DNA from: Candidatus Latescibacterota bacterium
Lineage (GTDB): Bacteria > Latescibacterota > UBA2968 > UBA8231
Reading direction: 5' to 3'
Assembly (NCBI GenBank): GCA_965223905.1
Contig: CBDCXV010000001.1
Span: 1,024,001-1,088,000 of the forward strand
DNA: 64,000 nucleotides
Shown: piece after piece, positions 1-64,000 of the stretch
How positions within the stretch are numbered: position 1 is the first letter of the stretch
Layout of the letters: every line of letters begins with the position of its first letter
Program-made: the position numbers and the translations under genes
The notes under the pieces: model-generated
What the model saw: the letters and a program-made list of their open reading frames with translations, nothing else
What the model was told of the DNA's origin: nothing
The model's database searches: none

Positions 1-240
1 GGGGGCGAACTCGGCTGCGGTAACGAGTAGAAACCCACCGGCGACTTCGGCGACGCGAAGGGCGTGGTTCCCCTCTTCGTACTGCTTGTTCAGGCCGTCG
101 ACAGCCTCGCGCACGTCCCTGCCGTCGAGCCCTTTGAGGGCGCCCAACAGCCTGCCCGGGGACACCGGTTCGGACGAGGTGAGAAGGATTGCTTCGATAA
201 TTGCCCGCGCCTGGCCGGGGGCGAACGGTTGACGGCTCAC
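1..240 (-). CDS. scpB: SMC-Scp complex subunit ScpB, N-terminal part (runs off window start)
   Basis: Manual translation from GTG at 240: MSRQPFAPGQARAIIEAILLTSSEPVS...LRVAEVAGGFLLVT. GTGA overlap with the scpA stop. Confidence 0.88.
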   Translation of the reverse strand, partial: MSRQPFAPGQARAIIEAILLTSSEPVSPGRLLGALKGLDGRDVREAVDGLNKQYEEGNHALRVAEVAGGFLLVTAAEFAP

Positions 241-1085
241 GGAAGCTCCGTGCTTTCGGGAGAAGGTCCGTTGCCGGGAAGCTCCGGGGGAGTAGCCGGA
301 GATGCGGCCCCGCCTGCTGGGACCTGGGCCTTTTCGCCGCCCAGGGGTTCGATCCAGATGTCGTCGAACGGCCGCGCCTGCTGCACGCGAATGCGCTGCG
401 TCTTCAGCAATTCGAGAACACCGATGAAGGTCGCTACCAGAACGTGGCGGGACTTTCCCGATGTCAATTCGAAAAAGCGCAGCCGGCCGCGGCGGTCCAG
501 TTCCTGCACCAGCCTGTCGATTGTCTCCTCGACCGAGACCTGCTCTTCGAGGATGCGGTGTACGAAGGCTGGCGGAACGCCGTCCAGGACCTGTTTGTAC
601 GCCTTGAGGAGGTCGAACAGGGAGACCGGGTGGAGCTCGGCCCCTTCGCTGTCGCGGCTGGCGTACGGACGGTTCCTGAAAATGTCGCGCTGGGCGTGGG
701 CCTGGTCCCCCAGCCAGTCGGCAATCTCCTTGAACTGCTGGTACTCGAGGAGCCGGCGAACGAGACCTTCCCGAGGGTCCTCTTCCTCCTCTCCGTCCAC
801 GTCCACGACTTCGCGAGGCAGCAGCAGCTGCGACTTGATTTTCATCAGGGTCGCGGCCATCAGCATGAAGTCGCAGGCCGGTTCCAAGTCTAGGAGATGG
901 ACCTCCCCCAGCATGCCGAGGTACTCGTTGGTGATGGCGGCGATGGGAATGTCGTAAATGTCGACTTCGTTCTTGCGGATGAGAAACAGCAGCAGGTCGA
1001 GCGGGCCCTCGAACACTTCGAGCTTGACTCCGTACTGTCCGCCCAAAGCGGTTCCCTGCTGCCTCTGTCCGGCGGTCGTTTCCAA
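237..1085 (-). CDS. scpA: Segregation and condensation protein A (kleisin)
   Basis: FEGPLDLLLFLIRKNEVDIYDIPI, DPREGLVRRLLEYQQFK and C-terminal TFIGVLELLK motifs. Adjacent to scpB. Confidence 0.95.
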   Translation of the reverse strand: METTAGQRQQGTALGGQYGVKLEVFEGPLDLLLFLIRKNEVDIYDIPIAAITNEYLGMLGEVHLLDLEPACDFMLMAATLMKIKSQLLLPREVVDVDGEEEEDPREGLVRRLLEYQQFKEIADWLGDQAHAQRDIFRNRPYASRDSEGAELHPVSLFDLLKAYKQVLDGVPPAFVHRILEEQVSVEETIDRLVQELDRRGRLRFFELTSGKSRHVLVATFIGVLELLKTQRIRVQQARPFDDIWIEPLGGEKAQVPAGGAASPATPPELPGNGPSPESTELP

Positions 1086-1094
1086 TACGATGAT

Positions 1095-1601
1095 CTAGTC
1101 GATGAACAGGTAGGGTTTCCAGCGCTGGTCCGTCACTCCAACGAAGTCGCGGATGAAGCTGACGTTGTTGGGGCGCTTGGGCCGCCGTTTCAGGGAGAGA
1201 CCTGCCTGCTCCGGCCGCCGGTCCCCCTTCATGGCGTTGCAGCCGGCACAGGCGGTTACCAGGTTTTCCCACGATTCGGCGCCGCCGTGTCTCTTGGGAA
1301 CGATGTGGTCGATCGTCATCTTGCGGTCGCTTTTGCCGCAATACTGGCACTGGTGGTTGTCGCGCCGCATCACGTTGCGCTTCGACAGCACCACGCGGCG
1401 CCTGGGCGCGCGCACGTATCGCTCAAGCCTGACCACGCTCGGGACCGGGAATTCGCGGGACACCGAGCGCACGACGGACTCGGAGATCTCGACGTTTTCG
1501 GCCTTTCCTCTGAACAGAAGCACCAGCGCACGCCTGACGCTGCAGACGTTGAGCGGCTCGTAGTTCTGGTTGAGAACCAGGACGGTATTCTCGAGTAGCA
1601 C
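1095..1601 (-). CDS. HNH endonuclease family protein
   Basis: VLVLNQNYEPL N-terminus; RDNHQCQYCG..TIDHIVPKRHGG..WENLVTACAGCNAMKG HNH/Zn motif. Confidence 0.92.
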   Translation of the reverse strand: MLLENTVLVLNQNYEPLNVCSVRRALVLLFRGKAENVEISESVVRSVSREFPVPSVVRLERYVRAPRRRVVLSKRNVMRRDNHQCQYCGKSDRKMTIDHIVPKRHGGAESWENLVTACAGCNAMKGDRRPEQAGLSLKRRPKRPNNVSFIRDFVGVTDQRWKPYLFID

Positions 1602-1810
1602 GCTTGAGTAGCTCGCGGGATTTCCCGGAAACCGCGGTAGATCGGCGCTGGAGGATGGACTGCGGAGACGTGGCGAAATCGAGTCGGCTCAACCCCATTC
1701 AGCGGTCCGGAACCTACTGCGGCGACCCCTTTCCAAAGCCGCTTCCAGGGGTGCAGAACGATAGCGAAGTATCCTTGAAAATTAAAAATGATACTAGAGG
1801 GAGGCAATTG

Positions 1811-1847
1811 TGAAGAAAGCAGCCGGGGGGTGAAACCCTGGCGGCTT
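1811..1847 (-). terminator. Possible intrinsic terminator downstream of gcvH
   Basis: Minus-strand hairpin AGCCG..GGG-TTTCA-CCC..CGGCT followed by GCTTTCTTC. Confidence 0.4.
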
Positions 1848-1894
1848 GGAGCCGGTCCTGCACCTCGAAGGCGGCGAGAGGCCAACGGGGAGAG

Positions 1895-2287
1895 TCAGGC
1901 TCCGGAAATCAACTCGGCGTAGTCCCGGGGGCTGAGGAGCTCCGCCAACTCGTCCTGGTCGGAGCAGCGGATCCGGATCATCCAACCGGCCCCGTAGGGC
2001 TCCTTGTTGACCTGCTCCGCATCGGCCTCGAGCGATTCGTTGACCTCCACCACCTCGCCGCTCAGGGGAGCGTAAATCTCCTCCACGGTCTTCACCGCCT
2101 CGACGGTCCCGAAGCGTTCCCCTTTCCGCAGGGTCTGTCCGACCTCGGGAAGCTCGACGAACACGATGTCGCCGAGCTCGGACTGGGCGTAATCCGTAAT
2201 CCCGACCGTGCCGACATCGCTGTCCATCGCCACCCACTCGTGATCCTCGGTGTAGCTGAGCTCTTCGGGAACATTCGTATCAGACAT
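1895..2287 (-). CDS. gcvH: Glycine cleavage system H protein
   Basis: YTEDHEW, GITDYAQSELGDIVFVELP and lipoyl-lysine motif VEAVKTV. Confidence 0.96.
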   Translation of the reverse strand: MSDTNVPEELSYTEDHEWVAMDSDVGTVGITDYAQSELGDIVFVELPEVGQTLRKGERFGTVEAVKTVEEIYAPLSGEVVEVNESLEADAEQVNKEPYGAGWMIRIRCSDQDELAELLSPRDYAELISGA

Positions 2288-2311
2288 GGAGATCCTCTGG
2301 TTGGCCCCGAT

Positions 2312-3667
2312 TCAGACCGCGACCTTCCCGTCGCGGCTGCGGGTGACGAACTCGGTGTCGAACCGTCCCTCGACGAACTCCGGGTTTTCGAGGAGATCGC
2401 GATGGAACGGCAGGGTCGTCGCCACCCCTTCGATGGTGACCTCTGCCAGCACCCGCCGCATGCGGGCGATCGCCTGGGCGCGGTCGCGGCCGCAGGTGAC
2501 GACCTTGGCGAGGAGGGAATCGTAGTAGGGCGGCACCTCGTACCCCTGGTAGATGTGGCTGTCGATGCGCAGGCCCGGTCCTCCCGGCAGGTGCAGGGCG
2601 GTGATGGTTCCGGCCGAGGGCATGAAATTCTTGTCCGGGTCCTCGGCGTTGATGCGGCATTCGATGGCGTGCCCGGTGAGGGCGAGGTCTTCCTGGCCGT
2701 ACCCCAACCTTTCGCCTCCGGCTACCCGGATCATCTCGCCGATCAGGTCGACTCCCGACACCATCTCGGTTACCGGGTGCTCGACCTGGATGCGCTTGTT
2801 CATCTCCAGGAAGTAGAACTCCCCGTCGCCGTCGACCAGGAATTCGACGGTTCCCGCGCTGGCGTAGCCGACGCTGGCGGCACCTCTCACAGCCGCTTCA
2901 CCAAGCCGGCGCCGCAGCGCCTCGTCGACCGCGGGGGAGGGACTCTCTTCGAGCAGCTTCTGGTGGCGCCGCTGGATGGAGCACTCCCGCTCGCCGAGAT
3001 GGACGACCGTGCCGTGGTGGTCGCCGAGCACCTGGATTTCGATGTGGCGGGCGTTGTCGAGTGAACGCTCCATGTAGAGCGCGTCGCTGGTGAAGGCGGA
3101 GCGCGCTTCGAGGCGGGCAATCCGCCAGGCTTCCTCGAGCTCCTCCTCGCCGTTGACGACCCGCATGCCGCGTCCCCCGCCTCCCAAGGCCGCCTTCAGG
3201 CGCAGCGGATAACCGATCTCGGCGGCCAGGTGGCGGGCCTCTTCGAGGGAGCCTACGTCCCCTCGGCTTCCGGGAATCACCGGGACCCCGGCTTTCTCCA
3301 TGCAGCGCCGGGCAGCGGCCTTGTCCCCCATGCGGTGGAACGCCGCTACCGGCGGACCGATGAAGGTGATGCCGCACGATTCGCACAGCTCGGCGAAATC
3401 CGCGTTCTCCGCCAGCGGTCCGTACCCGGGGTGCACGGCGTCGGCATTGGTCAGGTTCGCGGCGCTGAGGATGTTCGCGAAGTGGCGGTAGCTTGCCTCG
3501 CCGGGGGGCGGGCCGATGCAGACATCCTCGTCGGCCATGTGGACGTGAAGCGAGCGCGCGTCGGCCTCGGAGTAGACGGCAACGGTGCGAATACCGAGAT
3601 CCCGGCAGGTGCGGATGACGCGCAGCGCGATTTCCCCGCGGTCGGCGACCAGGATCTTTTCGAACAC
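2312..3667 (-). CDS. accC: Acetyl-CoA carboxylase biotin carboxylase subunit
   Basis: RGEIALRV, HPGYG..AEN, GGGGRGM, ERECSIQRRHQK, FLEMNKRIQVEHPVTE, YYDSLLAK. Confidence 0.95.
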   Translation of the reverse strand: MFEKILVADRGEIALRVIRTCRDLGIRTVAVYSEADARSLHVHMADEDVCIGPPPGEASYRHFANILSAANLTNADAVHPGYGPLAENADFAELCESCGITFIGPPVAAFHRMGDKAAARRCMEKAGVPVIPGSRGDVGSLEEARHLAAEIGYPLRLKAALGGGGRGMRVVNGEEELEEAWRIARLEARSAFTSDALYMERSLDNARHIEIQVLGDHHGTVVHLGERECSIQRRHQKLLEESPSPAVDEALRRRLGEAAVRGAASVGYASAGTVEFLVDGDGEFYFLEMNKRIQVEHPVTEMVSGVDLIGEMIRVAGGERLGYGQEDLALTGHAIECRINAEDPDKNFMPSAGTITALHLPGGPGLRIDSHIYQGYEVPPYYDSLLAKVVTCGRDRAQAIARMRRVLAEVTIEGVATTLPFHRDLLENPEFVEGRFDTEFVTRSRDGKVAV

Positions 3668-3668
3668 G

Positions 3669-4160
3669 TTACGCGGTCCGCAGGGTCAGCAACGGCTGGT
3701 TGTACTCGACAGGGTCGCCGTTGGCCGCGAGGATTTCGACGACCTCACCCCCGGCGTCCGCCTCGATCTCGTTCATGATCTTCATGGCCTCGATGATGCA
3801 GAGGGTCTGTCCAACGACAACCTTCTCGCCGGTCTCGGTGAAGGGGTCTGCCTCAGGTGACGAGGAGCGGAAGAAGGTGCCGACCATGGGGGAGCGGATG
3901 ACGTGGAGGTCTTCGGCGGCTTCCGATTCCCGCGGTGCCTCCTCCTTTGGTTCGGGTGCAGCCTGTGGAGCGGCCGCGGGGGCGGGATGCGGCGCCGGGG
4001 GCGCCTGCAGGTGCACGGTCTCGATGGTTCTTTCCGCGGACCCGCGGCGTTTTCCGAGACGAACGCGGATTCCGCGCCAGAAGCTCTCTCGGTACTCCAG
4101 CTCCTCGACCTCGCTCTCTTCGAAGATCTCGATCAGCTTTCTCAGGTTTTTTTCGTTCAC
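3669..4160 (-). CDS. accB: Biotin carboxyl carrier protein
   Basis: SPMVGTFF, biotinylation motif EAMKIMNEI and Pro/Ala linker. Confidence 0.96.
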   Translation of the reverse strand: MNEKNLRKLIEIFEESEVEELEYRESFWRGIRVRLGKRRGSAERTIETVHLQAPPAPHPAPAAAPQAAPEPKEEAPRESEAAEDLHVIRSPMVGTFFRSSSPEADPFTETGEKVVVGQTLCIIEAMKIMNEIEADAGGEVVEILAANGDPVEYNQPLLTLRTA

Positions 4161-4170
4161 GCGGCAGCCC

Positions 4171-4728
4171 TCAGACGCGTTCGACGTATTCGCCGGTGCG
4201 CGTGTCGATTTTCAGTTTCTCCCCTCGATCGACGAACAGGGGCACGGAGACGACGGCACCGGTTTCGAGGGTCGCCGGTTTGGTCGATCCCTGCGCCGTA
4301 TCCCCCCTGACGCCCGGTTCCGTGTGTTCGACCGTGAGTTCGACGAAATTCGGCAGCTCCACGGCCAAAGGGACCCCGTCGGCAACCGATACGTAGGTTG
4401 TCTCGTTCTCGACGAGAAACCGGGCGGCGTCCCCGACGGTCTCGCGGGGCAGCTGCGTCTGCTCGTACGTCTCCGAGTCCATGAAATGAAAAAAGTCGCT
4501 TTCGGAATACAGGAACTGCATCTCGCGTTTCTCTATGCGGATATCCTTTACCTTGTCCCCCGAGCGAAAGGTGCGGTCGATCACAGCACCGGTGCGCACG
4601 TTCTTGAGCTTGGTGCGCACGAAGGCGCCTCCCTTTCCGGGCTTGACGTGCTGGAACTCGACGATGCTGTAGATCGCCTCCTCCAGGGTCATCGTGAATC
4701 CGTTGCGGAAGTCTGAGGTGTCAGCCAT
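4171..4728 (-). CDS. efp: Elongation factor P
   Basis: Real start ATG 4728 (MADTSDFRNG) after GGAGAG. HVKPGKGGAFVRTKL, PGVRGDT and KIDTRTGEYVER motifs. Confidence 0.96.
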   Translation of the reverse strand: MADTSDFRNGFTMTLEEAIYSIVEFQHVKPGKGGAFVRTKLKNVRTGAVIDRTFRSGDKVKDIRIEKREMQFLYSESDFFHFMDSETYEQTQLPRETVGDAARFLVENETTYVSVADGVPLAVELPNFVELTVEHTEPGVRGDTAQGSTKPATLETGAVVSVPLFVDRGEKLKIDTRTGEYVERV

Positions 4729-4759
4729 TCTCTCCTCTGGCAAGTGAGCCTGCGGCCGC

Positions 4760-6184
4760 TCAGGACTCGAGGGCCTGTTCCAGGCTGTCGAGTCTCGCTC
4801 TGATCCCGTCGTCGTCGGGACGCAGCCGCAGGAGATCCCTGTAGATATCGATCCCCTTGCTGGCGATTCCCTGTTGAATGTACAACTCGGCGAGGGTAAC
4901 CGTCGGTACCGGCGCGGTGCGCTCTTCCCCGCCGGCCCCGATGACGGGTGGCCCCGGGGCGCTCTCTCGGCCGGTTTCGATCTCGGAAAGCAGGCCTTCA
5001 AGCTCGTGGTCGTCGCGGCCGGACAACCTTGCGACCGGGCGTTCCGGCTCGGCGGCACCGGAAGAACCGATTTCGGTGCCGCGGGCAACGGCGCGCCCCG
5101 CCGGTGGTGCGGCCGGCAGCCCGGCCTCCGGTTCCGACGCGGGATCCAACGTCTCCTCGGGAGGCCCGCCGGATCCGGCACCGGCTTCCATGTCCTCCCG
5201 CTCCGACACCAGATAAAACACCCCTGTTCGCCCGCGGTCGCGGAAGCCGGGCTCCGCCTTTTCGAAGGGGGAAACATCCGGGGCGGAGTCTGCAGAGGGA
5301 ACCTCTCCGGAGGACGGTTCCTCTGCCGACAGGCCACTGCCCGGCGCCGGGTTCCCGTCTCCGCCACCGACTGGAACAGGGGGAGCTTCGGCTGCATCGT
5401 GCGGGCCGGCGCCTGCATTGCGGGGATCTTCCTGCACGGTACCGGCCGGCTCACCGGGATACACCGATCCTCCGGGGGATTCGGGTACAGGCGGGGATTT
5501 TCCCTCTGCGGCAGAAACCGCGGACCCGACGGAGGCCGATGGCTCGCCATCGAACGGACTCTCCGCACGGGGCGGCTCGCCATTGGAGGCTTCCCGGTCC
5601 ATGCCCGGCTCGTCGGGGAAGCCGGCAGCCGCTTCGCCGGCAGGAGGGGCTTCTCCCCCGGCTGCCGGCGACGGCACCGGAACCGCTGTCCCCGTTTCCA
5701 CCTTGCCCCCTTCTTCCCTTTCCGCCGGCACCTCTCTTCCCGCCACCGCCTTCGGGGCAGGAGGAAGGACCAGCGGCGCGGCAGCGGATCGCCTGCGCAG
5801 CCGCTCCGCCTCGCGTTGGAGGTCCCCGCTGTACGGGTCGAGAAAAGCGGCCTGCCGCATGCATTGCAGCGCCAGGGAAATTTCGCCGAGTCGTTCGTAC
5901 GCAGCCGACAGGGCGGCGAACCCGACGGGGTTCTCCGGGTCGAGCCGCAGCGCCCGGTCGAGGGCGTTGCGCGCCTCCTCGAAGTTGCCCCGGGCCTGGT
6001 AGCAGCGACCGAGAAGGAGAAATCCGGTCGGGTAGTCGGGAAAGCGCTCGCAACCCTCCTGGCAAAGCGCGAGCGCGCGGGCGACTCGCCTGCGGAGGAG
6101 GTGTTCGTCGGCGACCCGGGCGAACAGCGGAATCCCCGGGTTTTCGCGCAGGGCCTTTTCGAGTTTTTTAATCCGGAAAAGCAA
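4760..6184 (-). CDS. TPR protein with long acidic Pro/Gly-rich linker (start uncertain)
   Basis: N-terminal TPRs (LLGRCYQARGNFEEARNALDRALRLDPEN), low-complexity middle, C-terminal TVTLAELYIQQG helix pair. Confidence 0.8.
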   Translation of the reverse strand: MLFRIKKLEKALRENPGIPLFARVADEHLLRRRVARALALCQEGCERFPDYPTGFLLLGRCYQARGNFEEARNALDRALRLDPENPVGFAALSAAYERLGEISLALQCMRQAAFLDPYSGDLQREAERLRRRSAAAPLVLPPAPKAVAGREVPAEREEGGKVETGTAVPVPSPAAGGEAPPAGEAAAGFPDEPGMDREASNGEPPRAESPFDGEPSASVGSAVSAAEGKSPPVPESPGGSVYPGEPAGTVQEDPRNAGAGPHDAAEAPPVPVGGGDGNPAPGSGLSAEEPSSGEVPSADSAPDVSPFEKAEPGFRDRGRTGVFYLVSEREDMEAGAGSGGPPEETLDPASEPEAGLPAAPPAGRAVARGTEIGSSGAAEPERPVARLSGRDDHELEGLLSEIETGRESAPGPPVIGAGGEERTAPVPTVTLAELYIQQGIASKGIDIYRDLLRLRPDDDGIRARLDSLEQALES

Positions 6185-6461
6185 GGTAAGAGCCGTTCAT
6201 TCGGCATGGCCGGGCGACCCATCCGGGACGCCTGCCGCGCCATTCTCCTGCCTCCAAGTGTTTCGGCGCTTTCCCGGACGGATCCACCCGTCTCCCGGAG
6301 TCTTCTTCGCTCGTGGCTCGCGACCCGGTTCTGCCAACGGCATCCCGGCGGACTGGATTGCGCCGATCTGTTTCAGCGACAGGACACTAGACGGCGTGCA
6401 GAGGGCTGTCAAGGAGAACGCGGCAGGGGAATTCCGGGCCTGTGAAGGGGGCCTGGATTCG

Positions 6462-6490
6462 TTGACAGTGTACAGGGGGGGCTCTATCTT
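6462..6490 (+). promoter_or_regulatory. Sigma70-type promoter for tRNA-Lys
   Basis: TTGACA (6462-6467), 17 bp spacer, TATCTT (6485-6490). Confidence 0.7.
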
Positions 6491-6578
6491 CGCCGAATTC
6501 CGGCGCCTGTCCGCAACAGTTCCGAATTGTGCGACAAGCGAGTGCGAACGTAAGTCTCCCAGACGCTCATTGGGGGCA

Positions 6579-6651
6579 GCGCCTATAGCTCAGTTGGTAG
6601 AGCGGCTGACTCTTAATCAGCGGGTCCGGGGTTCGAGTCCCTGTGGGCGCA
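6579..6651 (+). tRNA. tRNA-Lys (anticodon CTT), CCA not encoded
   Basis: Acceptor GCGCCTA/TGGGCGC, D-arm TAGCTCAGTTGGTAGAGC, anticodon arm CTGA-CT-CTT-AA-TCAG, T-loop GGTTCGAGTCC. Confidence 0.96.
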
Positions 6652-6693
6652 CAAAAAATCCAGCCGCCGGCTTCGGCGGTGATCGCCATCCTG

Positions 6694-6722
6694 CCCCCGA
6701 GGGGTTGTCCCCTCGGGGGTTT
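6694..6722 (+). terminator. Intrinsic terminator after tRNA-Lys
   Basis: Perfect 11-bp stem CCCCCGAGGGG-TTGT-CCCCTCGGGGG followed by TTT. Confidence 0.7.
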
Positions 6723-7119
6723 GTCGTATCTGGCGGTCAGAAACATCTGATCCAGCCGCACTCTATGTCCGGACAGGCCTGCCGGGTGACGTGGTATTTC
6801 TCCGAAGCTGTTACCCGGGGGCACGAGGAAGTCGAAGAGAGCGGCCACGTCCCTGCGTACGACTCGACCTTCGCCGATGCACTGACGGCTTGGCTGCTGT
6901 CGCAGCGGTAAGGGGCGCGGGTTGCGGGGAAGGGCCGCAGGACTGCCCTCAAGTTCACCGATTTGGGTCGAGTGGGAGACCGCCGAAGCTCAAGGAAATG
7001 CCGTGCCGTGAAGTCGCTGACCGGGGACTGGGATTGTTTTTCAACTGACGAGGGAGCATTGGGAGAAGTAGATGGTCCGGCCATCTGCTCCTTGGCCTTG
7101 AAGGAGATCTGAAAACAGG

Positions 7120-8271
7120 ATGCACAAGTTTCCATCGATACTGGTTCCGCTACTTGCCCTGACCCTGGCAGGCTGTGGCGGAAATGACCCGGCTGCTCCC
7201 AGCCCGGCGGAAACCGTCAGGATCGGTTTTCTCGCCGCGGGGGACCGCGTGACCTATGTGGACGCCGCGGGGATAGCGGTGACCGAGGCAAACGAGCGCG
7301 GGGGCGTGCTCGGCATGCAGGTCGAGCTGGTTTCCCGTATCGAAATAGAGGAAGCCTCTGTCTCGGTCGAGACCGCCGAGAGGATGATTCTCCAGGACGA
7401 GGTCATCGCTCTCGTCGGCCCCAACCGCTCTTCCCATGCCATTGCAGTCGGAGAACTCGCGCAGCGGCACGGCCTGCCCATGGTGACCACCTCTGCGACC
7501 AACCCGGACGTTACGAAAGCGGGGAATTTCGTCTTCATGGCGGCTTTCACCGACATGTTTCAAGGGCAGGTGATGGCGCAGTTCGCCAGGGAAGAGCTCG
7601 GCTTGGCCAGAGTTGTGGTCCTGACACGAAGCGGCGAGGTCTATACCGAGGGGATATCCGAGTTTTTCCGGTCTGTTTTCAGTGACTCGGGCGGGGAGGT
7701 CGTCGCCAACGAGTTCTACGACAGCGGAGAGACCGATTTCGCCGAGCAGCTGGGACGCATTTCCGCGGCGCAGCCAGAGGCGCTCTTCATATCCGGGTTT
7801 GCGCAGGAAATCGCCCTGGCGACGCAGCAGGCGAGAGCGATACCTCTGCAGAATGCCGAAGGCGAACCGGTGCTTTTCCTCGGAGCCGACTCGTGGGACA
7901 ATCCGAACCTGCTTGGCAACGAGGCCGCCGAGCTCGAAGGCAGCTTCTTCACCACCCACTTTTCTCCAGATACCGATGAACCGGGTGCGCGCCGGTTCAT
8001 CGACACATATCAGTCGCTGTACGGGAGCACTCCCAGCGGCGGCGATGCGGTGAGTTACGATGGGGTCCGGCTGCTTCTCGGAGCGATCGAGCGGGCCGGC
8101 AGTCTCGAGCCGGAGGCAGTCCGGGAACAACTGGCAGCGACCAGGGATTATGCCGGCGCCACCCGTATCGCCGGTTACGACGAAAACCGGCACCCGGTCA
8201 AAAGCGCGGTCATCATGATCATCAGGGACGGGGTCGGGAGATTCCACACGCAGATCGACCCCGGCCAGTAA
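7120..8271 (+). CDS. Branched-chain amino acid (LivJ/K-type) ABC substrate-binding lipoprotein
   Basis: Lipobox LAGC; NERGGVLG, VGPNRSS, SATNPDVT, GETDFAEQL, LGADSWD. Confidence 0.88.
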   Translation: MHKFPSILVPLLALTLAGCGGNDPAAPSPAETVRIGFLAAGDRVTYVDAAGIAVTEANERGGVLGMQVELVSRIEIEEASVSVETAERMILQDEVIALVGPNRSSHAIAVGELAQRHGLPMVTTSATNPDVTKAGNFVFMAAFTDMFQGQVMAQFAREELGLARVVVLTRSGEVYTEGISEFFRSVFSDSGGEVVANEFYDSGETDFAEQLGRISAAQPEALFISGFAQEIALATQQARAIPLQNAEGEPVLFLGADSWDNPNLLGNEAAELEGSFFTTHFSPDTDEPGARRFIDTYQSLYGSTPSGGDAVSYDGVRLLLGAIERAGSLEPEAVREQLAATRDYAGATRIAGYDENRHPVKSAVIMIIRDGVGRFHTQIDPGQ

Positions 8272-8340
8272 GCACAGGCCGGAGTGCAGGTGGTCCTGCC
8301 GGACTGAAAAGCCGGTCGATTGAAGATCCTCTTCAGCGGT

Positions 8341-8869
8341 TCAGAAAGCGTAGCTCAGCGCTATTCCAGGGGCGCTCGCCCCCGGCCCGGTCCGCGCACC
8401 TACCGACAGATCGAGCCGCTTGCCGTACTTGAACCGCACCCGATCGCGCTTCTCCTCGATGGTTTGGATGCCGTGGACGAAGTCCGCTGCGAGGGTAAGC
8501 GCCCCGAGCAGGATCAGCGGACCGCCGGGCAGGAAGTCCGGCTCCCGCTTCTGCTCCCGCAGGCGGTACTGGGTGGTCTCGCCGTCGATCTCCACGGGGA
8601 TCTTCTCGTACCGGCGCTCCCGGTCCTTGTCGCCGGCGTTGAGCATCAGGACTTCGAAATCCGACTTGGGGAAGTCCCCCTCTCCCAGCAGGACGGCGCC
8701 CGCGGCGATCGAGGCCGCGCCGAGGAGGCCGGTAGCAAGAAGCCGCCGGCCGGTCTTCGGCTCCCCGGCGTAGAAGTGAATCATCCCAGGCACCGGGGAT
8801 GGCGCTCAGCGCCAGGCCGACCGAGAGGCGGCGGTTCATGTCGCGATACGAACCATTACGTCCGCCCAT
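8341..8869 (-). pseudogene. Frameshifted small membrane/hypothetical protein
   Basis: Removing one G from the G4 run at 8795-8798 joins MNRRLSVGLALSAIP to VPGMIHFYAGEPKTG...GIALSYAF. Confidence 0.5.
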
Positions 8870-9064
8870 GGTGACGGCGGATATCCGGAACGTCCAACTC
8901 TGTGATTATGGGGTTAGGCTGGGCCGTCGCCTTCAAGCGACTTTCCGGCGGGCGGTCCGGATTCGCGCTGCCACCCCCAGTCGAGGTTTTGACTGTAGAT
9001 GAGAATATTCGGCGGGCGTGTTTCGATGCAATCGCACCTCTGCATTGCGAGCCGCGGAACCTTG

Positions 9065-9093
9065 TTGACGCCCTGTCGGGTGCGGTTTACCCT
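9065..9093 (+). promoter_or_regulatory. Candidate sigma70 promoter of the 9126-16728 operon
   Basis: TTGACG, 17 bp spacer, TACCCT, about 30 bp upstream of the ATG. Confidence 0.45.
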
Positions 9094-9125
9094 GAACGGT
9101 TTCCCGTCACTGAAGGAAAACATCC

Positions 9126-10385
9126 ATGCAGGAGAATCTTCCCCAGCACTCCCGTCCCTCGGCGCTGGCCGTAACCGACCTGCGGGTCGCGCGTCTGCTC
9201 GGCGCCCCGTTCCACAGCTGCCTGATCCGCATCGACACGAACCAGGGGCTCAGCGGTTACGGTGAGGTGCGCGACGGCGCCAGCGCGACCTACGCCCTGA
9301 TGCTCAAATCCCGCCTGCTGGGTGAGAATCCGTGCGACGTCGACCGGCTGTTCCGCCGCATCAGGCAGTTCGGCCATCACGGCAGGCAGGGAGGGGGGGT
9401 CAGCGCCGTGGAGATGGCGCTGATGGACCTCGCCGGCAGGGGGTACGGAGTGCCGGCGTACGCCCTGGCCGGGGGCAGGTTCCGCGACCGCGTGCTCTGC
9501 TACTGCGACACCCCGACCACTGCCAGCGGCCGCGAGATGGGGAAGCGGCTGAAGCGGCGCATGGAGATGGGGTTCCGCTTCCTGAAGATGGATGTCGGGA
9601 TCGGCATGCTCCGCGGCCGGCCGGACTGCGTCATCGCACCCCCGGGAATGCTCGACAACGCAACCGTAATGCACCCCTTCACCGGAATTCAGCTGAGCGA
9701 CAAGGGGATCGGCCTGCTCTGCGAGTACGTCGCCGAGGTGCGCGAGGAGATCGGCTACGAGGTTCCTCTCGCCGCCGACCACTTCGGCCACCTCGGGCTG
9801 GAGTCATGCATCCGGCTGGGGAAGGCCCTCGACCCGTTCTCCCTGGCCTGGTACGAGGACATGATCCCCTGGCAGTTCACCGATCAGTACGTGCGCCTGT
9901 CCGAGGCGGTCGAGACGCCGGTCTGCACCGGCGAGGACATCTACCTGAAGGAGGGGTTCGCCGACCTGTTCCGCGAGCGGGCCATCGCCGTTGCCCATCC
10001 CGACCCGGCCACCTCCGGGGGCATCCTGGAGACCAAGAAGATCGGCGACGCCGCCCAGGACCGCGGCATCGCCATGGCCCTGCACATGGCGATGTCTCCG
10101 GTCGCCGCCCTGGCCGCCGTCCACTGCGCCGCGGCCACGGAGAACTTCCTCGCCCTGGAGAATCACTCGGTCGACGACCTCGAGCGCTGGAGCAGCCTCG
10201 TCGAGGGGCTGCCGAATCCCCTGATCGAGGACGGGCACATCGCCGTGCCGGAAGCGCCGGGCCTGGGGTTCGCGGACCTGAACCGGGAGGTGCTGCGGGA
10301 GTTCGCCGACCCCGGGGCCCCCGGGATCTTCGAACCCACGGACGAGTGGGACAACGAACGAACGAACGACCGCCTGTGGAGCTGA
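9126..10385 (+). CDS. Mandelate racemase/muconate lactonizing enzyme family (acid-sugar dehydratase-like)
   Basis: GYGEVRDG, SAVEMALMDLAG, FLKMD (KxD) and metal ligands in ADH/WYED/TGEDI. Confidence 0.9.
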   Translation: MQENLPQHSRPSALAVTDLRVARLLGAPFHSCLIRIDTNQGLSGYGEVRDGASATYALMLKSRLLGENPCDVDRLFRRIRQFGHHGRQGGGVSAVEMALMDLAGRGYGVPAYALAGGRFRDRVLCYCDTPTTASGREMGKRLKRRMEMGFRFLKMDVGIGMLRGRPDCVIAPPGMLDNATVMHPFTGIQLSDKGIGLLCEYVAEVREEIGYEVPLAADHFGHLGLESCIRLGKALDPFSLAWYEDMIPWQFTDQYVRLSEAVETPVCTGEDIYLKEGFADLFRERAIAVAHPDPATSGGILETKKIGDAAQDRGIAMALHMAMSPVAALAAVHCAAATENFLALENHSVDDLERWSSLVEGLPNPLIEDGHIAVPEAPGLGFADLNREVLREFADPGAPGIFEPTDEWDNERTNDRLWS

Positions 10386-11482
10386 TGGGCCGCTCCTACG
10401 AAATCGCCGTTCTCCCAGGGGACGGCGTCGGCCCCGAGGTGGTCGGCGCCACGCTGGTACTGCTCGAGGGGCTCGGCCTCGGTCTCGAGCTGCGCGAGTA
10501 CTCATGCGGGGCGGGCTGCTACCTCGAACGCGGGACCCCGCTTCCCGACGAGACCCTGGAGGCCTGCCGCAGCGCCGACGCCACCCTGCTCGGAGCCATG
10601 GGCGACCCGCAGGTGCGCTGGCCGGACGGGACCGAGCTGCGGCCTCAGGTCGACCTGCGCTTCAAGCTCGACCTTTACGCCGGGGTGCGGCCGATCTACC
10701 TGTACGCCGGGCACCACACGCCGCTGCGCGGCATCGCTGCCGGGGAGATCGATTTCGTCCTCCTGCGCGAGAACGTCGAGGGGTTGTTCGCCTCGATGGA
10801 CGCCGGGATCGACCTGCGCGGCGAAACCGCCATCGACAGCATGGTGATCACCCGCACCGGCACCGAACGGGTGGTGCGCTTCGCCTTCGAGCTGGCCCGG
10901 GAACGCCTGCGCGAGCGAGGTGACGGCGGTACGCTTCCATCGCGGGAGGCCTGCGTGACCTGCGTCGACAAGGCCAACATCCTGAGATCGATGGCCTTCT
11001 TCCGCCGCGTCTTCGACGAGGTGGCAGCCGGCTACCCCGATATCGGCAGCGGCCACGCCTACGTCGACGCCATGGCGCTGTACCTGGTGCAGCGGCCCCG
11101 GGATTTCGACCTGCTGGTGATGGAGAACATGTATGGAGACATTCTCTCCGATCTGGCCGCAGGGCTCGTCGGAGGCATGGGCATGGCCCCGTCGGGGGAC
11201 ATCGGCGAGGAGGCCGCGGTTTTCCAGCCCTCCCACGGGACCGCGCCCGACATAGCCGGACAGGAGGTGGCCAACCCGGTGGCTACGATCCTGTCGGCCG
11301 CCATGATGCTGCGCTGGCTCGGGCACCGGCACGAGGACGAGCAGGCGCTTGCCGCTGCGGAGCGCGTCGGCCGCGCCGTGGAGGAGGTGCTGGCCGACCC
11401 GAAGGCGGGAACACCCGACCTCGGGGGCGGGATGACGACAGGCGAGTTGGCACGCGAGATCGCCGCCGCGACAGCTCGCTGA
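10385..11482 (+). CDS. Isocitrate/isopropylmalate/tartrate dehydrogenase family protein
   Basis: ATG 10385 overlaps the upstream [54 protein letters not shown]. Confidence 0.9.
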
Positions 11483-11495
11483 CAACAGACCAGGA

Positions 11496-12362
11496 ATGGG
11501 CGAACGCATGGTTGCGGAGATACGGGACAGCGACGTCGAGTTCTACCGCGAGAACGGGTACCTGGTCGTTCCCGGTCTCGCCGCCGGCGAGGTCGAGGCG
11601 CTCAGGGCGGACGCCCTCCGCCTCTGCCGGGGGGAGTACGTGCACGAGAACCTGCCGCCGGTCGGCAACGGTGCCAGCGATGACGAGGCCCTGGGGCGCT
11701 ACCTGTGCATCCACCATCCTCACAAGATCAGCCCGGTTGCGCTCGAGACCGGCGTCATGCACCCCGGCATGGCGAAGGTGCTGGCGCGTCTGGTCGGACC
11801 GGACGTCAAGTGCATGCAGTCGATGCTGTTCATCAAGCCCCCGGGATTCCAGGGGCAGGCCTGGCACCAGGACGAGATCTTCATCCCGACGCGCGACCAC
11901 AGCCTGACCGGGGGCTGGATCGCCCTCGACGACGCCACCCTCGACAACGGCTGCATCTGGGTGCTGCCCGGCTCTCACAAGGGCGTGCTCTACGAGCAGC
12001 GGGCCCACGACGACGACGAGGAGTTCGACCGCACCGGTGAATCGCACGGCTTCGACGAAAGCGGCGAGACTCCTGTCGAGGCGAAGGCCGGGGACGTCGT
12101 CTTCTTCGACGGCTACCTCCTGCACCGGTCGCGGCGCAACCGCAGCAGCTTCTACCGCCGGGTGCTCGTCAACCACTACATGAGCGCTCATTCCCTGCTT
12201 CCCTGGCAGCCGCGCGAGGGGGAACGCCCGGCGAACGCCGACTACCGCGACATCGTTATGGTGCACGGCCGCGACCCCTACGCCTGGAAGGGGACGGAGG
12301 ACCGCAGCCGGGTCAGCATCCGCATCTGCAAGGCAGCCGAAGAGCTGCACGACCGCAGCTAG
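11496..12362 (+). CDS. Phytanoyl-CoA dioxygenase (PhyH) family Fe(II)/2-oxoglutarate oxygenase
   Basis: [13 protein letters not shown] (HxD), [21 protein letters not shown] and distal His in LLHRS..N...R. Confidence 0.92.
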
Positions 12363-12371
12363 CGGCAAGCG

Positions 12372-13550
12372 ATGGATCGGCGCAGGTTTCTGGCCAGGGC
12401 CGGCGCGGCGCTGGCAACCCTGCCGCTGGCGGCGGCGGCCTCGAGACCGGTCGGCAAGCTGCTGCAGGCCCCGGGCCGGGCCCGCCTGCGCGACCTCGGA
12501 ATCGCCATCGGCTCACTGTCTCCGGGAACCCACAACGCCATAACCGACGTCGCCGGCATCGCCGTCGGCCACACGACGCTGATCTTCGGGGAGGGCCCCC
12601 TGGTGGTCGGCCGCGGTCCGGTGCGCACCGGGGTCACCGCAGTGCTTGCCCGGGGGGACCTGGCGCGCACCCCCGTGCCCGCGGCCGATCTGACCCTCAA
12701 CGGCAACGGCGAGCTGACCGGCGTCGGAGCAGTGCGCCGCAGCGGCCGCCTGGGGGCGCCGATTCTGTTCACCGACACCGGCAGCATCGGTCCGGTGTAC
12801 GAAGGCTGTCTCGACTACATGCTGCAGCGCGACCCCGGGCTGTTCGGTTATCCGGGGCGGCCGGAGCCTGTGGTCGGGGAGACCTGGGCGGACTTCCTGC
12901 ACGACACTGCCGGCCGGCACGTTCTACCCGGGCACGCAATCGCCGCCATACAGTCGGCCCGCCCCGGCCCGGTGGCGGAAGGGTGCGTCGGCGGCGGCAC
13001 CGGCATGAGGGCGTACTCGTTCAAGGCCGGGATCGGCACGGCATCGCGGCTGGTGCCTGTCGCCGGGTCCGGCTACACAGTCGGGGTGCTGCTGCAGGCG
13101 AACCACGGCCGTCGCCGGCAGCTGCGGGTCGACGGGGTTCCGGTCGGCCGCGAGATCCCCGACCTGCTGCCGGAGCGCGGCCGCGGCCGCCCCGCGGCCC
13201 CCGGGAATTCGCTGCTGATCGCCGTCGCCACCGACGCCCCGCTCCTGCCCCTGCAGCTGCGGAGGCTGTGCAAGCGGGCGGCCCTCGGCATGGCGCGAAC
13301 CGGCGGAATCTCCACCCACGGAAGCGGCGATCTCATCATCGCCTTTTCGACCGCGGCGGAGAGCGGCCGGGTGCTGCATTTCTCCCACCTGTCGGCGCTT
13401 TACCAGGGGGTCGTCGAGGCGACGGAGGAAGCGATCTACAACTCGCTGACCGCGGCGACGACCACCGCGGGCCGCGACGGCAACACTATCCACGCCCTGC
13501 CGCTCGACCGGCTCGCCGCGGTCATGCGCGAGCACGGCCGCCTGAAATGA
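12372..13550 (+). CDS. DmpA/BapA-like peptidase (family S58/P1) with Tat signal
   Basis: MDRRRFL twin-arginine leader; NAITDVAGIAVGH, RTGVT, NGNGELTG, EGCVGGGTGM; autocleavage G|SGD intact. Confidence 0.9.
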   Translation: MDRRRFLARAGAALATLPLAAAASRPVGKLLQAPGRARLRDLGIAIGSLSPGTHNAITDVAGIAVGHTTLIFGEGPLVVGRGPVRTGVTAVLARGDLARTPVPAADLTLNGNGELTGVGAVRRSGRLGAPILFTDTGSIGPVYEGCLDYMLQRDPGLFGYPGRPEPVVGETWADFLHDTAGRHVLPGHAIAAIQSARPGPVAEGCVGGGTGMRAYSFKAGIGTASRLVPVAGSGYTVGVLLQANHGRRRQLRVDGVPVGREIPDLLPERGRGRPAAPGNSLLIAVATDAPLLPLQLRRLCKRAALGMARTGGISTHGSGDLIIAFSTAAESGRVLHFSHLSALYQGVVEATEEAIYNSLTAATTTAGRDGNTIHALPLDRLAAVMREHGRLK

Positions 13551-14686
13551 GACTGCGCGATCTCGGGCTGACCATCGGTGCAGCGCCGCCCGGCCCCCGC
13601 AACAGCATCGCCGACGTCTCGGGGGTGCGGGTCGGCCACGCGACGATAGCGACCCCCGCAGTGGGGACCGGGGTGACCGTCGTGGTCGCCGGCAGCGCCG
13701 CGGGACGGCTCTTCGTCGGCCGTTACAGCGTCGACGGCGGGGATCGTCTTACCGGGCTCGGGGTCACCGAGGACTTCGGCGCCATTTCGGCCCCGGTCGC
13801 CCTCGTTCCGGCGGCTGCGGTAGGCAGGATCTACGACGCCCTGATCCAGCGCGGTCTCGGCGTCGACCCCGGCCTGTCGGAAGACACCGGTTGGCCGCCG
13901 GTGGTGATCGGGGTGAACGACAGCGGGCTGAACCTGCCGGCCGACACCCGCGCCGCGGTGCGCGAGGAGCACCTGGCCGAGGCGCTGAACGCGCTTCGAG
14001 GGTCTCAGGGGAAGGGCGAGAATGTTCCCAACCCATCGGGTTCCCCCTCTGCCGGCGCTGCCTCGCAGGTGCGCGAGGGTTCCGTCGGAATCGGTGCCGG
14101 GCTGGCGGCGTTCGGGTTTCGCGGCGGTCTGGGAACCTCTTCCCGTCTCCAGGGGGCTCATGTGGTCGGCGCCCTCGTCGCTGTCAACGGCGGCACCCGG
14201 TCCCGATTGGCAGTAGACGGCTGGCCTGTGATTCTTCCCGAGGCCGCGGCGGAATCGACCCCCCTGAGCAGCGGTAGTTTCGCCGCCGTGCTGGCGACCG
14301 ACGCGCCGCTGTCACCGCGCCAGCTCGACCATCTGGCCGGGCGCGCCGCCTTCGGCCTGGTGCGGGTGGGGCTCCTGGAGGAACGGACCCCCGAAGGCCT
14401 GGTGCTGGCGCTGTCGACGACGGGGCTCGTCGATGGCGAGCCCCGCTCTGACGACGGCACTGTCGGGATGCGCTCCCTTGCAGACACCGAGCTGCCTCCC
14501 CTTTTCGCCGCGGCCGCCGAGGCCTGCGAGGAGGCGGTCCTCAACGGGCTGCTGCAGGCCGACCCCCTGGCGCCGGCACATGACCCCGGAATGACGCCGT
14601 TGCGTCAGCAGGGGCTGGAGGCGCTGCCTTCGGAGGGCTGGCCGGACGAGATTCGCCGGCAACAGCAACGGCATGGCCGAATCTGA
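13547..14686 (+). CDS. Degenerate DmpA-like (S58/P1) paralog
   Basis: ATGA overlap with the previous gene. RLRDLG, NSIADVSGVRVGH, EGSVGIGAG and ATDAPL present; GSGD absent. Confidence 0.8.
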   Translation: MRLRDLGLTIGAAPPGPRNSIADVSGVRVGHATIATPAVGTGVTVVVAGSAAGRLFVGRYSVDGGDRLTGLGVTEDFGAISAPVALVPAAAVGRIYDALIQRGLGVDPGLSEDTGWPPVVIGVNDSGLNLPADTRAAVREEHLAEALNALRGSQGKGENVPNPSGSPSAGAASQVREGSVGIGAGLAAFGFRGGLGTSSRLQGAHVVGALVAVNGGTRSRLAVDGWPVILPEAAAESTPLSSGSFAAVLATDAPLSPRQLDHLAGRAAFGLVRVGLLEERTPEGLVLALSTTGLVDGEPRSDDGTVGMRSLADTELPPLFAAAAEACEEAVLNGLLQADPLAPAHDPGMTPLRQQGLEALPSEGWPDEIRRQQQRHGRI

Positions 14687-15824
14687 ACTGCTGGCCGACG
14701 CCGCGCGGATTCGGCGGCTGCGGGCGCGGCTGCTCGCGTGGTACGGCCTCCACAAGCGCCAGCTGCCCTGGCGCGACGCCGCCGACCCCTACCAGGTCTG
14801 GGTCTCGGAAATCATGCTGCAGCAGACCCGCGTCGAACAGATGCGGGGCTACTTCGAGCGCTTCGTCGCGACCTTTCCTACGGTCGAGTCCCTGGCCGAG
14901 GCTCCCGAGGAGGCGGTGCTCAAAGCCTGGGAGGGCCTCGGCTACTACGCCCGCGCCCGCAACCTGCAGGCCGCGGCGAAAAAGGTGGTGGCCGAATTCG
15001 ACGGACAGCTGCCGCAGAACCTCGAGCAGCTGCTCGAGTTGCCGGGGATCGGCCCCTACACCGCGGCCGCGGTCAGCAGCATCGCCTTCGACTGCGACCA
15101 CCCGGTGCTCGACGGCAACGTCACCCGCGTCCTCTGCCGGCTGCTGCTCGTCGAGGAGGATCCCCGCAGGGCGGCAGTCAGGACGCGGCTGATCGCCGCG
15201 GGGGAACGCCTGCTGGCGCGCGGCAGGGCCGGCGATTTCAACCAGGCGCTGATGGAGCTCGGGGCCCGCGTCTGTACGCCGTCGCGGCCCCGTTGCGGCG
15301 ACTGTCCGCTGGCGGAGTTCTGCGCCGCCCGCAGCGAGCTCGACGACCCGGCCTGTCTGCCGGTGAAGGCCGGCAGGAAGAAGCGGCCTCACTACGAAGT
15401 GGCTGCCGGCCTGATATGGAAGGGGGGGCGCCTGCTGATCGCGCGGCGGCCGGCGGGCGGCATGCTCGGCGGCCTGTGGGAATTCCCCGGCGGCAAGAGG
15501 GAGGGAGGCGAATCCTGCGCCGACTGTCTGCGGCGCGAGATAAGGGAGGAGCTCGACTTCGACATCGAGGTGGGGGATCACCTGGTCAGCGTCGACCACG
15601 GGTACAGCCATTTCACCATCACCCTGCACGCCTTCGAAGCCCGCTACGCCGGTGGTCGGCCGCGCGCCGTCGGCTGCGACGAGTGGAGGTGGGTCAGTCC
15701 CGGGCAACTGGGCGACTACGCGATGCCGCGGGCGGACCGCCGCGTGCTCGAACGGTTGGCAGGCAGCCCGGAGCAGGGATGCCTGTATTCATCACTCACC
15801 GAGGAGAGTATTCGTGGCGGCTGA
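14673..15824 (+). CDS. mutY: A/G-specific adenine glycosylase MutY with C-terminal Nudix domain
   Basis: VSEIMLQQTRV, WEGLGYYARARNL, HhH LPGIGPYTA, DGNVTRV and Fe-S motif CTPSRPRCGDCPLAEFC. Confidence 0.95.
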   Translation: MAESELLADAARIRRLRARLLAWYGLHKRQLPWRDAADPYQVWVSEIMLQQTRVEQMRGYFERFVATFPTVESLAEAPEEAVLKAWEGLGYYARARNLQAAAKKVVAEFDGQLPQNLEQLLELPGIGPYTAAAVSSIAFDCDHPVLDGNVTRVLCRLLLVEEDPRRAAVRTRLIAAGERLLARGRAGDFNQALMELGARVCTPSRPRCGDCPLAEFCAARSELDDPACLPVKAGRKKRPHYEVAAGLIWKGGRLLIARRPAGGMLGGLWEFPGGKREGGESCADCLRREIREELDFDIEVGDHLVSVDHGYSHFTITLHAFEARYAGGRPRAVGCDEWRWVSPGQLGDYAMPRADRRVLERLAGSPEQGCLYSSLTEESIRGG

Positions 15825-16728
15825 GCACTCGCAGGGAAAGGGAAGGCATCGTGCGCCGGGCCTCGTGCTGCGGGGGATCTGCATGGGGATCGCCGACGTC
15901 ATTCCAGGTGTTTCGGGAGGGACCGTCGCCCTGATAACGGGGATTTACGACGATCTCGTCGGCTCCCTGGCCGCGGTCGACGCGCGCCTCCTGAGCAGCC
16001 TGTTCCGCGGCCGCTTGCGGGATGCCTGGAGGCTGATCAACGGCAGCTTCCTGATGCCCCTTGGCGCCGGCATCGGCGTGGCCATCTTCAGTCTGGCGCG
16101 CCTCATCACCTACTTGCTCTCCAACCATCCGGTTCCTGTCTGGGGGTTTCTCACCGGGCTGATCGCCGCCAGCGCCGTCGTCGTCGGCCGGCGCGCCGGC
16201 AGGTGGAACTTCGGACTGCTGATCGCCGCCTGCTGCGGGGTGGCGGCAGGATACGGCATCAGTACCGCGATACCGGTGCAGACGGGAGAAGGGCCGGTCG
16301 AGTTTCTGCTGTCCGGTGCGGTTGCGAGCGTGGCAATGATCCTGCCCGGCATCAGTGGCAGCTTCATCCTTCTTCTGCTCGGAAAGTACCGGCAGGTCTT
16401 TCAGGCGGTCGCCGATCTCGACCTCGAGATCCTCGTCGTCTTCGGGGCCGGCTTCGCCTTCGGGATTCTGCTGTTCGCCAAGATCCTCAAACGCCTGCTC
16501 GCCCGCGTGCACGGGCCGACCATGGCGTTCCTCGTGGGACTGATGGCCGGGTCGCTGCGCCGCGTCTGGCCGTTCCGCGAACCCGCGGCCGGTGCGGACG
16601 GAGACCGCTACACCTGCGTGTTTCCGGCGGAGATGGGGGCGGAGACTGTAGCGGTGCTGGGGCTGATGGTTGCCGGCGCCCTTCTCGTGGTGGCACTCGA
16701 AGCGGTCGCGCGGGGTTCGCGGCGGTAA
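15814..16728 (+). CDS. DUF368 family membrane protein (undecaprenyl-phosphate translocase family)
   Basis: GTG 15814 after GAGGAG. GIADVIPGVSGGTVA and AMILPGISGSFILLLLG re-entrant repeats. Confidence 0.9.
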   Translation: MAAEHSQGKGRHRAPGLVLRGICMGIADVIPGVSGGTVALITGIYDDLVGSLAAVDARLLSSLFRGRLRDAWRLINGSFLMPLGAGIGVAIFSLARLITYLLSNHPVPVWGFLTGLIAASAVVVGRRAGRWNFGLLIAACCGVAAGYGISTAIPVQTGEGPVEFLLSGAVASVAMILPGISGSFILLLLGKYRQVFQAVADLDLEILVVFGAGFAFGILLFAKILKRLLARVHGPTMAFLVGLMAGSLRRVWPFREPAAGADGDRYTCVFPAEMGAETVAVLGLMVAGALLVVALEAVARGSRR

Positions 16729-16731
16729 CTG

Positions 16732-16986
16732 CTATTTTTGGGAGTCGTCCTGGTCCAGCTCCCGCTCGGCGGCGCGGAAGCGGTTGATCCGGCGCACGAA
16801 GATGAACACCAGGCCGGCGAGAGCGGCGTACAGGACATACTGGTAAATCTCTTCCTGCCACCCCAGAACGACCGGCCACAGAGTGAGGATGCAGAGGAGG
16901 ATGAACAGATCCTCGAGCAGGCGGGCCCTTTTGGAGCGGCGCGCGCTCTCTTCTTCCGAAGGAGGAGGTGAATCCATTTCGGTCAC
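16732..16986 (-). CDS. Small two-helix membrane protein
   Basis: 84 aa with two hydrophobic segments; GTGA overlap with the transglycosylase stop. Confidence 0.6.
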   Translation of the reverse strand: MTEMDSPPPSEEESARRSKRARLLEDLFILLCILTLWPVVLGWQEEIYQYVLYAALAGLVFIFVRRINRFRAAERELDQDDSQK

Positions 16987-19193
16987 GCGCTCGAGAGGGC
17001 TTTGTAGATGTTGTAGCTCTTCAGCACCTTCTTCACGTACAGCCGCGTCTCCTTGTACGGGATGCGCTCGACGAAGGCGTCCGGATCGTCAAGCGGAAAG
17101 CGCCGCACCCACTTGTGAGCGGCGCTGGGCCCGGCGTTGTAGGCGGCGAGTCCGAGCTCGAAACCTACTTCCCGAGTCCGACCTGATGCAAAGGTGCGCA
17201 TCTGTTCCCCCAGGTACTGGGAGCCCATTCGAATCGAAACCGCCGGATCGAAAAGCATGCGTTTCTCGAACCGCCCCACTCCCGCGGAGCGAGCGAGCGT
17301 GCGCCCGGTTTTTGGCATGATCTGCATAAGGCCGACGGCTCCCGCGCGCGACACCGCGCCGTCGTCGAAGTAGCTCTCCTGCCTGATGACCGCCAGCACC
17401 AGGAACGGATCCAGCCCGGCTTCCTGGGCAGCCGTTTTCACCTGTTCCCAGTAATAGCTCGGGTAGAGGTAGGGGATCTCCTCTTCTCCGGACCCGGAGA
17501 AGAGTTTCGTGGACACAAGCAGGGCGCGGTCGAGGCTGCCGAGGTCCTCGAAACAGTCACGGATCAGCTTGAGAGCCTCGGTGTCGTCAAGGTTTTCGCG
17601 CTCCGCCTCGGAGAGCTCCTTCTCGGCGAGCGCCACCACTCCGATCCGGTCGAGCAGCTGTGCCCGCTGCAGGGTCTCCAACTCTTCGACTGCCACCCCG
17701 TACGCTTCCTCGACCGCCTTCGCTGCCACCGCGTTCAGGGCGGAGCGCTGATCGCGCTGCTTGCGCTTTGGCAGTTGCTTCTTCTTGTCTCCCCCCTCGT
17801 ATCCCATGCTGACCGCCCGCGCCGAGTAGTATGAGCGGGGGAAGTTGGCTGCGGCCCGCTGGAACATCGCCCCCGCCTCCCTCTTGAGCCCGAGGTTCTC
17901 GGCGCTCTTTCCGGCCCAGAAGAAGCTCTGGTCGATGATGTGCGGTTCCGATGCCTTGGCGCCTGCCTTCTGGAATGAATGGAGCGACTCCCGGTAGCGC
18001 TCGGCGCAGTACAGCATGAAAGCGGCGCTCCATCTCGATTCGTCGCTCTTCGGGCTGTCGGGATAACGATCCGCCAGGCGGGAGAACAGATTGCGCGCGC
18101 GCATGAAGTCGCTGCCGCGCTCGGCCGCCTTGGCCGCCTGCCACAGGGCATCATCGGCGAGGCTGTGCTCGGGGTGTTCGGCGACGAGCCGTACATAGGT
18201 GGCGATGGCGTCCTTGTCGCGGTTGCGGCGAACCTGGATCCCGCCGATGCGGTACAGGGCATCGGGCCGCAGGTGTTTCCTGTACAGCTCCTCGAAGGTT
18301 TTGCTGGCGAGGTCGAGCTCCCCGTTTCGCATGTAGGAACGGCCGAGCAGATATTGGGCTTCGTTGACGCGGTCGTGATCCGGGTGTTTCTCGATGAACT
18401 CGTCGAAGGCCTCGGCGCCGCGGCCGTGCCGGTAGAGAACGAAAGCGCGGGCGAAGGACTCTTCGGAAGTGCTCGGGCGCAGGCCGAGGGCCATGTCCAG
18501 GGCCTTGCGATGGCCGGCGTGCTCCGTCATCAGGCGGAGCCGGGCCTCGCTGGCGCCGCGGTTGTTGCCCGCCTGCTGCTGGATGACCGCCATGTCGTAG
18601 AGCAGCTCGGCTGCCTCGGGTGGAGTCGCCCGCAGCAGTTGTTGATCGTACAGCGTGACCGCCTTGTCGAACTCGCCGGCTTCTGTGAGCATCGCCGCGA
18701 GGTAGAGACGCGCCGAATCCGCCACCACCCCTTCGAAGGTCGACAGCAGATCCTGGTAGCCGAGCCGTGCGCACTGCAGCTCTCCCATCTCCTCCAGGGC
18801 TCGCGCCATCCAGAGTCGGCGGTAGGACTCGAGCTCGGGGATTTCGTCCACGAGCAGTTGCAGGCGGGCATGGGCCTTGCGCGGTTCGCCCAGGCGCCGC
18901 TCGCAAACGGCTCGCTGGTAGGCGAGCAGGGGGAGGTCGCCTTCGGTGAGGGACTCCGCATCGACCTCCTTCAGCAGGCGATATGCTGCGTCGAAGTCGC
19001 CGGCGGCTATGAGATCCCGCACCGTGCCCGAGACATCGGTCATTTTCGGTGGCTCTTCCTGCTCCTGTCGCAGCGCCAAACGGGGGGCGAAAAGCAACAG
19101 CGCCACCGTTGCGGCGAGAGCAAGGCCGGCGAGGGCGATTACGGCCCGGCGTCCGTGCCGTTTCTCCTGGTTGGTCGGTCGTGCTCTGGACAT
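16983..19193 (-). CDS. Lytic murein transglycosylase (SLT domain) with TPR repeats
   Basis: Likely start ATG 19193 (MSRARP) before a TM anchor. AVIRQES, SRAGAVGLMQIMP, AAYNAGP, IPYKETRLYVKKV. Confidence 0.9.
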   Translation of the reverse strand: MSRARPTNQEKRHGRRAVIALAGLALAATVALLLFAPRLALRQEQEEPPKMTDVSGTVRDLIAAGDFDAAYRLLKEVDAESLTEGDLPLLAYQRAVCERRLGEPRKAHARLQLLVDEIPELESYRRLWMARALEEMGELQCARLGYQDLLSTFEGVVADSARLYLAAMLTEAGEFDKAVTLYDQQLLRATPPEAAELLYDMAVIQQQAGNNRGASEARLRLMTEHAGHRKALDMALGLRPSTSEESFARAFVLYRHGRGAEAFDEFIEKHPDHDRVNEAQYLLGRSYMRNGELDLASKTFEELYRKHLRPDALYRIGGIQVRRNRDKDAIATYVRLVAEHPEHSLADDALWQAAKAAERGSDFMRARNLFSRLADRYPDSPKSDESRWSAAFMLYCAERYRESLHSFQKAGAKASEPHIIDQSFFWAGKSAENLGLKREAGAMFQRAAANFPRSYYSARAVSMGYEGGDKKKQLPKRKQRDQRSALNAVAAKAVEEAYGVAVEELETLQRAQLLDRIGVVALAEKELSEAERENLDDTEALKLIRDCFEDLGSLDRALLVSTKLFSGSGEEEIPYLYPSYYWEQVKTAAQEAGLDPFLVLAVIRQESYFDDGAVSRAGAVGLMQIMPKTGRTLARSAGVGRFEKRMLFDPAVSIRMGSQYLGEQMRTFASGRTREVGFELGLAAYNAGPSAAHKWVRRFPLDDPDAFVERIPYKETRLYVKKVLKSYNIYKALSSA

Positions 19194-19879
19194 GTGCTCA
19201 TCTCTCTGCTTCACTGCTCGAGGACCTGCTTCAAGGCTGCGACGGATTGCCGGGCTTTTTTTTCCCCGACTCCTCGAGCTCGCGGAGGTTTCTGCGAATA
19301 TCCTCGAGGCAATCGCGAATCTCGCGATCGAGCTCCTCGAGTCGGCGCCGGATCCAGTGTCGCGTCCCGGGAATTCCACATGCTTTCCGGCACCGATTCA
19401 TCCCGTGTTGCCGCGTTGCCTTCGCTCGCCGTACCTCGCCGTACTAGGCTGGTACGACGCCTTCGGGCTCCATGCGAGCCGCGAGTCCGGGGACCCGCAT
19501 TCCACGGGTCTTCCCAGGGGGGCGGCACGGGCAGGCATTCGCACAGGATTGAGGATTCGCTTTCATGTTCACGCTGGTGGGCTCGCTTTCGACCGGCAGA
19601 TGGTTTCCACCGTGAAACAGCGTTGACCCAGGCCGGGCAATGCAATCGGCATGCCTGACCGCGCTCCCCGGGGGAACACCGTGCAGGGATATAGTTGTAA
19701 CGACCTGTTTTACAGGGGGTTATGAAATATTATCGAGGATGCTTCGAGAGCGCGGCGACGCCCGGGGGAGTGGAACATTTTTCCGACCGGTTGCAGATCC
19801 TGCCGGGAAAAAGCTGCCGCCGGGACTTGCCTGGGAACTATTGGGGCCGCGTCGGGCCGACGCGGCCGTACGGCGAGGT

Positions 19880-20728
19880 TCAGTGTCCTTCCCCGTGGAG
19901 GGCGCTGGATTCGATGAAAAACAGTGCGTAGGCGAGGCCGATTCCCACGAGGAGAGACAGGATGAGCTTGCCGCGGTCGTGGCTGTGGAAATGTATCTCC
20001 GGCAGAAGGTCGCTCAGGGCAATGCAGAGGAAGGCACCGGCGGCGAAGGCCAGGGCATAGCCGACTACCACCCCTCCCTCGGAACCGAGCAATCCCACAC
20101 CGAGGAAACTCGCCAGGCCCACCAGGGGGCAGAGCAGGGCAAACGCGAGATTGGCCGCGGTTCGCGCGCGCCGGCTGTGACCGGCGGACTTCATCATGCC
20201 GACAATGGAGTAGGCGTCGAGGGGCTTGTGCAGCACAATGGCGAGGAATACCCCGAGTGCCGGCAGCACGCCTTCGTCTTCATGCGGCGAGCTCACCTGC
20301 ATGCTGGTGCCGAGGGCGACTCCTTCGGTTACGGTGTGCACCCCGAGGCCGAGGGCGACCCCGATCAGACTCCGCGACTGTATGCCGGAATCGCCGTGGT
20401 CGTGATGGTCGTAAAGATCGCTCGCTTCGTGGCTGAAGTCGTGCTGGTGAAAGTGGAAGATACGCAGCAGGAAAATCATCAGTACCATGCCGAATACCAC
20501 CCATGCCACGGCTATTTCTACCGTGTCAGGCCCGGAAATGCGCTCGAGGCTGTGGGGTAGCAGGTGAAACATGGCGATGCCGAGGATGAAGCCGGCCACC
20601 AGACTCATCACGACTTGGGTGCGTGTGTGCGTCATGGCACCCAAGACCGCTAACTTCCCGCCGAGCAAGGAAGCGGCAAAGATAGCGGCTGAGTAGGCCG
20701 ACAAAACTAGTAGAGCGTTTGCATCCAT
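19880..20728 (-). CDS. ZIP family divalent metal transporter
   Basis: HLLPH, His-rich loop HFHQHDFSH..HHDH, HTVTEG, LHKPLD, DLLPE. Confidence 0.9.
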   Translation of the reverse strand: MDANALLVLSAYSAAIFAASLLGGKLAVLGAMTHTRTQVVMSLVAGFILGIAMFHLLPHSLERISGPDTVEIAVAWVVFGMVLMIFLLRIFHFHQHDFSHEASDLYDHHDHGDSGIQSRSLIGVALGLGVHTVTEGVALGTSMQVSSPHEDEGVLPALGVFLAIVLHKPLDAYSIVGMMKSAGHSRRARTAANLAFALLCPLVGLASFLGVGLLGSEGGVVVGYALAFAAGAFLCIALSDLLPEIHFHSHDRGKLILSLLVGIGLAYALFFIESSALHGEGH

Positions 20729-20924
20729 GATGGCTATAACCGGAAACTAGCTGGGCAGCCGGCGATCGCGGTGTCTGCTGGGGTCAATTTCTTCTTGTAT
20801 AGCGCGACCTTATCTGAGGTATTATACAAAAGGTCGCTATCGAGCTCAGTCTTGGCCACCACTGCGGGCACACCCTGACGGGACGCGGTGCCACCAGACA
20901 GGGTGTCATTCATTTGTAATCTCC

Positions 20925-22302
20925 CTGGACTCTTGCAAAACGCTCAATTATAGGGTGATTGTCGGATGGCTGAGGTAGCACGAACCCGATCGAATCTTGG
21001 TATTTTGGTAGAAACGAAGGCATCCCCCGCCTTCGTCTCCCCTGGCCATGAGAGAGGTCGTTCATGCCAGGCATTGTTGCATTTCCCACCGTGGTCGAGG
21101 AGGCGCTGAAGGAGTTTGGCGGGCTGTTTGCCAACGCCCCGGAGCGCCGGCATTTTGGCGAATACCTGACCGGGCTTCTGGTGGCGGCGCGCAAAAACGT
21201 ATCGGCGATCAACGCCGAGTTTGTCGACACCACGGACCAGTCCTGCCTGGATCGCTGGATTACGCAGGTGCCTTGGGATGAAAAGCAGCTCAACGAACAT
21301 CGGTTGGACTGGTTGCAGAGCACCCCTCGACGCGCTATTCGGCGCGCGGGGTGATCGCCATCGACACCTTGGTCGGACACAGCGGAGAGAAGATCGAGGA
21401 TGCGGGTTGGTTTTGGGATCACTCCGACAAGCGCCATATGATTGCCCACGACTACGTGATCGCCAACTACGTGTGTACGTCAGGGAAACACTATCCGTTG
21501 GAGTTCCGTCGCTTTCGCAAGCGCTAAGAGGGCGAGACGGCCACGTTTTTCAAGAGCCATACCGAGCTGTTCAAAGAGCTGGTGGATTGGGTCGTGTGCC
21601 GACAGATCCCGGGCGATTTCGCCTTTGACTGCTACTTCAGCAGTGTCGACAGTCTTGATCATATCCACCGTCATGGGCGCGGCTACGTAGGGGTCCTGAA
21701 GAGCAACCGCAAGGTCACGTTCCAGGGCCGCGTGATGACGACCGCGCAAGTGGCTGCGAATATCCCACCCGAGGATCGCAAACGGGTCTGCATCGGCGAG
21801 CGCAAACAATGGTATTTCACCCGCACCCTGCGTCTGCCCAAGCTCGAGCACCGGGTTCGCTTGGTGATTCTGTGGGATCGAAAGAACGGCAAGGAAGCGG
21901 TCGAGTTTCTACTCACCAATCGGGTGCACTGGGAGATCAGTCGTATACTGAACGTGTATCGCAACGCTGGACAGGCATCGAGACCTTTCATCGGGACAGC
22001 AAGCACTATCTGGGCATGGGAGACTGTCAGTTACGCAGCGGCGAGGGCCAGGCCCGGCATATGCACCTCGTGATGCTGACGCACAGTCTGCTGACGGCAC
22101 AGATGCGGCAGGGCCGTGCGCGTGACTGGGCTCATACCGTGCTGACGACCATCGGCGAAGCCTGTCGAGCCGTGGCGCGAGAAACGCTCAGTAAAACCAA
22201 CTCCTGGGCAGTCGACCAAGCCACAACAGTAGGGTGGACTGAGCAGAGAATTGTCGCCTATATGAAACTCGGGTAAAAAAAGTGGAGTTTGCAAAAGTCC
22301 AG
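20925..22302 (+). mobile_element. IS701-family-like insertion sequence, degenerate
   Basis: Terminal IRs CTGGACTCTTGCAAA / TTTGCAAAAGTCCAG (14/15). 6-bp direct repeat ATCTCC at 20919-20924 and 22303-22308. Confidence 0.8.
21064..22276 (+). pseudogene. DDE transposase pseudogene (IS701-like)
   Basis: Fragments in different frames: HFGEYLTGLL..RKNV, VIAIDT, AFDCYFSS, LKSNRKV, RW.IETFHRD.K..LG. Confidence 0.82.
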
Positions 22303-22336
22303 ATCTCCCACGGCATCTTACAGGAGGGCAAGCGGT

Positions 22337-23172
22337 ATGCACATGCACGCAGAACCCAATGAAAAAATGAGACTCCGGGAAGCTACGGCCATTATCACTG
22401 CCGGTGGCGTCACAAACGGCATACTGGGAGTCGTAAAAATCGGCCTCGGCAGCTTTACCGGCTACCTTCCACTGACGGCTTCAGGGATCCACTCGCTGTC
22501 GGACATTGTATCCGATGTCGTCGCTTGGGTCGCCGTGCGGATGGGATCGCACTCTGAGAAACAGGGGGAGGATATACGGTTCCACTACGGCCGCCGTCGC
22601 ATCGAAACCCTGCTGGCGTTTTTTGCTGCGTTCCTCCTCGCGTATGTTCTTTCTCGTCGGTGGGGTGATTATCATTTCAGTGATTGCTAAGGAAACACTC
22701 TTCCGCGTGACTCGGCGCAAGGGCATACGCCTGAACAGCCCCATGCTGATTGCGAAAGCATGGCATCATCGGGCCGATTCCATCAGCGCCTTGGCCGTCC
22801 TACTGAGCATTTTCATTTTCTCCTGTTTTCCCGCCCTCGCGTTGATTAATCCGGTCACCACGGTCGTGATCGCGGGCCTGATCCTGCACAGTGCTTGGGA
22901 AGTTGGGAGCAACGCGGTCAAAGAGCTGATAGATTTCGCGCCTTCGCTAGAGACGATAGCCCTAATCGAGGAGATGGCAGAAGAGGTACAAGGGGTGACG
23001 TTTACTCACAACCGCGGAAACCGACCCAGAGCTCACGGTAGCAGAAGGGTTCGCCGTCGTTAAGCAGATCCGCGAGAAGATAATGGATAAAGTGCCCAAT
23101 GTGATCGACGTCGCCACCCTGCTGACGCCGAAAGGCGAGTACATACGGCAGTTTATGGGGTCGGAAACGTAA
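22337..23172 (+). pseudogene. Cation diffusion facilitator (FieF/CzcD-like) pseudogene
   Basis: HSLSD, FHYGRRRIETL, AWHHRADS and LTVAEG..IREKI lie in different frames with apparent internal deletions. Confidence 0.82.
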
Positions 23173-23648
23173 ATTATTGGTGTGGTGGGAAGATGACGCC
23201 CCGCAAGAAACGACTGCGGATCAGGTATTCCCACACCTATCGCCCGTGCTGGATCGGAAACGCATATTGAGCAGCATATCCTCGTAGCCGCTGCGCAGGG
23301 CACCGGCCCGGAAGCGCCAAACGATCAGGGCAATGAGGAGCAAGGCGCTTCCCCATTGCAGAAGTTGGATGGCCGGCGAATGGGAGGCGTCGAGGTAGGT
23401 TCACGGAGATCGTCAGACCAGCGGCCAGCAGTAGCGCGTCGATCGCGATGCCGAGGACGACCGTAACCGCGATGACTGCGGCGACGTAGATGGATGCGAA
23501 GCGGGTGCCGAACTGGCTGACGATGATTGCGATGGTGCCCGTGTTGGTGGCCGGTCCGGTCATGAGGAAAATCAACGCCGTGCCGGGGCTGACTCCCTTG
23601 GCCACTAGCGCGGCCGCGATCGGGGTACTGGCGGAAGCGCAGAATAGA

Positions 23649-25197
23649 CCCTAACGTTGCATAAATCTGTTTGAAGCGGTGGTTGTGATCAGGCGGCTTC
23701 CTTCAGGATTTCGAGGAAATGCAACAGATCTTTCTCGACTTTTGGATTGGAGTTCAGGGTCAGGGTCAACTCGCCCTTGGGCTGAGTGAGGCGCCCGGCG
23801 CGTTGAATGAAGCGATGACGCAGCGTGTCCAAGGTTTGGAAGGTCCACGCCGCCGGCCGTTTGGCGCGCGAATAGTTCGATCGCGGCTGCGCCAGCATCT
23901 GCATTTCGCGTCCCAGATTGTGGGCCATCATCGCACACAAAGTAACCATCTGGTTGCCGAGCAACCGTCGGGTGGGGATCAGATCCAGCCCGGCCTGTTG
24001 CTTGGCCTCGGCGAAGATCCCTTCCTGGGCGCCGCGGCCATAGTGGAAGAGGAGCACGCTGCGTGGCGAGTTCATCTTGTTGGTAACCACAACGCGGTAC
24101 TCGTGATCGATGTGCCGGGGTTCGAACAGATCCAGTTGCAGCGCTTGCTTGGTCTGACGCGGCACCGCACGGCGCACAAACAGAAACCGGTAGCAGGCCG
24201 GCCAGCTTTCCGGTTTCCAGTCACTCTCGAAATAGGAGCAGTGCTCATCGAGGTAGCGCCAGCGCTGGCGCGCTTCGATCTGGTCCTTGAGTACGGGAAA
24301 GCGTTCGAAAGGGACACTGATCGTGCATCCGACGCCATACAGGTCCATGAGAGTGAGCGTGTTTTGGCTGAAGAAGGCGCTGTCCAGTCGCGACTCGAGC
24401 ACGGTGGGCGCCAAGGCGTCGCGCACGCGATCGAAGGCGTCCATCATGAACGCATGGGCGTCCTTGCTGTCATGGACGTTGCCGGGCCGGTGAAGGACAT
24501 CCAGAAACTGTCCGGTTTGCGCCACCGTGCAGAACAGGTTGTAGTAGCTGCGCGCCCCCTTCTTTTTCGGATTATAGCCAACGGCGGTCCCTTCGGCATG
24601 ACCACAGGTGGAGATCACCGAGCCGTCGAAGTCGAGAGTCAGACGGGGGAAGCGCTCACGCTGGAGCGCTTGCATGACCAGGGTCGAAGACAGGTGTCGC
24701 ACTTTTGCGATACTTGAATGGCCCATTTTTGCCAGCGCGCGACTGAGGGTGGCCACATCCGGCAGGCGACGTAAGCCCAACAAACGCAGGACCACCGGAT
24801 CGTCCCGGTAATAGTCCACGTCCCGCAGCCGCCGGAAGCCCAGCAACAGATGCACGATGAGCAACAACACAATGACATGGGGAGCAAAGGTCGCTGCGCT
24901 TTTGGCGGGGAAGCAGGACTTCAGTCGAGTCTTTAGATCCAAGCGCCGAAAGAGCAGTTGAAAAACGATCACTCCCGCAAAGGAAGTAAGCCGTTGATCT
25001 TCGAAGCGAAGACGCGGGAGCTTGTGAAAACGGGCCAAAATGTCTTGTTTTCTGAACCTCACTTGCGGTGTCCTCCTGGAAGGGGTCGATACAGGTCATG
25101 GGTGACCGTATCAAATACCCCCTTTTTCAGAGGGCGCCGCAAGTGACAAGGTGCACTCCGGAGAAGAAAAAAGCCCTGTTTTTATGCAACCAGAGGG
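23649..25197 (-). mobile_element. IS1380-family insertion sequence, copy 1 (1549 bp)
   Basis: IRs CCCTAACGTTGCATAAA / TTTATGCAACCAGAGGG (14/17). TSD TAGA at 23645-23648 and 25198-25201. Confidence 0.92.
23689..25062 (-). CDS. IS1380-family DDE transposase
   Basis: LTSFAG, PDVATLSR, TLDFDGS, RPGNVH, RLDSAFF, YGRGAQEGIFAEAK. Confidence 0.9.
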   Translation of the reverse strand: MRFRKQDILARFHKLPRLRFEDQRLTSFAGVIVFQLLFRRLDLKTRLKSCFPAKSAATFAPHVIVLLLIVHLLLGFRRLRDVDYYRDDPVVLRLLGLRRLPDVATLSRALAKMGHSSIAKVRHLSSTLVMQALQRERFPRLTLDFDGSVISTCGHAEGTAVGYNPKKKGARSYYNLFCTVAQTGQFLDVLHRPGNVHDSKDAHAFMMDAFDRVRDALAPTVLESRLDSAFFSQNTLTLMDLYGVGCTISVPFERFPVLKDQIEARQRWRYLDEHCSYFESDWKPESWPACYRFLFVRRAVPRQTKQALQLDLFEPRHIDHEYRVVVTNKMNSPRSVLLFHYGRGAQEGIFAEAKQQAGLDLIPTRRLLGNQMVTLCAMMAHNLGREMQMLAQPRSNYSRAKRPAAWTFQTLDTLRHRFIQRAGRLTQPKGELTLTLNSNPKVEKDLLHFLEILKEAA

Positions 25198-25763
25198 TAG
25201 AGGGGAATGCCGATCAGCACCATGACCGGATAGGACAGCCAGCGGGCATACTCGTTCGCCATCAGGTCGCTCGGAAGCGCCAGAAAGAGCACGCCGCCTA
25301 GAGCGACCCCCACCAGTAGTGCAAAGAGCATGTCGTCCGCTATCTCAATGAAGCCATAGAGAAAGACGTGCCTGACCAGCTTCTTGAAGTCCAAATCCCG
25401 ATCGTCGGTGGGTGCGTCGCCCGAAGAAGACCTGCCAGCAATTCCCTTCAACCAGTTGACCAATAACACCTTTAGTTGCGCGGGACTGACGTAGCAATCA
25501 TCCCTGTCGGCTATGAGGGCTTGGTGCGAGCCATGATCGTGGTCGCAGTCGTGGCAGTGGTCGTGGTCGCTCGCCTTGGCTTCGTCGCGGTCGTCTTTTA
25601 TGAGGCCAATGCAAAAGATCCCGGCGACGACTGCGGTGATGAAGCTGATGACGGGCCGGACAATGGCAACGACGAAGCCGAAGAAGGCATTGGTGACTAA
25701 AATTGAGTCCGCGCCTGTCTCCGGCGCGGTTATGCGGAAATTTTGGTCGAGACGCCTGATTAG

Positions 25764-28700
25764 TTAGAAGGCCACTTCTTCCCGTTCCGCCAAAAGCTCT
25801 TCCGCCTCTCCGCGATTCAGTTGCACGGCAAACCACTTGTAGAGCGCCGGCAGCACTAGCAAGGTCAACACAGTCGAACTGACCAAGCCCCCGACGACTA
25901 CCGTAGCTAGCGGTCGTTGTACTTCGCTGCCGGTGCCGCTCGAGAACAACAGCGGAAGCAGGCCGAGGGCGGTCGTCAGGGCGGTCATCAGCACCGGCCG
26001 CACCCGCAGACATGCACCCTGGATCGAGGCCTCGTCCAGGTCGACGCCGTCGCGGACCAGCTGGTTGAAGTAGGTCACCATCACCATGCTGTTTTCCAGG
26101 GCGATTCCGAACAGGGCGATGAAACCGACCGATGAGGGCACCGACAGGTTCTGTCCGGTCAACCACAGGGCCACCACCCCGCCGACCAGGGCCAGGGGGA
26201 TGTTGAGCAGGATGAGAATCGCGTTCTTCAGCGAATTGAAGCTGGAAAACAGGAGCAGGAAAATCACGAAGAGAGTGATGGGCACGACGATGGCCAGGCG
26301 CTTGTTGGCCTCCTGCTGCAGTCGGAACTGGCCGCCCCAGGTCACGAGGTAGCCCGGGGGCAGCGCCACCCGGTCTTCTAACGCGCCCTGGGCCTCCTCG
26401 ACGAAAGAGCCGATATCCCGGTCGGTGACGTTGCACTGAACCGTGATGAAGCGCTGGCTCTTTTCCCGGGTTATCTGGCGCGGCCCCACTACCTCTTCGA
26501 TCCGGGCCAGCTGAACCAGGGGGATCCGGACGCCCATTGGGGACTGGACCAGGATCTGGGCGATGGCCTCGGGACTGCTGCGGAATTGCGGGGCGAAGCG
26601 CACCAGGATGTCGAAGCGGCGAATCCCTTCGAACACCTGTCCTACCATCTCTCCGCCGACGGCCGCCCGAACCACCTTCTGCACGTCGGCGACGTTGACG
26701 CCGTATCGGGCGATGGCCTGGCGGTCGACGCGGATGAGCAGCTGGGGGGTGCCGCTGATCTGGTCGACCTGGACATCGGCCGCCCCCGTGACCGTGTCGA
26801 CCACCTGGGCGATTTCGTTCGCCTTCTGTTTCAGCACCTCGAGATCGTCCCCGAAGAGCTTGATGGCCAGCTCTGCCCGCACCCCTTCGAGCAACTCGTC
26901 CACGGTCATGGCGATCGGCTGGGTGAAGTTCGTCAGCACACCGGGAATCTCCCCCAGCTCGGCGCGAATGGTCTCCTGCAGCTCTTCCTGGTTTCGAGCC
27001 TCGCGCCACTGGTCCCTTGGCTTGAGCAGGAGAAACATCTCGGCGCTGTTGATGGGGTCGGTGTGGGCCCCGACCTCGCCGCGGCCGATGCGGGAAACCG
27101 CGCCGGAGATCTCGGGGATTTTCAGCAGGCGGCGCTCGACCAGCAGGGTGATGCGGGTGCTCTCCTCGAGCGAGATGGAGGGGGCCATGGTCAGCCTGAG
27201 GACCATGGTTCCCTCCTGCAGCGCCGGAGTGAACTCCGACCCCAGGCGCGGGAAGATCGCCAGCCCGACAAGGAGAAGGATGCCTGCCGACCCCAGGGCC
27301 CAGAAGCGGTGGGCGACGAAACGAGCGACCATGGGTCGATAGGAGGCCACGAGGTGGCGCATCATCCAGCCTTCGCCGGCTGGTGCGCCCTCGCCCCTGG
27401 ATTTGGGTGAGCGCAGCAACAGGTTCGACAACACCGGGGCGAGGAAGAGGGCGAAGACCAGAGAGCCCAGCATCGCCATGGCCACGGTGTAAGCCAGGGG
27501 CCGGAAGGTCTTCCCCTCCACCCCCTGGAGGGTGAACAGGGGCAGGAAGACGAGAATGATGATGAGGATGGCGAAGACGATGGGACGGCCGACTTCCACG
27601 CAGGCGCGGGCAACAGCCTGGATGCGTCCCTCGTCCGCTTCGCCCTGCCGCAGGATGCGGTCGACGTTCTCGACCACGACGATGGTGCCGTCGACCATCA
27701 TGCCGATGGCGATGGCCAGGCCGCCGAGGGACATGAGGTTGGCCGAGATGCCGAAACAGTGCATGCCGAGGGTGGCGAACAGGACGGAGAAGGGAATGGA
27801 GAGGGCCACCACCAGACTTGGCCTGGCGCTGCCCATGAACAGGATCAACACCAGCGTGACCAGGACGATGCCCTGAATCAGGGCGTTGGTGACCGTGGCC
27901 ACGCAGGCCGCCACCAGGGTCTTCTGCTCGTAGTAGGGAACGAGGCGCACCCCGTCGGGCAGAATGCGGTTGATCTCTTCCATCTTCGCTTCGACCCGCT
28001 CGATCACGGTCGAGGAATTGGTGCCGAAGAGCTTTATCACCATGCCGGCAACCACTTCTTCCACGCCGTTGCGGGTCTGCACGCCGCGCCGGATCGCCCC
28101 GCCGATGCCCACCTCGGCAACCTGGTCGAGGAAGATGGGCGTCCCGTCGGCGGCCTTGATGACGATGTTCTCGATGTCGGCGACCGTGGAGGCCAGGCCC
28201 ACCGAGCGCACGACGTATTCCTCGGCGTCCTTCTCTATGAACTGGGCGCCGACGTTGAGGTTGTTGGCTTCGATCTGCTCGATGACGTCGTGCAGGGTCA
28301 CCCCGTATCGCAACAGGGCGTGGGGATCGACCACTACGTGAAACTGTTTCTTGTGGCCGCCGATGCCGAGGACCTCGGTGACTCCCGGAACGGTCTGCAG
28401 GTGGAACTTGACCAGCCAGTCCTGGATCGTGCGCAGCTCTTCGAGCGAGTGCTCCCCCGTCGTGTCTTCGAGGTAGTAGAAGAGCACCAGCCCCATGCCG
28501 GTCGAGATCGGCCCCAGCGCCGGTTCGCCGAACCCTTCCGGGATCTGTTCCCGGGCTTCCTGGAGCCGTTCGTTGACCAGCTGGCGGGCGAAGTAGATAT
28601 CCATTCCGTCTTCGAAGTAGATGTTGACGACAGAGAGGCCGAAGTTTGAAACCGAACGGATATTCTCGATGCCGGGGAGGCCGTTCATCACCGTCTCGAT

Positions 28701-28904
28701 GGGATAGGTGACGTAGGTTTCGATCTCTTCCGGGGCCAGGCCCTCGGTGAGGGTGAATACCTGCACGAGGTTGGGGGAGACGTCGGGAAAGGCATCGACA
28801 GGAAGCTGCCGGTAGCTGTAATAACCGCTCCCCACCACCACCGCTCCCAGGACCAGCATGAGCAGCCGGTTGCGCAGCGACAGCTGAATGATGCGGTCTA
28901 CCAT
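25764..28904 (-). CDS. czcA: CusA/CzcA heavy-metal efflux RND transporter
   Basis: 1046 aa. DAFPDVS, VTYPIE, ANLMSLGGLAIAIGMMVDGTIVVVEN, EGKTFRPLA, RPVLMTA, GSEVQRPLA. Confidence 0.93.
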   Translation of the reverse strand: MVDRIIQLSLRNRLLMLVLGAVVVGSGYYSYRQLPVDAFPDVSPNLVQVFTLTEGLAPEEIETYVTYPIETVMNGLPGIENIRSVSNFGLSVVNIYFEDGMDIYFARQLVNERLQEAREQIPEGFGEPALGPISTGMGLVLFYYLEDTTGEHSLEELRTIQDWLVKFHLQTVPGVTEVLGIGGHKKQFHVVVDPHALLRYGVTLHDVIEQIEANNLNVGAQFIEKDAEEYVVRSVGLASTVADIENIVIKAADGTPIFLDQVAEVGIGGAIRRGVQTRNGVEEVVAGMVIKLFGTNSSTVIERVEAKMEEINRILPDGVRLVPYYEQKTLVAACVATVTNALIQGIVLVTLVLILFMGSARPSLVVALSIPFSVLFATLGMHCFGISANLMSLGGLAIAIGMMVDGTIVVVENVDRILRQGEADEGRIQAVARACVEVGRPIVFAILIIILVFLPLFTLQGVEGKTFRPLAYTVAMAMLGSLVFALFLAPVLSNLLLRSPKSRGEGAPAGEGWMMRHLVASYRPMVARFVAHRFWALGSAGILLLVGLAIFPRLGSEFTPALQEGTMVLRLTMAPSISLEESTRITLLVERRLLKIPEISGAVSRIGRGEVGAHTDPINSAEMFLLLKPRDQWREARNQEELQETIRAELGEIPGVLTNFTQPIAMTVDELLEGVRAELAIKLFGDDLEVLKQKANEIAQVVDTVTGAADVQVDQISGTPQLLIRVDRQAIARYGVNVADVQKVVRAAVGGEMVGQVFEGIRRFDILVRFAPQFRSSPEAIAQILVQSPMGVRIPLVQLARIEEVVGPRQITREKSQRFITVQCNVTDRDIGSFVEEAQGALEDRVALPPGYLVTWGGQFRLQQEANKRLAIVVPITLFVIFLLLFSSFNSLKNAILILLNIPLALVGGVVALWLTGQNLSVPSSVGFIALFGIALENSMVMVTYFNQLVRDGVDLDEASIQGACLRVRPVLMTALTTALGLLPLLFSSGTGSEVQRPLATVVVGGLVSSTVLTLLVLPALYKWFAVQLNRGEAEELLAEREEVAF

Positions 28905-28926
28905 CGGCCTGCCCTTCCTCCGCCAA

Positions 28927-30120
28927 TCAGTGGGCGTGGCTTTCGCCGAATGCGCCCTTCTCCAGCTGGGCTTTCAGAACGAAGGCGCCTCGGGAGACAA
29001 AAGGCTGTCCCAATTCCAGCCCGGAGAGGATCTCGGCATGGGTGGGGTTGGCGCGGCCGACCTCAACGGGTTCGGGCGCAAATCCCTCGTCGGTCTCGAC
29101 AAAGACGACGGGGTGGTCTTCCAACATCTGGATGGCGGACCTTGGCACCAGGAGCGGCACGTCTATTCCCTCTACATCGATGGTGGCCGTGACAAAGGAG
29201 CCGGGCCGCCAATTGCCGTCCCGGTTGGGGAGCACGGTCCGAACCGTAGCTGTCCGCAGCATCTCGTTGATTATCGGGCTGATATAGTCCACAGTCCCCG
29301 TCGTTGAAGGGCCGCCCTGGCTGCCTTGGACATGGACGGTCTGGCCGACCCGCAGGAACGGCAGGTCCTTCTGATATGCCGTCAACAGAACCCAGACCGA
29401 ACGCAGGTCCGCCACGACGAAGGCCTCGAAATCCTCTTTCAGCACTTCACCCTGGGTTATGTGCTTGTAGATGATGGTCCCTGCGAAGGGGGCCCTTATT
29501 TCGTAGCGGGTAAAGCGTTTGTCGTCCTCGAAGGAGAGCTTCTCCAGGTAGGCCGCAGAATAGCCGAGGGCCCTCAGCTTCTGTTCGGCCACTCGCAGGT
29601 CGATCCGCGTTTCCGCCAGCCTGGTTCTGGCTTCGAGGAAAACCCGCTCCGAAGAGATGGACTGGGTCCACAGGGTTTCTTCCCGGTCGAAGGTTGCCTG
29701 GGCCAGCTCGAGGCGCTCCTGGGCCACCAGGTAGGCCGACATCATCTCGGACAGCTCCTGGCTTTCGAGAACGGCCAGGACCTCGTCCTGCTTCACCCGG
29801 TCGCCGATGTTGGCGTGGATCTCGGTGGCCACTCCCGGTACTCGGGGAACGATGTGAGCCAGCAGATTCGGATTCACCTGCACTTCTCCGGGAGTACTCA
29901 CCTGAACTGCCAATTGTCCCGAAGCGGCTTTCGCGACCTCGATGCCGAATTCCGCCCGTTCCGCCGCGCTCAGCCGTACCCTCTCCTCGGAGTTCTCGTG
30001 GTCCTCGGCAGCCCAGGCCGGCCGGTTCCAGGGAGAAAAGGCAGCTCCCTCTCCAAGCGCGAAGAGACCTGCCAGCAAACCTGTGATTCCCAGGCTCGTC
30101 GTGTAGATGCGCATTCTCAT
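28927..30120 (-). CDS. czcB: CzcB-like RND periplasmic adaptor
   Basis: Likely start ATG 30120. IVPRVPG, GDRVKQDEVLAVLES, IRAPFAGTI, VADLRSVWV, WRPGSFV, C-terminal HAH. Confidence 0.88.
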   Translation of the reverse strand: MRMRIYTTSLGITGLLAGLFALGEGAAFSPWNRPAWAAEDHENSEERVRLSAAERAEFGIEVAKAASGQLAVQVSTPGEVQVNPNLLAHIVPRVPGVATEIHANIGDRVKQDEVLAVLESQELSEMMSAYLVAQERLELAQATFDREETLWTQSISSERVFLEARTRLAETRIDLRVAEQKLRALGYSAAYLEKLSFEDDKRFTRYEIRAPFAGTIIYKHITQGEVLKEDFEAFVVADLRSVWVLLTAYQKDLPFLRVGQTVHVQGSQGGPSTTGTVDYISPIINEMLRTATVRTVLPNRDGNWRPGSFVTATIDVEGIDVPLLVPRSAIQMLEDHPVVFVETDEGFAPEPVEVGRANPTHAEILSGLELGQPFVSRGAFVLKAQLEKGAFGESHAH

Positions 30121-30208
30121 ACTCTCCGGGGATGGATGAGGACTCCTGTGGGATCGAGGAGAGGGCGCCAGGGATTCACGATTCAGCCTTCCCCCGCAGC
30201 GGCTCCAT

Positions 30209-31501
30209 TCAATTTGCCGCCGGGCACCTTGCAGGCAGAGGACCGGCGATCGCCCTCTCCAACGCAGCCTCGGCAGCGCGGTACGCGAACAGGACCTCGG
30301 CGTATTCCACACGTGTCTCGATCCAGGTGCGCTGGGCTTCCAACAGCTCCAGGTAGGAGGATTTGCCTTCCTCGTAGCTGCGGCCGGCCACCTCGAAGGA
30401 CCGCTCTGCTCCGGGCAGGATCCGGTCTTGGAACAGGGCCACCTGCTCCCCGGCGGTAACGAGATCGAGATAGGCCCGTTTCGTTTCGAAAAGGATCTGG
30501 TAGCGCATCGCCTCCCGTTCGGCCTCGACCCGGGCCGCTTCAGCCTTGGCTTCGGCTCGTTCGCCGCGCTGCCGGGAAAAGGCCCACAGGGGCACCTCCA
30601 TGGCGAAACGCAAACGCCAGGATTTCTCCTCGTGGCCTCCGTGACGCTGTTGGCGAGCCAGGCCAACAAGGAGATCCGGCAAGTAGGCGGCCGTTGACGC
30701 GGCCTGCCGGTTCTTCAGGGCTTGCAGCTGCAGCGCGATACCGGACAGGTCTGGGCGTTGCCGCAGGGCGGCTCCGGTCAATTGGTCGAGGTCTGCCCCG
30801 AAGGGCTGATAGAACAGACTGTCCGATATCGAAAACCGGGTCTGCAGCGGGCGCGCAAGGAGTGCATTGAGCTCGGTCTTTGCCACGGCCAGGTCGTTTT
30901 TCGCCGCGGTCAGGCGATTGGTGGCCCGTCCGACCTCGACCCTGGCCCGCATGACGTCCAACTGGGGCACATCCCCCGCTTCGAAACGGATATTGGCCTG
31001 GCGCAGAATGTCCCGGGCCAGTTCGAGGTCCTGGTGTGCATGCCGGAGCAGCGACCTTTTCAGGGCGATCCGGTCGTAGGTCCTCTTTGCCCGCATGCCC
31101 ATGTCGAGCCTGGCCATCTCGAAGAGGGCGAGACGGGCCGCTTCCCCCTGCCGGCGGCCGGCCTGGAAGCGATGCCACCACTTGAGAGGAAATTCAATTC
31201 GCTGGATGCCTCCGATCGAGCGTTCTCCGAAATTGCCCGGATTCCCCAGGTCGGGCACCTCTTCGAACTCCACTTCGAGCTCCGGGTCCGGGAGGGCTCC
31301 GTAAAGGCGCCCACGGGCGCGGGCGCCCTCCCAGGCATTGCGGGCGGCTTCCACTTCCGGGCTGCGCTCGACGACCATGCGCACGGCGTCGCTCCGCGAC
31401 AGGACTTCGGCATGCAGGTGAACCTGAGGAATCAGCCCTTCCGAGAGGAGAAGCACCAGGACCAGGGGGAGATACCTGACAGGTGACTCAGCTGATATCA
31501 T
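30209..31501 (-). CDS. czcC: CzcC/TolC-family outer membrane efflux protein
   Basis: Likely start ATG 31501. LPDPEL, RFEAGDVPQLDVMRARVE, QRPDL, YEEGKSSYLELLEAQR. Confidence 0.85.
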   Translation of the reverse strand: MISAESPVRYLPLVLVLLLSEGLIPQVHLHAEVLSRSDAVRMVVERSPEVEAARNAWEGARARGRLYGALPDPELEVEFEEVPDLGNPGNFGERSIGGIQRIEFPLKWWHRFQAGRRQGEAARLALFEMARLDMGMRAKRTYDRIALKRSLLRHAHQDLELARDILRQANIRFEAGDVPQLDVMRARVEVGRATNRLTAAKNDLAVAKTELNALLARPLQTRFSISDSLFYQPFGADLDQLTGAALRQRPDLSGIALQLQALKNRQAASTAAYLPDLLVGLARQQRHGGHEEKSWRLRFAMEVPLWAFSRQRGERAEAKAEAARVEAEREAMRYQILFETKRAYLDLVTAGEQVALFQDRILPGAERSFEVAGRSYEEGKSSYLELLEAQRTWIETRVEYAEVLFAYRAAEAALERAIAGPLPARCPAAN

Positions 31502-31593
31502 GGATGCTCCCAAAACAAGCAGGGGCTTCTGGTTCCGGGTCATCTTCCAGGCCTGGCGAAAAGGCAGACCTGAAATGGCGACCCCCTCTGCTG

Positions 31594-33003
31594 TCAGCGT
31601 TTCCCGGGGGCCAGATGCGGGCTCTGGCCGCCGAACAGCTCGGCCGCTTCCATCAGGGTTTCCGAAAGGGTGGGATGCGGGTGAATGGAGTGGCTCAGAT
31701 CGCTGGCCAGGGCCGCCATCTCGACGGCGAGAACCCCCTCGGCGATCAGCTCCCCGGCGCCGGCGCCGGCTACCCCGACGCCGAGCACCCGGCCGCTGGG
31801 CTTGCCGAGGATCAGCTTGGTGAGACCGTCGTTGCGATCCTGGGTGGTGGCGCGGCCGGAAGCTCCCCACGGGAATCGGGTGATCTCGACGTCGAGGCCA
31901 TCGGCCTTGGCCTCCTCCTCGGTCACCCCGCACCAGGCGACTTCGGGATCGGTGTACACGATGTTGGGAATGGCGTTCGGCTCGAAGGCGACGCGGTGAC
32001 CGGCAATGACCTCGGCGGCCACCGCTCCTTCGTGGCTGGCGCTGTGGGCGAGCCCGGATCCGGTGACGTCGCCGATCGCGAAGATCGACGGCTCGCCGGT
32101 GCGGCGCTGGTGATCGACCTCGACGCAGCCGCGGCCGTCGACCTTCACCCGGGTGTTCTCCAGCCCGAGGCCGTCCGAGTTGGGGGTGCGCCCGACGGCG
32201 ACCAGGAGCTTGTCGTAGCTCTCTTCGAATGGCTCGCCTTCCCGGGGCTGAAAGGCGACGCTCAGGGCATCCCCCTCGGCACGCACCGAGCTTACCGTGG
32301 TATCGACCAGAATTCGTTCGCACAGCTCTTCCAGGCGGTCGTGCAGCGGCTTGACGAGGTCGCGGTCCGCCGGGGGCACCAGCCCGGGCATCATTTCAAC
32401 CACGGAGACCGCGGACCCGAGCGAAGCGTACACCGAGCCCAGCTCCACCCCGATGGCCCCGCCGCCGACGACCAGCAGCCGCCCCGGGATTTCCGCGAGT
32501 TCGAGGGCGCTGGTCGAGTCCATGACGCGGTCGCCGCCCACGTCGAAAACCGGGAGGGTCGACGGGCGCGAACCGGTGGCGACAATGGCGTTTTCGAAAT
32601 GAAGCTGCAGGCCGTCTTCACCGTCGGCATCTACGGAAAGAGTCCGACCGTCGACGAAGCGGGCCCGGCCGCGGATGAAGTTCACCTTGCGCGCCCTGAC
32701 GAGCTGGCCGAGTCCGCCGGCCATCCTGGCGACGACGCGGTCCTTGAAGGCGTTGAGCCGTTTCAGGTCGATCTCCGGTTCGCCGAACTTAATCCCCCAT
32801 GCCTCTGCCCCCCTGGCCTCGTTCAGCAGCTTGCAGACGTGCAGCAGGGCCTTGGACGGAATGCAGCCCCGGTAGAGGCAGACGCCCCCAGGCTTCGGGT
32901 CCGGGTCGATCAGGGTGACGTCCAGTCCGAGGTCGGCGGCCTTGAAGGCGGCGACGTAGCCTCCGGGGCCGGCGCCGATTACGGCGAGCTGCGTTCTCGT
33001 CAC
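31594..33003 (-). CDS. lpdA: Dihydrolipoamide dehydrogenase (E3)
   Basis: GAGPGGY, GGVCLYRGCIPSK, GGGAIGVE, HPHPTLSE. Confidence 0.95.
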   Translation of the reverse strand: MTRTQLAVIGAGPGGYVAAFKAADLGLDVTLIDPDPKPGGVCLYRGCIPSKALLHVCKLLNEARGAEAWGIKFGEPEIDLKRLNAFKDRVVARMAGGLGQLVRARKVNFIRGRARFVDGRTLSVDADGEDGLQLHFENAIVATGSRPSTLPVFDVGGDRVMDSTSALELAEIPGRLLVVGGGAIGVELGSVYASLGSAVSVVEMMPGLVPPADRDLVKPLHDRLEELCERILVDTTVSSVRAEGDALSVAFQPREGEPFEESYDKLLVAVGRTPNSDGLGLENTRVKVDGRGCVEVDHQRRTGEPSIFAIGDVTGSGLAHSASHEGAVAAEVIAGHRVAFEPNAIPNIVYTDPEVAWCGVTEEEAKADGLDVEITRFPWGASGRATTQDRNDGLTKLILGKPSGRVLGVGVAGAGAGELIAEGVLAVEMAALASDLSHSIHPHPTLSETLMEAAELFGGQSPHLAPGKR

Positions 33004-33019
33004 GGCAGGGACCGGGGGA

Positions 33020-34639
33020 CTACCCCTCGAGGGCGAGCAGAAAGGGGTTCTCGAGAGCGTCGCAGAACCAGCGCAGAAAGCGGGCTCCGTCGGCGCCGTC
33101 GATCAGGCGGTGGTCGTAGGACAGGGCCAGGGGCATCATCAGGCGAGGCGCGAATTCGCCGTCGACCAGCACCGGCTCCGGAGCGCTGCGGGCGATTCCC
33201 AGAATCGCCACCTCGGGGGCGTTGACGAGCGGGGTGAACGCAGTGCCGCCGATCCCCCCGAGGTTGCTGATCGTGAAGGTGCCGCCCTGCATCTCTTCGA
33301 TGCCGAGCTTGGCGGTACGCGCCCTTGCGGAAATCTCGGTCAGCTCGACAGACAGCTGCCGGATATTCTTGCGGTCGACATCGCGTACGACCGGCACCAG
33401 CAGCCCGCGTTCGGTATCCACGGCGACGCCGATGTTGATGTACTTCTTGTAGATCACTTCCTCGCTGCCGACGTCGATGCTGGCGTTGAAGGCCGGGAAC
33501 CTCGACAACGCCGCGGCCGCCACCTTCATGGCGATCGCCGTCGGCGTCAGCTTGCCGCCTGCCGCCTCGACCCCCTTGCCGTATTTCCTGCGCCAGGCCT
33601 CGAGGTCGGTGACGTCCGCCTTGTCGAACTGCGTGACGTGGGGGATGGTCCCCCAGGCGCTCGCCATGTGGCGGGCGGTGGCGCGGCGCACGTTGCTCAT
33701 CGGCTTGCGCTCGACGCCGCCCCACTTCGAGAAATCGGGAAGGGGAGCCGCCTCGGCTTGCCCGGCCGCGGCCGCGGGGGTGGCGGAGCGACGGCTGTTG
33801 AGGGCGCGCGCATGTGCCTTTACGTCGTCTGCGGAGATGCGGTCCCCGGGTCCCGTGCCCCGGACCTCGGCGATGTCGATCCCTATTTCCCGGGCCAGCC
33901 GGCGCACGGACGGGGCCGCGGGCACCAGCTTCGTGGGCGCCGGTGTATCGGTCCCGGTCGGCGCCGCGGGTGCGGGAGCAGGAGCGGGGGCCGGCGGCTC
34001 CTCCTCTGCCGGGGGGGAGGGAGCCGGTGCCGCAGGCGCGGCTTCCGGCGCGGAAGTGCGGCTTTCGACGGTGAGGACCAACTGCCCGACCGCAGCCTTG
34101 TCCCCTTCGCTCACGTGGACTGCGGTGACCTTGCCGGCGAGGGGGGAAGGCATCTCCACGACACCCTTGTCGATCTCGATCTCCAGCACCGGATCGTCGA
34201 TGGCGATGTCGCTGCCTGCCGAAACGAGCACGGCGACGATGTCCCCGCTCTCGATCCCCTCACCGAGCGCCGGCAGGGTTACCTCGACCGGGCGCGAAGC
34301 CGGCGCTTCCCCGCCAGCCGGGGCCGGTGGCTGTGCTGCCGGCGGGGCCGGAGATTCGGCCTTTCGCACCTCCGTTTCAGGCTCCTGCGCGCCGCCGCCG
34401 GATTGCCTTTCGACCGTCAGAATGACCTGGCCCACCGCCGCGGTATCCCCCTCGGACACCATGATCTCGGCAATGGTACCCCTTACAGAGGAGGGGACCT
34501 CTATGACCGCCTTGTCGGTCTCGAGCTCGATGACCGGCTGGTCCTCCTCGAGGGAGTCGCCGACGGAAACGAGGACATTGATTACCTCTCCCGCTTCGAT
34601 GTTTTCCCCGAGGTCGGGGAGCTTGAATTCGGTCGGCAT
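33020..34639 (-). CDS. aceF: Dihydrolipoamide acetyltransferase (PDH E2), two lipoyl domains
   Basis: ETDKA and EIDKG lipoyl motifs, APSVRRLARE, GGTFTISNLG, YDHRLIDGA. Confidence 0.93.
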   Translation of the reverse strand: MPTEFKLPDLGENIEAGEVINVLVSVGDSLEEDQPVIELETDKAVIEVPSSVRGTIAEIMVSEGDTAAVGQVILTVERQSGGGAQEPETEVRKAESPAPPAAQPPAPAGGEAPASRPVEVTLPALGEGIESGDIVAVLVSAGSDIAIDDPVLEIEIDKGVVEMPSPLAGKVTAVHVSEGDKAAVGQLVLTVESRTSAPEAAPAAPAPSPPAEEEPPAPAPAPAPAAPTGTDTPAPTKLVPAAPSVRRLAREIGIDIAEVRGTGPGDRISADDVKAHARALNSRRSATPAAAAGQAEAAPLPDFSKWGGVERKPMSNVRRATARHMASAWGTIPHVTQFDKADVTDLEAWRRKYGKGVEAAGGKLTPTAIAMKVAAAALSRFPAFNASIDVGSEEVIYKKYINIGVAVDTERGLLVPVVRDVDRKNIRQLSVELTEISARARTAKLGIEEMQGGTFTISNLGGIGGTAFTPLVNAPEVAILGIARSAPEPVLVDGEFAPRLMMPLALSYDHRLIDGADGARFLRWFCDALENPFLLALEG

Positions 34640-34643
34640 CAGC

Positions 34644-37307
34644 TCACACGGTTACCGGGTTCGGTTTTTCCGGATCGATGCCGAGGTCCTTCATCGCCCT
34701 GGCAACCTCAAGCGCCTCGATCTCGCCCTCGTCGGCCAGGGCCTTCAGGGCCGACAGGACGATGTAGCGGGCGTCGACTTCGAAGAAGTCGCGCAGGGCC
34801 TGACGCCCCTCGCTGCGTCCGAAGCCGTCGGTGCCGAGCGAGACCGGCGGCCTCGGGAACCAGCGAGCGATCGATTCCGGCAGCGCCTTCACGTAGTCGG
34901 AGGCGAGGACGAACACCCCCTGTTCTCCCTCCAGGGCCTGTCTGACGTACGGGCAGCGCGGCTTTTCGGTGGGATGCATGCGATTCCACCGCTCCACCTC
35001 CAGGCCGTCGGTGTGAAGCTGCTTGAAGCTCGTGATGCTCCAGACGTCGGCGGCGACGCCGTACTTTTCTTCCAGTATCACCCCGGCTTCCAGCGCCATG
35101 TTGACGATCGCCCCGCTGGCGAGCAGGTGCGCCTTCTTCCTCGCCCCTTTCGCCGACGACTCCCGGAACTTGTACATGCCGCGAAGGATTCCGTCTTCGC
35201 AGCCGTCCGGCATCGGCGGCATCACGTAGGGCTCGTTCTCGACGGTCAGGTAGTAGAAGATGCTCTCCTGTTCTTCGTACATGCGGCGGATGCCCTCGCG
35301 GATCACCACCTCGAGCTCGTACCCGAAGGCGGCGTCGTAGCTGAGCAGATTCGGGACCGGATAGGATAGGAGCAGGCTGTTGCCGTCGCAGTGCTGCAGG
35401 CCTTCGCCGCTGAGGGTCGTGCGCCCGGCGGTGCCGCCGATCAGGAAACCGCGGCAGCGCATGTCCCCCGCCAGCCACACGAGGTCGCCGATGCGCTGGA
35501 GTCCGAACATCGAGTAGTAGATGAAGAACGGGATGGTGTTGATGCCGTGGGTCGAGTAGGCGGTACCGGCGGCGATGAAGGAGGAAATCGACCCCGCCTC
35601 GGTGATACCCTCCTCCAGCACCTGTCCGTCGGTGGCCTCCTTGTAATATGAAAGAGTATCGCGGTCCACCGGTTCGTACAGCTGTCCGACGTGCGAGTAG
35701 ATGCCGAACGGTCTGAACAGGGAGTCGAGGCCGAAGGTGCGCGCTTCATCGGGGATGATCGGGACGATCAGCCTGCCGATTTCCTTGTCGCGCATCAGCT
35801 TGGTGAGGATGCGCCCGAAGGCCATGGTGGTGGCGGTCTCGCGGCCCCCGCTGCCGTCCTTGAACTCCTGGAAGAACTGCGGCGGCGGCGTGGCCAGCGG
35901 CTCCGCCCTGACGGCGCGCCGCGGAAGCTGCCCCCCGAGCGCCTGGCGGCGCTCCCGCAGGTAGACGATCTCCGGGCTGTCGTCGGGAGGCCGGTAAAAC
36001 GGCGCCTCGGCGACCTCGTCGTCGGAGATAGGGATGCCGAAACGGGAGCGGAAATGCCGCAGCTCGTCCTCGTTGAGCTTCTTCTGCTGGTGGGTGATGT
36101 TCTTGCCTTCTCCCGCTTCGCCGAGGCCGTACCCCTTCACGGTCTTGGCGAGAATGACCGTGGGCGATCCGGTGTGCTCGACCGCGGCCTTGTAGGCGGC
36201 GTACACCTTTTCGGGGTCGTGGCCGCCCCGGCGCATGCGCACCAGCTGCTCGTCGGAGTGGTTCTCGACCATCTCCAGCAGGCGCGGGTGGACCCCGAAG
36301 AAGTGCTCGCGGATGAAGGAGCCGTCGGAAACCGTGTATTTCTGGTACTCGCCGTCGACGACCTCCCCCATGCGGGCGATCAGGGCCGGGTCGTCCTGCT
36401 CTAGCAGGGGATCCCAGTCGTCCCCCCAAATAACCTTGATGGCGTTCCAACCGGCCCCGCGGAACGCCGCTTCCAGCTCCTGGATGATCTTGCCGTTGCC
36501 CCGGACCGGACCGTCGAGCCGTTGCAGGTTGCAGTTGATCACCCAGATCAGGTTGTCGAGCTGTTCTCTCGAAGCCAGCGTGATGGCGCCGAGACATTCC
36601 GGCTCGTCGGTTTCCCCATCCCCGAGGAACGCCCACACCTTCGACTCGCGGGTGCTGGCCAGGCCGCGGTCCTGGAGGTACTTGTTGAAACGCGCCTGGT
36701 AGATCGACAGGATGGGGCCGAGGCCCATCGATACGGTCGGGAACTGCCAGAATTCCGGCATCAGCCAGGGGTGCGGGTAGGAGGACAGCCCGCCTCCGTC
36801 GCGCAGCTCGCGCCGGAAGTTTTCGAGGTGGCGCTCGCTCAGGCGGCCTTCGAGGAAGGCGCGGGCGTAGATCCCGGGGGTTGCATGCCCCTGGAAGTAA
36901 ACCTGGTCGCCGGAGAACCCCGGCCTGGGGGCGCGGAAAAAGTGGTTGAAGCCGACTTCGTAGAGGGTGGCGGCGGAGGCGTAGGTCGAGATATGACCGC
37001 CGGGTGCCGCCTTGTCGCGGTTGGCGCGCACGACCATCGCCATGGCGTTCCAGCGGATCAGGCTTTTCAGCCGCCGCTCGATCTCCCGGCTTCCCGGATA
37101 GTTCGGCTGCCTGGACCGGGGGATGGTGTTGACGTAGGGGGTGTTGGCAGTAAACGGAATTCCGGTACTCTCGGCCTTCGCCAGCAGCCTGTTCAGCAGC
37201 GCCTGGACCTCCTCGGGGCTGTACGTCGCCAGCACGTAGTCGAGCGATTCCAGCCACTCCTGCTGCTCGACTTCGAATCCCTCTCTGTATTCCTCTGCCT
37301 GGATCAT
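34644..37307 (-). CDS. aceE: Pyruvate dehydrogenase E1, homodimeric type
   Basis: Likely start ATG 37307. TPYVNTI, GGHIS, SSYPHPWLMP, GDGETDEPE, NCNLQRLDGPV, PDEARTFG, LGTDGFGRS. Confidence 0.95.
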   Translation of the reverse strand: MIQAEEYREGFEVEQQEWLESLDYVLATYSPEEVQALLNRLLAKAESTGIPFTANTPYVNTIPRSRQPNYPGSREIERRLKSLIRWNAMAMVVRANRDKAAPGGHISTYASAATLYEVGFNHFFRAPRPGFSGDQVYFQGHATPGIYARAFLEGRLSERHLENFRRELRDGGGLSSYPHPWLMPEFWQFPTVSMGLGPILSIYQARFNKYLQDRGLASTRESKVWAFLGDGETDEPECLGAITLASREQLDNLIWVINCNLQRLDGPVRGNGKIIQELEAAFRGAGWNAIKVIWGDDWDPLLEQDDPALIARMGEVVDGEYQKYTVSDGSFIREHFFGVHPRLLEMVENHSDEQLVRMRRGGHDPEKVYAAYKAAVEHTGSPTVILAKTVKGYGLGEAGEGKNITHQQKKLNEDELRHFRSRFGIPISDDEVAEAPFYRPPDDSPEIVYLRERRQALGGQLPRRAVRAEPLATPPPQFFQEFKDGSGGRETATTMAFGRILTKLMRDKEIGRLIVPIIPDEARTFGLDSLFRPFGIYSHVGQLYEPVDRDTLSYYKEATDGQVLEEGITEAGSISSFIAAGTAYSTHGINTIPFFIYYSMFGLQRIGDLVWLAGDMRCRGFLIGGTAGRTTLSGEGLQHCDGNSLLLSYPVPNLLSYDAAFGYELEVVIREGIRRMYEEQESIFYYLTVENEPYVMPPMPDGCEDGILRGMYKFRESSAKGARKKAHLLASGAIVNMALEAGVILEEKYGVAADVWSITSFKQLHTDGLEVERWNRMHPTEKPRCPYVRQALEGEQGVFVLASDYVKALPESIARWFPRPPVSLGTDGFGRSEGRQALRDFFEVDARYIVLSALKALADEGEIEALEVARAMKDLGIDPEKPNPVTV

Positions 37308-37523
37308 CTCGAGGTTCACCTGGGCGGCGCAACCGATGGGTACGGTGGCCTGGCGCGACGCGTTTCCGCGCGCCACCGGGCCAGCCGGGAGCCTCTGCAT
37401 GGCTCGTGAGAACCACAGAATTTACGCGAATTCGGGATTACAACCAGTTGCGATTGCCCGGCTTACTGCCGAAAGCGACCTTCAAAAGGACAGCTCGACG
37501 CTCAACTTTAAGCTGCCATCGCA

Positions 37524-39302
37524 ATGCGACGACGACGCGATCCGATCATCTGGCCATGCCTGATCCTCTCCTTTCTGCTGCACCTGGTGGCGCTGAACTA
37601 CATCGCCTTGTCCTGGCGCGAGGCGGAAGAGGCCAAGGCGTTCAGGGCGAGGATCGCCAACATTCCTGCGAGGCGCTTCGAGCCCCAACGGATGCGCGTT
37701 CCGGAACCGAAACGGCTGCCCGAGTCGAGGATGGAATACCTGCGCCGGGAAGCCGAGCCGGAGGCTATGGCGGAGGAGGTCACCCGCACAGAGCTCGTGC
37801 CGCTGGCCCCGGAGGCGCCCGAAGTCGACATCGCCCTGCGGGAGATCGGTACCGGAGCGCCGCCCGAAACCCTCGCATTCGCCGAGGAGCGCATGCTTTC
37901 GCCTCACGAGTACGGCTGGGCTGACACGGCCGGGCGCAGCGAGGCTTTCGATCTGCTGCGTATGGAGGATCTCGCCCGGGCCGGGAAGGTTCCGGCCACC
38001 ATCATTCCCGACCTCCACAGCCGCAGGGACGCCAGGGGGTACATCAACATCCCGCGGCTGCAGCTGTACGGGGCCGGGGCCCGCGGCTTCGCTCTCGATG
38101 CCCTGGCTCGCTATACCCGCGACCGCACGAACATCCTCGTTCAGGTCGACAAGCACTGGCACAGCTATTTCGACTCGGAATCCCTCCTCGACGACCCGAT
38201 TCACTTCCTGTTCGAAGGTCTGGGAAACCCGGTAACCACTTCCGACTACCGGGTCCGCTTCGACGGCCAGGAGAAAGAGCTGCTCGCCAAGTACATGCGC
38301 GGCGGCGGGCTGCTTTATATCGAGGGCGGCTATCGCTTTCTGTCGGAAATGGCCGACACCCTGAAATCGGTCCTGGCCGGCGAGGGCGGCCTCGGCCCGG
38401 TCGGCGTCGAACACGACCTGTATCACTCTTTCTTCGACTTCGAAACCGGTTTCCCCGGGGAAGAGGCCAAGGACAGGTTGGTCGAGGCTTCTGAGGGATC
38501 GTGGTATTACCCCGGCGCGGCGCGAGGCGATGTGATGCCACCCGATATCCTGGAATCCGCTCTGCTCTCCGAGGTCGAAACCGCTCCCGGGCTGCCCACG
38601 CTAGGGCTCTGGGGGGTTCAGCTCGACGGACGTCTCGTTGCCATCCTCAGCGACATAGGCTTGGGGGAAAAGTGGGGCGGGATGTTCCAACTCCAGGAGG
38701 AGGAGGGGGAGGAACAGGACGACAGCGGGCCCTACCTCGAAGCAGGCATGAACATCCTGATGTACGTCCTGAGCCGCGAGGACGGCCTCACGCCGGTGCG
38801 CCCCCGCCCCGCCTGGGAAATCACTCGCCCGCGGATAGCCCCGCAGGAGGAAGCCCCGCTGGAGGTTGTCAGCCGGCTGGCCGCGGAGGAGACCGCCAGC
38901 CTCGACCAGCTGGCCGACCTCGACGGCTCCCTCGCCCTGCTGCAGTCGCCGCTGGGGGCTGCCGTCGCCGCTGGGGGTTTTGTCATCCGGCTCGGTGGAC
39001 GCTACACCATCTCCCTTCTGCGGGGGGGGGGAATCAACGGGATTCTCCTGCACAACGTCCCGGCAGGCAGCCACTGGGTCGAGATCGAGTACGGGGGGAA
39101 GGAGCGGGAAATAGAGGTGGCCGTCGAAGGGGGGCGGGTGACGACGGTGACCTTCGGCATCAGCCGGCTGGCCTTCGTCAGGCGCCTGCGGCTGAAGGAG
39201 CAGCCGGACCGCGTGCCGTTGATGGACTGGATGCTCGGTTTTTCCGACCTGGAAATCGAGGAGATGTTCCTCGCCGAAGACCGGGACAGCCTGCGCGACT
39301 GA
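37524..39302 (+). CDS. Membrane-anchored DUF4159-like domain protein
   Basis: N-terminal TM (ILSFLLHL); LLAKYMRGGGLLYIEG, HDLYHSFFDF, GVQLDGRLVAI, GMNILMYVL. Confidence 0.65.
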   Translation: MRRRRDPIIWPCLILSFLLHLVALNYIALSWREAEEAKAFRARIANIPARRFEPQRMRVPEPKRLPESRMEYLRREAEPEAMAEEVTRTELVPLAPEAPEVDIALREIGTGAPPETLAFAEERMLSPHEYGWADTAGRSEAFDLLRMEDLARAGKVPATIIPDLHSRRDARGYINIPRLQLYGAGARGFALDALARYTRDRTNILVQVDKHWHSYFDSESLLDDPIHFLFEGLGNPVTTSDYRVRFDGQEKELLAKYMRGGGLLYIEGGYRFLSEMADTLKSVLAGEGGLGPVGVEHDLYHSFFDFETGFPGEEAKDRLVEASEGSWYYPGAARGDVMPPDILESALLSEVETAPGLPTLGLWGVQLDGRLVAILSDIGLGEKWGGMFQLQEEEGEEQDDSGPYLEAGMNILMYVLSREDGLTPVRPRPAWEITRPRIAPQEEAPLEVVSRLAAEETASLDQLADLDGSLALLQSPLGAAVAAGGFVIRLGGRYTISLLRGGGINGILLHNVPAGSHWVEIEYGGKEREIEVAVEGGRVTTVTFGISRLAFVRRLRLKEQPDRVPLMDWMLGFSDLEIEEMFLAEDRDSLRD

Positions 39303-39326
39303 CCGGCGCAGGCCATGTCGTCAGGA

Positions 39327-40781
39327 CTACCTGTAGCGGGTAATCCTGCCCTCCTGCAGACGTTGCCAGTAATCCTGGAGACAGGCCTTGATTTGCGGAC
39401 TCAGGAGCACGCCGCCGAGGATGTTGGGGAAGGCCATGCCGAGGATCATCATGTCGGTGAATCCAATGATGTTGTCGAGAGCCGTCACGCTGCCGAGGAA
39501 GACGAAAAAAACGAAAATGAAGCGGAAGAGGATAACGGTGGCGGGGCCGAAGAGATACTCCCAGGCGCGTTCGCCGTAATACGACCAGGAGATCATCGTC
39601 GAGTAGGCAAACAGGGTGACGGCCAGGGCCAGAACGTAGCGCGCCCCGGGGATGAAGGACTCGAAGGCCGCCGCGGTCATGCGCGCCCCGACGATGGAGC
39701 CGCCGGAGGACTGGAACTGCGGATCCTGGTAGACGCCGGTCAGCAGGCAGACCAGCGCCGTCATCATGCAGATGACGATGGTGTCGATGAAGGGGCCGAT
39801 CATGGCGACGATCCCCTCCCGCGCCGCTTCGTTCGTCTTGGCAGCCGCGTGCGCGAAGGCCGCGGACCCGAGTCCGGCTTCGTTGGAGAAGGCCGCACGG
39901 CGAATGCCCCAGACCAGGGTGTAGATGAAGCCGCCGCCGACCGCACGCCCGGTGAAGGCGTCTTCGACGATCAGGGCGATCAGGCCCGGCAGCTCGCCGA
40001 TGTGGGCGAGGATGATGAACAGGGAAACGGCGACGTACAACAGGCACATGAACGGCACGATCCGCGAGGTGACGCGGCCGATGCGGCGGATGCCGCCGAT
40101 GATGACGAGGCCGACGAGGAGAGCCATGAGGAGGCCGACCGCCCAGTTGAATTCGCGAAACCCCGGGTGCACGGTTCCGAGCACCTCAAGCGTTTGGTTC
40201 GCCTGGAACATGTTGCCGCCTCCCAGGCTGCCGCCGATGGTCAGCACGGCGAAAAACACCGCCAGGGTACGTCCAAACTCCGGCCAGCCCTTGGCGCCGA
40301 GGCCCTGCTCCAGGTAGTACATCGGACCGCCGGCGATGCGGCCGTCGGGGCGGATGCGACGGTACATCACCGCCAAGGTGCAGGAGGCGAGCTTCGAGGC
40401 CATGCCGAAGAGGGCGGTGATCACCATCCAGAAAACGGCCCCCGGGCCGCCGACGCTGACGGCGATGGCCACTCCGGCGATGTTGCCGAGGCCGATCGTC
40501 GCCGACAGGGCGCTGGTCAGGGCCTGAAAGTGGGATATCTCCCCCGGGTCGGAGGGGTCGTCGTAGCGGCCGCGAATGACGTCGATGGAGTGGCGAAAGG
40601 CACGGATCGTCAGCCAGGAGAAGTAGAAGCTGTAGTAGATGCCGCCGAGTAGCAGGACGGCGACGATAAGGGGCAGGCCGCTGCCGAAATCGGCGAACAG
40701 AAAGAGGTCGAGGACCTCGACGATGCTGCCGAACAGGGCGTCGATGGCGGCGAGCTGCTCCTGAATCCAGGCGTTACTCAT
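39327..40781 (-). CDS. Alanine/glycine:cation symporter (AGCS)
   Basis: ALSATIGLGNIAGVA, GGPGAVFWM, GGPMYY, FSNEAGLGS, GPFIDTIVIC, WSYYGE. Confidence 0.94.
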   Translation of the reverse strand: MSNAWIQEQLAAIDALFGSIVEVLDLFLFADFGSGLPLIVAVLLLGGIYYSFYFSWLTIRAFRHSIDVIRGRYDDPSDPGEISHFQALTSALSATIGLGNIAGVAIAVSVGGPGAVFWMVITALFGMASKLASCTLAVMYRRIRPDGRIAGGPMYYLEQGLGAKGWPEFGRTLAVFFAVLTIGGSLGGGNMFQANQTLEVLGTVHPGFREFNWAVGLLMALLVGLVIIGGIRRIGRVTSRIVPFMCLLYVAVSLFIILAHIGELPGLIALIVEDAFTGRAVGGGFIYTLVWGIRRAAFSNEAGLGSAAFAHAAAKTNEAAREGIVAMIGPFIDTIVICMMTALVCLLTGVYQDPQFQSSGGSIVGARMTAAAFESFIPGARYVLALAVTLFAYSTMISWSYYGERAWEYLFGPATVILFRFIFVFFVFLGSVTALDNIIGFTDMMILGMAFPNILGGVLLSPQIKACLQDYWQRLQEGRITRYR

Positions 40782-40966
40782 GGTCCAACCTTAACCATGG
40801 ACGAAGCTGATCACAAATCGGGGTATATCTCCGGGAATAGCAGGCCAGGGGGAGGGCGCCTGCAACCCGGTTGGCACGTTGAAAGGCACTGCCCTGCTCC
40901 GGCTGACCCTGGCTCCCGGTATGACTGCCAACGAGCTCCGGGGCCGGGAGAGGCAAGGCATCCACC

Positions 40967-41683
40967 TTAAGGGCTCCTTCCTTCAGCAGGCATCCATTCG
41001 GGCAACGCGCCCTCGATCCTGACGGCGAGCCGTTCCGGTCTGGCGGCGTCGGACTCGAGGGCGCGCTCGATCACGAGCAACGCCATCGGGTCGCGGGGCT
41101 GGCGCCCTTCCCGCATCGCCGCGAAGAAACGCAGGTTCTCGTCCTCGACCACGTCCGGTTCCGGTGAAGCTCCGCTGCAGATCAGCAGGCAGACCTCGAG
41201 GCCGCGGCCCTTCGCCGCCTCGAGGGTGAGAGCGGTGTGATTCAGCGTCCCGAGGCCGGGACGGGCGACGACGGCCAGGGCGGCGTTGAGGCGCAGGGCG
41301 AGGTCGGCGTAATCCCGCTTCTCATCGATCGGCACCAGGAGCCCCCCCGAGCCCTCCACCAGGGTGAGGTCGTGGGACGCGGCTACGGACTCGCACTGCC
41401 GCACCAGGGTCTCGAAATCGAGCCGCCGCCCGGCGCGGCGCGCCGCGATCAGGGGCGCCAGCGGCTCCGGGAAAGAGGCCAGCGTCCCCAGGGTCACGTC
41501 CATGCCATGGAGGGCGGCGCGATAGAAGGCCTCGTCGCCGTCGACCTCTGGATCGGCGCCGGTCTGGACCGCCTTTATCAGGGCAACCCTTCCCGCTTGC
41601 GACGCTTTCCACGCCAGCCAGGCGGAAGCGACCGTTTTGCCGACGCCAGTGTCGGTCCCGGTCACGAGAACGACCCTACCCAC
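40967..41683 (-). CDS. bioD: Dethiobiotin synthetase
   Basis: TGTDTGVGKT, KAVQTG, VEGSGGLLVP, LGTLNHT. Confidence 0.95.
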   Translation of the reverse strand: MGRVVLVTGTDTGVGKTVASAWLAWKASQAGRVALIKAVQTGADPEVDGDEAFYRAALHGMDVTLGTLASFPEPLAPLIAARRAGRRLDFETLVRQCESVAASHDLTLVEGSGGLLVPIDEKRDYADLALRLNAALAVVARPGLGTLNHTALTLEAAKGRGLEVCLLICSGASPEPDVVEDENLRFFAAMREGRQPRDPMALLVIERALESDAARPERLAVRIEGALPEWMPAEGRSP

Positions 41684-42857
41684 GGAAGGATTCCATCGCT
41701 GCGACGACCTGCTTCAGGTGCTTCTCTTCGTGAGCCGCGGTGACCCCGAAGCGGATCCGCGACGTCCCCCGGGGAACCGCAGGAGGCCGCACCGCCCGCG
41801 CCAGGATGCCGTGCGCCTTGAGATGCTCCTCGGCGGCGAGGGCGGCGGCTGGCCTGCCGAGGAGCACCGGCACGATCTGCGAGGCGGAGCAGGAGGGTGG
41901 GTAGCCCAGTCGCATCAGCCCGGAGCGCAAGGTTGCCCCGAGGTCGAGGACCCGCTTCCGTCGCCACGGCTCCTCCCGCGCGACATCGAGGGCGGCGGCG
42001 GCCGCGGCCACCGCCGACGGCGGCAGCGCGGTATCGAAGATGAAGGTGCGGGCGCGGTCGATGAGGAAGTCGACGAGGGCCTGGTCGCCGGCGACGAAGC
42101 CGCCGATCGAGCCCAGCGCCTTCGAAAGCGTACCGGTGACGGCGGCCGGGGCGTCGAGATCGAAGCGTCCCAGGAGACCGGAGCCGCCGCCGAAAAGGCC
42201 GATGGCGTGGGCCTCGTCGACGACCAGCATGGCATGGTGGCGCGACGCTGTTTTTCCCAGGGCATCGAGGGGGGCCAGGTCGCCGTCCATGCTGAAGACG
42301 CTCTCGGTCGCGACCAGGCGGCGGCGGGCATGGGTCCGCCGCAGGAGATCGTCGAGGCGGCCGGCGTCGTTGTGCGGGTAGGGGAGAGCGGCCGCTCCCG
42401 ACAGCCTGGCGCCGTCGATGATCGAGGCGTGGGCGCGCTCGTCGTAGAAGATCGCGTCCCCGCTTCCGGCCAGGGCGGAGAGCAGGCCGAGGTTGGCCAT
42501 GTATCCCGAGCTGAACAGCAGGGAGGACTGCCGCCCTGTCATCCGCGCCAGCCGTTCCTGCAGGTCCTCGTGAAGCGGAGTGGAGCCGTGCAGCAGCCGT
42601 GCCGACCCCGCCCCGGCGCCGAAGCGGCCGGCGGCCTCGGCGCCGGCGGCGATCACATCCGGGTGTGACGCAAGCCCCAGGTAATCGTTCGAGGTGAACA
42701 GGACGTATTCGCGGCCGGCGAGGCAGGCCCGGACCCCGGCGCGGCTCTCCGGAGTCACCACCGACCGCCGCAGACCGAGCCGCTCGAGACGGTTGCGCTC
42801 CGAGCGCAGGAAGTCAGCCCAGGGTTGTGGTGGACCGGGCGACGCAGTCGAGCCCAT
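41676..42857 (-). CDS. bioF: 8-amino-7-oxononanoate synthase
   Basis: SNDYLGL, SGYMANL, HASIIDG, ESVFSMDGD, DEAHA, TLSKALG. Confidence 0.95.
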   Translation of the reverse strand: MGSTASPGPPQPWADFLRSERNRLERLGLRRSVVTPESRAGVRACLAGREYVLFTSNDYLGLASHPDVIAAGAEAAGRFGAGAGSARLLHGSTPLHEDLQERLARMTGRQSSLLFSSGYMANLGLLSALAGSGDAIFYDERAHASIIDGARLSGAAALPYPHNDAGRLDDLLRRTHARRRLVATESVFSMDGDLAPLDALGKTASRHHAMLVVDEAHAIGLFGGGSGLLGRFDLDAPAAVTGTLSKALGSIGGFVAGDQALVDFLIDRARTFIFDTALPPSAVAAAAAALDVAREEPWRRKRVLDLGATLRSGLMRLGYPPSCSASQIVPVLLGRPAAALAAEEHLKAHGILARAVRPPAVPRGTSRIRFGVTAAHEEKHLKQVVAAMESFRG

Positions 42858-44166
42858 ACCTCACCGCCTCGCAGATCTGCGCGAGCTCGTTCTCTTCGAT
42901 GGAAAGGGGGGGCATCACCACGACGGTGTCCCCGAGGGGCCGCACGAAGACGCCGCGGTCCCGCGCCCTCATGCAGGCCTTCCACCCCGCCTGCTCAGAA
43001 GCGGGCAGCGACCGTTTGGTGGTGCGGTCGGCGACGATATCGACCGCGGCCATCAACCCCTGCTGGCGAATCTCACCTGCCAGGGGATGCTCGCCGAGCA
43101 CGTCGCGCAGGTTCTCGCCGAGGAAGGAGGCGCGCCTGGCGACCCGCGCGAGGACAGGCTCGCGCTCGAAGATATCGAGACTCGCCAGGGCCGCGGCGCA
43201 GGCGATCGGGTTTCCCCCGTAGGTATGCCCGTGGTAGAGCGTCTTGCCATAGTCGTCCGTATCGTGAAAGGCGTCGTACACCCGCTCGCTAGCCACCGTT
43301 GCCGAGAGGGGCAGGCAGCCGCCGCTGATCCCCTTGCCCAACACCATGATGTCGGGGGTTACTCCTTCGAGGTCGCAGGCGAACATGGCGCCGGTTTTTC
43401 CGAAGCCGGTGGCCACTTCGTCGGCGATGAGCAGCAGATCATGTGAACGGCAGAGGTCGGCGACAAGGCGGAGGTGGCCTTCCGGGGCGACGATCATTCC
43501 CGCCGCACCCTGGACCCGCGGCTCGACGACCACCGCGGCGATCTCCCCGGCGCGCGCCGCGAGGAGACGCTCCAGCGAACCGACGCAGGCGAGGCTGCAG
43601 CCGCTTTCCGGCAAACAGAGGGAACAGCTGAGGGCGTGCGGATTGGCAAACCGCAACGGCTCGAACAGCGCGGCCTCGTACGGCTTGCGGAAGGGACCGT
43701 CGCTCCCCAGCGACGCAGCACCGAGGGTATCGCCGTGGTACGCCATCTCCATTGCGGCGAAGCGGCGGCGCTCGGGCCGGCCGCTGTTGACCCAGAACTG
43801 GAGCGCCATCTTGAGCGCCACCTCGACGGCGCTGGCGCCGTCGGAGCTGTAGAAGAAACGGGTCAGCCCTTTGGGGACGTGGGCGGCGAGCCGCTCCGTG
43901 AGCTCGATCGCCGGGGTATGCCCGGCGCCGAGAAGGGTGCTGTGTTGCAGCCGCTCCGCCTGGCGCCTGATCGCCTCGACGATGTGCGGATGCCCGTGGC
44001 CGTGAACGATCGCCCAGAGCGAGGCCACGCCGTCGATGTACTCACGGCCGTCCCTGTCGATGAGGCGGTTGCCCTCGGCGCGGTCGACGATCAGCCTTGG
44101 CTCGCTGTCGTAGCGAGCCATCGGGGTGAAGGCGTTCCAGATGCCAGCCGGGTGCTCTCCAGTCAC
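42814..44166 (-). CDS. bioA: Adenosylmethionine-8-amino-7-oxononanoate aminotransferase
   Basis: GTG 44166 overlaps the bioB stop. IDGVASLW, GASAVEVALKMA, YHGDT, DEVATGFG, GKGISGG, HGHTYGGNP. Confidence 0.93.
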   Translation of the reverse strand: MTGEHPAGIWNAFTPMARYDSEPRLIVDRAEGNRLIDRDGREYIDGVASLWAIVHGHGHPHIVEAIRRQAERLQHSTLLGAGHTPAIELTERLAAHVPKGLTRFFYSSDGASAVEVALKMALQFWVNSGRPERRRFAAMEMAYHGDTLGAASLGSDGPFRKPYEAALFEPLRFANPHALSCSLCLPESGCSLACVGSLERLLAARAGEIAAVVVEPRVQGAAGMIVAPEGHLRLVADLCRSHDLLLIADEVATGFGKTGAMFACDLEGVTPDIMVLGKGISGGCLPLSATVASERVYDAFHDTDDYGKTLYHGHTYGGNPIACAAALASLDIFEREPVLARVARRASFLGENLRDVLGEHPLAGEIRQQGLMAAVDIVADRTTKRSLPASEQAGWKACMRARDRGVFVRPLGDTVVVMPPLSIEENELAQICEAVRYGLDCVARSTTTLG

Positions 44167-45155
44167 GCCTCTTCGACCTCGAACCCCATGTCCTCGATCA
44201 TCTGCAGCGCCTCCCTGGTGCCCTGACCAGGGGTGGTGAGGTAGCCCTCGACGAAAATCGAGTTCGCCGCGTACAGCGCCAGCGGCTGCAGCGACCGCAG
44301 GTGCAGCTCGCGCCCGCCGGCGACGCGGATCTCGCGGTGGGGATGCAGCAGACGCGCCAGGCAGAGGATCCGCAGGCAGTGGAGGGGGGTCAGCCTCCAC
44401 GTCCCCTCGAGCGGTGTGCCGGAGATGGGATGGAGGAAGTTGACCGGTATCGACCGCGGATCGAGGTCGCGGAGCGCCATGAGGACCTCGATCACGTCCT
44501 CGTCCGTTTCGCCCATACCGAAGATCGCACCGCTGCAGAGGTCGAGCCCGGCCTTGCGCGCGGCCTGCAGGGTCTTCACCCGGTCGCTGTAGCCGTGGGT
44601 GGTGACGATGCTGGGAGTGAACCGCTCGCTGGTATTCAGGTTGTGGTTCAGCTGGTCGACCCCGGCTTCCTTCAGCGCCCGGGCTTTCTCCTCGTCGAGC
44701 AGTCCGACACAGGCGCATATCCCGATATCGACCTCGTCGCGGATGTTGCGCACGGCGTCGGCCAGGTATTCCACCTCGCGCCAGGATGCCCCCCGTCCGC
44801 TTGTGACGATGCAGAAACGCTTGGCCCGCGAGCGCTTGGCTGCGCGCGCCTCTTCGAGCAGCTGCTCCTGGCTCACCATGGGGTATTTCTCGATGGCCGC
44901 CTCCGAGACCCGCGATTGCGAGCAGTAGCCGCAGTCCTCGGGACAGAGACCGCTTTTGGCGTTCATCAGGACATGCAGGTGCACCTTGTCGCCACAGAAG
45001 CGGCGGCGCACCCGGTAGGTCTCGGCGAGCAGGGCGGGAACCTCGCTGTCCGGGGAGCCGAGAACCGCGGCGCACTCGGCGTGCGTCAGTGGGTCGCCGG
45101 CGATCGCCTTGTCAGCGAGAGCTGGGAAGCCGGGAACGGTGGAAGTCGTAACCAT
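44163..45155 (-). CDS. bioB: Biotin synthase
   Basis: Radical SAM CPEDCGYCSQS, NHNLNT, CSGAIFGMGE, PVNFL, IRVAGGR, YLTT. Confidence 0.96.
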   Translation of the reverse strand: MVTTSTVPGFPALADKAIAGDPLTHAECAAVLGSPDSEVPALLAETYRVRRRFCGDKVHLHVLMNAKSGLCPEDCGYCSQSRVSEAAIEKYPMVSQEQLLEEARAAKRSRAKRFCIVTSGRGASWREVEYLADAVRNIRDEVDIGICACVGLLDEEKARALKEAGVDQLNHNLNTSERFTPSIVTTHGYSDRVKTLQAARKAGLDLCSGAIFGMGETDEDVIEVLMALRDLDPRSIPVNFLHPISGTPLEGTWRLTPLHCLRILCLARLLHPHREIRVAGGRELHLRSLQPLALYAANSIFVEGYLTTPGQGTREALQMIEDMGFEVEEA

Positions 45156-45156
45156 T

Positions 45157-45201
45157 TAAAAGTGTGTCCTGTAAAGTGTGTCCTGTAAAAGTGTGTCCTG
45201 T
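45157..45201. repeat. Triple tandem repeat TAAA(A)GTGTGTCCTG directly upstream of bioB
   Basis: Units at 45157-45171, 45172-45185 and 45186-45200, differing only in A-run length. Confidence 0.92.
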
Positions 45202-45232
45202 TGGTAATGTTGCAGGATATGGCGGGATGCCT

Positions 45233-46468
45233 TCAGGGCGCGGGGGCCGAAAAGAGGAGGACGGCGTTGTGGCCGCCAAAGCCGAACGAGTTCGACAGCA
45301 CCCGTGCGAGCGGCCTTCGGAGCGCCTCGCCGCGCACGCAGGCGATCCCCATTCCGTCGATGCTCTCGCAATTGATCGTCGGCGGGACGGACCCCGACTC
45401 GACAGCCATGACCGCGGCGACCGCCTGGGCCGCTCCTGAGGCGGCGAGCATGTGCCCGGTCATCGACTTGATCGCGGTCACCGGGATGGTGCCGAGCGCT
45501 TCCCCGAGCGAGGCGTCCAAGGCGCGAACCTCGGCGTCGTCGCCGGCCCGGGTACCGGCTGCGTGGGCGAAGATCGCGCTGACCTCGCGAGGTCCGGTTC
45601 CGGACTTCTCCAGTGCCCGGGCGATGGCCTTCGCCGCGGCCGCACCGTTCGGTTCCGGCCGCGTTTCGTGCACCCCGTCGGTAGTTGCGCCGTACCCGGA
45701 GAGTTCGGCGTAGACGCGGGCGCCCCGTCTTCTGGCATGATCCAGCTCCTCGAGAACGAGGACTGCGGCACCCTCGGCGAGCACGAATCCGTCCCGGTCG
45801 CGGTCGAAAGGGCGGCAGGCACGCTGCGGCTCGGCGTTGCGCCGCGACAGCGCTCCGAGGGCGTGGTCGCCGGCCAGGGTCAACGGCGTTATGCAGGCCT
45901 CGGCGGCGCCGGCGACCATCACGTCGGCATCCCCCCTGCGGATGACCTCGGAAGCCTCGCCGAGGGCGTGGCCGCCGGTGGCGCACGCGGAGGAGAGGGC
46001 GAAGCCAGGGCCGCGGAGGTCGAGCAGCATCGCCGCCTGGGCAGCGGCCATGTTGTTGAGCATGCGCGGGATCAGCAAGGGACTCGCGGCTTTCGGACCG
46101 AGGATCGGACCGAGGGCGGCCGCGGCCTGGAGGGTGGTGTTCTCGCCGCCGTGGCTTGAGCCGAGCACGATCCCCGACTCGTCCGGATCGTGCGCTTCGA
46201 TTCCGGCGTCGCGCCAGGCCTGCAACGCCGCTCCGACCCCGAACAGGGCGTACCTGTCGAGGCGCCGGGCCCGCCTGCGGTCGATTTCGGCAGGCAGCGT
46301 GAATCCCGTGACCTCGCCGGCGATGCGCACCGGGAAGGCCCCGGCATCGAAGAGGGTGATCGGACCGACCCCTGACTGCCCGGCGCACAGTCGGTCCCAG
46401 AAACGGGCGGCACCGGAACCGAGTGGAGTCACAGCGCCCAGACCTGTGACGACGACCCGCCGGCTCAT
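45233..46468 (-). CDS. FabF-like beta-ketoacyl-ACP synthase in the biotin operon
   Basis: ATG 46468 (MSRRVVVTGLG). SACATG, RPFDRDRDGFVLAEGA, FAHAAGT, KSMTGH, SNSFGFGGHN. Confidence 0.92.
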   Translation of the reverse strand: MSRRVVVTGLGAVTPLGSGAARFWDRLCAGQSGVGPITLFDAGAFPVRIAGEVTGFTLPAEIDRRRARRLDRYALFGVGAALQAWRDAGIEAHDPDESGIVLGSSHGGENTTLQAAAALGPILGPKAASPLLIPRMLNNMAAAQAAMLLDLRGPGFALSSACATGGHALGEASEVIRRGDADVMVAGAAEACITPLTLAGDHALGALSRRNAEPQRACRPFDRDRDGFVLAEGAAVLVLEELDHARRRGARVYAELSGYGATTDGVHETRPEPNGAAAAKAIARALEKSGTGPREVSAIFAHAAGTRAGDDAEVRALDASLGEALGTIPVTAIKSMTGHMLAASGAAQAVAAVMAVESGSVPPTINCESIDGMGIACVRGEALRRPLARVLSNSFGFGGHNAVLLFSAPAP

Positions 46469-46826
46469 GGTGTCACTGCCTCTGGTGCCTCCTGCCGGCC
46501 AACCCGGATGCGGCAACGGAAAGCGAGGCATTCCCGCGCAACGGTTCGGGGCGAAGCGTTTCAACGCCCTTCAGGGGGTACGCGCCCCAGGCAGAATCCC
46601 TGCGCCGCCCCGGGTCGGCCGGGGGGCCGGAGCCCTGGGGAGTGAAGCCCTCGGCACTGTGGCCGCGGTGGCGGCTGCGAACCGGAGCAGACCTGCGGAA
46701 TCCTTCGACGGATCGATCAGACCTTTTGGCAGCTCGGTTTTTTCCGGTCATACCGAGAATATACACCGGCTGAAGGAGTTCTGTTCGCCGGTAAACGGGG
46801 GCCGCCGGAGAGGCCGACCATCCCGC

Positions 46827-46855
46827 TTGACAGCCTGATGATGCCGCCTTAGCCT
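46827..46855 (+). promoter_or_regulatory. Sigma70-type promoter of the nqr operon
   Basis: TTGACA, 17 bp spacer, TAGCCT, 65 bp upstream of nqrA. Confidence 0.55.
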
Positions 46856-46866
46856 GTAAGGCTTGA

Positions 46867-48272
<1,406 letters not shown>

Positions 48273-48273
<1 letters not shown>

Positions 48274-49484
48274 TGAAGCTGCTCAGAGACCTGCTCGACC
48301 AGGCGGCGCCGCTTTTCGAGCGCGGCGGCCGGCTCGAACGCCTTTACCCGGCGTACGAGGCGGCCGACACGTTTCTGTACACGCCGGGAGAGGTCACCCG
48401 GGGCGCTTCACACGTGCGCGACTCCCTCGACCTCAAGCGCATGATGATAACCGTCGTGGTCGCCCTGGTTCCCTGTATCTTCATGGCGATGTGGAACACA
48501 GGGTACCAGGCCAACCTGGCGCTGGCGGAGATGGGGCTGACCTCGGCGGGCGGGTGGCGCGGGGTCGTCATCGACGTCCTCGAGATCGGCTACGATCCCG
48601 GCAACATCATCGCCAACCTGCTCCACGGAGCCCTCTACTTCATTCCGGTCTTTCTCGTCTGCAACATCGTGGGGGGGACCTGGGAGGCGCTGTTTTCGAT
48701 CATACGCCGCCACGAGATCAACGAGGGCTTCCTGGTTACGGGGATGCTGTTTCCCCTGACCCTGCCGCCGACGATTCCGCTATGGCAGGTGGCGATCGGC
48801 ATCAGCTTCGGCGTCGTCATCGGCAAGGAGATTTTCGGGGGCACCGGCAAGAACTTTCTCAACCCGGCCCTGACCGCGAGGGCGTTTCTGTATTTCGCCT
48901 ACCCGGTGGAGATCACCGGTGACAAGATCTGGGTCGCCGTCGACGGCTACTCCTACGCGACCCCGCTGGGCAAGGTTCCCGCCGACGGCATCGGCGCCCT
49001 GAGCGCGACGTCGCTGTGGGACGCCTTCCTCGGGACCATTCCCGGATCGATGGGGGAGACCTCCTTTCTCGCCTGCGCCATCGGCGCCGCCATCCTGATC
49101 GCAACCAAGATCGGCTCGTGGCGGATCATGCTGGGAATGGCCCTGACCACCCTGGTCTTCGGCTGGCTGATGACCCTGGTCGAAAGCGATACCAACCCGA
49201 TGTTCGCCATGAGCCCGCTGTGGCACCTGTTCCTCGGCGGTTTCGCCTTCGGTTGCGTGTACATGGCGACCGATCCGGTGTCGGCGGCGTTCACGAACCG
49301 CGGCAAGTGGTTCTACGGTGGCCTGATCGGGGCGATGACGATCCTGATCCGCGTCGTCAATCCCGCCTTTCCCGAGGGGGTGATGCTGGCGATCCTGTTC
49401 GGCAACGTGTTCGCCCCCGTTATCGACTATTTCGTGGTACAGGCCAACATCAAGCGGCGCCTGTTGCGAGCGGCTGCCGGTTGA
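48273..49484 (+). CDS. nqrB: Na+-NQR subunit B
   Basis: [33 protein letters not shown] site SYATPL, MATDPVS. Confidence 0.96.
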
Positions 49485-49506
49485 GCCAGGGAGGCGAGCG
49501 AGCACC

Positions 49507-50286
49507 GTGCCCAAAGAGACCATCGGCAAGACCTTCTTCGTCGCCGCGGCCCTGTGCGTGATCTGCTCCGTTCTCGTTTCCACCGCGGCGGTGACGCTGC
49601 GTCCGACCCAGGGGGTCAACAAGCTCCTCGACAAGAAACGGAACATCCTGACCGCCGCCGGCCTCTTCGACGAGAGCAGGCCGATCGACGAGCTGTTCGA
49701 GAGCATCGAGGAGAAGGTCGTCGATCTCGCCAGCGGCGAATACGTCGACATCGACCCGGACGAATACGATCAGCGCAACGCCGCCCGCGACCCGGACCAG
49801 AGCGTCGCCATCCCGGCCAAGCGAGACCCGGCAGGCATCAAGCGCCGCGCCGAGTTCGCCGCCGTCTACCTCGTGTACAGGAAGGGTGAGGTCGACAAGG
49901 TCATCCTGCCGGTACACGGCAAGGGACTGTGGTCGACCCTCTACGGTTTCCTCGCTATCGACATCGAGGACGTCAATACCATCCGCAGTCTCGTATACTA
50001 TGAGCACGGGGAGACCCCGGGCCTCGGGGGCGAGGTCGACAACCCCCGCTGGAAAGCGCTGTGGAACGGCAAGCGGGCCTTCGACGAGGAGGGCATGGTC
50101 GCAATCGAGGTGGTCCGCGGGGTGGTCGACGCCAACAGTCCGAAAGCGGTCTACCAGGTCGACGGGCTTTCCGGCGCGACGATAACCTCGCGCGGAGTGA
50201 GCAACACCCTTAGGTACTGGTTGGGCGAGGACGGGTACGGCCCCTTCCTCGATCGCCTGAAGGAAAAAGGAGCTGCCCATGGGTAA
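49507..50286 (+). CDS. nqrC: Na+-NQR subunit C
   Basis: [16 protein letters not shown] and FMN site [10 protein letters not shown]. Confidence 0.95.
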
Positions 50287-50905
50287 AGCCAGGGAAACGC
50301 TGCTGCATCCCGTTCTGGACGATAACCCGATCGCCCTGCAGATCCTGGGGATCTGTTCTGCTCTGGCAGTGACCAGCAAGCTCGAGACCTCGGTCACCAT
50401 GTGCCTGGCGGTGATCTTCGTCCTCGTTTTTTCGAATGCCGCGGTCAGCCTCATCCGCGCCCACATTCCGACCAACATCCGCATCATCGTTCAGATGACG
50501 ATCATCGCCTCGCTGGTCATCATAGTCGATCAGTTTCTCCGCGCCTACGCGTTCGATATCAGCAAACAGCTGTCGGTCTTCGTCGGCCTAATCATCACCA
50601 ACTGTATCGTGATGGGCCGCGCCGAGGCGTTCGCGATGAAGAACGGCCTCTTCATGAGCATGCTCGACGGGCTCGGCAACGCCCTGGGTTACAGTCTCAT
50701 TCTCCTGGTGGTAGGGGTGTGCCGGGAGTTGTTCGGCTCCGGAAAGCTTTTCGGAGTCGAGGTGTTCGGGCTCGCGACGGAAGGTGGTTGGTACGCTCCC
50801 AACGGGCTGATGCTCCTGCCTCCGAGCGCTTTTTTCATAATCGGCGTCTTCATCTGGGTCCTGCGTTCGTTCAAGACCAAACAGATTGAGAAGGAGGGTT
50901 TCTGA
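50279..50905 (+). CDS. nqrD: Na+-NQR subunit D
   Basis: [35 protein letters not shown]. Confidence 0.96.
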
Positions 50906-51516
50906 TGCTCGAAGCCTACCTCAACCTGTTCGTGAAAGCGGTGTTCGTCGAGAACATCGCACTCGCCTTTTTCCTCGGGATGTGCACTTTCCTGGCGGTG
51001 TCGAAGCGGGTCTCGACTGCGTTCGGCCTGGGGGTTGCCGTGGTCGTTGTGCAGGGCATCACCGTCCCGATCAACAACCTGGTGTACCAGCACCTGCTCA
51101 AGGCGGACGCGCTGGCCTGGGCGGGGCTCACGGGAGTGGATCTCACTTTCGTCGGCCTGATCAGCTACATCGGGGTGATTGCCGCCAGCGTCCAGATCCT
51201 CGAGATGTTCCTCGACAAGTACGTCCCCTCGCTTTACAACGCCCTCGGCATCTTCCTGCCGCTTATAACCGTCAACTGCGCCATACTCGGCGGCTCGCTT
51301 TTCATGGTCGAGCGCGACTACGACTTCGGCGAGAGCGTGATCTTCGGACTCGGCTCGGGAGTCGGGTGGGCGCTGGCGATCGTCGCCCTGGCCGGAATTC
51401 GCGAAAAGCTCAAGTACAGCGACGTACCTCCGGGGCTGCGCGGCCTGGGTATCACCTTCATGACGGTCGGGCTGATGGCGATGGCGTTCATGGCCTTCTC
51501 GGGTATTCAACTGTAA
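50905..51516 (+). CDS. nqrE: Na+-NQR subunit E
   Basis: [35 protein letters not shown]. Confidence 0.96.
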
Positions 51517-51552
51517 TGGAACAGACCCCTTTTTTACGGACAGTTCGCTGCC

Positions 51553-52794
51553 ATGACTGAGATCGTCTCCGGGGCAGGAATGTTCACCGGCGTCGTCATC
51601 GTGCTGGTGGGGATCATCCTGGTTGCCCGGTCGAAGCTCGTTGCCACCGGCGACGTGCGCATCCTGATCAACGACGACGAAGACCGCTCGCTCACCATAC
51701 CGGCCGGCGGCAAGCTGCTCAACGTCCTCGCCGACAACGAGATCTACGTTTCCTCGGCCTGCGGCGGCGGCGGCACCTGTGCCCAGTGCCGGGTCAAGGT
51801 GCACGATGGGGGCGGGGAAATCCTGGCCACCGAGCTCGAGCACGTAACCCGCCGCGAGGCGCGCGACGGGGATCGCCTCTCCTGCCAGGTCACCGTCAAG
51901 CAGGACATGAAGATCGAGGTTCCTGCCGAGGTCTTCTCGGTGCGGCGCTGGGAGTGCGAGGTGGTGTCGAACGAAAACGTCGCCACCTTCATCAAGGAGC
52001 TCGTGTTGAAGCTGCCCGAGGGGGAGATCCTCGATTTCGAGTCCGGCGGCTTCATCCAGATCGAGGTGCCCCCGTTCGAGTGCAGCTTCCGCGAATTCGA
52101 GGTCGACGAGCGCTTCCATGAAGACTGGGACCGGTTCAACGTCTGGAACCTTCGCACCGTCAATCAGGACCCGGTCTTCCGCGCCTACTCGATGGCCAAC
52201 CACCCGGCCGAGGGGAACATGATGATGCTCAACATCCGCATCGCCACCCCGCCTGTCGACCGCGCAACCGGAACCTGGCAAAAGGTGAATCCCGGTTTAG
52301 TCTCGTCCTACACCTTCAAGCTGAAACCGGGGGACAAGGTGACGATCTCCGGGCCCTACGGGGAGTTCTACATCCAGGATACCGACCGCGAGATGGTCTA
52401 CATCGGCGGCGGCGCCGGTATGGCCCCGTTGCGCTCCCACATATTCCATCTGTTCCACACCTTGCAGACGAAACGCAAGGTCTCGTACTGGTACGGGGCG
52501 CGCTCGAGCAAGGAGCTGTTCTACGAAGAGCACTTCCTCGACATCGAGAGGAACTTCCCGAATTTCACATGGCACGTGGCGATGTCGGAGCCTTTGCCCG
52601 AAGACAACTGGGCCGGGCACACCGGGTTCATCCACCAGGTGGTGCTCGAGGAATATCTGAGCAAGCACCCGGCTCCCGAAGACGTCGAGTACTACCTGTG
52701 CGGCCCGCCGATGATGTTGCAGGCGGTGCTGCGCATGCTCGACGATCTGGGCGTCGAAGAGGAGATGATCCGCTTCGACGACTTCGGTTCCTAG
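51553..52794 (+). CDS. nqrF: Na+-NQR subunit F
   Basis: [10 protein letters not shown] [2Fe-2S], [31 protein letters not shown]. Confidence 0.96.
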
Positions 52795-52893
52795 GTGCCG
52801 CTGCCCCCCGGAAAAACGGGATTCGCCAACCCGGGACGACAGCCGCCCGGTCCGAAAACGTCGCGCGCATCCCGCCGCGGCAGGTGAGGTTCG

Positions 52894-53133
52894 ATGGACA
52901 CATTCCTCTCAGCCCTCGTGGTTTTCGCGCTCGTCGTCGCTGCAATGGCGGTCGGGGTCATACTCGGCAACCGCGCCATCAAGGGTTCGTGCGGCGGCCT
53001 GGGCGCCATGTGCGACGAGCTCGGGCAGCCGATGTGCGAGTGCGGAGCCGGAGAAGGGGATGCCTGCGCCGGTGGCCGGGAAGGCTCCGTGTACCGACCT
53101 CGGCTCGAGGCAGGAGAGGTGGTCGGCCGGTAG
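52894..53133 (+). CDS. nqrM: Na+-NQR maturation protein NqrM (DUF539)
   Basis: TM helix followed by IKGSCGGL and further Cys residues; downstream of nqrF. Confidence 0.85.
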
Positions 53134-53316
53134 CTGCGGAAGATCACCTGCGATCCGTCGATCCAGCAGGAACCAGGTACGCAGCGGCGTCTCGGGCGCG
53201 ATGGACACTGCACCCCGGAAGCGCCCCCGATCCCACATCAGGCCGCTGCTCGACCCTGTCGAGGGGCCGCCTTCATCCCGCACCCGCAGGCCTTCCCTCG
53301 CTGTGGATTCAGGAAG

Positions 53317-53607
53317 ATGACAGACTCGGATCCAACCAGCCCTGATGAAAAGAACCAGGCTCGCAAGGCCCTCAGCTCCTTCGCGCAGGCCGGGGTCTAC
53401 ATCGGATCCGGTTTCCAGTTTGCCGCCGCGATTGCCGCCGGGTTGTTCGCCGGGTGGTGGCTCGACGCCAAGCTCGGGACCTCGCCGCTGCTGCTGATCG
53501 CCGGATGTCTGGCCGGCGCCGTGTCAGGTTTCTGGTACCTCGTCCGCAGTCTCGGCGGCAGCACCGGCAATAAGGACGGATCCGGAACCGGAGGGATTTC
53601 GCGCTGA
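53317..53607 (+). CDS. AtpZ/AtpI-family small membrane protein
   Basis: GFQFAAAI..G..AGWWLDAKLGTSP motif; first gene of the atp cluster. Confidence 0.85.
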   Translation: MTDSDPTSPDEKNQARKALSSFAQAGVYIGSGFQFAAAIAAGLFAGWWLDAKLGTSPLLLIAGCLAGAVSGFWYLVRSLGGSTGNKDGSGTGGISR

Positions 53608-53918
53608 TGTGGGAGAGCGTTCTCTCCGGCCTGGGGCTCGCTGCCGGAAACGCCGCCGCCGCGTGGCTGACGATACAGTGGTCGTGGAAGCGCAGTCCGG
53701 CATTCTTCGTGCAGGCGTTCCTCGGTGGCATGGTGGCGCGCCTGCTGGCGATGGGCCTGGCGCTTGCACTGATCTTCAAGTTCTCCGCCGTGCAAAAAGC
53801 TCCCTTCGCCGCCGCTTTCGCATCCGCTTTTCTCGCCTTTCAGGTCGCGGAGATCGCTTTGGTAATTCGCAGGCGCGAAACCGAACGCTCCCATTCAGAG
53901 GGCCGCGGCGGGCCCTGA
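53607..53918 (+). CDS. atpI: ATP synthase protein I-like membrane protein
   Basis: Hydrophobic, GGMVARL motif, positioned before atpB. Confidence 0.6.
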   Translation: MWESVLSGLGLAAGNAAAAWLTIQWSWKRSPAFFVQAFLGGMVARLLAMGLALALIFKFSAVQKAPFAAAFASAFLAFQVAEIALVIRRRETERSHSEGRGGP

Positions 53919-53949
53919 TTCCCAGGGCGGAGATGGCAGCCGAAGCCAT

Positions 53950-53977
53950 TTGACAGAAGCGATGGCCCCCTTAAGTT
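53950..53977 (+). promoter_or_regulatory. Candidate internal promoter for atpB
   Basis: TTGACA, 16 bp spacer, TAAGTT. Confidence 0.45.
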
Positions 53978-54065
53978 TACCCGGCTGAATATCCCGCAGT
54001 CGAAGTTTCCGATTCGTTTTCCGCGAAAACAGTGCCGGTTCTGGTAGCCATCGAGTTGGGGTTGA

Positions 54066-54899
54066 ATGGCAAGCGATGCGAGCGCGGCTGACGCCGCGGA
54101 TGGAAAAATAGATATCATCGGGCACGTCATGGATGCCAGGCATCTGGAAGTGCCCTTCATCAATGCCCACCACATCCTCGACGGCAGAATAGAGCTCCCT
54201 CAGTTCGAACCGGTTTTCGGCATAGACTTATCCATCACCCGCCACGTCGTGGTGATGTGGGTGGCCAGCGCCCTGCTGATCGCCCTGCTCGTCAGCGCCT
54301 TCCGCAAGCCCGGACTGGTTCCCGGCGGCCTCGCCAACTTTTTCGAAGCGATCATCCTGTTCATACGCGACGAAGTCGTGCAACCGGTGATGGGGGATCA
54401 CGGCAGGCCGTTTCTGCCGTTTTTTCTGACTCTCTTTTTCTTCATCCTGTTTCTCAACCTCCTCGGGCTGATACCCTATAGCGCAACCGCTACCGGCAAC
54501 GTATCGGTCACCGCGGCCCTCGCCCTGGTAACCTTCGCCGTAACGCAAGTGGTGGGAATCGCCAACAACGGTCCCCTGGGTTACGCCAAAAGCCTGGTGC
54601 CGTCCGGCATGCCGGTCTGGCTGCTGCCGATCATGGTTCCCATCGAAGTGCTCGGGATGCTGGTCAAACCGTTCGCCCTGTGCATTCGCCTGTTCGCCAA
54701 CATGATCGCCGGGCATGTAGCCATACTGGTGTTCCTGGCGATGATCATAATGTTCAAGAGCTATTTCCTGGCGCCGGTGTCGGTGGTGTTCGCCGCTGCG
54801 ATATACCTGTTCGAGATATTCATAGCCTTCGTTCAGGCATTCATATTCACCCTGTTGTCGGCGCTGTTCATCAACATGGCCGCTCACCCCGATCACTGA
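54066..54899 (+). CDS. atpB: ATP synthase Fo subunit a
   Basis: NLLGLIP, TATGNVSVT, KPFALCIRLFANMIAGH, QAFIFTLL. Confidence 0.96.
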   Translation: MASDASAADAADGKIDIIGHVMDARHLEVPFINAHHILDGRIELPQFEPVFGIDLSITRHVVVMWVASALLIALLVSAFRKPGLVPGGLANFFEAIILFIRDEVVQPVMGDHGRPFLPFFLTLFFFILFLNLLGLIPYSATATGNVSVTAALALVTFAVTQVVGIANNGPLGYAKSLVPSGMPVWLLPIMVPIEVLGMLVKPFALCIRLFANMIAGHVAILVFLAMIIMFKSYFLAPVSVVFAAAIYLFEIFIAFVQAFIFTLLSALFINMAAHPDH

Positions 54900-54967
54900 C
54901 GGAGACCGCGGCCCCCCAAGCTGAAATGCAAGCGATGATTCAATCACATCAGGAGGAGAGCGTCTAA

Positions 54968-55186
<219 letters not shown>

Positions 55187-55344
55187 GGCTGCCTGTTCCC
55201 GCAGGAGTCCGCGGCGGACGATCGCCGGATCCGGGCCGTCGCCGGTCCCGAACCGGTCTGCGAGACTCGACCTACGCGGGACGTCGCCACGGGCCCATGG
55301 CACCTACTCGGTGCGAAACCGGACCTAACCTGTAAGAGCGGATC

Positions 55345-55857
55345 ATGTTACTGGAGCCTCACGCAGGCCTGATTGCCTGGACGATAATCACCTTCGTGGT
55401 GGTGCTGGTTGTTCTCAAGCGATTCGTGTGGACGCCCGTGCTCGAAGTCCTCGACGAGCGCCAACGGCGCATCCGCGAAGCCCTGGAGGGAGCGGAAAAG
55501 GCGCGGGATGAAGCCCGCGCCACCCTGGCCGAACACCAGAAAGCGCTCGCCGGGGCCGAATCCGAAGCCCGCGACATCGTCGCGCAGGCGCGGGAAGCAG
55601 CCGAGCGAGTGCGCTCCGACCTGATTTCCCAGGCTCGCCAGGAGGCCGAGCAGACGCTGGAGCAGGCGCGCCGGACCATAGAGAGCGAAAAGCTGGTCGC
55701 CCTGGGGGAGCTGCGCCGGGAAGTCGCCGACCTCGCGGTGCGCGCCGCCGGGGAAATCCTCGACGCCAATCTCGACGACGAGCGGAATCGCCGTCTCGTC
55801 GACGACCTGATCGCCGGTGTTCCCGAGAATCCCTCGGGAACACCGGGAAGGACCTGA
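55345..55857 (+). CDS. atpF: ATP synthase Fo subunit b
   Basis: WTIITF..LKRFVWTP..LDERQRRI followed by coiled coil. Confidence 0.95.
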   Translation: MLLEPHAGLIAWTIITFVVVLVVLKRFVWTPVLEVLDERQRRIREALEGAEKARDEARATLAEHQKALAGAESEARDIVAQAREAAERVRSDLISQARQEAEQTLEQARRTIESEKLVALGELRREVADLAVRAAGEILDANLDDERNRRLVDDLIAGVPENPSGTPGRT

Positions 55858-55882
55858 AGCAAATGCGGGGTAGTTCGCACTC

Positions 55883-56425
55883 GTGAGAGCCCAGGAGGTC
55901 GTCCGCAGGTACGCCGTAACCCTGCTTGAAGCGTCGGAAGAGAGCGGTGTCGGCGAGGCGGAGATGCGCCGGGACATGGAGGGGCTGGATGCTGCCCTGC
56001 GGAGTTCGGCGGAGCTGGTGGAGTTCCTGCGGAACCCGCTGCTTCAGCCCGAAGCCAAGCGCTCCGGTCTCGAGGCGTTGTTCGCCGGCAAGGTTCAGCC
56101 GTTGACCCTCAACTTTCTCAGGCTGCTGGTGGAGCGCCGCCGTATCGGCCTGCTGCCGGAAATCGCGAGCGGGTTTCTCGACCTCCTCGACCGGCGGTCG
56201 GGGATGGCCACGGCGCAGGTAACCTCGGCGGTGGCGTTGACCGCGGATCAGAAAGAGCGCCTGCGGACGCGGCTGGCCTCGTACACGGGACTGCGGATCC
56301 GCCTCGACACGAGCGTCGATCCCGGCCTCGGGGGAGGGCTGGTCGCCCGAGTCGACGATCTCGTGTTCGACGGCTCGGTGGAAACCCAGCTCGAGCGTCT
56401 GCGCGTACGGCTGATGGAAGCTTGA
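55883..56425 (+). CDS. atpH: ATP synthase F1 subunit delta
   Basis: RRYAVTL, NFLRLLVERRR, VDPGLGGGL, DGSV. Confidence 0.93.
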   Translation: MRAQEVVRRYAVTLLEASEESGVGEAEMRRDMEGLDAALRSSAELVEFLRNPLLQPEAKRSGLEALFAGKVQPLTLNFLRLLVERRRIGLLPEIASGFLDLLDRRSGMATAQVTSAVALTADQKERLRTRLASYTGLRIRLDTSVDPGLGGGLVARVDDLVFDGSVETQLERLRVRLMEA

Positions 56426-56481
56426 TGAAGGCAGTGGCAGCACATACCGAATTCGATACCGAGCGCAGGAGGATGTAGGCG

Positions 56482-58008
56482 ATGCCCGCAGAGGCAATGG
56501 TGCAACCTGACGAGATATCCCGGATACTCAAGCAGCAGCTGTCGGGATTCGAAAAGGAAATAGACGTTTACGAAACCGGGACGGTCCTGTACGTCGGGGA
56601 CGGGATCGCGCGCGTGCACGGATTGTCCAACGTGCGCGCTACCGAGCTCGTGGAGTTCCCGCACGGCATCATGGGCATGGCGCTCAACCTCGAGGAGGAC
56701 AACGTCGGCTGCGTGCTCTTCGGCGACGACACCCTGATAAACGAAGGGGACCGGGTGAAGCGCACCGGACGCATTGTCGAGGTGCCGGTGGGGGAAGAGC
56801 TGCTCGGGAGAGTCGTCAACCCCCTGGGGCAGCCGATCGACGGCAAGGGAGAGGTCAACGCCGGCCGTACGCTTCCCGTCGAGCGCAAGGCCCCCGGGGT
56901 CATCGAACGCCAGCCCGTCCACGAGGCTCTGCAGACCGGTATCAAGATCATCGATGCGACGGTTCCGATCGGCCGCGGACAGCGCGAGCTCATCATCGGG
57001 GATCGCCAGACCGGAAAAACGGCGATCGCCGTGGATACGATCATCAACCAGCACGACCAGGACGTGAAGTGCATCTACGTCGCCATCGGGCAGAAGGCGT
57101 CGACGGTAGCGAAGGTAGTCGCCGAACTCGAGGCCAACGGAGCCATGGAGTACACCGTCGTGGTGTCGGCGACGGCCTCGGACCCGGCGCCGCTGCAGTT
57201 CCTGGCTCCGTACGCAGGGGCCTCGATGGGGGAGTATTTCCGAGACAACGGGCGGCATGCCCTGATCATCTACGACGATCTCTCGAAACAGGCGTGGGCG
57301 TATCGAGAAATGTCCCTCGTTTTGCGGCGCCCACCGGGCCGCGAAGCCTACCCGGGGGACGTATTCTATCTGCACTCCCGGCTGCTCGAGCGCGCCGCGA
57401 AAATGAGCGATGAGAAGGGGGCCGGTTCCCTGACGGCGCTTCCGGTGATCGAGATCCTCGAGGGGGACGTTTCGACTTTCGTGCCGACAAACGTCATCTC
57501 GATCACGGACGGCCAGATCCTGCTCAAACCGGAGCTGTTCTACAGCGGCAACAGGCCGGCAATGGACGTCGGGGCCTCGGTGTCGCGCGTTGGCAGCGAC
57601 GCCCAGACGAAGGCGATGAAGGCGGTGGCGCGCTCGATCAAGGGGGACATTTCGCGATACAACGAGGTGAAGGCGTTCGCCCAGTTCGGGACCTCTGATC
57701 TCGACCAGTCGACACGCAACCTGCTCAACCGCGGCGAGAAGCTCATTGAGATCCTCAAACAGGGGCAGTACTCGCCGCAATCCCTCGAAGAGGAGACCGT
57801 GGCCCTGTCGGCCATCGATCACGTGCTCGATCTGCCGACCGCGGACGTGATGCGCTTCGAGCAGGAGCTGCTCGCCCACATGCGCGACCGCCAGCCAGAC
57901 CTGATGCGGGAAATCGGAGAAAGCCGCGATCTCGAGGACGAGACGAAGGAGAAGCTCTCCGGCGCCATCGAGGAATTCAAACGCGGCTTCCGACCCTCGG
58001 AGGGCTGA
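56482..58008 (+). CDS. atpA: ATP synthase F1 subunit alpha
   Basis: [46 protein letters not shown]. Confidence 0.97.
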
Positions 58009-58111
58009 GGGCGATGGGATTCCGTGTTGCTATGGGTATCGACTTTACACTATGACTCATACTTATATAGTATGCTTATATGTCCGCCAGAATCGGAAAA
58101 AGCGAAATCGT

Positions 58112-58810
58112 ATGAAATCATTCCTGTATGTAGTTGGGTTGCTCTGTCTCCATTTCGCCACGGTACCCGTCGATGCGGAGGACTACTGGCCCCTGGAAGT
58201 AGGCAATAGATGGGTATATGAGCGCCGTCACAGTTTTATTAGATATACCGATGATGGAAACGGCGAGAGGGTAGAACTCAAGGAGGAATTCGTATTGGAG
58301 GTGCTGTCCCAGGAGGAGGTGGATGGCCAGGTCTACTCTCGCCTCAGCAACGGGCAGTTGTTGAGGAAGGACGAAGAGGGCAACATCATTAAACACCACC
58401 CCTTCAGTTCGCCAGACACGACCTTTACCGAGGTTATGATTTTTGATGTCACACACCTAGACGATCCGGATTACCGGGTCTATGGCGCTTACTGGCTATT
58501 CCCTCCAACGCCAACACTCTGCTGTACTCCCTATCCTGCGTACCGGAGTCTGACAACAGTCAGTGTACCTGCCGGATCATTCGACGCAATCTACTTCGGC
58601 GATGGAGATTTCACTGGGGGGGTAAGCATTTATTTAGCCCTTAGCGTGGGGCCAGTTCTGTCAATTCGGTCAGGGAACGCTGATGTGTTGGGGGAGGCTA
58701 GGGAAGATCTATACGAGCTACTCCGTTACCGGGTCGGAGGCGAAAGCTATCCGACAGCCGTAAGCGAGCACACCTGGGGCAAGATCAAGCGCCGCTTTCT
58801 CGTCCCATAA
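58112..58810 (+). CDS. Secreted hypothetical protein with C-terminal TAV..TWGKIK motif
   Basis: Start ATG 58112, signal peptide MKSFLYVVGLL..VDA, YWPLEVGNRWVY, TVSVPAGSF, C-terminal PTAVSEHTWGKIK. Confidence 0.75.
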   Translation: MKSFLYVVGLLCLHFATVPVDAEDYWPLEVGNRWVYERRHSFIRYTDDGNGERVELKEEFVLEVLSQEEVDGQVYSRLSNGQLLRKDEEGNIIKHHPFSSPDTTFTEVMIFDVTHLDDPDYRVYGAYWLFPPTPTLCCTPYPAYRSLTTVSVPAGSFDAIYFGDGDFTGGVSIYLALSVGPVLSIRSGNADVLGEAREDLYELLRYRVGGESYPTAVSEHTWGKIKRRFLVP

Positions 58811-59313
58811 CCCTTATTTCAGGAGAGCAAAAAAATGAATCGCCTTCGCACGATCGTGACGTGCCTCGTCACCCTGGGCACTTGCGGCACTGCATTTCCG
58901 TATTATTACGACACGGGAATCATAACCTGCGTGCAGCCGGACAGCGTGGAGTTCAGGGGACGCGAATGGGGGGATGAGCTGTCCAGCAACGGAAGAACGG
59001 AAGATGGGTATGCGTTTGTGTGGAATCGAACGGACGGTTATTACTACTACGCCAAGTTGGATAGTCTCGGTGAATTCACTTCGAGCGGTTACAAGGTCGG
59101 AGTCGATAACCCTGTCGCCAATGGCATAGTCAAGGGACTCGAGAGATCGTCGGAGCGTAAGGCTGCGATCAGAGCGTCGCGCGAGCAGTTCCTGGCGGAT
59201 AGCACCTGGACGGACAGCACCGGGACCGCCGCCGGCAAGGTCACTGCAGCTCAAGTCGCACCGCCACCGACAATAACTATCGGAATCATTCTGGTGGAAT
59301 TCGATGACGTACA

Positions 59314-60862
59314 CCCTAACGTTGCATAAATCTGTTTGAAGCGGTGGTTGTGATCAGGCGGCTTCCTTCAGGATTTCGAGGAAATGCAACAGATCTTTCT
59401 CGACTTTTGGATTGGAGTTCAGGGTCAGGGTCAACTCGCCCTTGGGCTGAGTGAGGCGCCCGGCGCGTTGAATGAAGCGATGACGCAGCGTGTCCAAGGT
59501 TTGGAAGGTCCACGCCGCCGGCCGTTTGGCGCGCGAATAGTTCGATCGCGGCTGCGCCAGCATCTGCATTTCGCGTCCCAGATTGTGGGCCATCATCGCA
59601 CACAAAGTAACCATCTGGTTGCCGAGCAACCGTCGGGTGGGGATCAGATCCAGCCCGGCCTGTTGCTTGGCCTCGGCGAAGATCCCTTCCTGGGCGCCGC
59701 GGCCATAGTGGAAGAGGAGCACGCTGCGTGGCGAGTTCATCTTGTTGGTAACCACAACGCGGTACTCGTGATCGATGTGCCGGGGTTCGAACAGATCCAG
59801 TTGCAGCGCTTGCTTGGTCTGACGCGGCACCGCACGGCGCACAAACAGAAACCGGTAGCAGGCCGGCCAGCTTTCCGGTTTCCAGTCACTCTCGAAATAG
59901 GAGCAGTGCTCATCGAGGTAGCGCCAGCGCTGGCGCGCTTCGATCTGGTCCTTGAGTACGGGAAAGCGTTCGAAAGGGACACTGATCGTGCATCCGACGC
60001 CATACAGGTCCATGAGAGTGAGCGTGTTTTGGCTGAAGAAGGCGCTGTCCAGTCGCGACTCGAGCACGGTGGGCGCCAAGGCGTCGCGCACGCGATCGAA
60101 GGCGTCCATCATGAACGCATGGGCGTCCTTGCTGTCATGGACGTTGCCGGGCCGGTGAAGGACATCCAGAAACTGTCCGGTTTGCGCCACCGTGCAGAAC
60201 AGGTTGTAGTAGCTGCGCGCCCCCTTCTTTTTCGGATTATAGCCAACGGCGGTCCCTTCGGCATGACCACAGGTGGAGATCACCGAGCCGTCGAAGTCGA
60301 GAGTCAGACGGGGGAAGCGCTCACGCTGGAGCGCTTGCATGACCAGGGTCGAAGACAGGTGTCGCACTTTTGCGATACTTGAATGGCCCATTTTTGCCAG
60401 CGCGCGACTGAGGGTGGCCACATCCGGCAGGCGACGTAAGCCCAACAAACGCAGGACCACCGGATCGTCCCGGTAATAGTCCACGTCCCGCAGCCGCCGG
60501 AAGCCCAGCAACAGATGCACGATGAGCAACAACACAATGACATGGGGAGCAAAGGTCGCTGCGCTTTTGGCGGGGAAGCAGGACTTCAGTCGAGTCTTTA
60601 GATCCAAGCGCCGAAAGAGCAGTTGAAAAACGATCACTCCCGCAAAGGAAGTAAGCCGTTGATCTTCGAAGCGAAGACGCGGGAGCTTGTGAAAACGGGC
60701 CAAAATGTCTTGTTTTCTGAACCTCACTTGCGGTGTCCTCCTGGAAGGGGTCGATACAGGTCATGGGTGACCGTATCAAATACCCCCTTTTTCAGAGGGC
60801 GCCGCAAGTGACAAGGTGCACTCCGGAGAAGAAAAAAGCCCTGTTTTTATGCAACCAGAGGG
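59314..60862 (-). mobile_element. IS1380-family insertion sequence, copy 2
   Basis: Same IRs and 1549-bp length as copy 1. TSD TACA at 59310-59313 and 60863-60866. Confidence 0.93.
59354..60727 (-). CDS. IS1380-family DDE transposase
   Basis: 457-aa translation identical to 23689-25062. Confidence 0.9.
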   Translation of the reverse strand: MRFRKQDILARFHKLPRLRFEDQRLTSFAGVIVFQLLFRRLDLKTRLKSCFPAKSAATFAPHVIVLLLIVHLLLGFRRLRDVDYYRDDPVVLRLLGLRRLPDVATLSRALAKMGHSSIAKVRHLSSTLVMQALQRERFPRLTLDFDGSVISTCGHAEGTAVGYNPKKKGARSYYNLFCTVAQTGQFLDVLHRPGNVHDSKDAHAFMMDAFDRVRDALAPTVLESRLDSAFFSQNTLTLMDLYGVGCTISVPFERFPVLKDQIEARQRWRYLDEHCSYFESDWKPESWPACYRFLFVRRAVPRQTKQALQLDLFEPRHIDHEYRVVVTNKMNSPRSVLLFHYGRGAQEGIFAEAKQQAGLDLIPTRRLLGNQMVTLCAMMAHNLGREMQMLAQPRSNYSRAKRPAAWTFQTLDTLRHRFIQRAGRLTQPKGELTLTLNSNPKVEKDLLHFLEILKEAA

Positions 60863-63048
60863 TACATTGGTCTTCCTCCTACACCGAGAGCGACTTCGAG
60901 GACATGTTTTTCGGCTCGAGCTACACCGGTACCGATTCCCATCCCGACGGCGAGACCACCTACGGCAGTGTATGGGCGTACTACGACCGGATGTCCGGCG
61001 GCAATCTGGATATCACGGATAGTTCCGTGGGTAGCGGGCCTGCAGGGGGTGTGCTCAACACTGTCTCTGCAGATGGAGTGCCCACGTGGATCAGGCTTGC
61101 AGGCAACAAGGCAGACTATCATCTAGGCACAAAGCGGAATTTCCAAACGGCGGCACTCAACGCCGCGGCCGCGGCCGGAATCGACACGGGTGCCACTCGC
61201 ACGTACCGGCTTGTCATCATTTATGCGGGCAATCTGTATGATTCATTCTATCAGAATGGAAGCTGTGGGGGTGATCGATTTGGCTGCGGACTCACACCCC
61301 ACGCCCGCCAAGGGCGTAATGTGTATATCATGAGCGAGGAGACTGACAGCGACCATACCACCTATTGCCGTAACCACGAAAATTGCGGCCAAGTCTTCTC
61401 TCATATCGGAAACCACGTACATGAGATAGGGCATATGTTCGGTCTTCGGCATCCACATGAAAATCCAGCAGGAACGGCAGATGTCAGGCGATGGTCCGTA
61501 ATGCAGGGCGGTAGCGTTAATGGCCCCAATCTCGGTAGCTCCCCTATAGCTTTGAGTCCAGAGGAAATGAGGGATTTGGGATTCGCCAATTTTACCCTGC
61601 TTTCAGGCCGCAGGGATGCCCTGAATGTCGAGACGGGCGTCTACTATCAAGTTGATTACGGAACAGGCCGTTTCGTCATTGAGCACAGGAATGGCGGCGG
61701 TCCCTTCAACAACTATCTCGAAAGACACTTGTGGAACGGATCAGGACTTCTGCTTTGGTACACAGATGTTACACCGGGCGTGGATGACACCCAGAACCAG
61801 GATATTCTTGAGGCAGACGGAACTAATGACGACACCGGTATGATGGGCGACCTGTTTCCCGGCGCGAACAACGTCACCTCCTTCAATGACGACACTACGC
61901 CCGAGCCCAGCGATGCGACAGGAATCGCCGCAGGCACCACGACCCATTTTGCACTGGCAAATATTGTCAACAACGGAACTTCGACTACCGTTGATGTATT
62001 CGACAACCATTACTCCGATACTCCGGTAGTCATCGATGTAAACATCGCAGAAGCCAGAAAGCAGAGCGTCAACTTTACGTGGGCTGCCCATGCCGACAAT
62101 CCTACGCATTACATCTACTACGGAACACAGCCCAATACATACGGTCGTCTGAAGATCGTTTCGAGCGGCAACACTTCCGATCTTCTTTCTTCCTTAGCCA
62201 ATGGAACACGTTTCTTTGCCAAGATAAATTCCTCTGAGGAAGTTTCGAACATAGCCCATTCATGTCGTTCGGACTACGATAATGATGGCGGTACGATCGA
62301 TTTTTCCGACTTCTTTCTCATGGCAGACCATGCCAACATGGCGGTTACATCCGATGATTTGCAAAGGTACGATTTATCCGGGAATGGGTTCATCGACCAA
62401 GATTCGGATGTGACCCCATTTTTCACCCCTGATTTTGGGCAGGACTGTTCCGCCATCCCCAAGGTGGTTAACTCGGATATATTACCTCCCGGGAAGAATT
62501 CCAATGCCCAGCCCGTCGTTTCTACCGTGACCGACGAAGGAAGAGTTGATGTTGACTTGAAAATTGCCGGCGCTACGGAATTGAGGGGCTACGGATTCGT
62601 CATAGAGTACGATACCACAATCGTCTCCTTTCTCGGTGCCTCCGGATCAGAAGGGATACTCCAACAGCGGGGGGATGACGCAGTAATCAAACTGGTCAAA
62701 AATGAACCCGGCCGCTTGATGGTTGGAGCTGCCTTGACGCCCGGATTTGAGAACGTCGATGGATCCGGTTTGCTATCCAAGGTACAGTTCACGGCCGAAA
62801 TTTCTCCAAGCAGGACATTACCTGTCTCCGTTTCTGAACTTGTAGTTGCAGATGGCGACGGCAACATCAACCACTTGTATGAGGCCCGTACGGACGAAGG
62901 GCTGACCGGGGAAAAAAATGTCCCAGGTGGGATACTTTTTGGAGCTTCACCCAAATTTACGCTGGTACGCTGATACAACTTGGTCTGCATCCACAGCAGG
63001 CGGCTCTACCTTCCAAAGTCCGCGGCTTCTGAGGGCGAAGACTGATCG

Positions 63049-63924
63049 ATGGCTACCCTGCGCGAGCTTCGCACCCGCGTTGCCAGCATCTCCAACATTC
63101 AGCGCGTCACCAATGCGATGCAGATGGTGGCGGCGGCGAAGATGCGGCGCGCCCAGGATGCCATCCTGGCGGCGAGACCGTATGCCGTCCAGCTCGACCT
63201 CGTCCTGCGGCGCCTGCAGGGGAGCGTCGACACCTCCCAGCATCCACTGCTTGCCGAGAGCAAGGGGGAGCGTGGGCTTCTCGTCGTGGTCACCGCGGAC
63301 CGCGGACTGTGCGGAGGTTTCAACGGCAACATCTGCCGGCGCGCACAGAGCGAGCTTCAGCAGGCGGGCCCCGATTCCGTGCAACTGGTGACCATCGGCC
63401 GCAAGGGGCGCGATTTTTTCCGCAATCGCGGCATCGAAATAGCCCTCGACCATCCCGACCTGTTCCGCGCCCTCGACTACGCGCAGGCAGTCGCGATCGG
63501 CCAGGATCTGATGCGGCGGTTTCGCGAGGGCGAGGTCGACCGCGTGTCGCTGGTGTTCAGCGAGTTCCGTTCGGTGTCGCAACAGGTCCCCGTCGTGGCC
63601 CAGCTGCTGCCGATAGTTCCCGGAGAGGAAGGGCAGGCCGGCGGGGATGGCGAGGATTCGAATCCGAATTACCTGTTCGAGCCGGAGCCGGACATCCTGC
63701 TCGAACAGCTTGTTCCGCGCCAGGTCAACGTGCAGGTCTGGCGCGCCCTGCTCGAATCGAACGCCGGTTTCTATGCCGCGCAGATGACGGCGATGGACAA
63801 CGCCACGAAGAACGCCGGCGAGATCATTGAAGAGCTGACGCGCGAGATGAACAAGGAGCGCCAGGCCTCCATCACACTCGAGCTGATGGATATCGTGGGA
63901 GGCGCCGAGGCAGTAGCGCAGTAG
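63049..63924 (+). CDS. atpG: ATP synthase F1 subunit gamma
   Basis: VTNAMQMVAAAK, TADRGLCGGFN, MTAMDNATKNA, RQASITLEL. Confidence 0.97.
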   Translation: MATLRELRTRVASISNIQRVTNAMQMVAAAKMRRAQDAILAARPYAVQLDLVLRRLQGSVDTSQHPLLAESKGERGLLVVVTADRGLCGGFNGNICRRAQSELQQAGPDSVQLVTIGRKGRDFFRNRGIEIALDHPDLFRALDYAQAVAIGQDLMRRFREGEVDRVSLVFSEFRSVSQQVPVVAQLLPIVPGEEGQAGGDGEDSNPNYLFEPEPDILLEQLVPRQVNVQVWRALLESNAGFYAAQMTAMDNATKNAGEIIEELTREMNKERQASITLELMDIVGGAEAVAQ

Positions 63925-63977
63925 CGGGTTCAGAACAGCGGGATTTACGAGAGCCTGGGAGAGAGGTGGGTTCGGTC

Positions 63978-64000
63978 ATGAAGGAAGGAACGGTCAGAGA
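63978..64000 (+). CDS. atpD: Probable start of ATP synthase beta subunit (truncated by window)
   Basis: ATG AAG GAA GGA ACG GTC AGA (MKEGTVR) after GAGAGG; called mainly from gene order after atpG. Confidence 0.55.

Follow-up and report, generated by a model that had tools for sequence, protein, structure and literature searches.

A biotin operon led by a FabF-type synthase with a remodelled acyl pocket, and its possible role in pimelate synthesis

The window, a stretch of 64,000 nucleotides of the Gemmatimonadota genome analyzed here, contains a biotin gene cluster on the minus strand in the order FabF-like gene, bioB, bioA, bioF and bioD. The genes overlap or are closely spaced, forming a tight operon, and profile scores and coordinates confirmed the gene order and identities given in an earlier note on this DNA. 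The first gene (45233..46468) encodes a 411 aa protein with the Pfam domains PF00109 and PF02801, which belongs to a separate subfamily of FabF-type beta-ketoacyl-ACP synthases linked to bio genes. We refer to this protein (P0001) as KASbio and number its residues as in E. coli FabF. By the gene coordinates, a 77 nt spacer (45156..45232) separates it from bioB (biotin synthase, 44163..45155), whose product contains Radical_SAM and BATS domains and scores 392.8 bits with TIGR00433 (225-bit cut-off). The bioA gene (adenosylmethionine-8-amino-7-oxononanoate transaminase, 42814..44166; TIGR00508, 488.8 bits, 405-bit cut-off) has an approximate start, either a GTG at 44166, in a GTGA overlap with the bioB stop, or an ATG at 44121. 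Its end overlaps bioF (8-amino-7-oxononanoate synthase, 41676..42857; Aminotran_1_2 domain) by 44 nt. BioF scores 413.8 bits with TIGR00858, just under the cut-off of 426.45, and the end of bioF overlaps bioD (dethiobiotin synthase, 40967..41683; TIGR00347, 127.4 bits, 83.3-bit cut-off) by 8 nt.

The operon is flanked by a sodium:alanine symporter gene (39327..40781, minus strand; PF01235, 424.6 bits) and, across a divergent intergenic region (46469..46920) presumed to contain the promoter, by nqrA (46921..48273, plus strand; Pfam NQRA domains), the first gene of the Na+-NQR operon. Both flanks of the bio slot are conserved, and synteny places nqrA next to it in five other genera of the same family. 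Upstream of KASbio, a promoter and terminator scan detected no sigma-70-like site and we recognized no operator or regulator site, the inverted-repeat scan giving only GC-rich palindromes (46600-46632). A 157 nt RNA-library contig matched positions 45098-45254, including the spacer, with 0 differences, although only 22 nt lie within KASbio. In three metatranscriptome runs from one study, near-identical short RNA-library pieces matched portions of both genes, KASbio and bioB, with possible DNA carry-over. These matches hint only weakly at transcription across the KASbio-bioB spacer. The earlier note had stated that acpP and fabG are missing from the window; consistent with this, the window's contig has no acpP at E<=1e-8 and the window itself no FabG match above 150 bits.

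KASbio retains the catalytic core of FabF. Its score with the TIGR03150 fabF model is 454.6 bits, under the equivalog cut-off of 493.75 (442.6 bits for one Chloroflexota member), and it passes the looser subfamily model NF005589 (442.3 bits versus 387). The AlphaFold2 model (pLDDT 93.7) matches Pseudomonas aeruginosa FabF with a Foldseek TM of 0.97. We rechecked the substitutions previously read by eye, using a MAFFT alignment with the E. coli K-12 fabF translation, and all of them were correct: GSGIGG becomes GSSHGG (G107S, I108H), GGFGA becomes AGDHA (G200A, F202D, G203H) and FFVPST becomes LLIPRM (S136R, T137M), while Cys163 (SACATG), His303 (FAHAAGT), and Lys335 and His340 (KSMTGH) are unchanged. 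The hydrophobic I108-F202 “back gate” is thus a His-Asp pair in KASbio, accompanied by Glu111, Arg136, Glu269, Arg271 and Gln349. As described for published structures in PMC9006962, this gate lies at approximately C7-C8 of the bound chain, and a glutaryl methyl ester bound to Cys163 counts as C7-equivalent, which would put its ester end at the gate. Residues 265-275 correspond to gating loop 2 of FabF, as given in PMC7138838. From the alignment and this literature, we infer that Arg136, Glu111, Glu269 and Arg271 face the pocket. A Ser107-His108-Asp202 esterase triad was considered and set aside, because adjacent Ser and His residues have an unlikely geometry and without BioC there is no methyl ester to remove.

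The substitutions define a subfamily. His108 and Asp202 are present in 85 of the 120 best database matches to KASbio; among the 34 matches with Ile108, 32 have Phe202. The His108/Asp202 homologs fall into one clade in a phylogenetic tree, split from ordinary FabFs with an SH-like support of 0.988. Residues other than the clade-defining ones were counted in 78 full-length members. Co-varying positions include Glu111 (78/78), Arg/Lys136 (74/78), Cys193 (73/78), Glu269 (74/78) and Arg/His271 (75/78), and, near the catalytic histidines, Gln349 in place of Glu (77/78) and Asn301Phe and Gly304Ala (96-97%). Cys163, His303, His340, Lys335, Phe400 and Thr307 are invariant (78/78), and the basic ACP-docking residues are mostly kept (Arg/Lys68, 75/78; Arg69, 71/78). 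A P0001 scan of genome contigs kept 80 loci, the best 48% identical, and none of the 12 inspected was a subfamily member. A metagenome-contig scan with the subfamily alignment, keyed to generic motifs (RPFDxxRDGF, GFGGHN), kept 80 loci that were all at most 49% identical. A profile search of 1.84 billion representatives gave mostly multi-domain polyketide synthases among the best 150, with 7 single-domain proteins of ~410 aa among the matches listed, and the protein atlas returned only generic KAS II clusters. KASbio was found in 0 of 301 genomes from the phylum of G705 (a genome labelled Pyrinomonadaceae) and in 0 of five single genomes from other phyla.

Of the 13 genomes examined, 11 have a clade member adjoining bio genes. 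These cover two phyla and three gene orders and support the co-occurrence of His108/Asp202 homologs with bio genes raised in the earlier note. All seven Gemmatimonadota copies are linked, either as KAS-bioB-A-F-D or with KAS beside bioB, as are four of six in Chloroflexota (bioF-A-D-B-KAS, bioB-KAS and bioF-A-D-KAS); the two unlinked holders are G418 and G654. A locus in G346 (L138, 50% identical, 2.8e-117) passed the E-value filter but was excluded from this count, as it contains none of the signature residues and falls among the ordinary FabFs. The genomes of genus g18 that carry bioB are the same 4 of 10 that carry KASbio. ORF inspection and tblastn with bio-gene and KASbio queries revealed no recurring extra gene beside KASbio in the linked Chloroflexota loci, and no methyltransferase or hydrolase travels with it in the 11 linked loci. 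The window BioB is 63-64% identical to Chloroflexota copies versus 36-40% to those native to its family, and BioA is 46-48% versus 38-41% identical. The operon lies between the symporter gene and nqrA, in the slot that holds a native bio cluster in other genera of the family. These identities and positions indicate that the operon was transferred as a unit and took the chromosomal place of a native bio cluster.

The separate housekeeping fabF that the earlier note presupposed is present, in a canonical fabH-fabD-fabG-acpP-fabF cluster on contig C10. A third KAS II paralog lies on contig C11, and the genome has two FabH-like genes, neither near bio genes. Genome-wide, the best BioC match reached 59 bits over ~118 of the 244 model positions of TIGR02072 (cut-off 185), with nineteen generic methyltransferases matching this model at 21-59 bits; the best BioH match reached 37.6 bits against a cut-off of 207, and there was no match for BioW or a P450. 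The reported lack of bioC, bioH, bioW and a P450 (bioI) stands at threshold genome-wide, although at 93.6% genome completeness it is not proven. The search took in BioC, BioH, BioW, P450 and FabH-like proteins. Five other KASbio holders had no BioC match above 68 bits, and the six holders together no full-length BioC-like match. The argument from absence is weak, since some bioB-positive relatives also lack every recognized pimelate route: genera g3, g4, g5, g9, g11 and g17 and the Chloroflexota genomes G374, G275 and G518 are without KASbio, a BioC-like gene or BioW at the thresholds used. The native bio clusters of sister genera include a BioC-like gene scoring under the curated cut-off, so this family does contain divergent BioC proteins.

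We interpret KASbio as probably being a condensing enzyme dedicated to omega-carboxy acyl chains, which would produce 3-ketopimeloyl-ACP without methyl-ester masking, and most likely as a FabF-type counterpart of BioZ. Within a predicted FabF fold (KAS II, Cys-His-His), the mid-pocket Ile108-Phe202 gate would have given way to a group of charged, hydrogen-bonding residues, namely His108, Asp202, Glu111, Arg136 and, in gating loop 2, Glu269/Arg271. Cys163 would be loaded with a short acyl chain bearing a free omega-carboxylate, and condensation with malonyl-ACP would yield 3-ketopimeloyl-ACP, the most likely step being glutaryl (C5) to 3-ketopimeloyl (C7); the preceding round, malonyl to 3-ketoglutaryl, may or may not be its work as well. 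The housekeeping FabG, FabZ and FabI would then reduce this product to pimeloyl-ACP for BioF, thereby replacing methylation by BioC and demethylation by BioH. Its substrate and products, and the involvement of housekeeping reductive enzymes, are inferred from sequence and genomic context. The earlier note read the gene in a similar way, and the in-silico results it called for, namely a separate housekeeping fabF, no genome-wide bioC, bioW or P450 at threshold and the bio linkage of the His108/Asp202 homologs, favor that reading. Several points count against this interpretation. Two of the 13 holders have the gene away from bio genes, and no glutaryl thioester source came to light. The pocket has also gained acidic residues (Asp202, Glu111 and Glu269), whose charge would disfavor a carboxylate unless they pair with basic ones, and the Desulfovibrio-type system discussed below needs its own ACP, FabG and FabZ, which the KASbio operon is without.

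It is conceivable, and we put it forward tentatively, that this FabF-type enzyme alone leads from malonyl-ACP to pimeloyl-ACP, holding unmasked malonyl and then glutaryl in its His/Arg/Asp/Glu pocket, borrowing the housekeeping ACP, FabG, FabZ and FabI, and having passed between Chloroflexota and Gemmatimonadota by transfer of the operon. If true, this would be a one-gene replacement of BioC and BioH and a route beyond the four counted in a 2025 paper (BioC-BioH, BioI-BioW, BioZ and BioE; PMC12704756). A sub-variant of our preferred interpretation that differs in the primer, a self-sufficient iterative KASbio that would accept malonyl-ACP as an undecarboxylated primer and perform both rounds, from C3 through C5 to C7, in the manner suggested for Desulfovibrio but with the housekeeping ACP and reductive enzymes, seems rather unlikely. 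It fits an operon without an accessory gene for a glutaryl donor, the retained ACP-docking residues and the fact that malonyl-ACP is the only omega-carboxy acyl-ACP that all cells share; Glu349Gln, Asn301Phe and Gly304Ala near the catalytic histidines could also alter the control of decarboxylation. However, the His108/Asp202 gate at ~C7-C8 is too distant from the malonyl carboxylate, and Desulfovibrio-type clusters (PMC10102598, and cluster L241 here) have dedicated ACP, FabG-like and FabZ-like genes, which suggests that the C5 intermediates are not processed by housekeeping enzymes.

The nineteen generic methyltransferase matches and the low-scoring BioC-like gene of the sister genera leave room for an unrecognized methyltransferase or masking enzyme elsewhere in the genome, whose masked product an auxiliary KASbio would elongate, boosting or channeling the two rounds. 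We consider this improbable, as an ester-ended chain would favor a hydrophobic gate rather than His/Asp/Arg/Glu, no methyltransferase or hydrolase accompanies KASbio in the linked loci, and the six holders have no full-length BioC-like match. Many bacteria have extra KAS II paralogs, this genome has a third copy on C11, and two holders are unlinked, but a FabF paralog outside biotin synthesis (for a specialized lipid or a polar secondary metabolite), kept beside bio genes as a hitch-hiking accident of operon transfer, is the least probable explanation, given linkage that recurs in three gene orders and two phyla, presence that tracks bioB exactly in g18, and no other lipid or polyketide gene alongside KASbio.

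Within bacterial biotin synthesis, formation of the pimelate moiety varies and is not yet fully charted, and KASbio is a minimal single-gene candidate for making it. Current models name KASbio genes only as beta-ketoacyl-ACP synthase II or family protein, an annotation that a biotin role, if true, would correct. It would also provide an example of a FabF pocket retuned from hydrophobic to charged substrates, useful for dicarboxylic-acid engineering, and better predictions of biotin prototrophy for uncultured Chloroflexota and Gemmatimonadota.

Compared with the housekeeping FabFs of E. coli and P. aeruginosa, KASbio has a similar fold (TM 0.96-0.97, rmsd 1.3-1.5 Å, 42-44% identity) and shares the catalytic residues, the GFGG gating loop and the basic ACP-docking patch. 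It differs in the replacement of Ile108-Phe202 by His-Asp and in further near-invariant changes (L111E, S136R, A193C, M269E, S271R, N301F, G304A, S333A and E349Q), and it is encoded with bio genes (contig C1), whereas the housekeeping FabF is encoded with acpP and fabG.

The closest precedent is the bio cluster of Desulfovibrio vulgaris, in which Trotter et al. (2023, PMC10102598) describe the FAS genes DVU2560-DVU2563 (FabZ-like, FabG-like, ACP and FabF-like) and the nitroreductase-like DVU1220. As presented there, the bio-linked FabF cluster has genetic support, its chemistry is unsolved and the hosts of such modules are anaerobes from a small number of phyla. The idea that chains are elongated without methyl esters is thus not new, as this cluster is already genetically supported; only the KASbio lineage and its stand-alone form are new here. 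Both systems place a FabF-type synthase inside a bio cluster in hosts without bioC and bioH. We compared the module via a Desulfobacteraceae homolog (cluster L241) rather than DVU2563 itself. The L241 synthase is 34% identical to KASbio and lies outside both the KASbio and the housekeeping FabF clades. It shares Arg136 and Glu111 with KASbio, has Tyr202, Arg203 and Lys204 of its own and, unlike KASbio, keeps Glu349 and an AHGTGT motif and carries an inserted segment in the 105-111 loop. The Desulfovibrio-type module also includes a dedicated ACP, a FabG-like, two FabZ-like and nitroreductase-like genes, none of which accompany KASbio; the window operon and its flanks have no dedicated ACP, FabG-like or FabZ-like gene.

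BioZ, the FabH-type (KAS III) synthase encoded in bio operons of alpha-proteobacteria (Hu and Cronan 2020, PMC7645780; Zhang et al. 2021, PMC8024396; PMC12625853), resembles KASbio as a bio-operon condensing enzyme distinct from the housekeeping paralog of the fab cluster, in genomes where other pimelate routes were not found. It differs in its FabH fold with a Cys-His-Asn triad and in its use of glutaryl-CoA, supplied by CaiB from lysine catabolism according to these accounts, whereas KASbio matches KAS II models and has a FabF fold with Cys-His-His-Lys, so that, going by its family, acyl-ACP primers would be expected. The earlier description of the BioZ pocket as polar holds in part: as described in PMC12625853, two serines hydrogen-bond the carboxylate, but the glutaryl chain lies at the bottom of a hydrophobic tunnel. 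BioZ specificity is attributed to a lid loop and Ala317 in a mostly hydrophobic tunnel, whereas the KASbio gate is overtly charged. BioZ condenses an omega-carboxy primer with malonyl-ACP, leaving completion of the chain to the host FAS II, as we propose for KASbio, and PMC7645780 reports that this one condensing enzyme, together with E. coli FAS II, suffices to bypass bioC and bioH.

The synthase P0001 (411 aa, 45233-46468, minus strand) heads five consecutive, close-packed minus-strand genes in the window, followed by bioB (44163-45155), bioA (42814 to about 44166), bioF (41676-42857) and bioD (40967-41683). The four bio genes gave unambiguous NCBIfam and Pfam matches, and P0001 scored 454.6 bits against the fabF equivalog model, under the curated cut-off of 493.75. 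The spacer between the synthase and bioB is 77 nt, bioB and bioA possibly overlap in a GTGA, and overlaps of 44 nt and 8 nt are found at bioA/bioF and bioF/bioD, respectively. The flanking genes are unrelated, with a divergent Na+-NQR operon upstream and genes for a sodium:alanine symporter and pyruvate dehydrogenase E1 downstream. Near-identical contigs of 150-250 nt from the synthase and bioB (window 44852-46687) were present in three metatranscriptome runs of one study (X10, X12 and X19), labelled sponge metagenome. That habitat may be home to the organism, or to a near relative, with the operon expressed there.

P0001 was aligned with MAFFT to E. coli K-12 FabF from the genome record, in which the literature residue number is the translation position minus one. 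The earlier note had read by eye a polar acyl pocket around conserved catalytic residues, and the alignment bears out each of its residue calls: G107S and I108H; G200A, F202D and G203H; and F132L, F133L, V134I, S136R and T137M, where FFVPST has become LLIPRM. Cys163, His303, Lys335 and His340 are intact, as is Phe400. P0001 is 42% identical to E. coli FabF, and the housekeeping homolog from the same genome is 52% identical. The AlphaFold2 model of P0001 is confident (pLDDT 93.7, pTM 0.94) and superimposes on FabF structures with TM scores of 0.96-0.97.

We searched 5.8 billion proteins with P0001 and analyzed the 120 best matches. Both His108 and Asp202 are present in 85 of these, which are 49-99% identical to P0001. 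The remaining 35 are mostly ordinary FabFs with Ile108 and Phe202, together with two fragments of members and one in-clade variant (P0047). Co-variation was counted at positions outside the group definition in 78 full-length members. Ser/Thr107 and Glu111 occur in 78/78, Arg/Lys136 in 74/78, Cys193 in 73/78, Glu269 in 74/78, Arg/His271 in 75/78 and Gln349 in 77/78 (Glu349 in 34/34 non-members), while Phe301 and Ala304 are found in 96-97% of members. The changes Asn301Phe, Gly304Ala and Glu349Gln adjoin catalytic residues (the histidines and the lysine). Nearly all subfamily members have them, just as nearly all ordinary FabFs have the corresponding E. coli residues. All 78 of these members share the catalytic residues and the GFGG loop, and they mostly retain basic residues at 65, 68 and 69, the positions reported to dock ACP in E. 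coli FabF (PMC7138838). A FastTree phylogeny of 82 sequences comprised 52 of the 86 proteins that have the signature or fall inside the clade, 14 of about 32 ordinary matches, eight housekeeping FabFs from fetched loci, four Chloroflexota locus proteins, E. coli FabF, the two other KAS proteins from P0001's own genome and one Desulfobacterota bio-cluster synthase. The His108/Asp202 homologs do group together, and a branch of length 0.30 (SH-like support 0.988) sets the 55 subfamily tips apart. No group-specific NCBIfam model exists, and the public names that some members carry go no further than "beta-ketoacyl-ACP synthase II" or "family protein".

The subfamily gene is present in 7/168 genomes and 2/49 genera of the window's own phylum, adjoining bioB in all seven, and the order KAS-bioB-bioA-bioF-bioD is seen in the five aligned in full. 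A sample of 401 Chloroflexota genomes gave four matches, three with the signature, and two order-level scans found the gene in 3/39 and 3/151 genomes. The total is six Chloroflexota holders, four of them bio-linked: bioF-A-D-B-KAS in G266; that order again in G550, where two small ORFs intervene ahead of the synthase; bioB-KAS on a short contig in G589; and bioF-A-D-KAS, with bioB elsewhere, in G688. The synthase gene lies apart from bio genes in G418 and G654. The small ORFs of G550 (119 and 169 aa, L136:10641-11523, minus strand) look by eye like a putative toxin-antitoxin pair. Co-occurrence of these homologs with bio genes thus amounts to linkage in 11/13 holders, in three gene orders. Since the holders are relatives and not independent samples, the independent arrangements number three or four at most.

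The bio proteins of the window are closer to those of the Chloroflexota operons than to their counterparts in the other genera of the family. BioB is 63-64% identical to the Chloroflexota operon copies and 36-40% to native family copies; the corresponding values are 46-48% and 38-41% for BioA, and 47% and 37-41% for BioF. Throughout the family, the slot between the alanine symporter gene and nqrA (window 39327-48273; L231-L234, L253, L255) serves as the bio locus. It holds a native cluster, with no more than 36-41% identity to the genes of the window, in genera g14, g11, g9 and g3, the foreign synthase-led operon in g1 and in 4/10 g18 genomes, and a 2.3-2.9 kb gap without a bio gene in two g18 genomes (G019, G162). 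The history of this slot looks like replacement in place, then loss. In g18, bioB and the synthase are found in the same four genomes, indicating that the synthase acts as part of a biotin module gained or lost whole. The native g14 cluster encodes a full-length BioC-like methyltransferase (120-141 bits, under the curated cut-off), which is present in 31/31 g14 and 5/5 g13 genomes and was not found in g1 or g18. Between bioF and the methyltransferase gene in that cluster lies an ORF of 228 aa that matches no Pfam family (L231:5924-6610, plus strand) and could be an unrecognized pimeloyl-ACP methyl ester esterase.

The own assembly (7.9 Mb, 11 contigs, 93.6% complete) contains three KAS I/II homologs including P0001. 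The second lies on contig C10 within a canonical fabH-fabD-fabG-acpP-fabF cluster, so a separate housekeeping fabF is present. The third (C11:997585-1000876) shares 34% identity with P0001. About 1 kb away from it is a FabH-like gene that scores 143.6 bits, short of the fabH cut-off, and the pair appears to belong to a separate lipid or polyketide-type cluster. The earlier note had found no bioC, bioH or bioW in the window, and this holds at threshold across the 93.6%-complete genome: the best BioC match is partial (59 bits against a cut-off of 185), the best BioH match reaches 37.6 bits against 207, and no BioW or cytochrome P450 was found. Such a synthase, a BioC-like match (E<=1e-25) and BioW are likewise missing from the bioB-positive genera g3, g4, g5, g9, g11 and g17 and from three bioB-positive Chloroflexota (G374, G275, G518). 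Loci of these relatives without a recognized route include L232-L234 (G012, G010 and G004) and L256-L258 (G518, G275 and G374). Either divergent genes escape the thresholds used or further pimelate routes exist. Because non-holders also lack known routes, the absence argument carries little weight, and the case for the role of the synthase is made instead by linkage, co-transfer and the pocket.

The I108F mutant of FabF is reported to limit chain length, and a glutaryl methyl ester on Cys163 is noted to match a C7 acid, so that its ester end would meet the 108/202 gate (PMC9006962). Loop 2 of FabF (residues 265-275) is described as opening together with the GFGG loop, which creates a hydrophobic pocket for delivery that is transient (PMC7138838). 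Subfamily members have a His-Asp gate, bear Glu269 and Arg/His271 on loop 2, and have gained charged residues in Glu111 and Arg136. The latter two lie in segments that presumably form part of the pocket wall at the dimer interface. We propose that His108, Arg136 and Arg271 would hold the free omega-carboxylate of a glutaryl chain on Cys163, with the acidic residues positioning them. The synthase would then join this chain to malonyl-ACP, giving 3-ketopimeloyl-ACP, and housekeeping FabG, FabZ and FabI would complete it. For BioZ, E. coli FAS II is reported to process that product, and a single condensing enzyme to be enough to bypass bioC and bioH (PMC7645780). We lean towards this glutaryl-to-pimeloyl step, via an omega-carboxy acyl-enzyme, as the source of the pimelate moiety. 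A fully iterative version, in which the synthase also starts from malonyl-ACP, is rather improbable. The lack of an accompanying donor gene speaks for it; against it, Desulfovibrio-type clusters are described as needing their own ACP, FabG-like and FabZ-like genes (PMC10102598), which cluster L241 also carries. Every computational check available supports the reading of the earlier note, a FabF-fold enzyme that would accept a polar acyl chain, with the glutaryl-to-pimeloyl function predicted from sequence.

The closest published system is the DVU2558-2565 cluster of Desulfovibrio vulgaris, in which the FAS-like genes are reported to be needed for growth without biotin (PMC10102598). Supplementary Figure S3 of that paper, on cluster distribution, may bear on the reach of that system. 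Our literature search, confined to papers without their supplementary files, found no description of bio operons with a FabF-type gene in either Chloroflexota or Gemmatimonadota. We recovered a Desulfovibrio-type cluster from a Desulfobacteraceae genome (L241), with genes in the order bioB, FabZ-like, FabG-like, ACP-like, nitroreductase-like, synthase, FabZ-like, bioF and bioD. The L241 synthase has 34% identity to P0001 and groups in the tree neither with the subfamily nor with the housekeeping FabFs. It shares Arg136 and Glu111 with the subfamily and has Tyr202, Arg203 and Lys204, as if a separate lineage had arrived at a polar gate by convergence. BioZ is closest in logic to P0001, but its fold is that of FabH and its triad is Cys-His-Asn. 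P0001 is a one-gene candidate for a further route to the precursor of a universal cofactor, and a putative stand-alone FabF-fold counterpart of both BioZ and the Desulfovibrio module.
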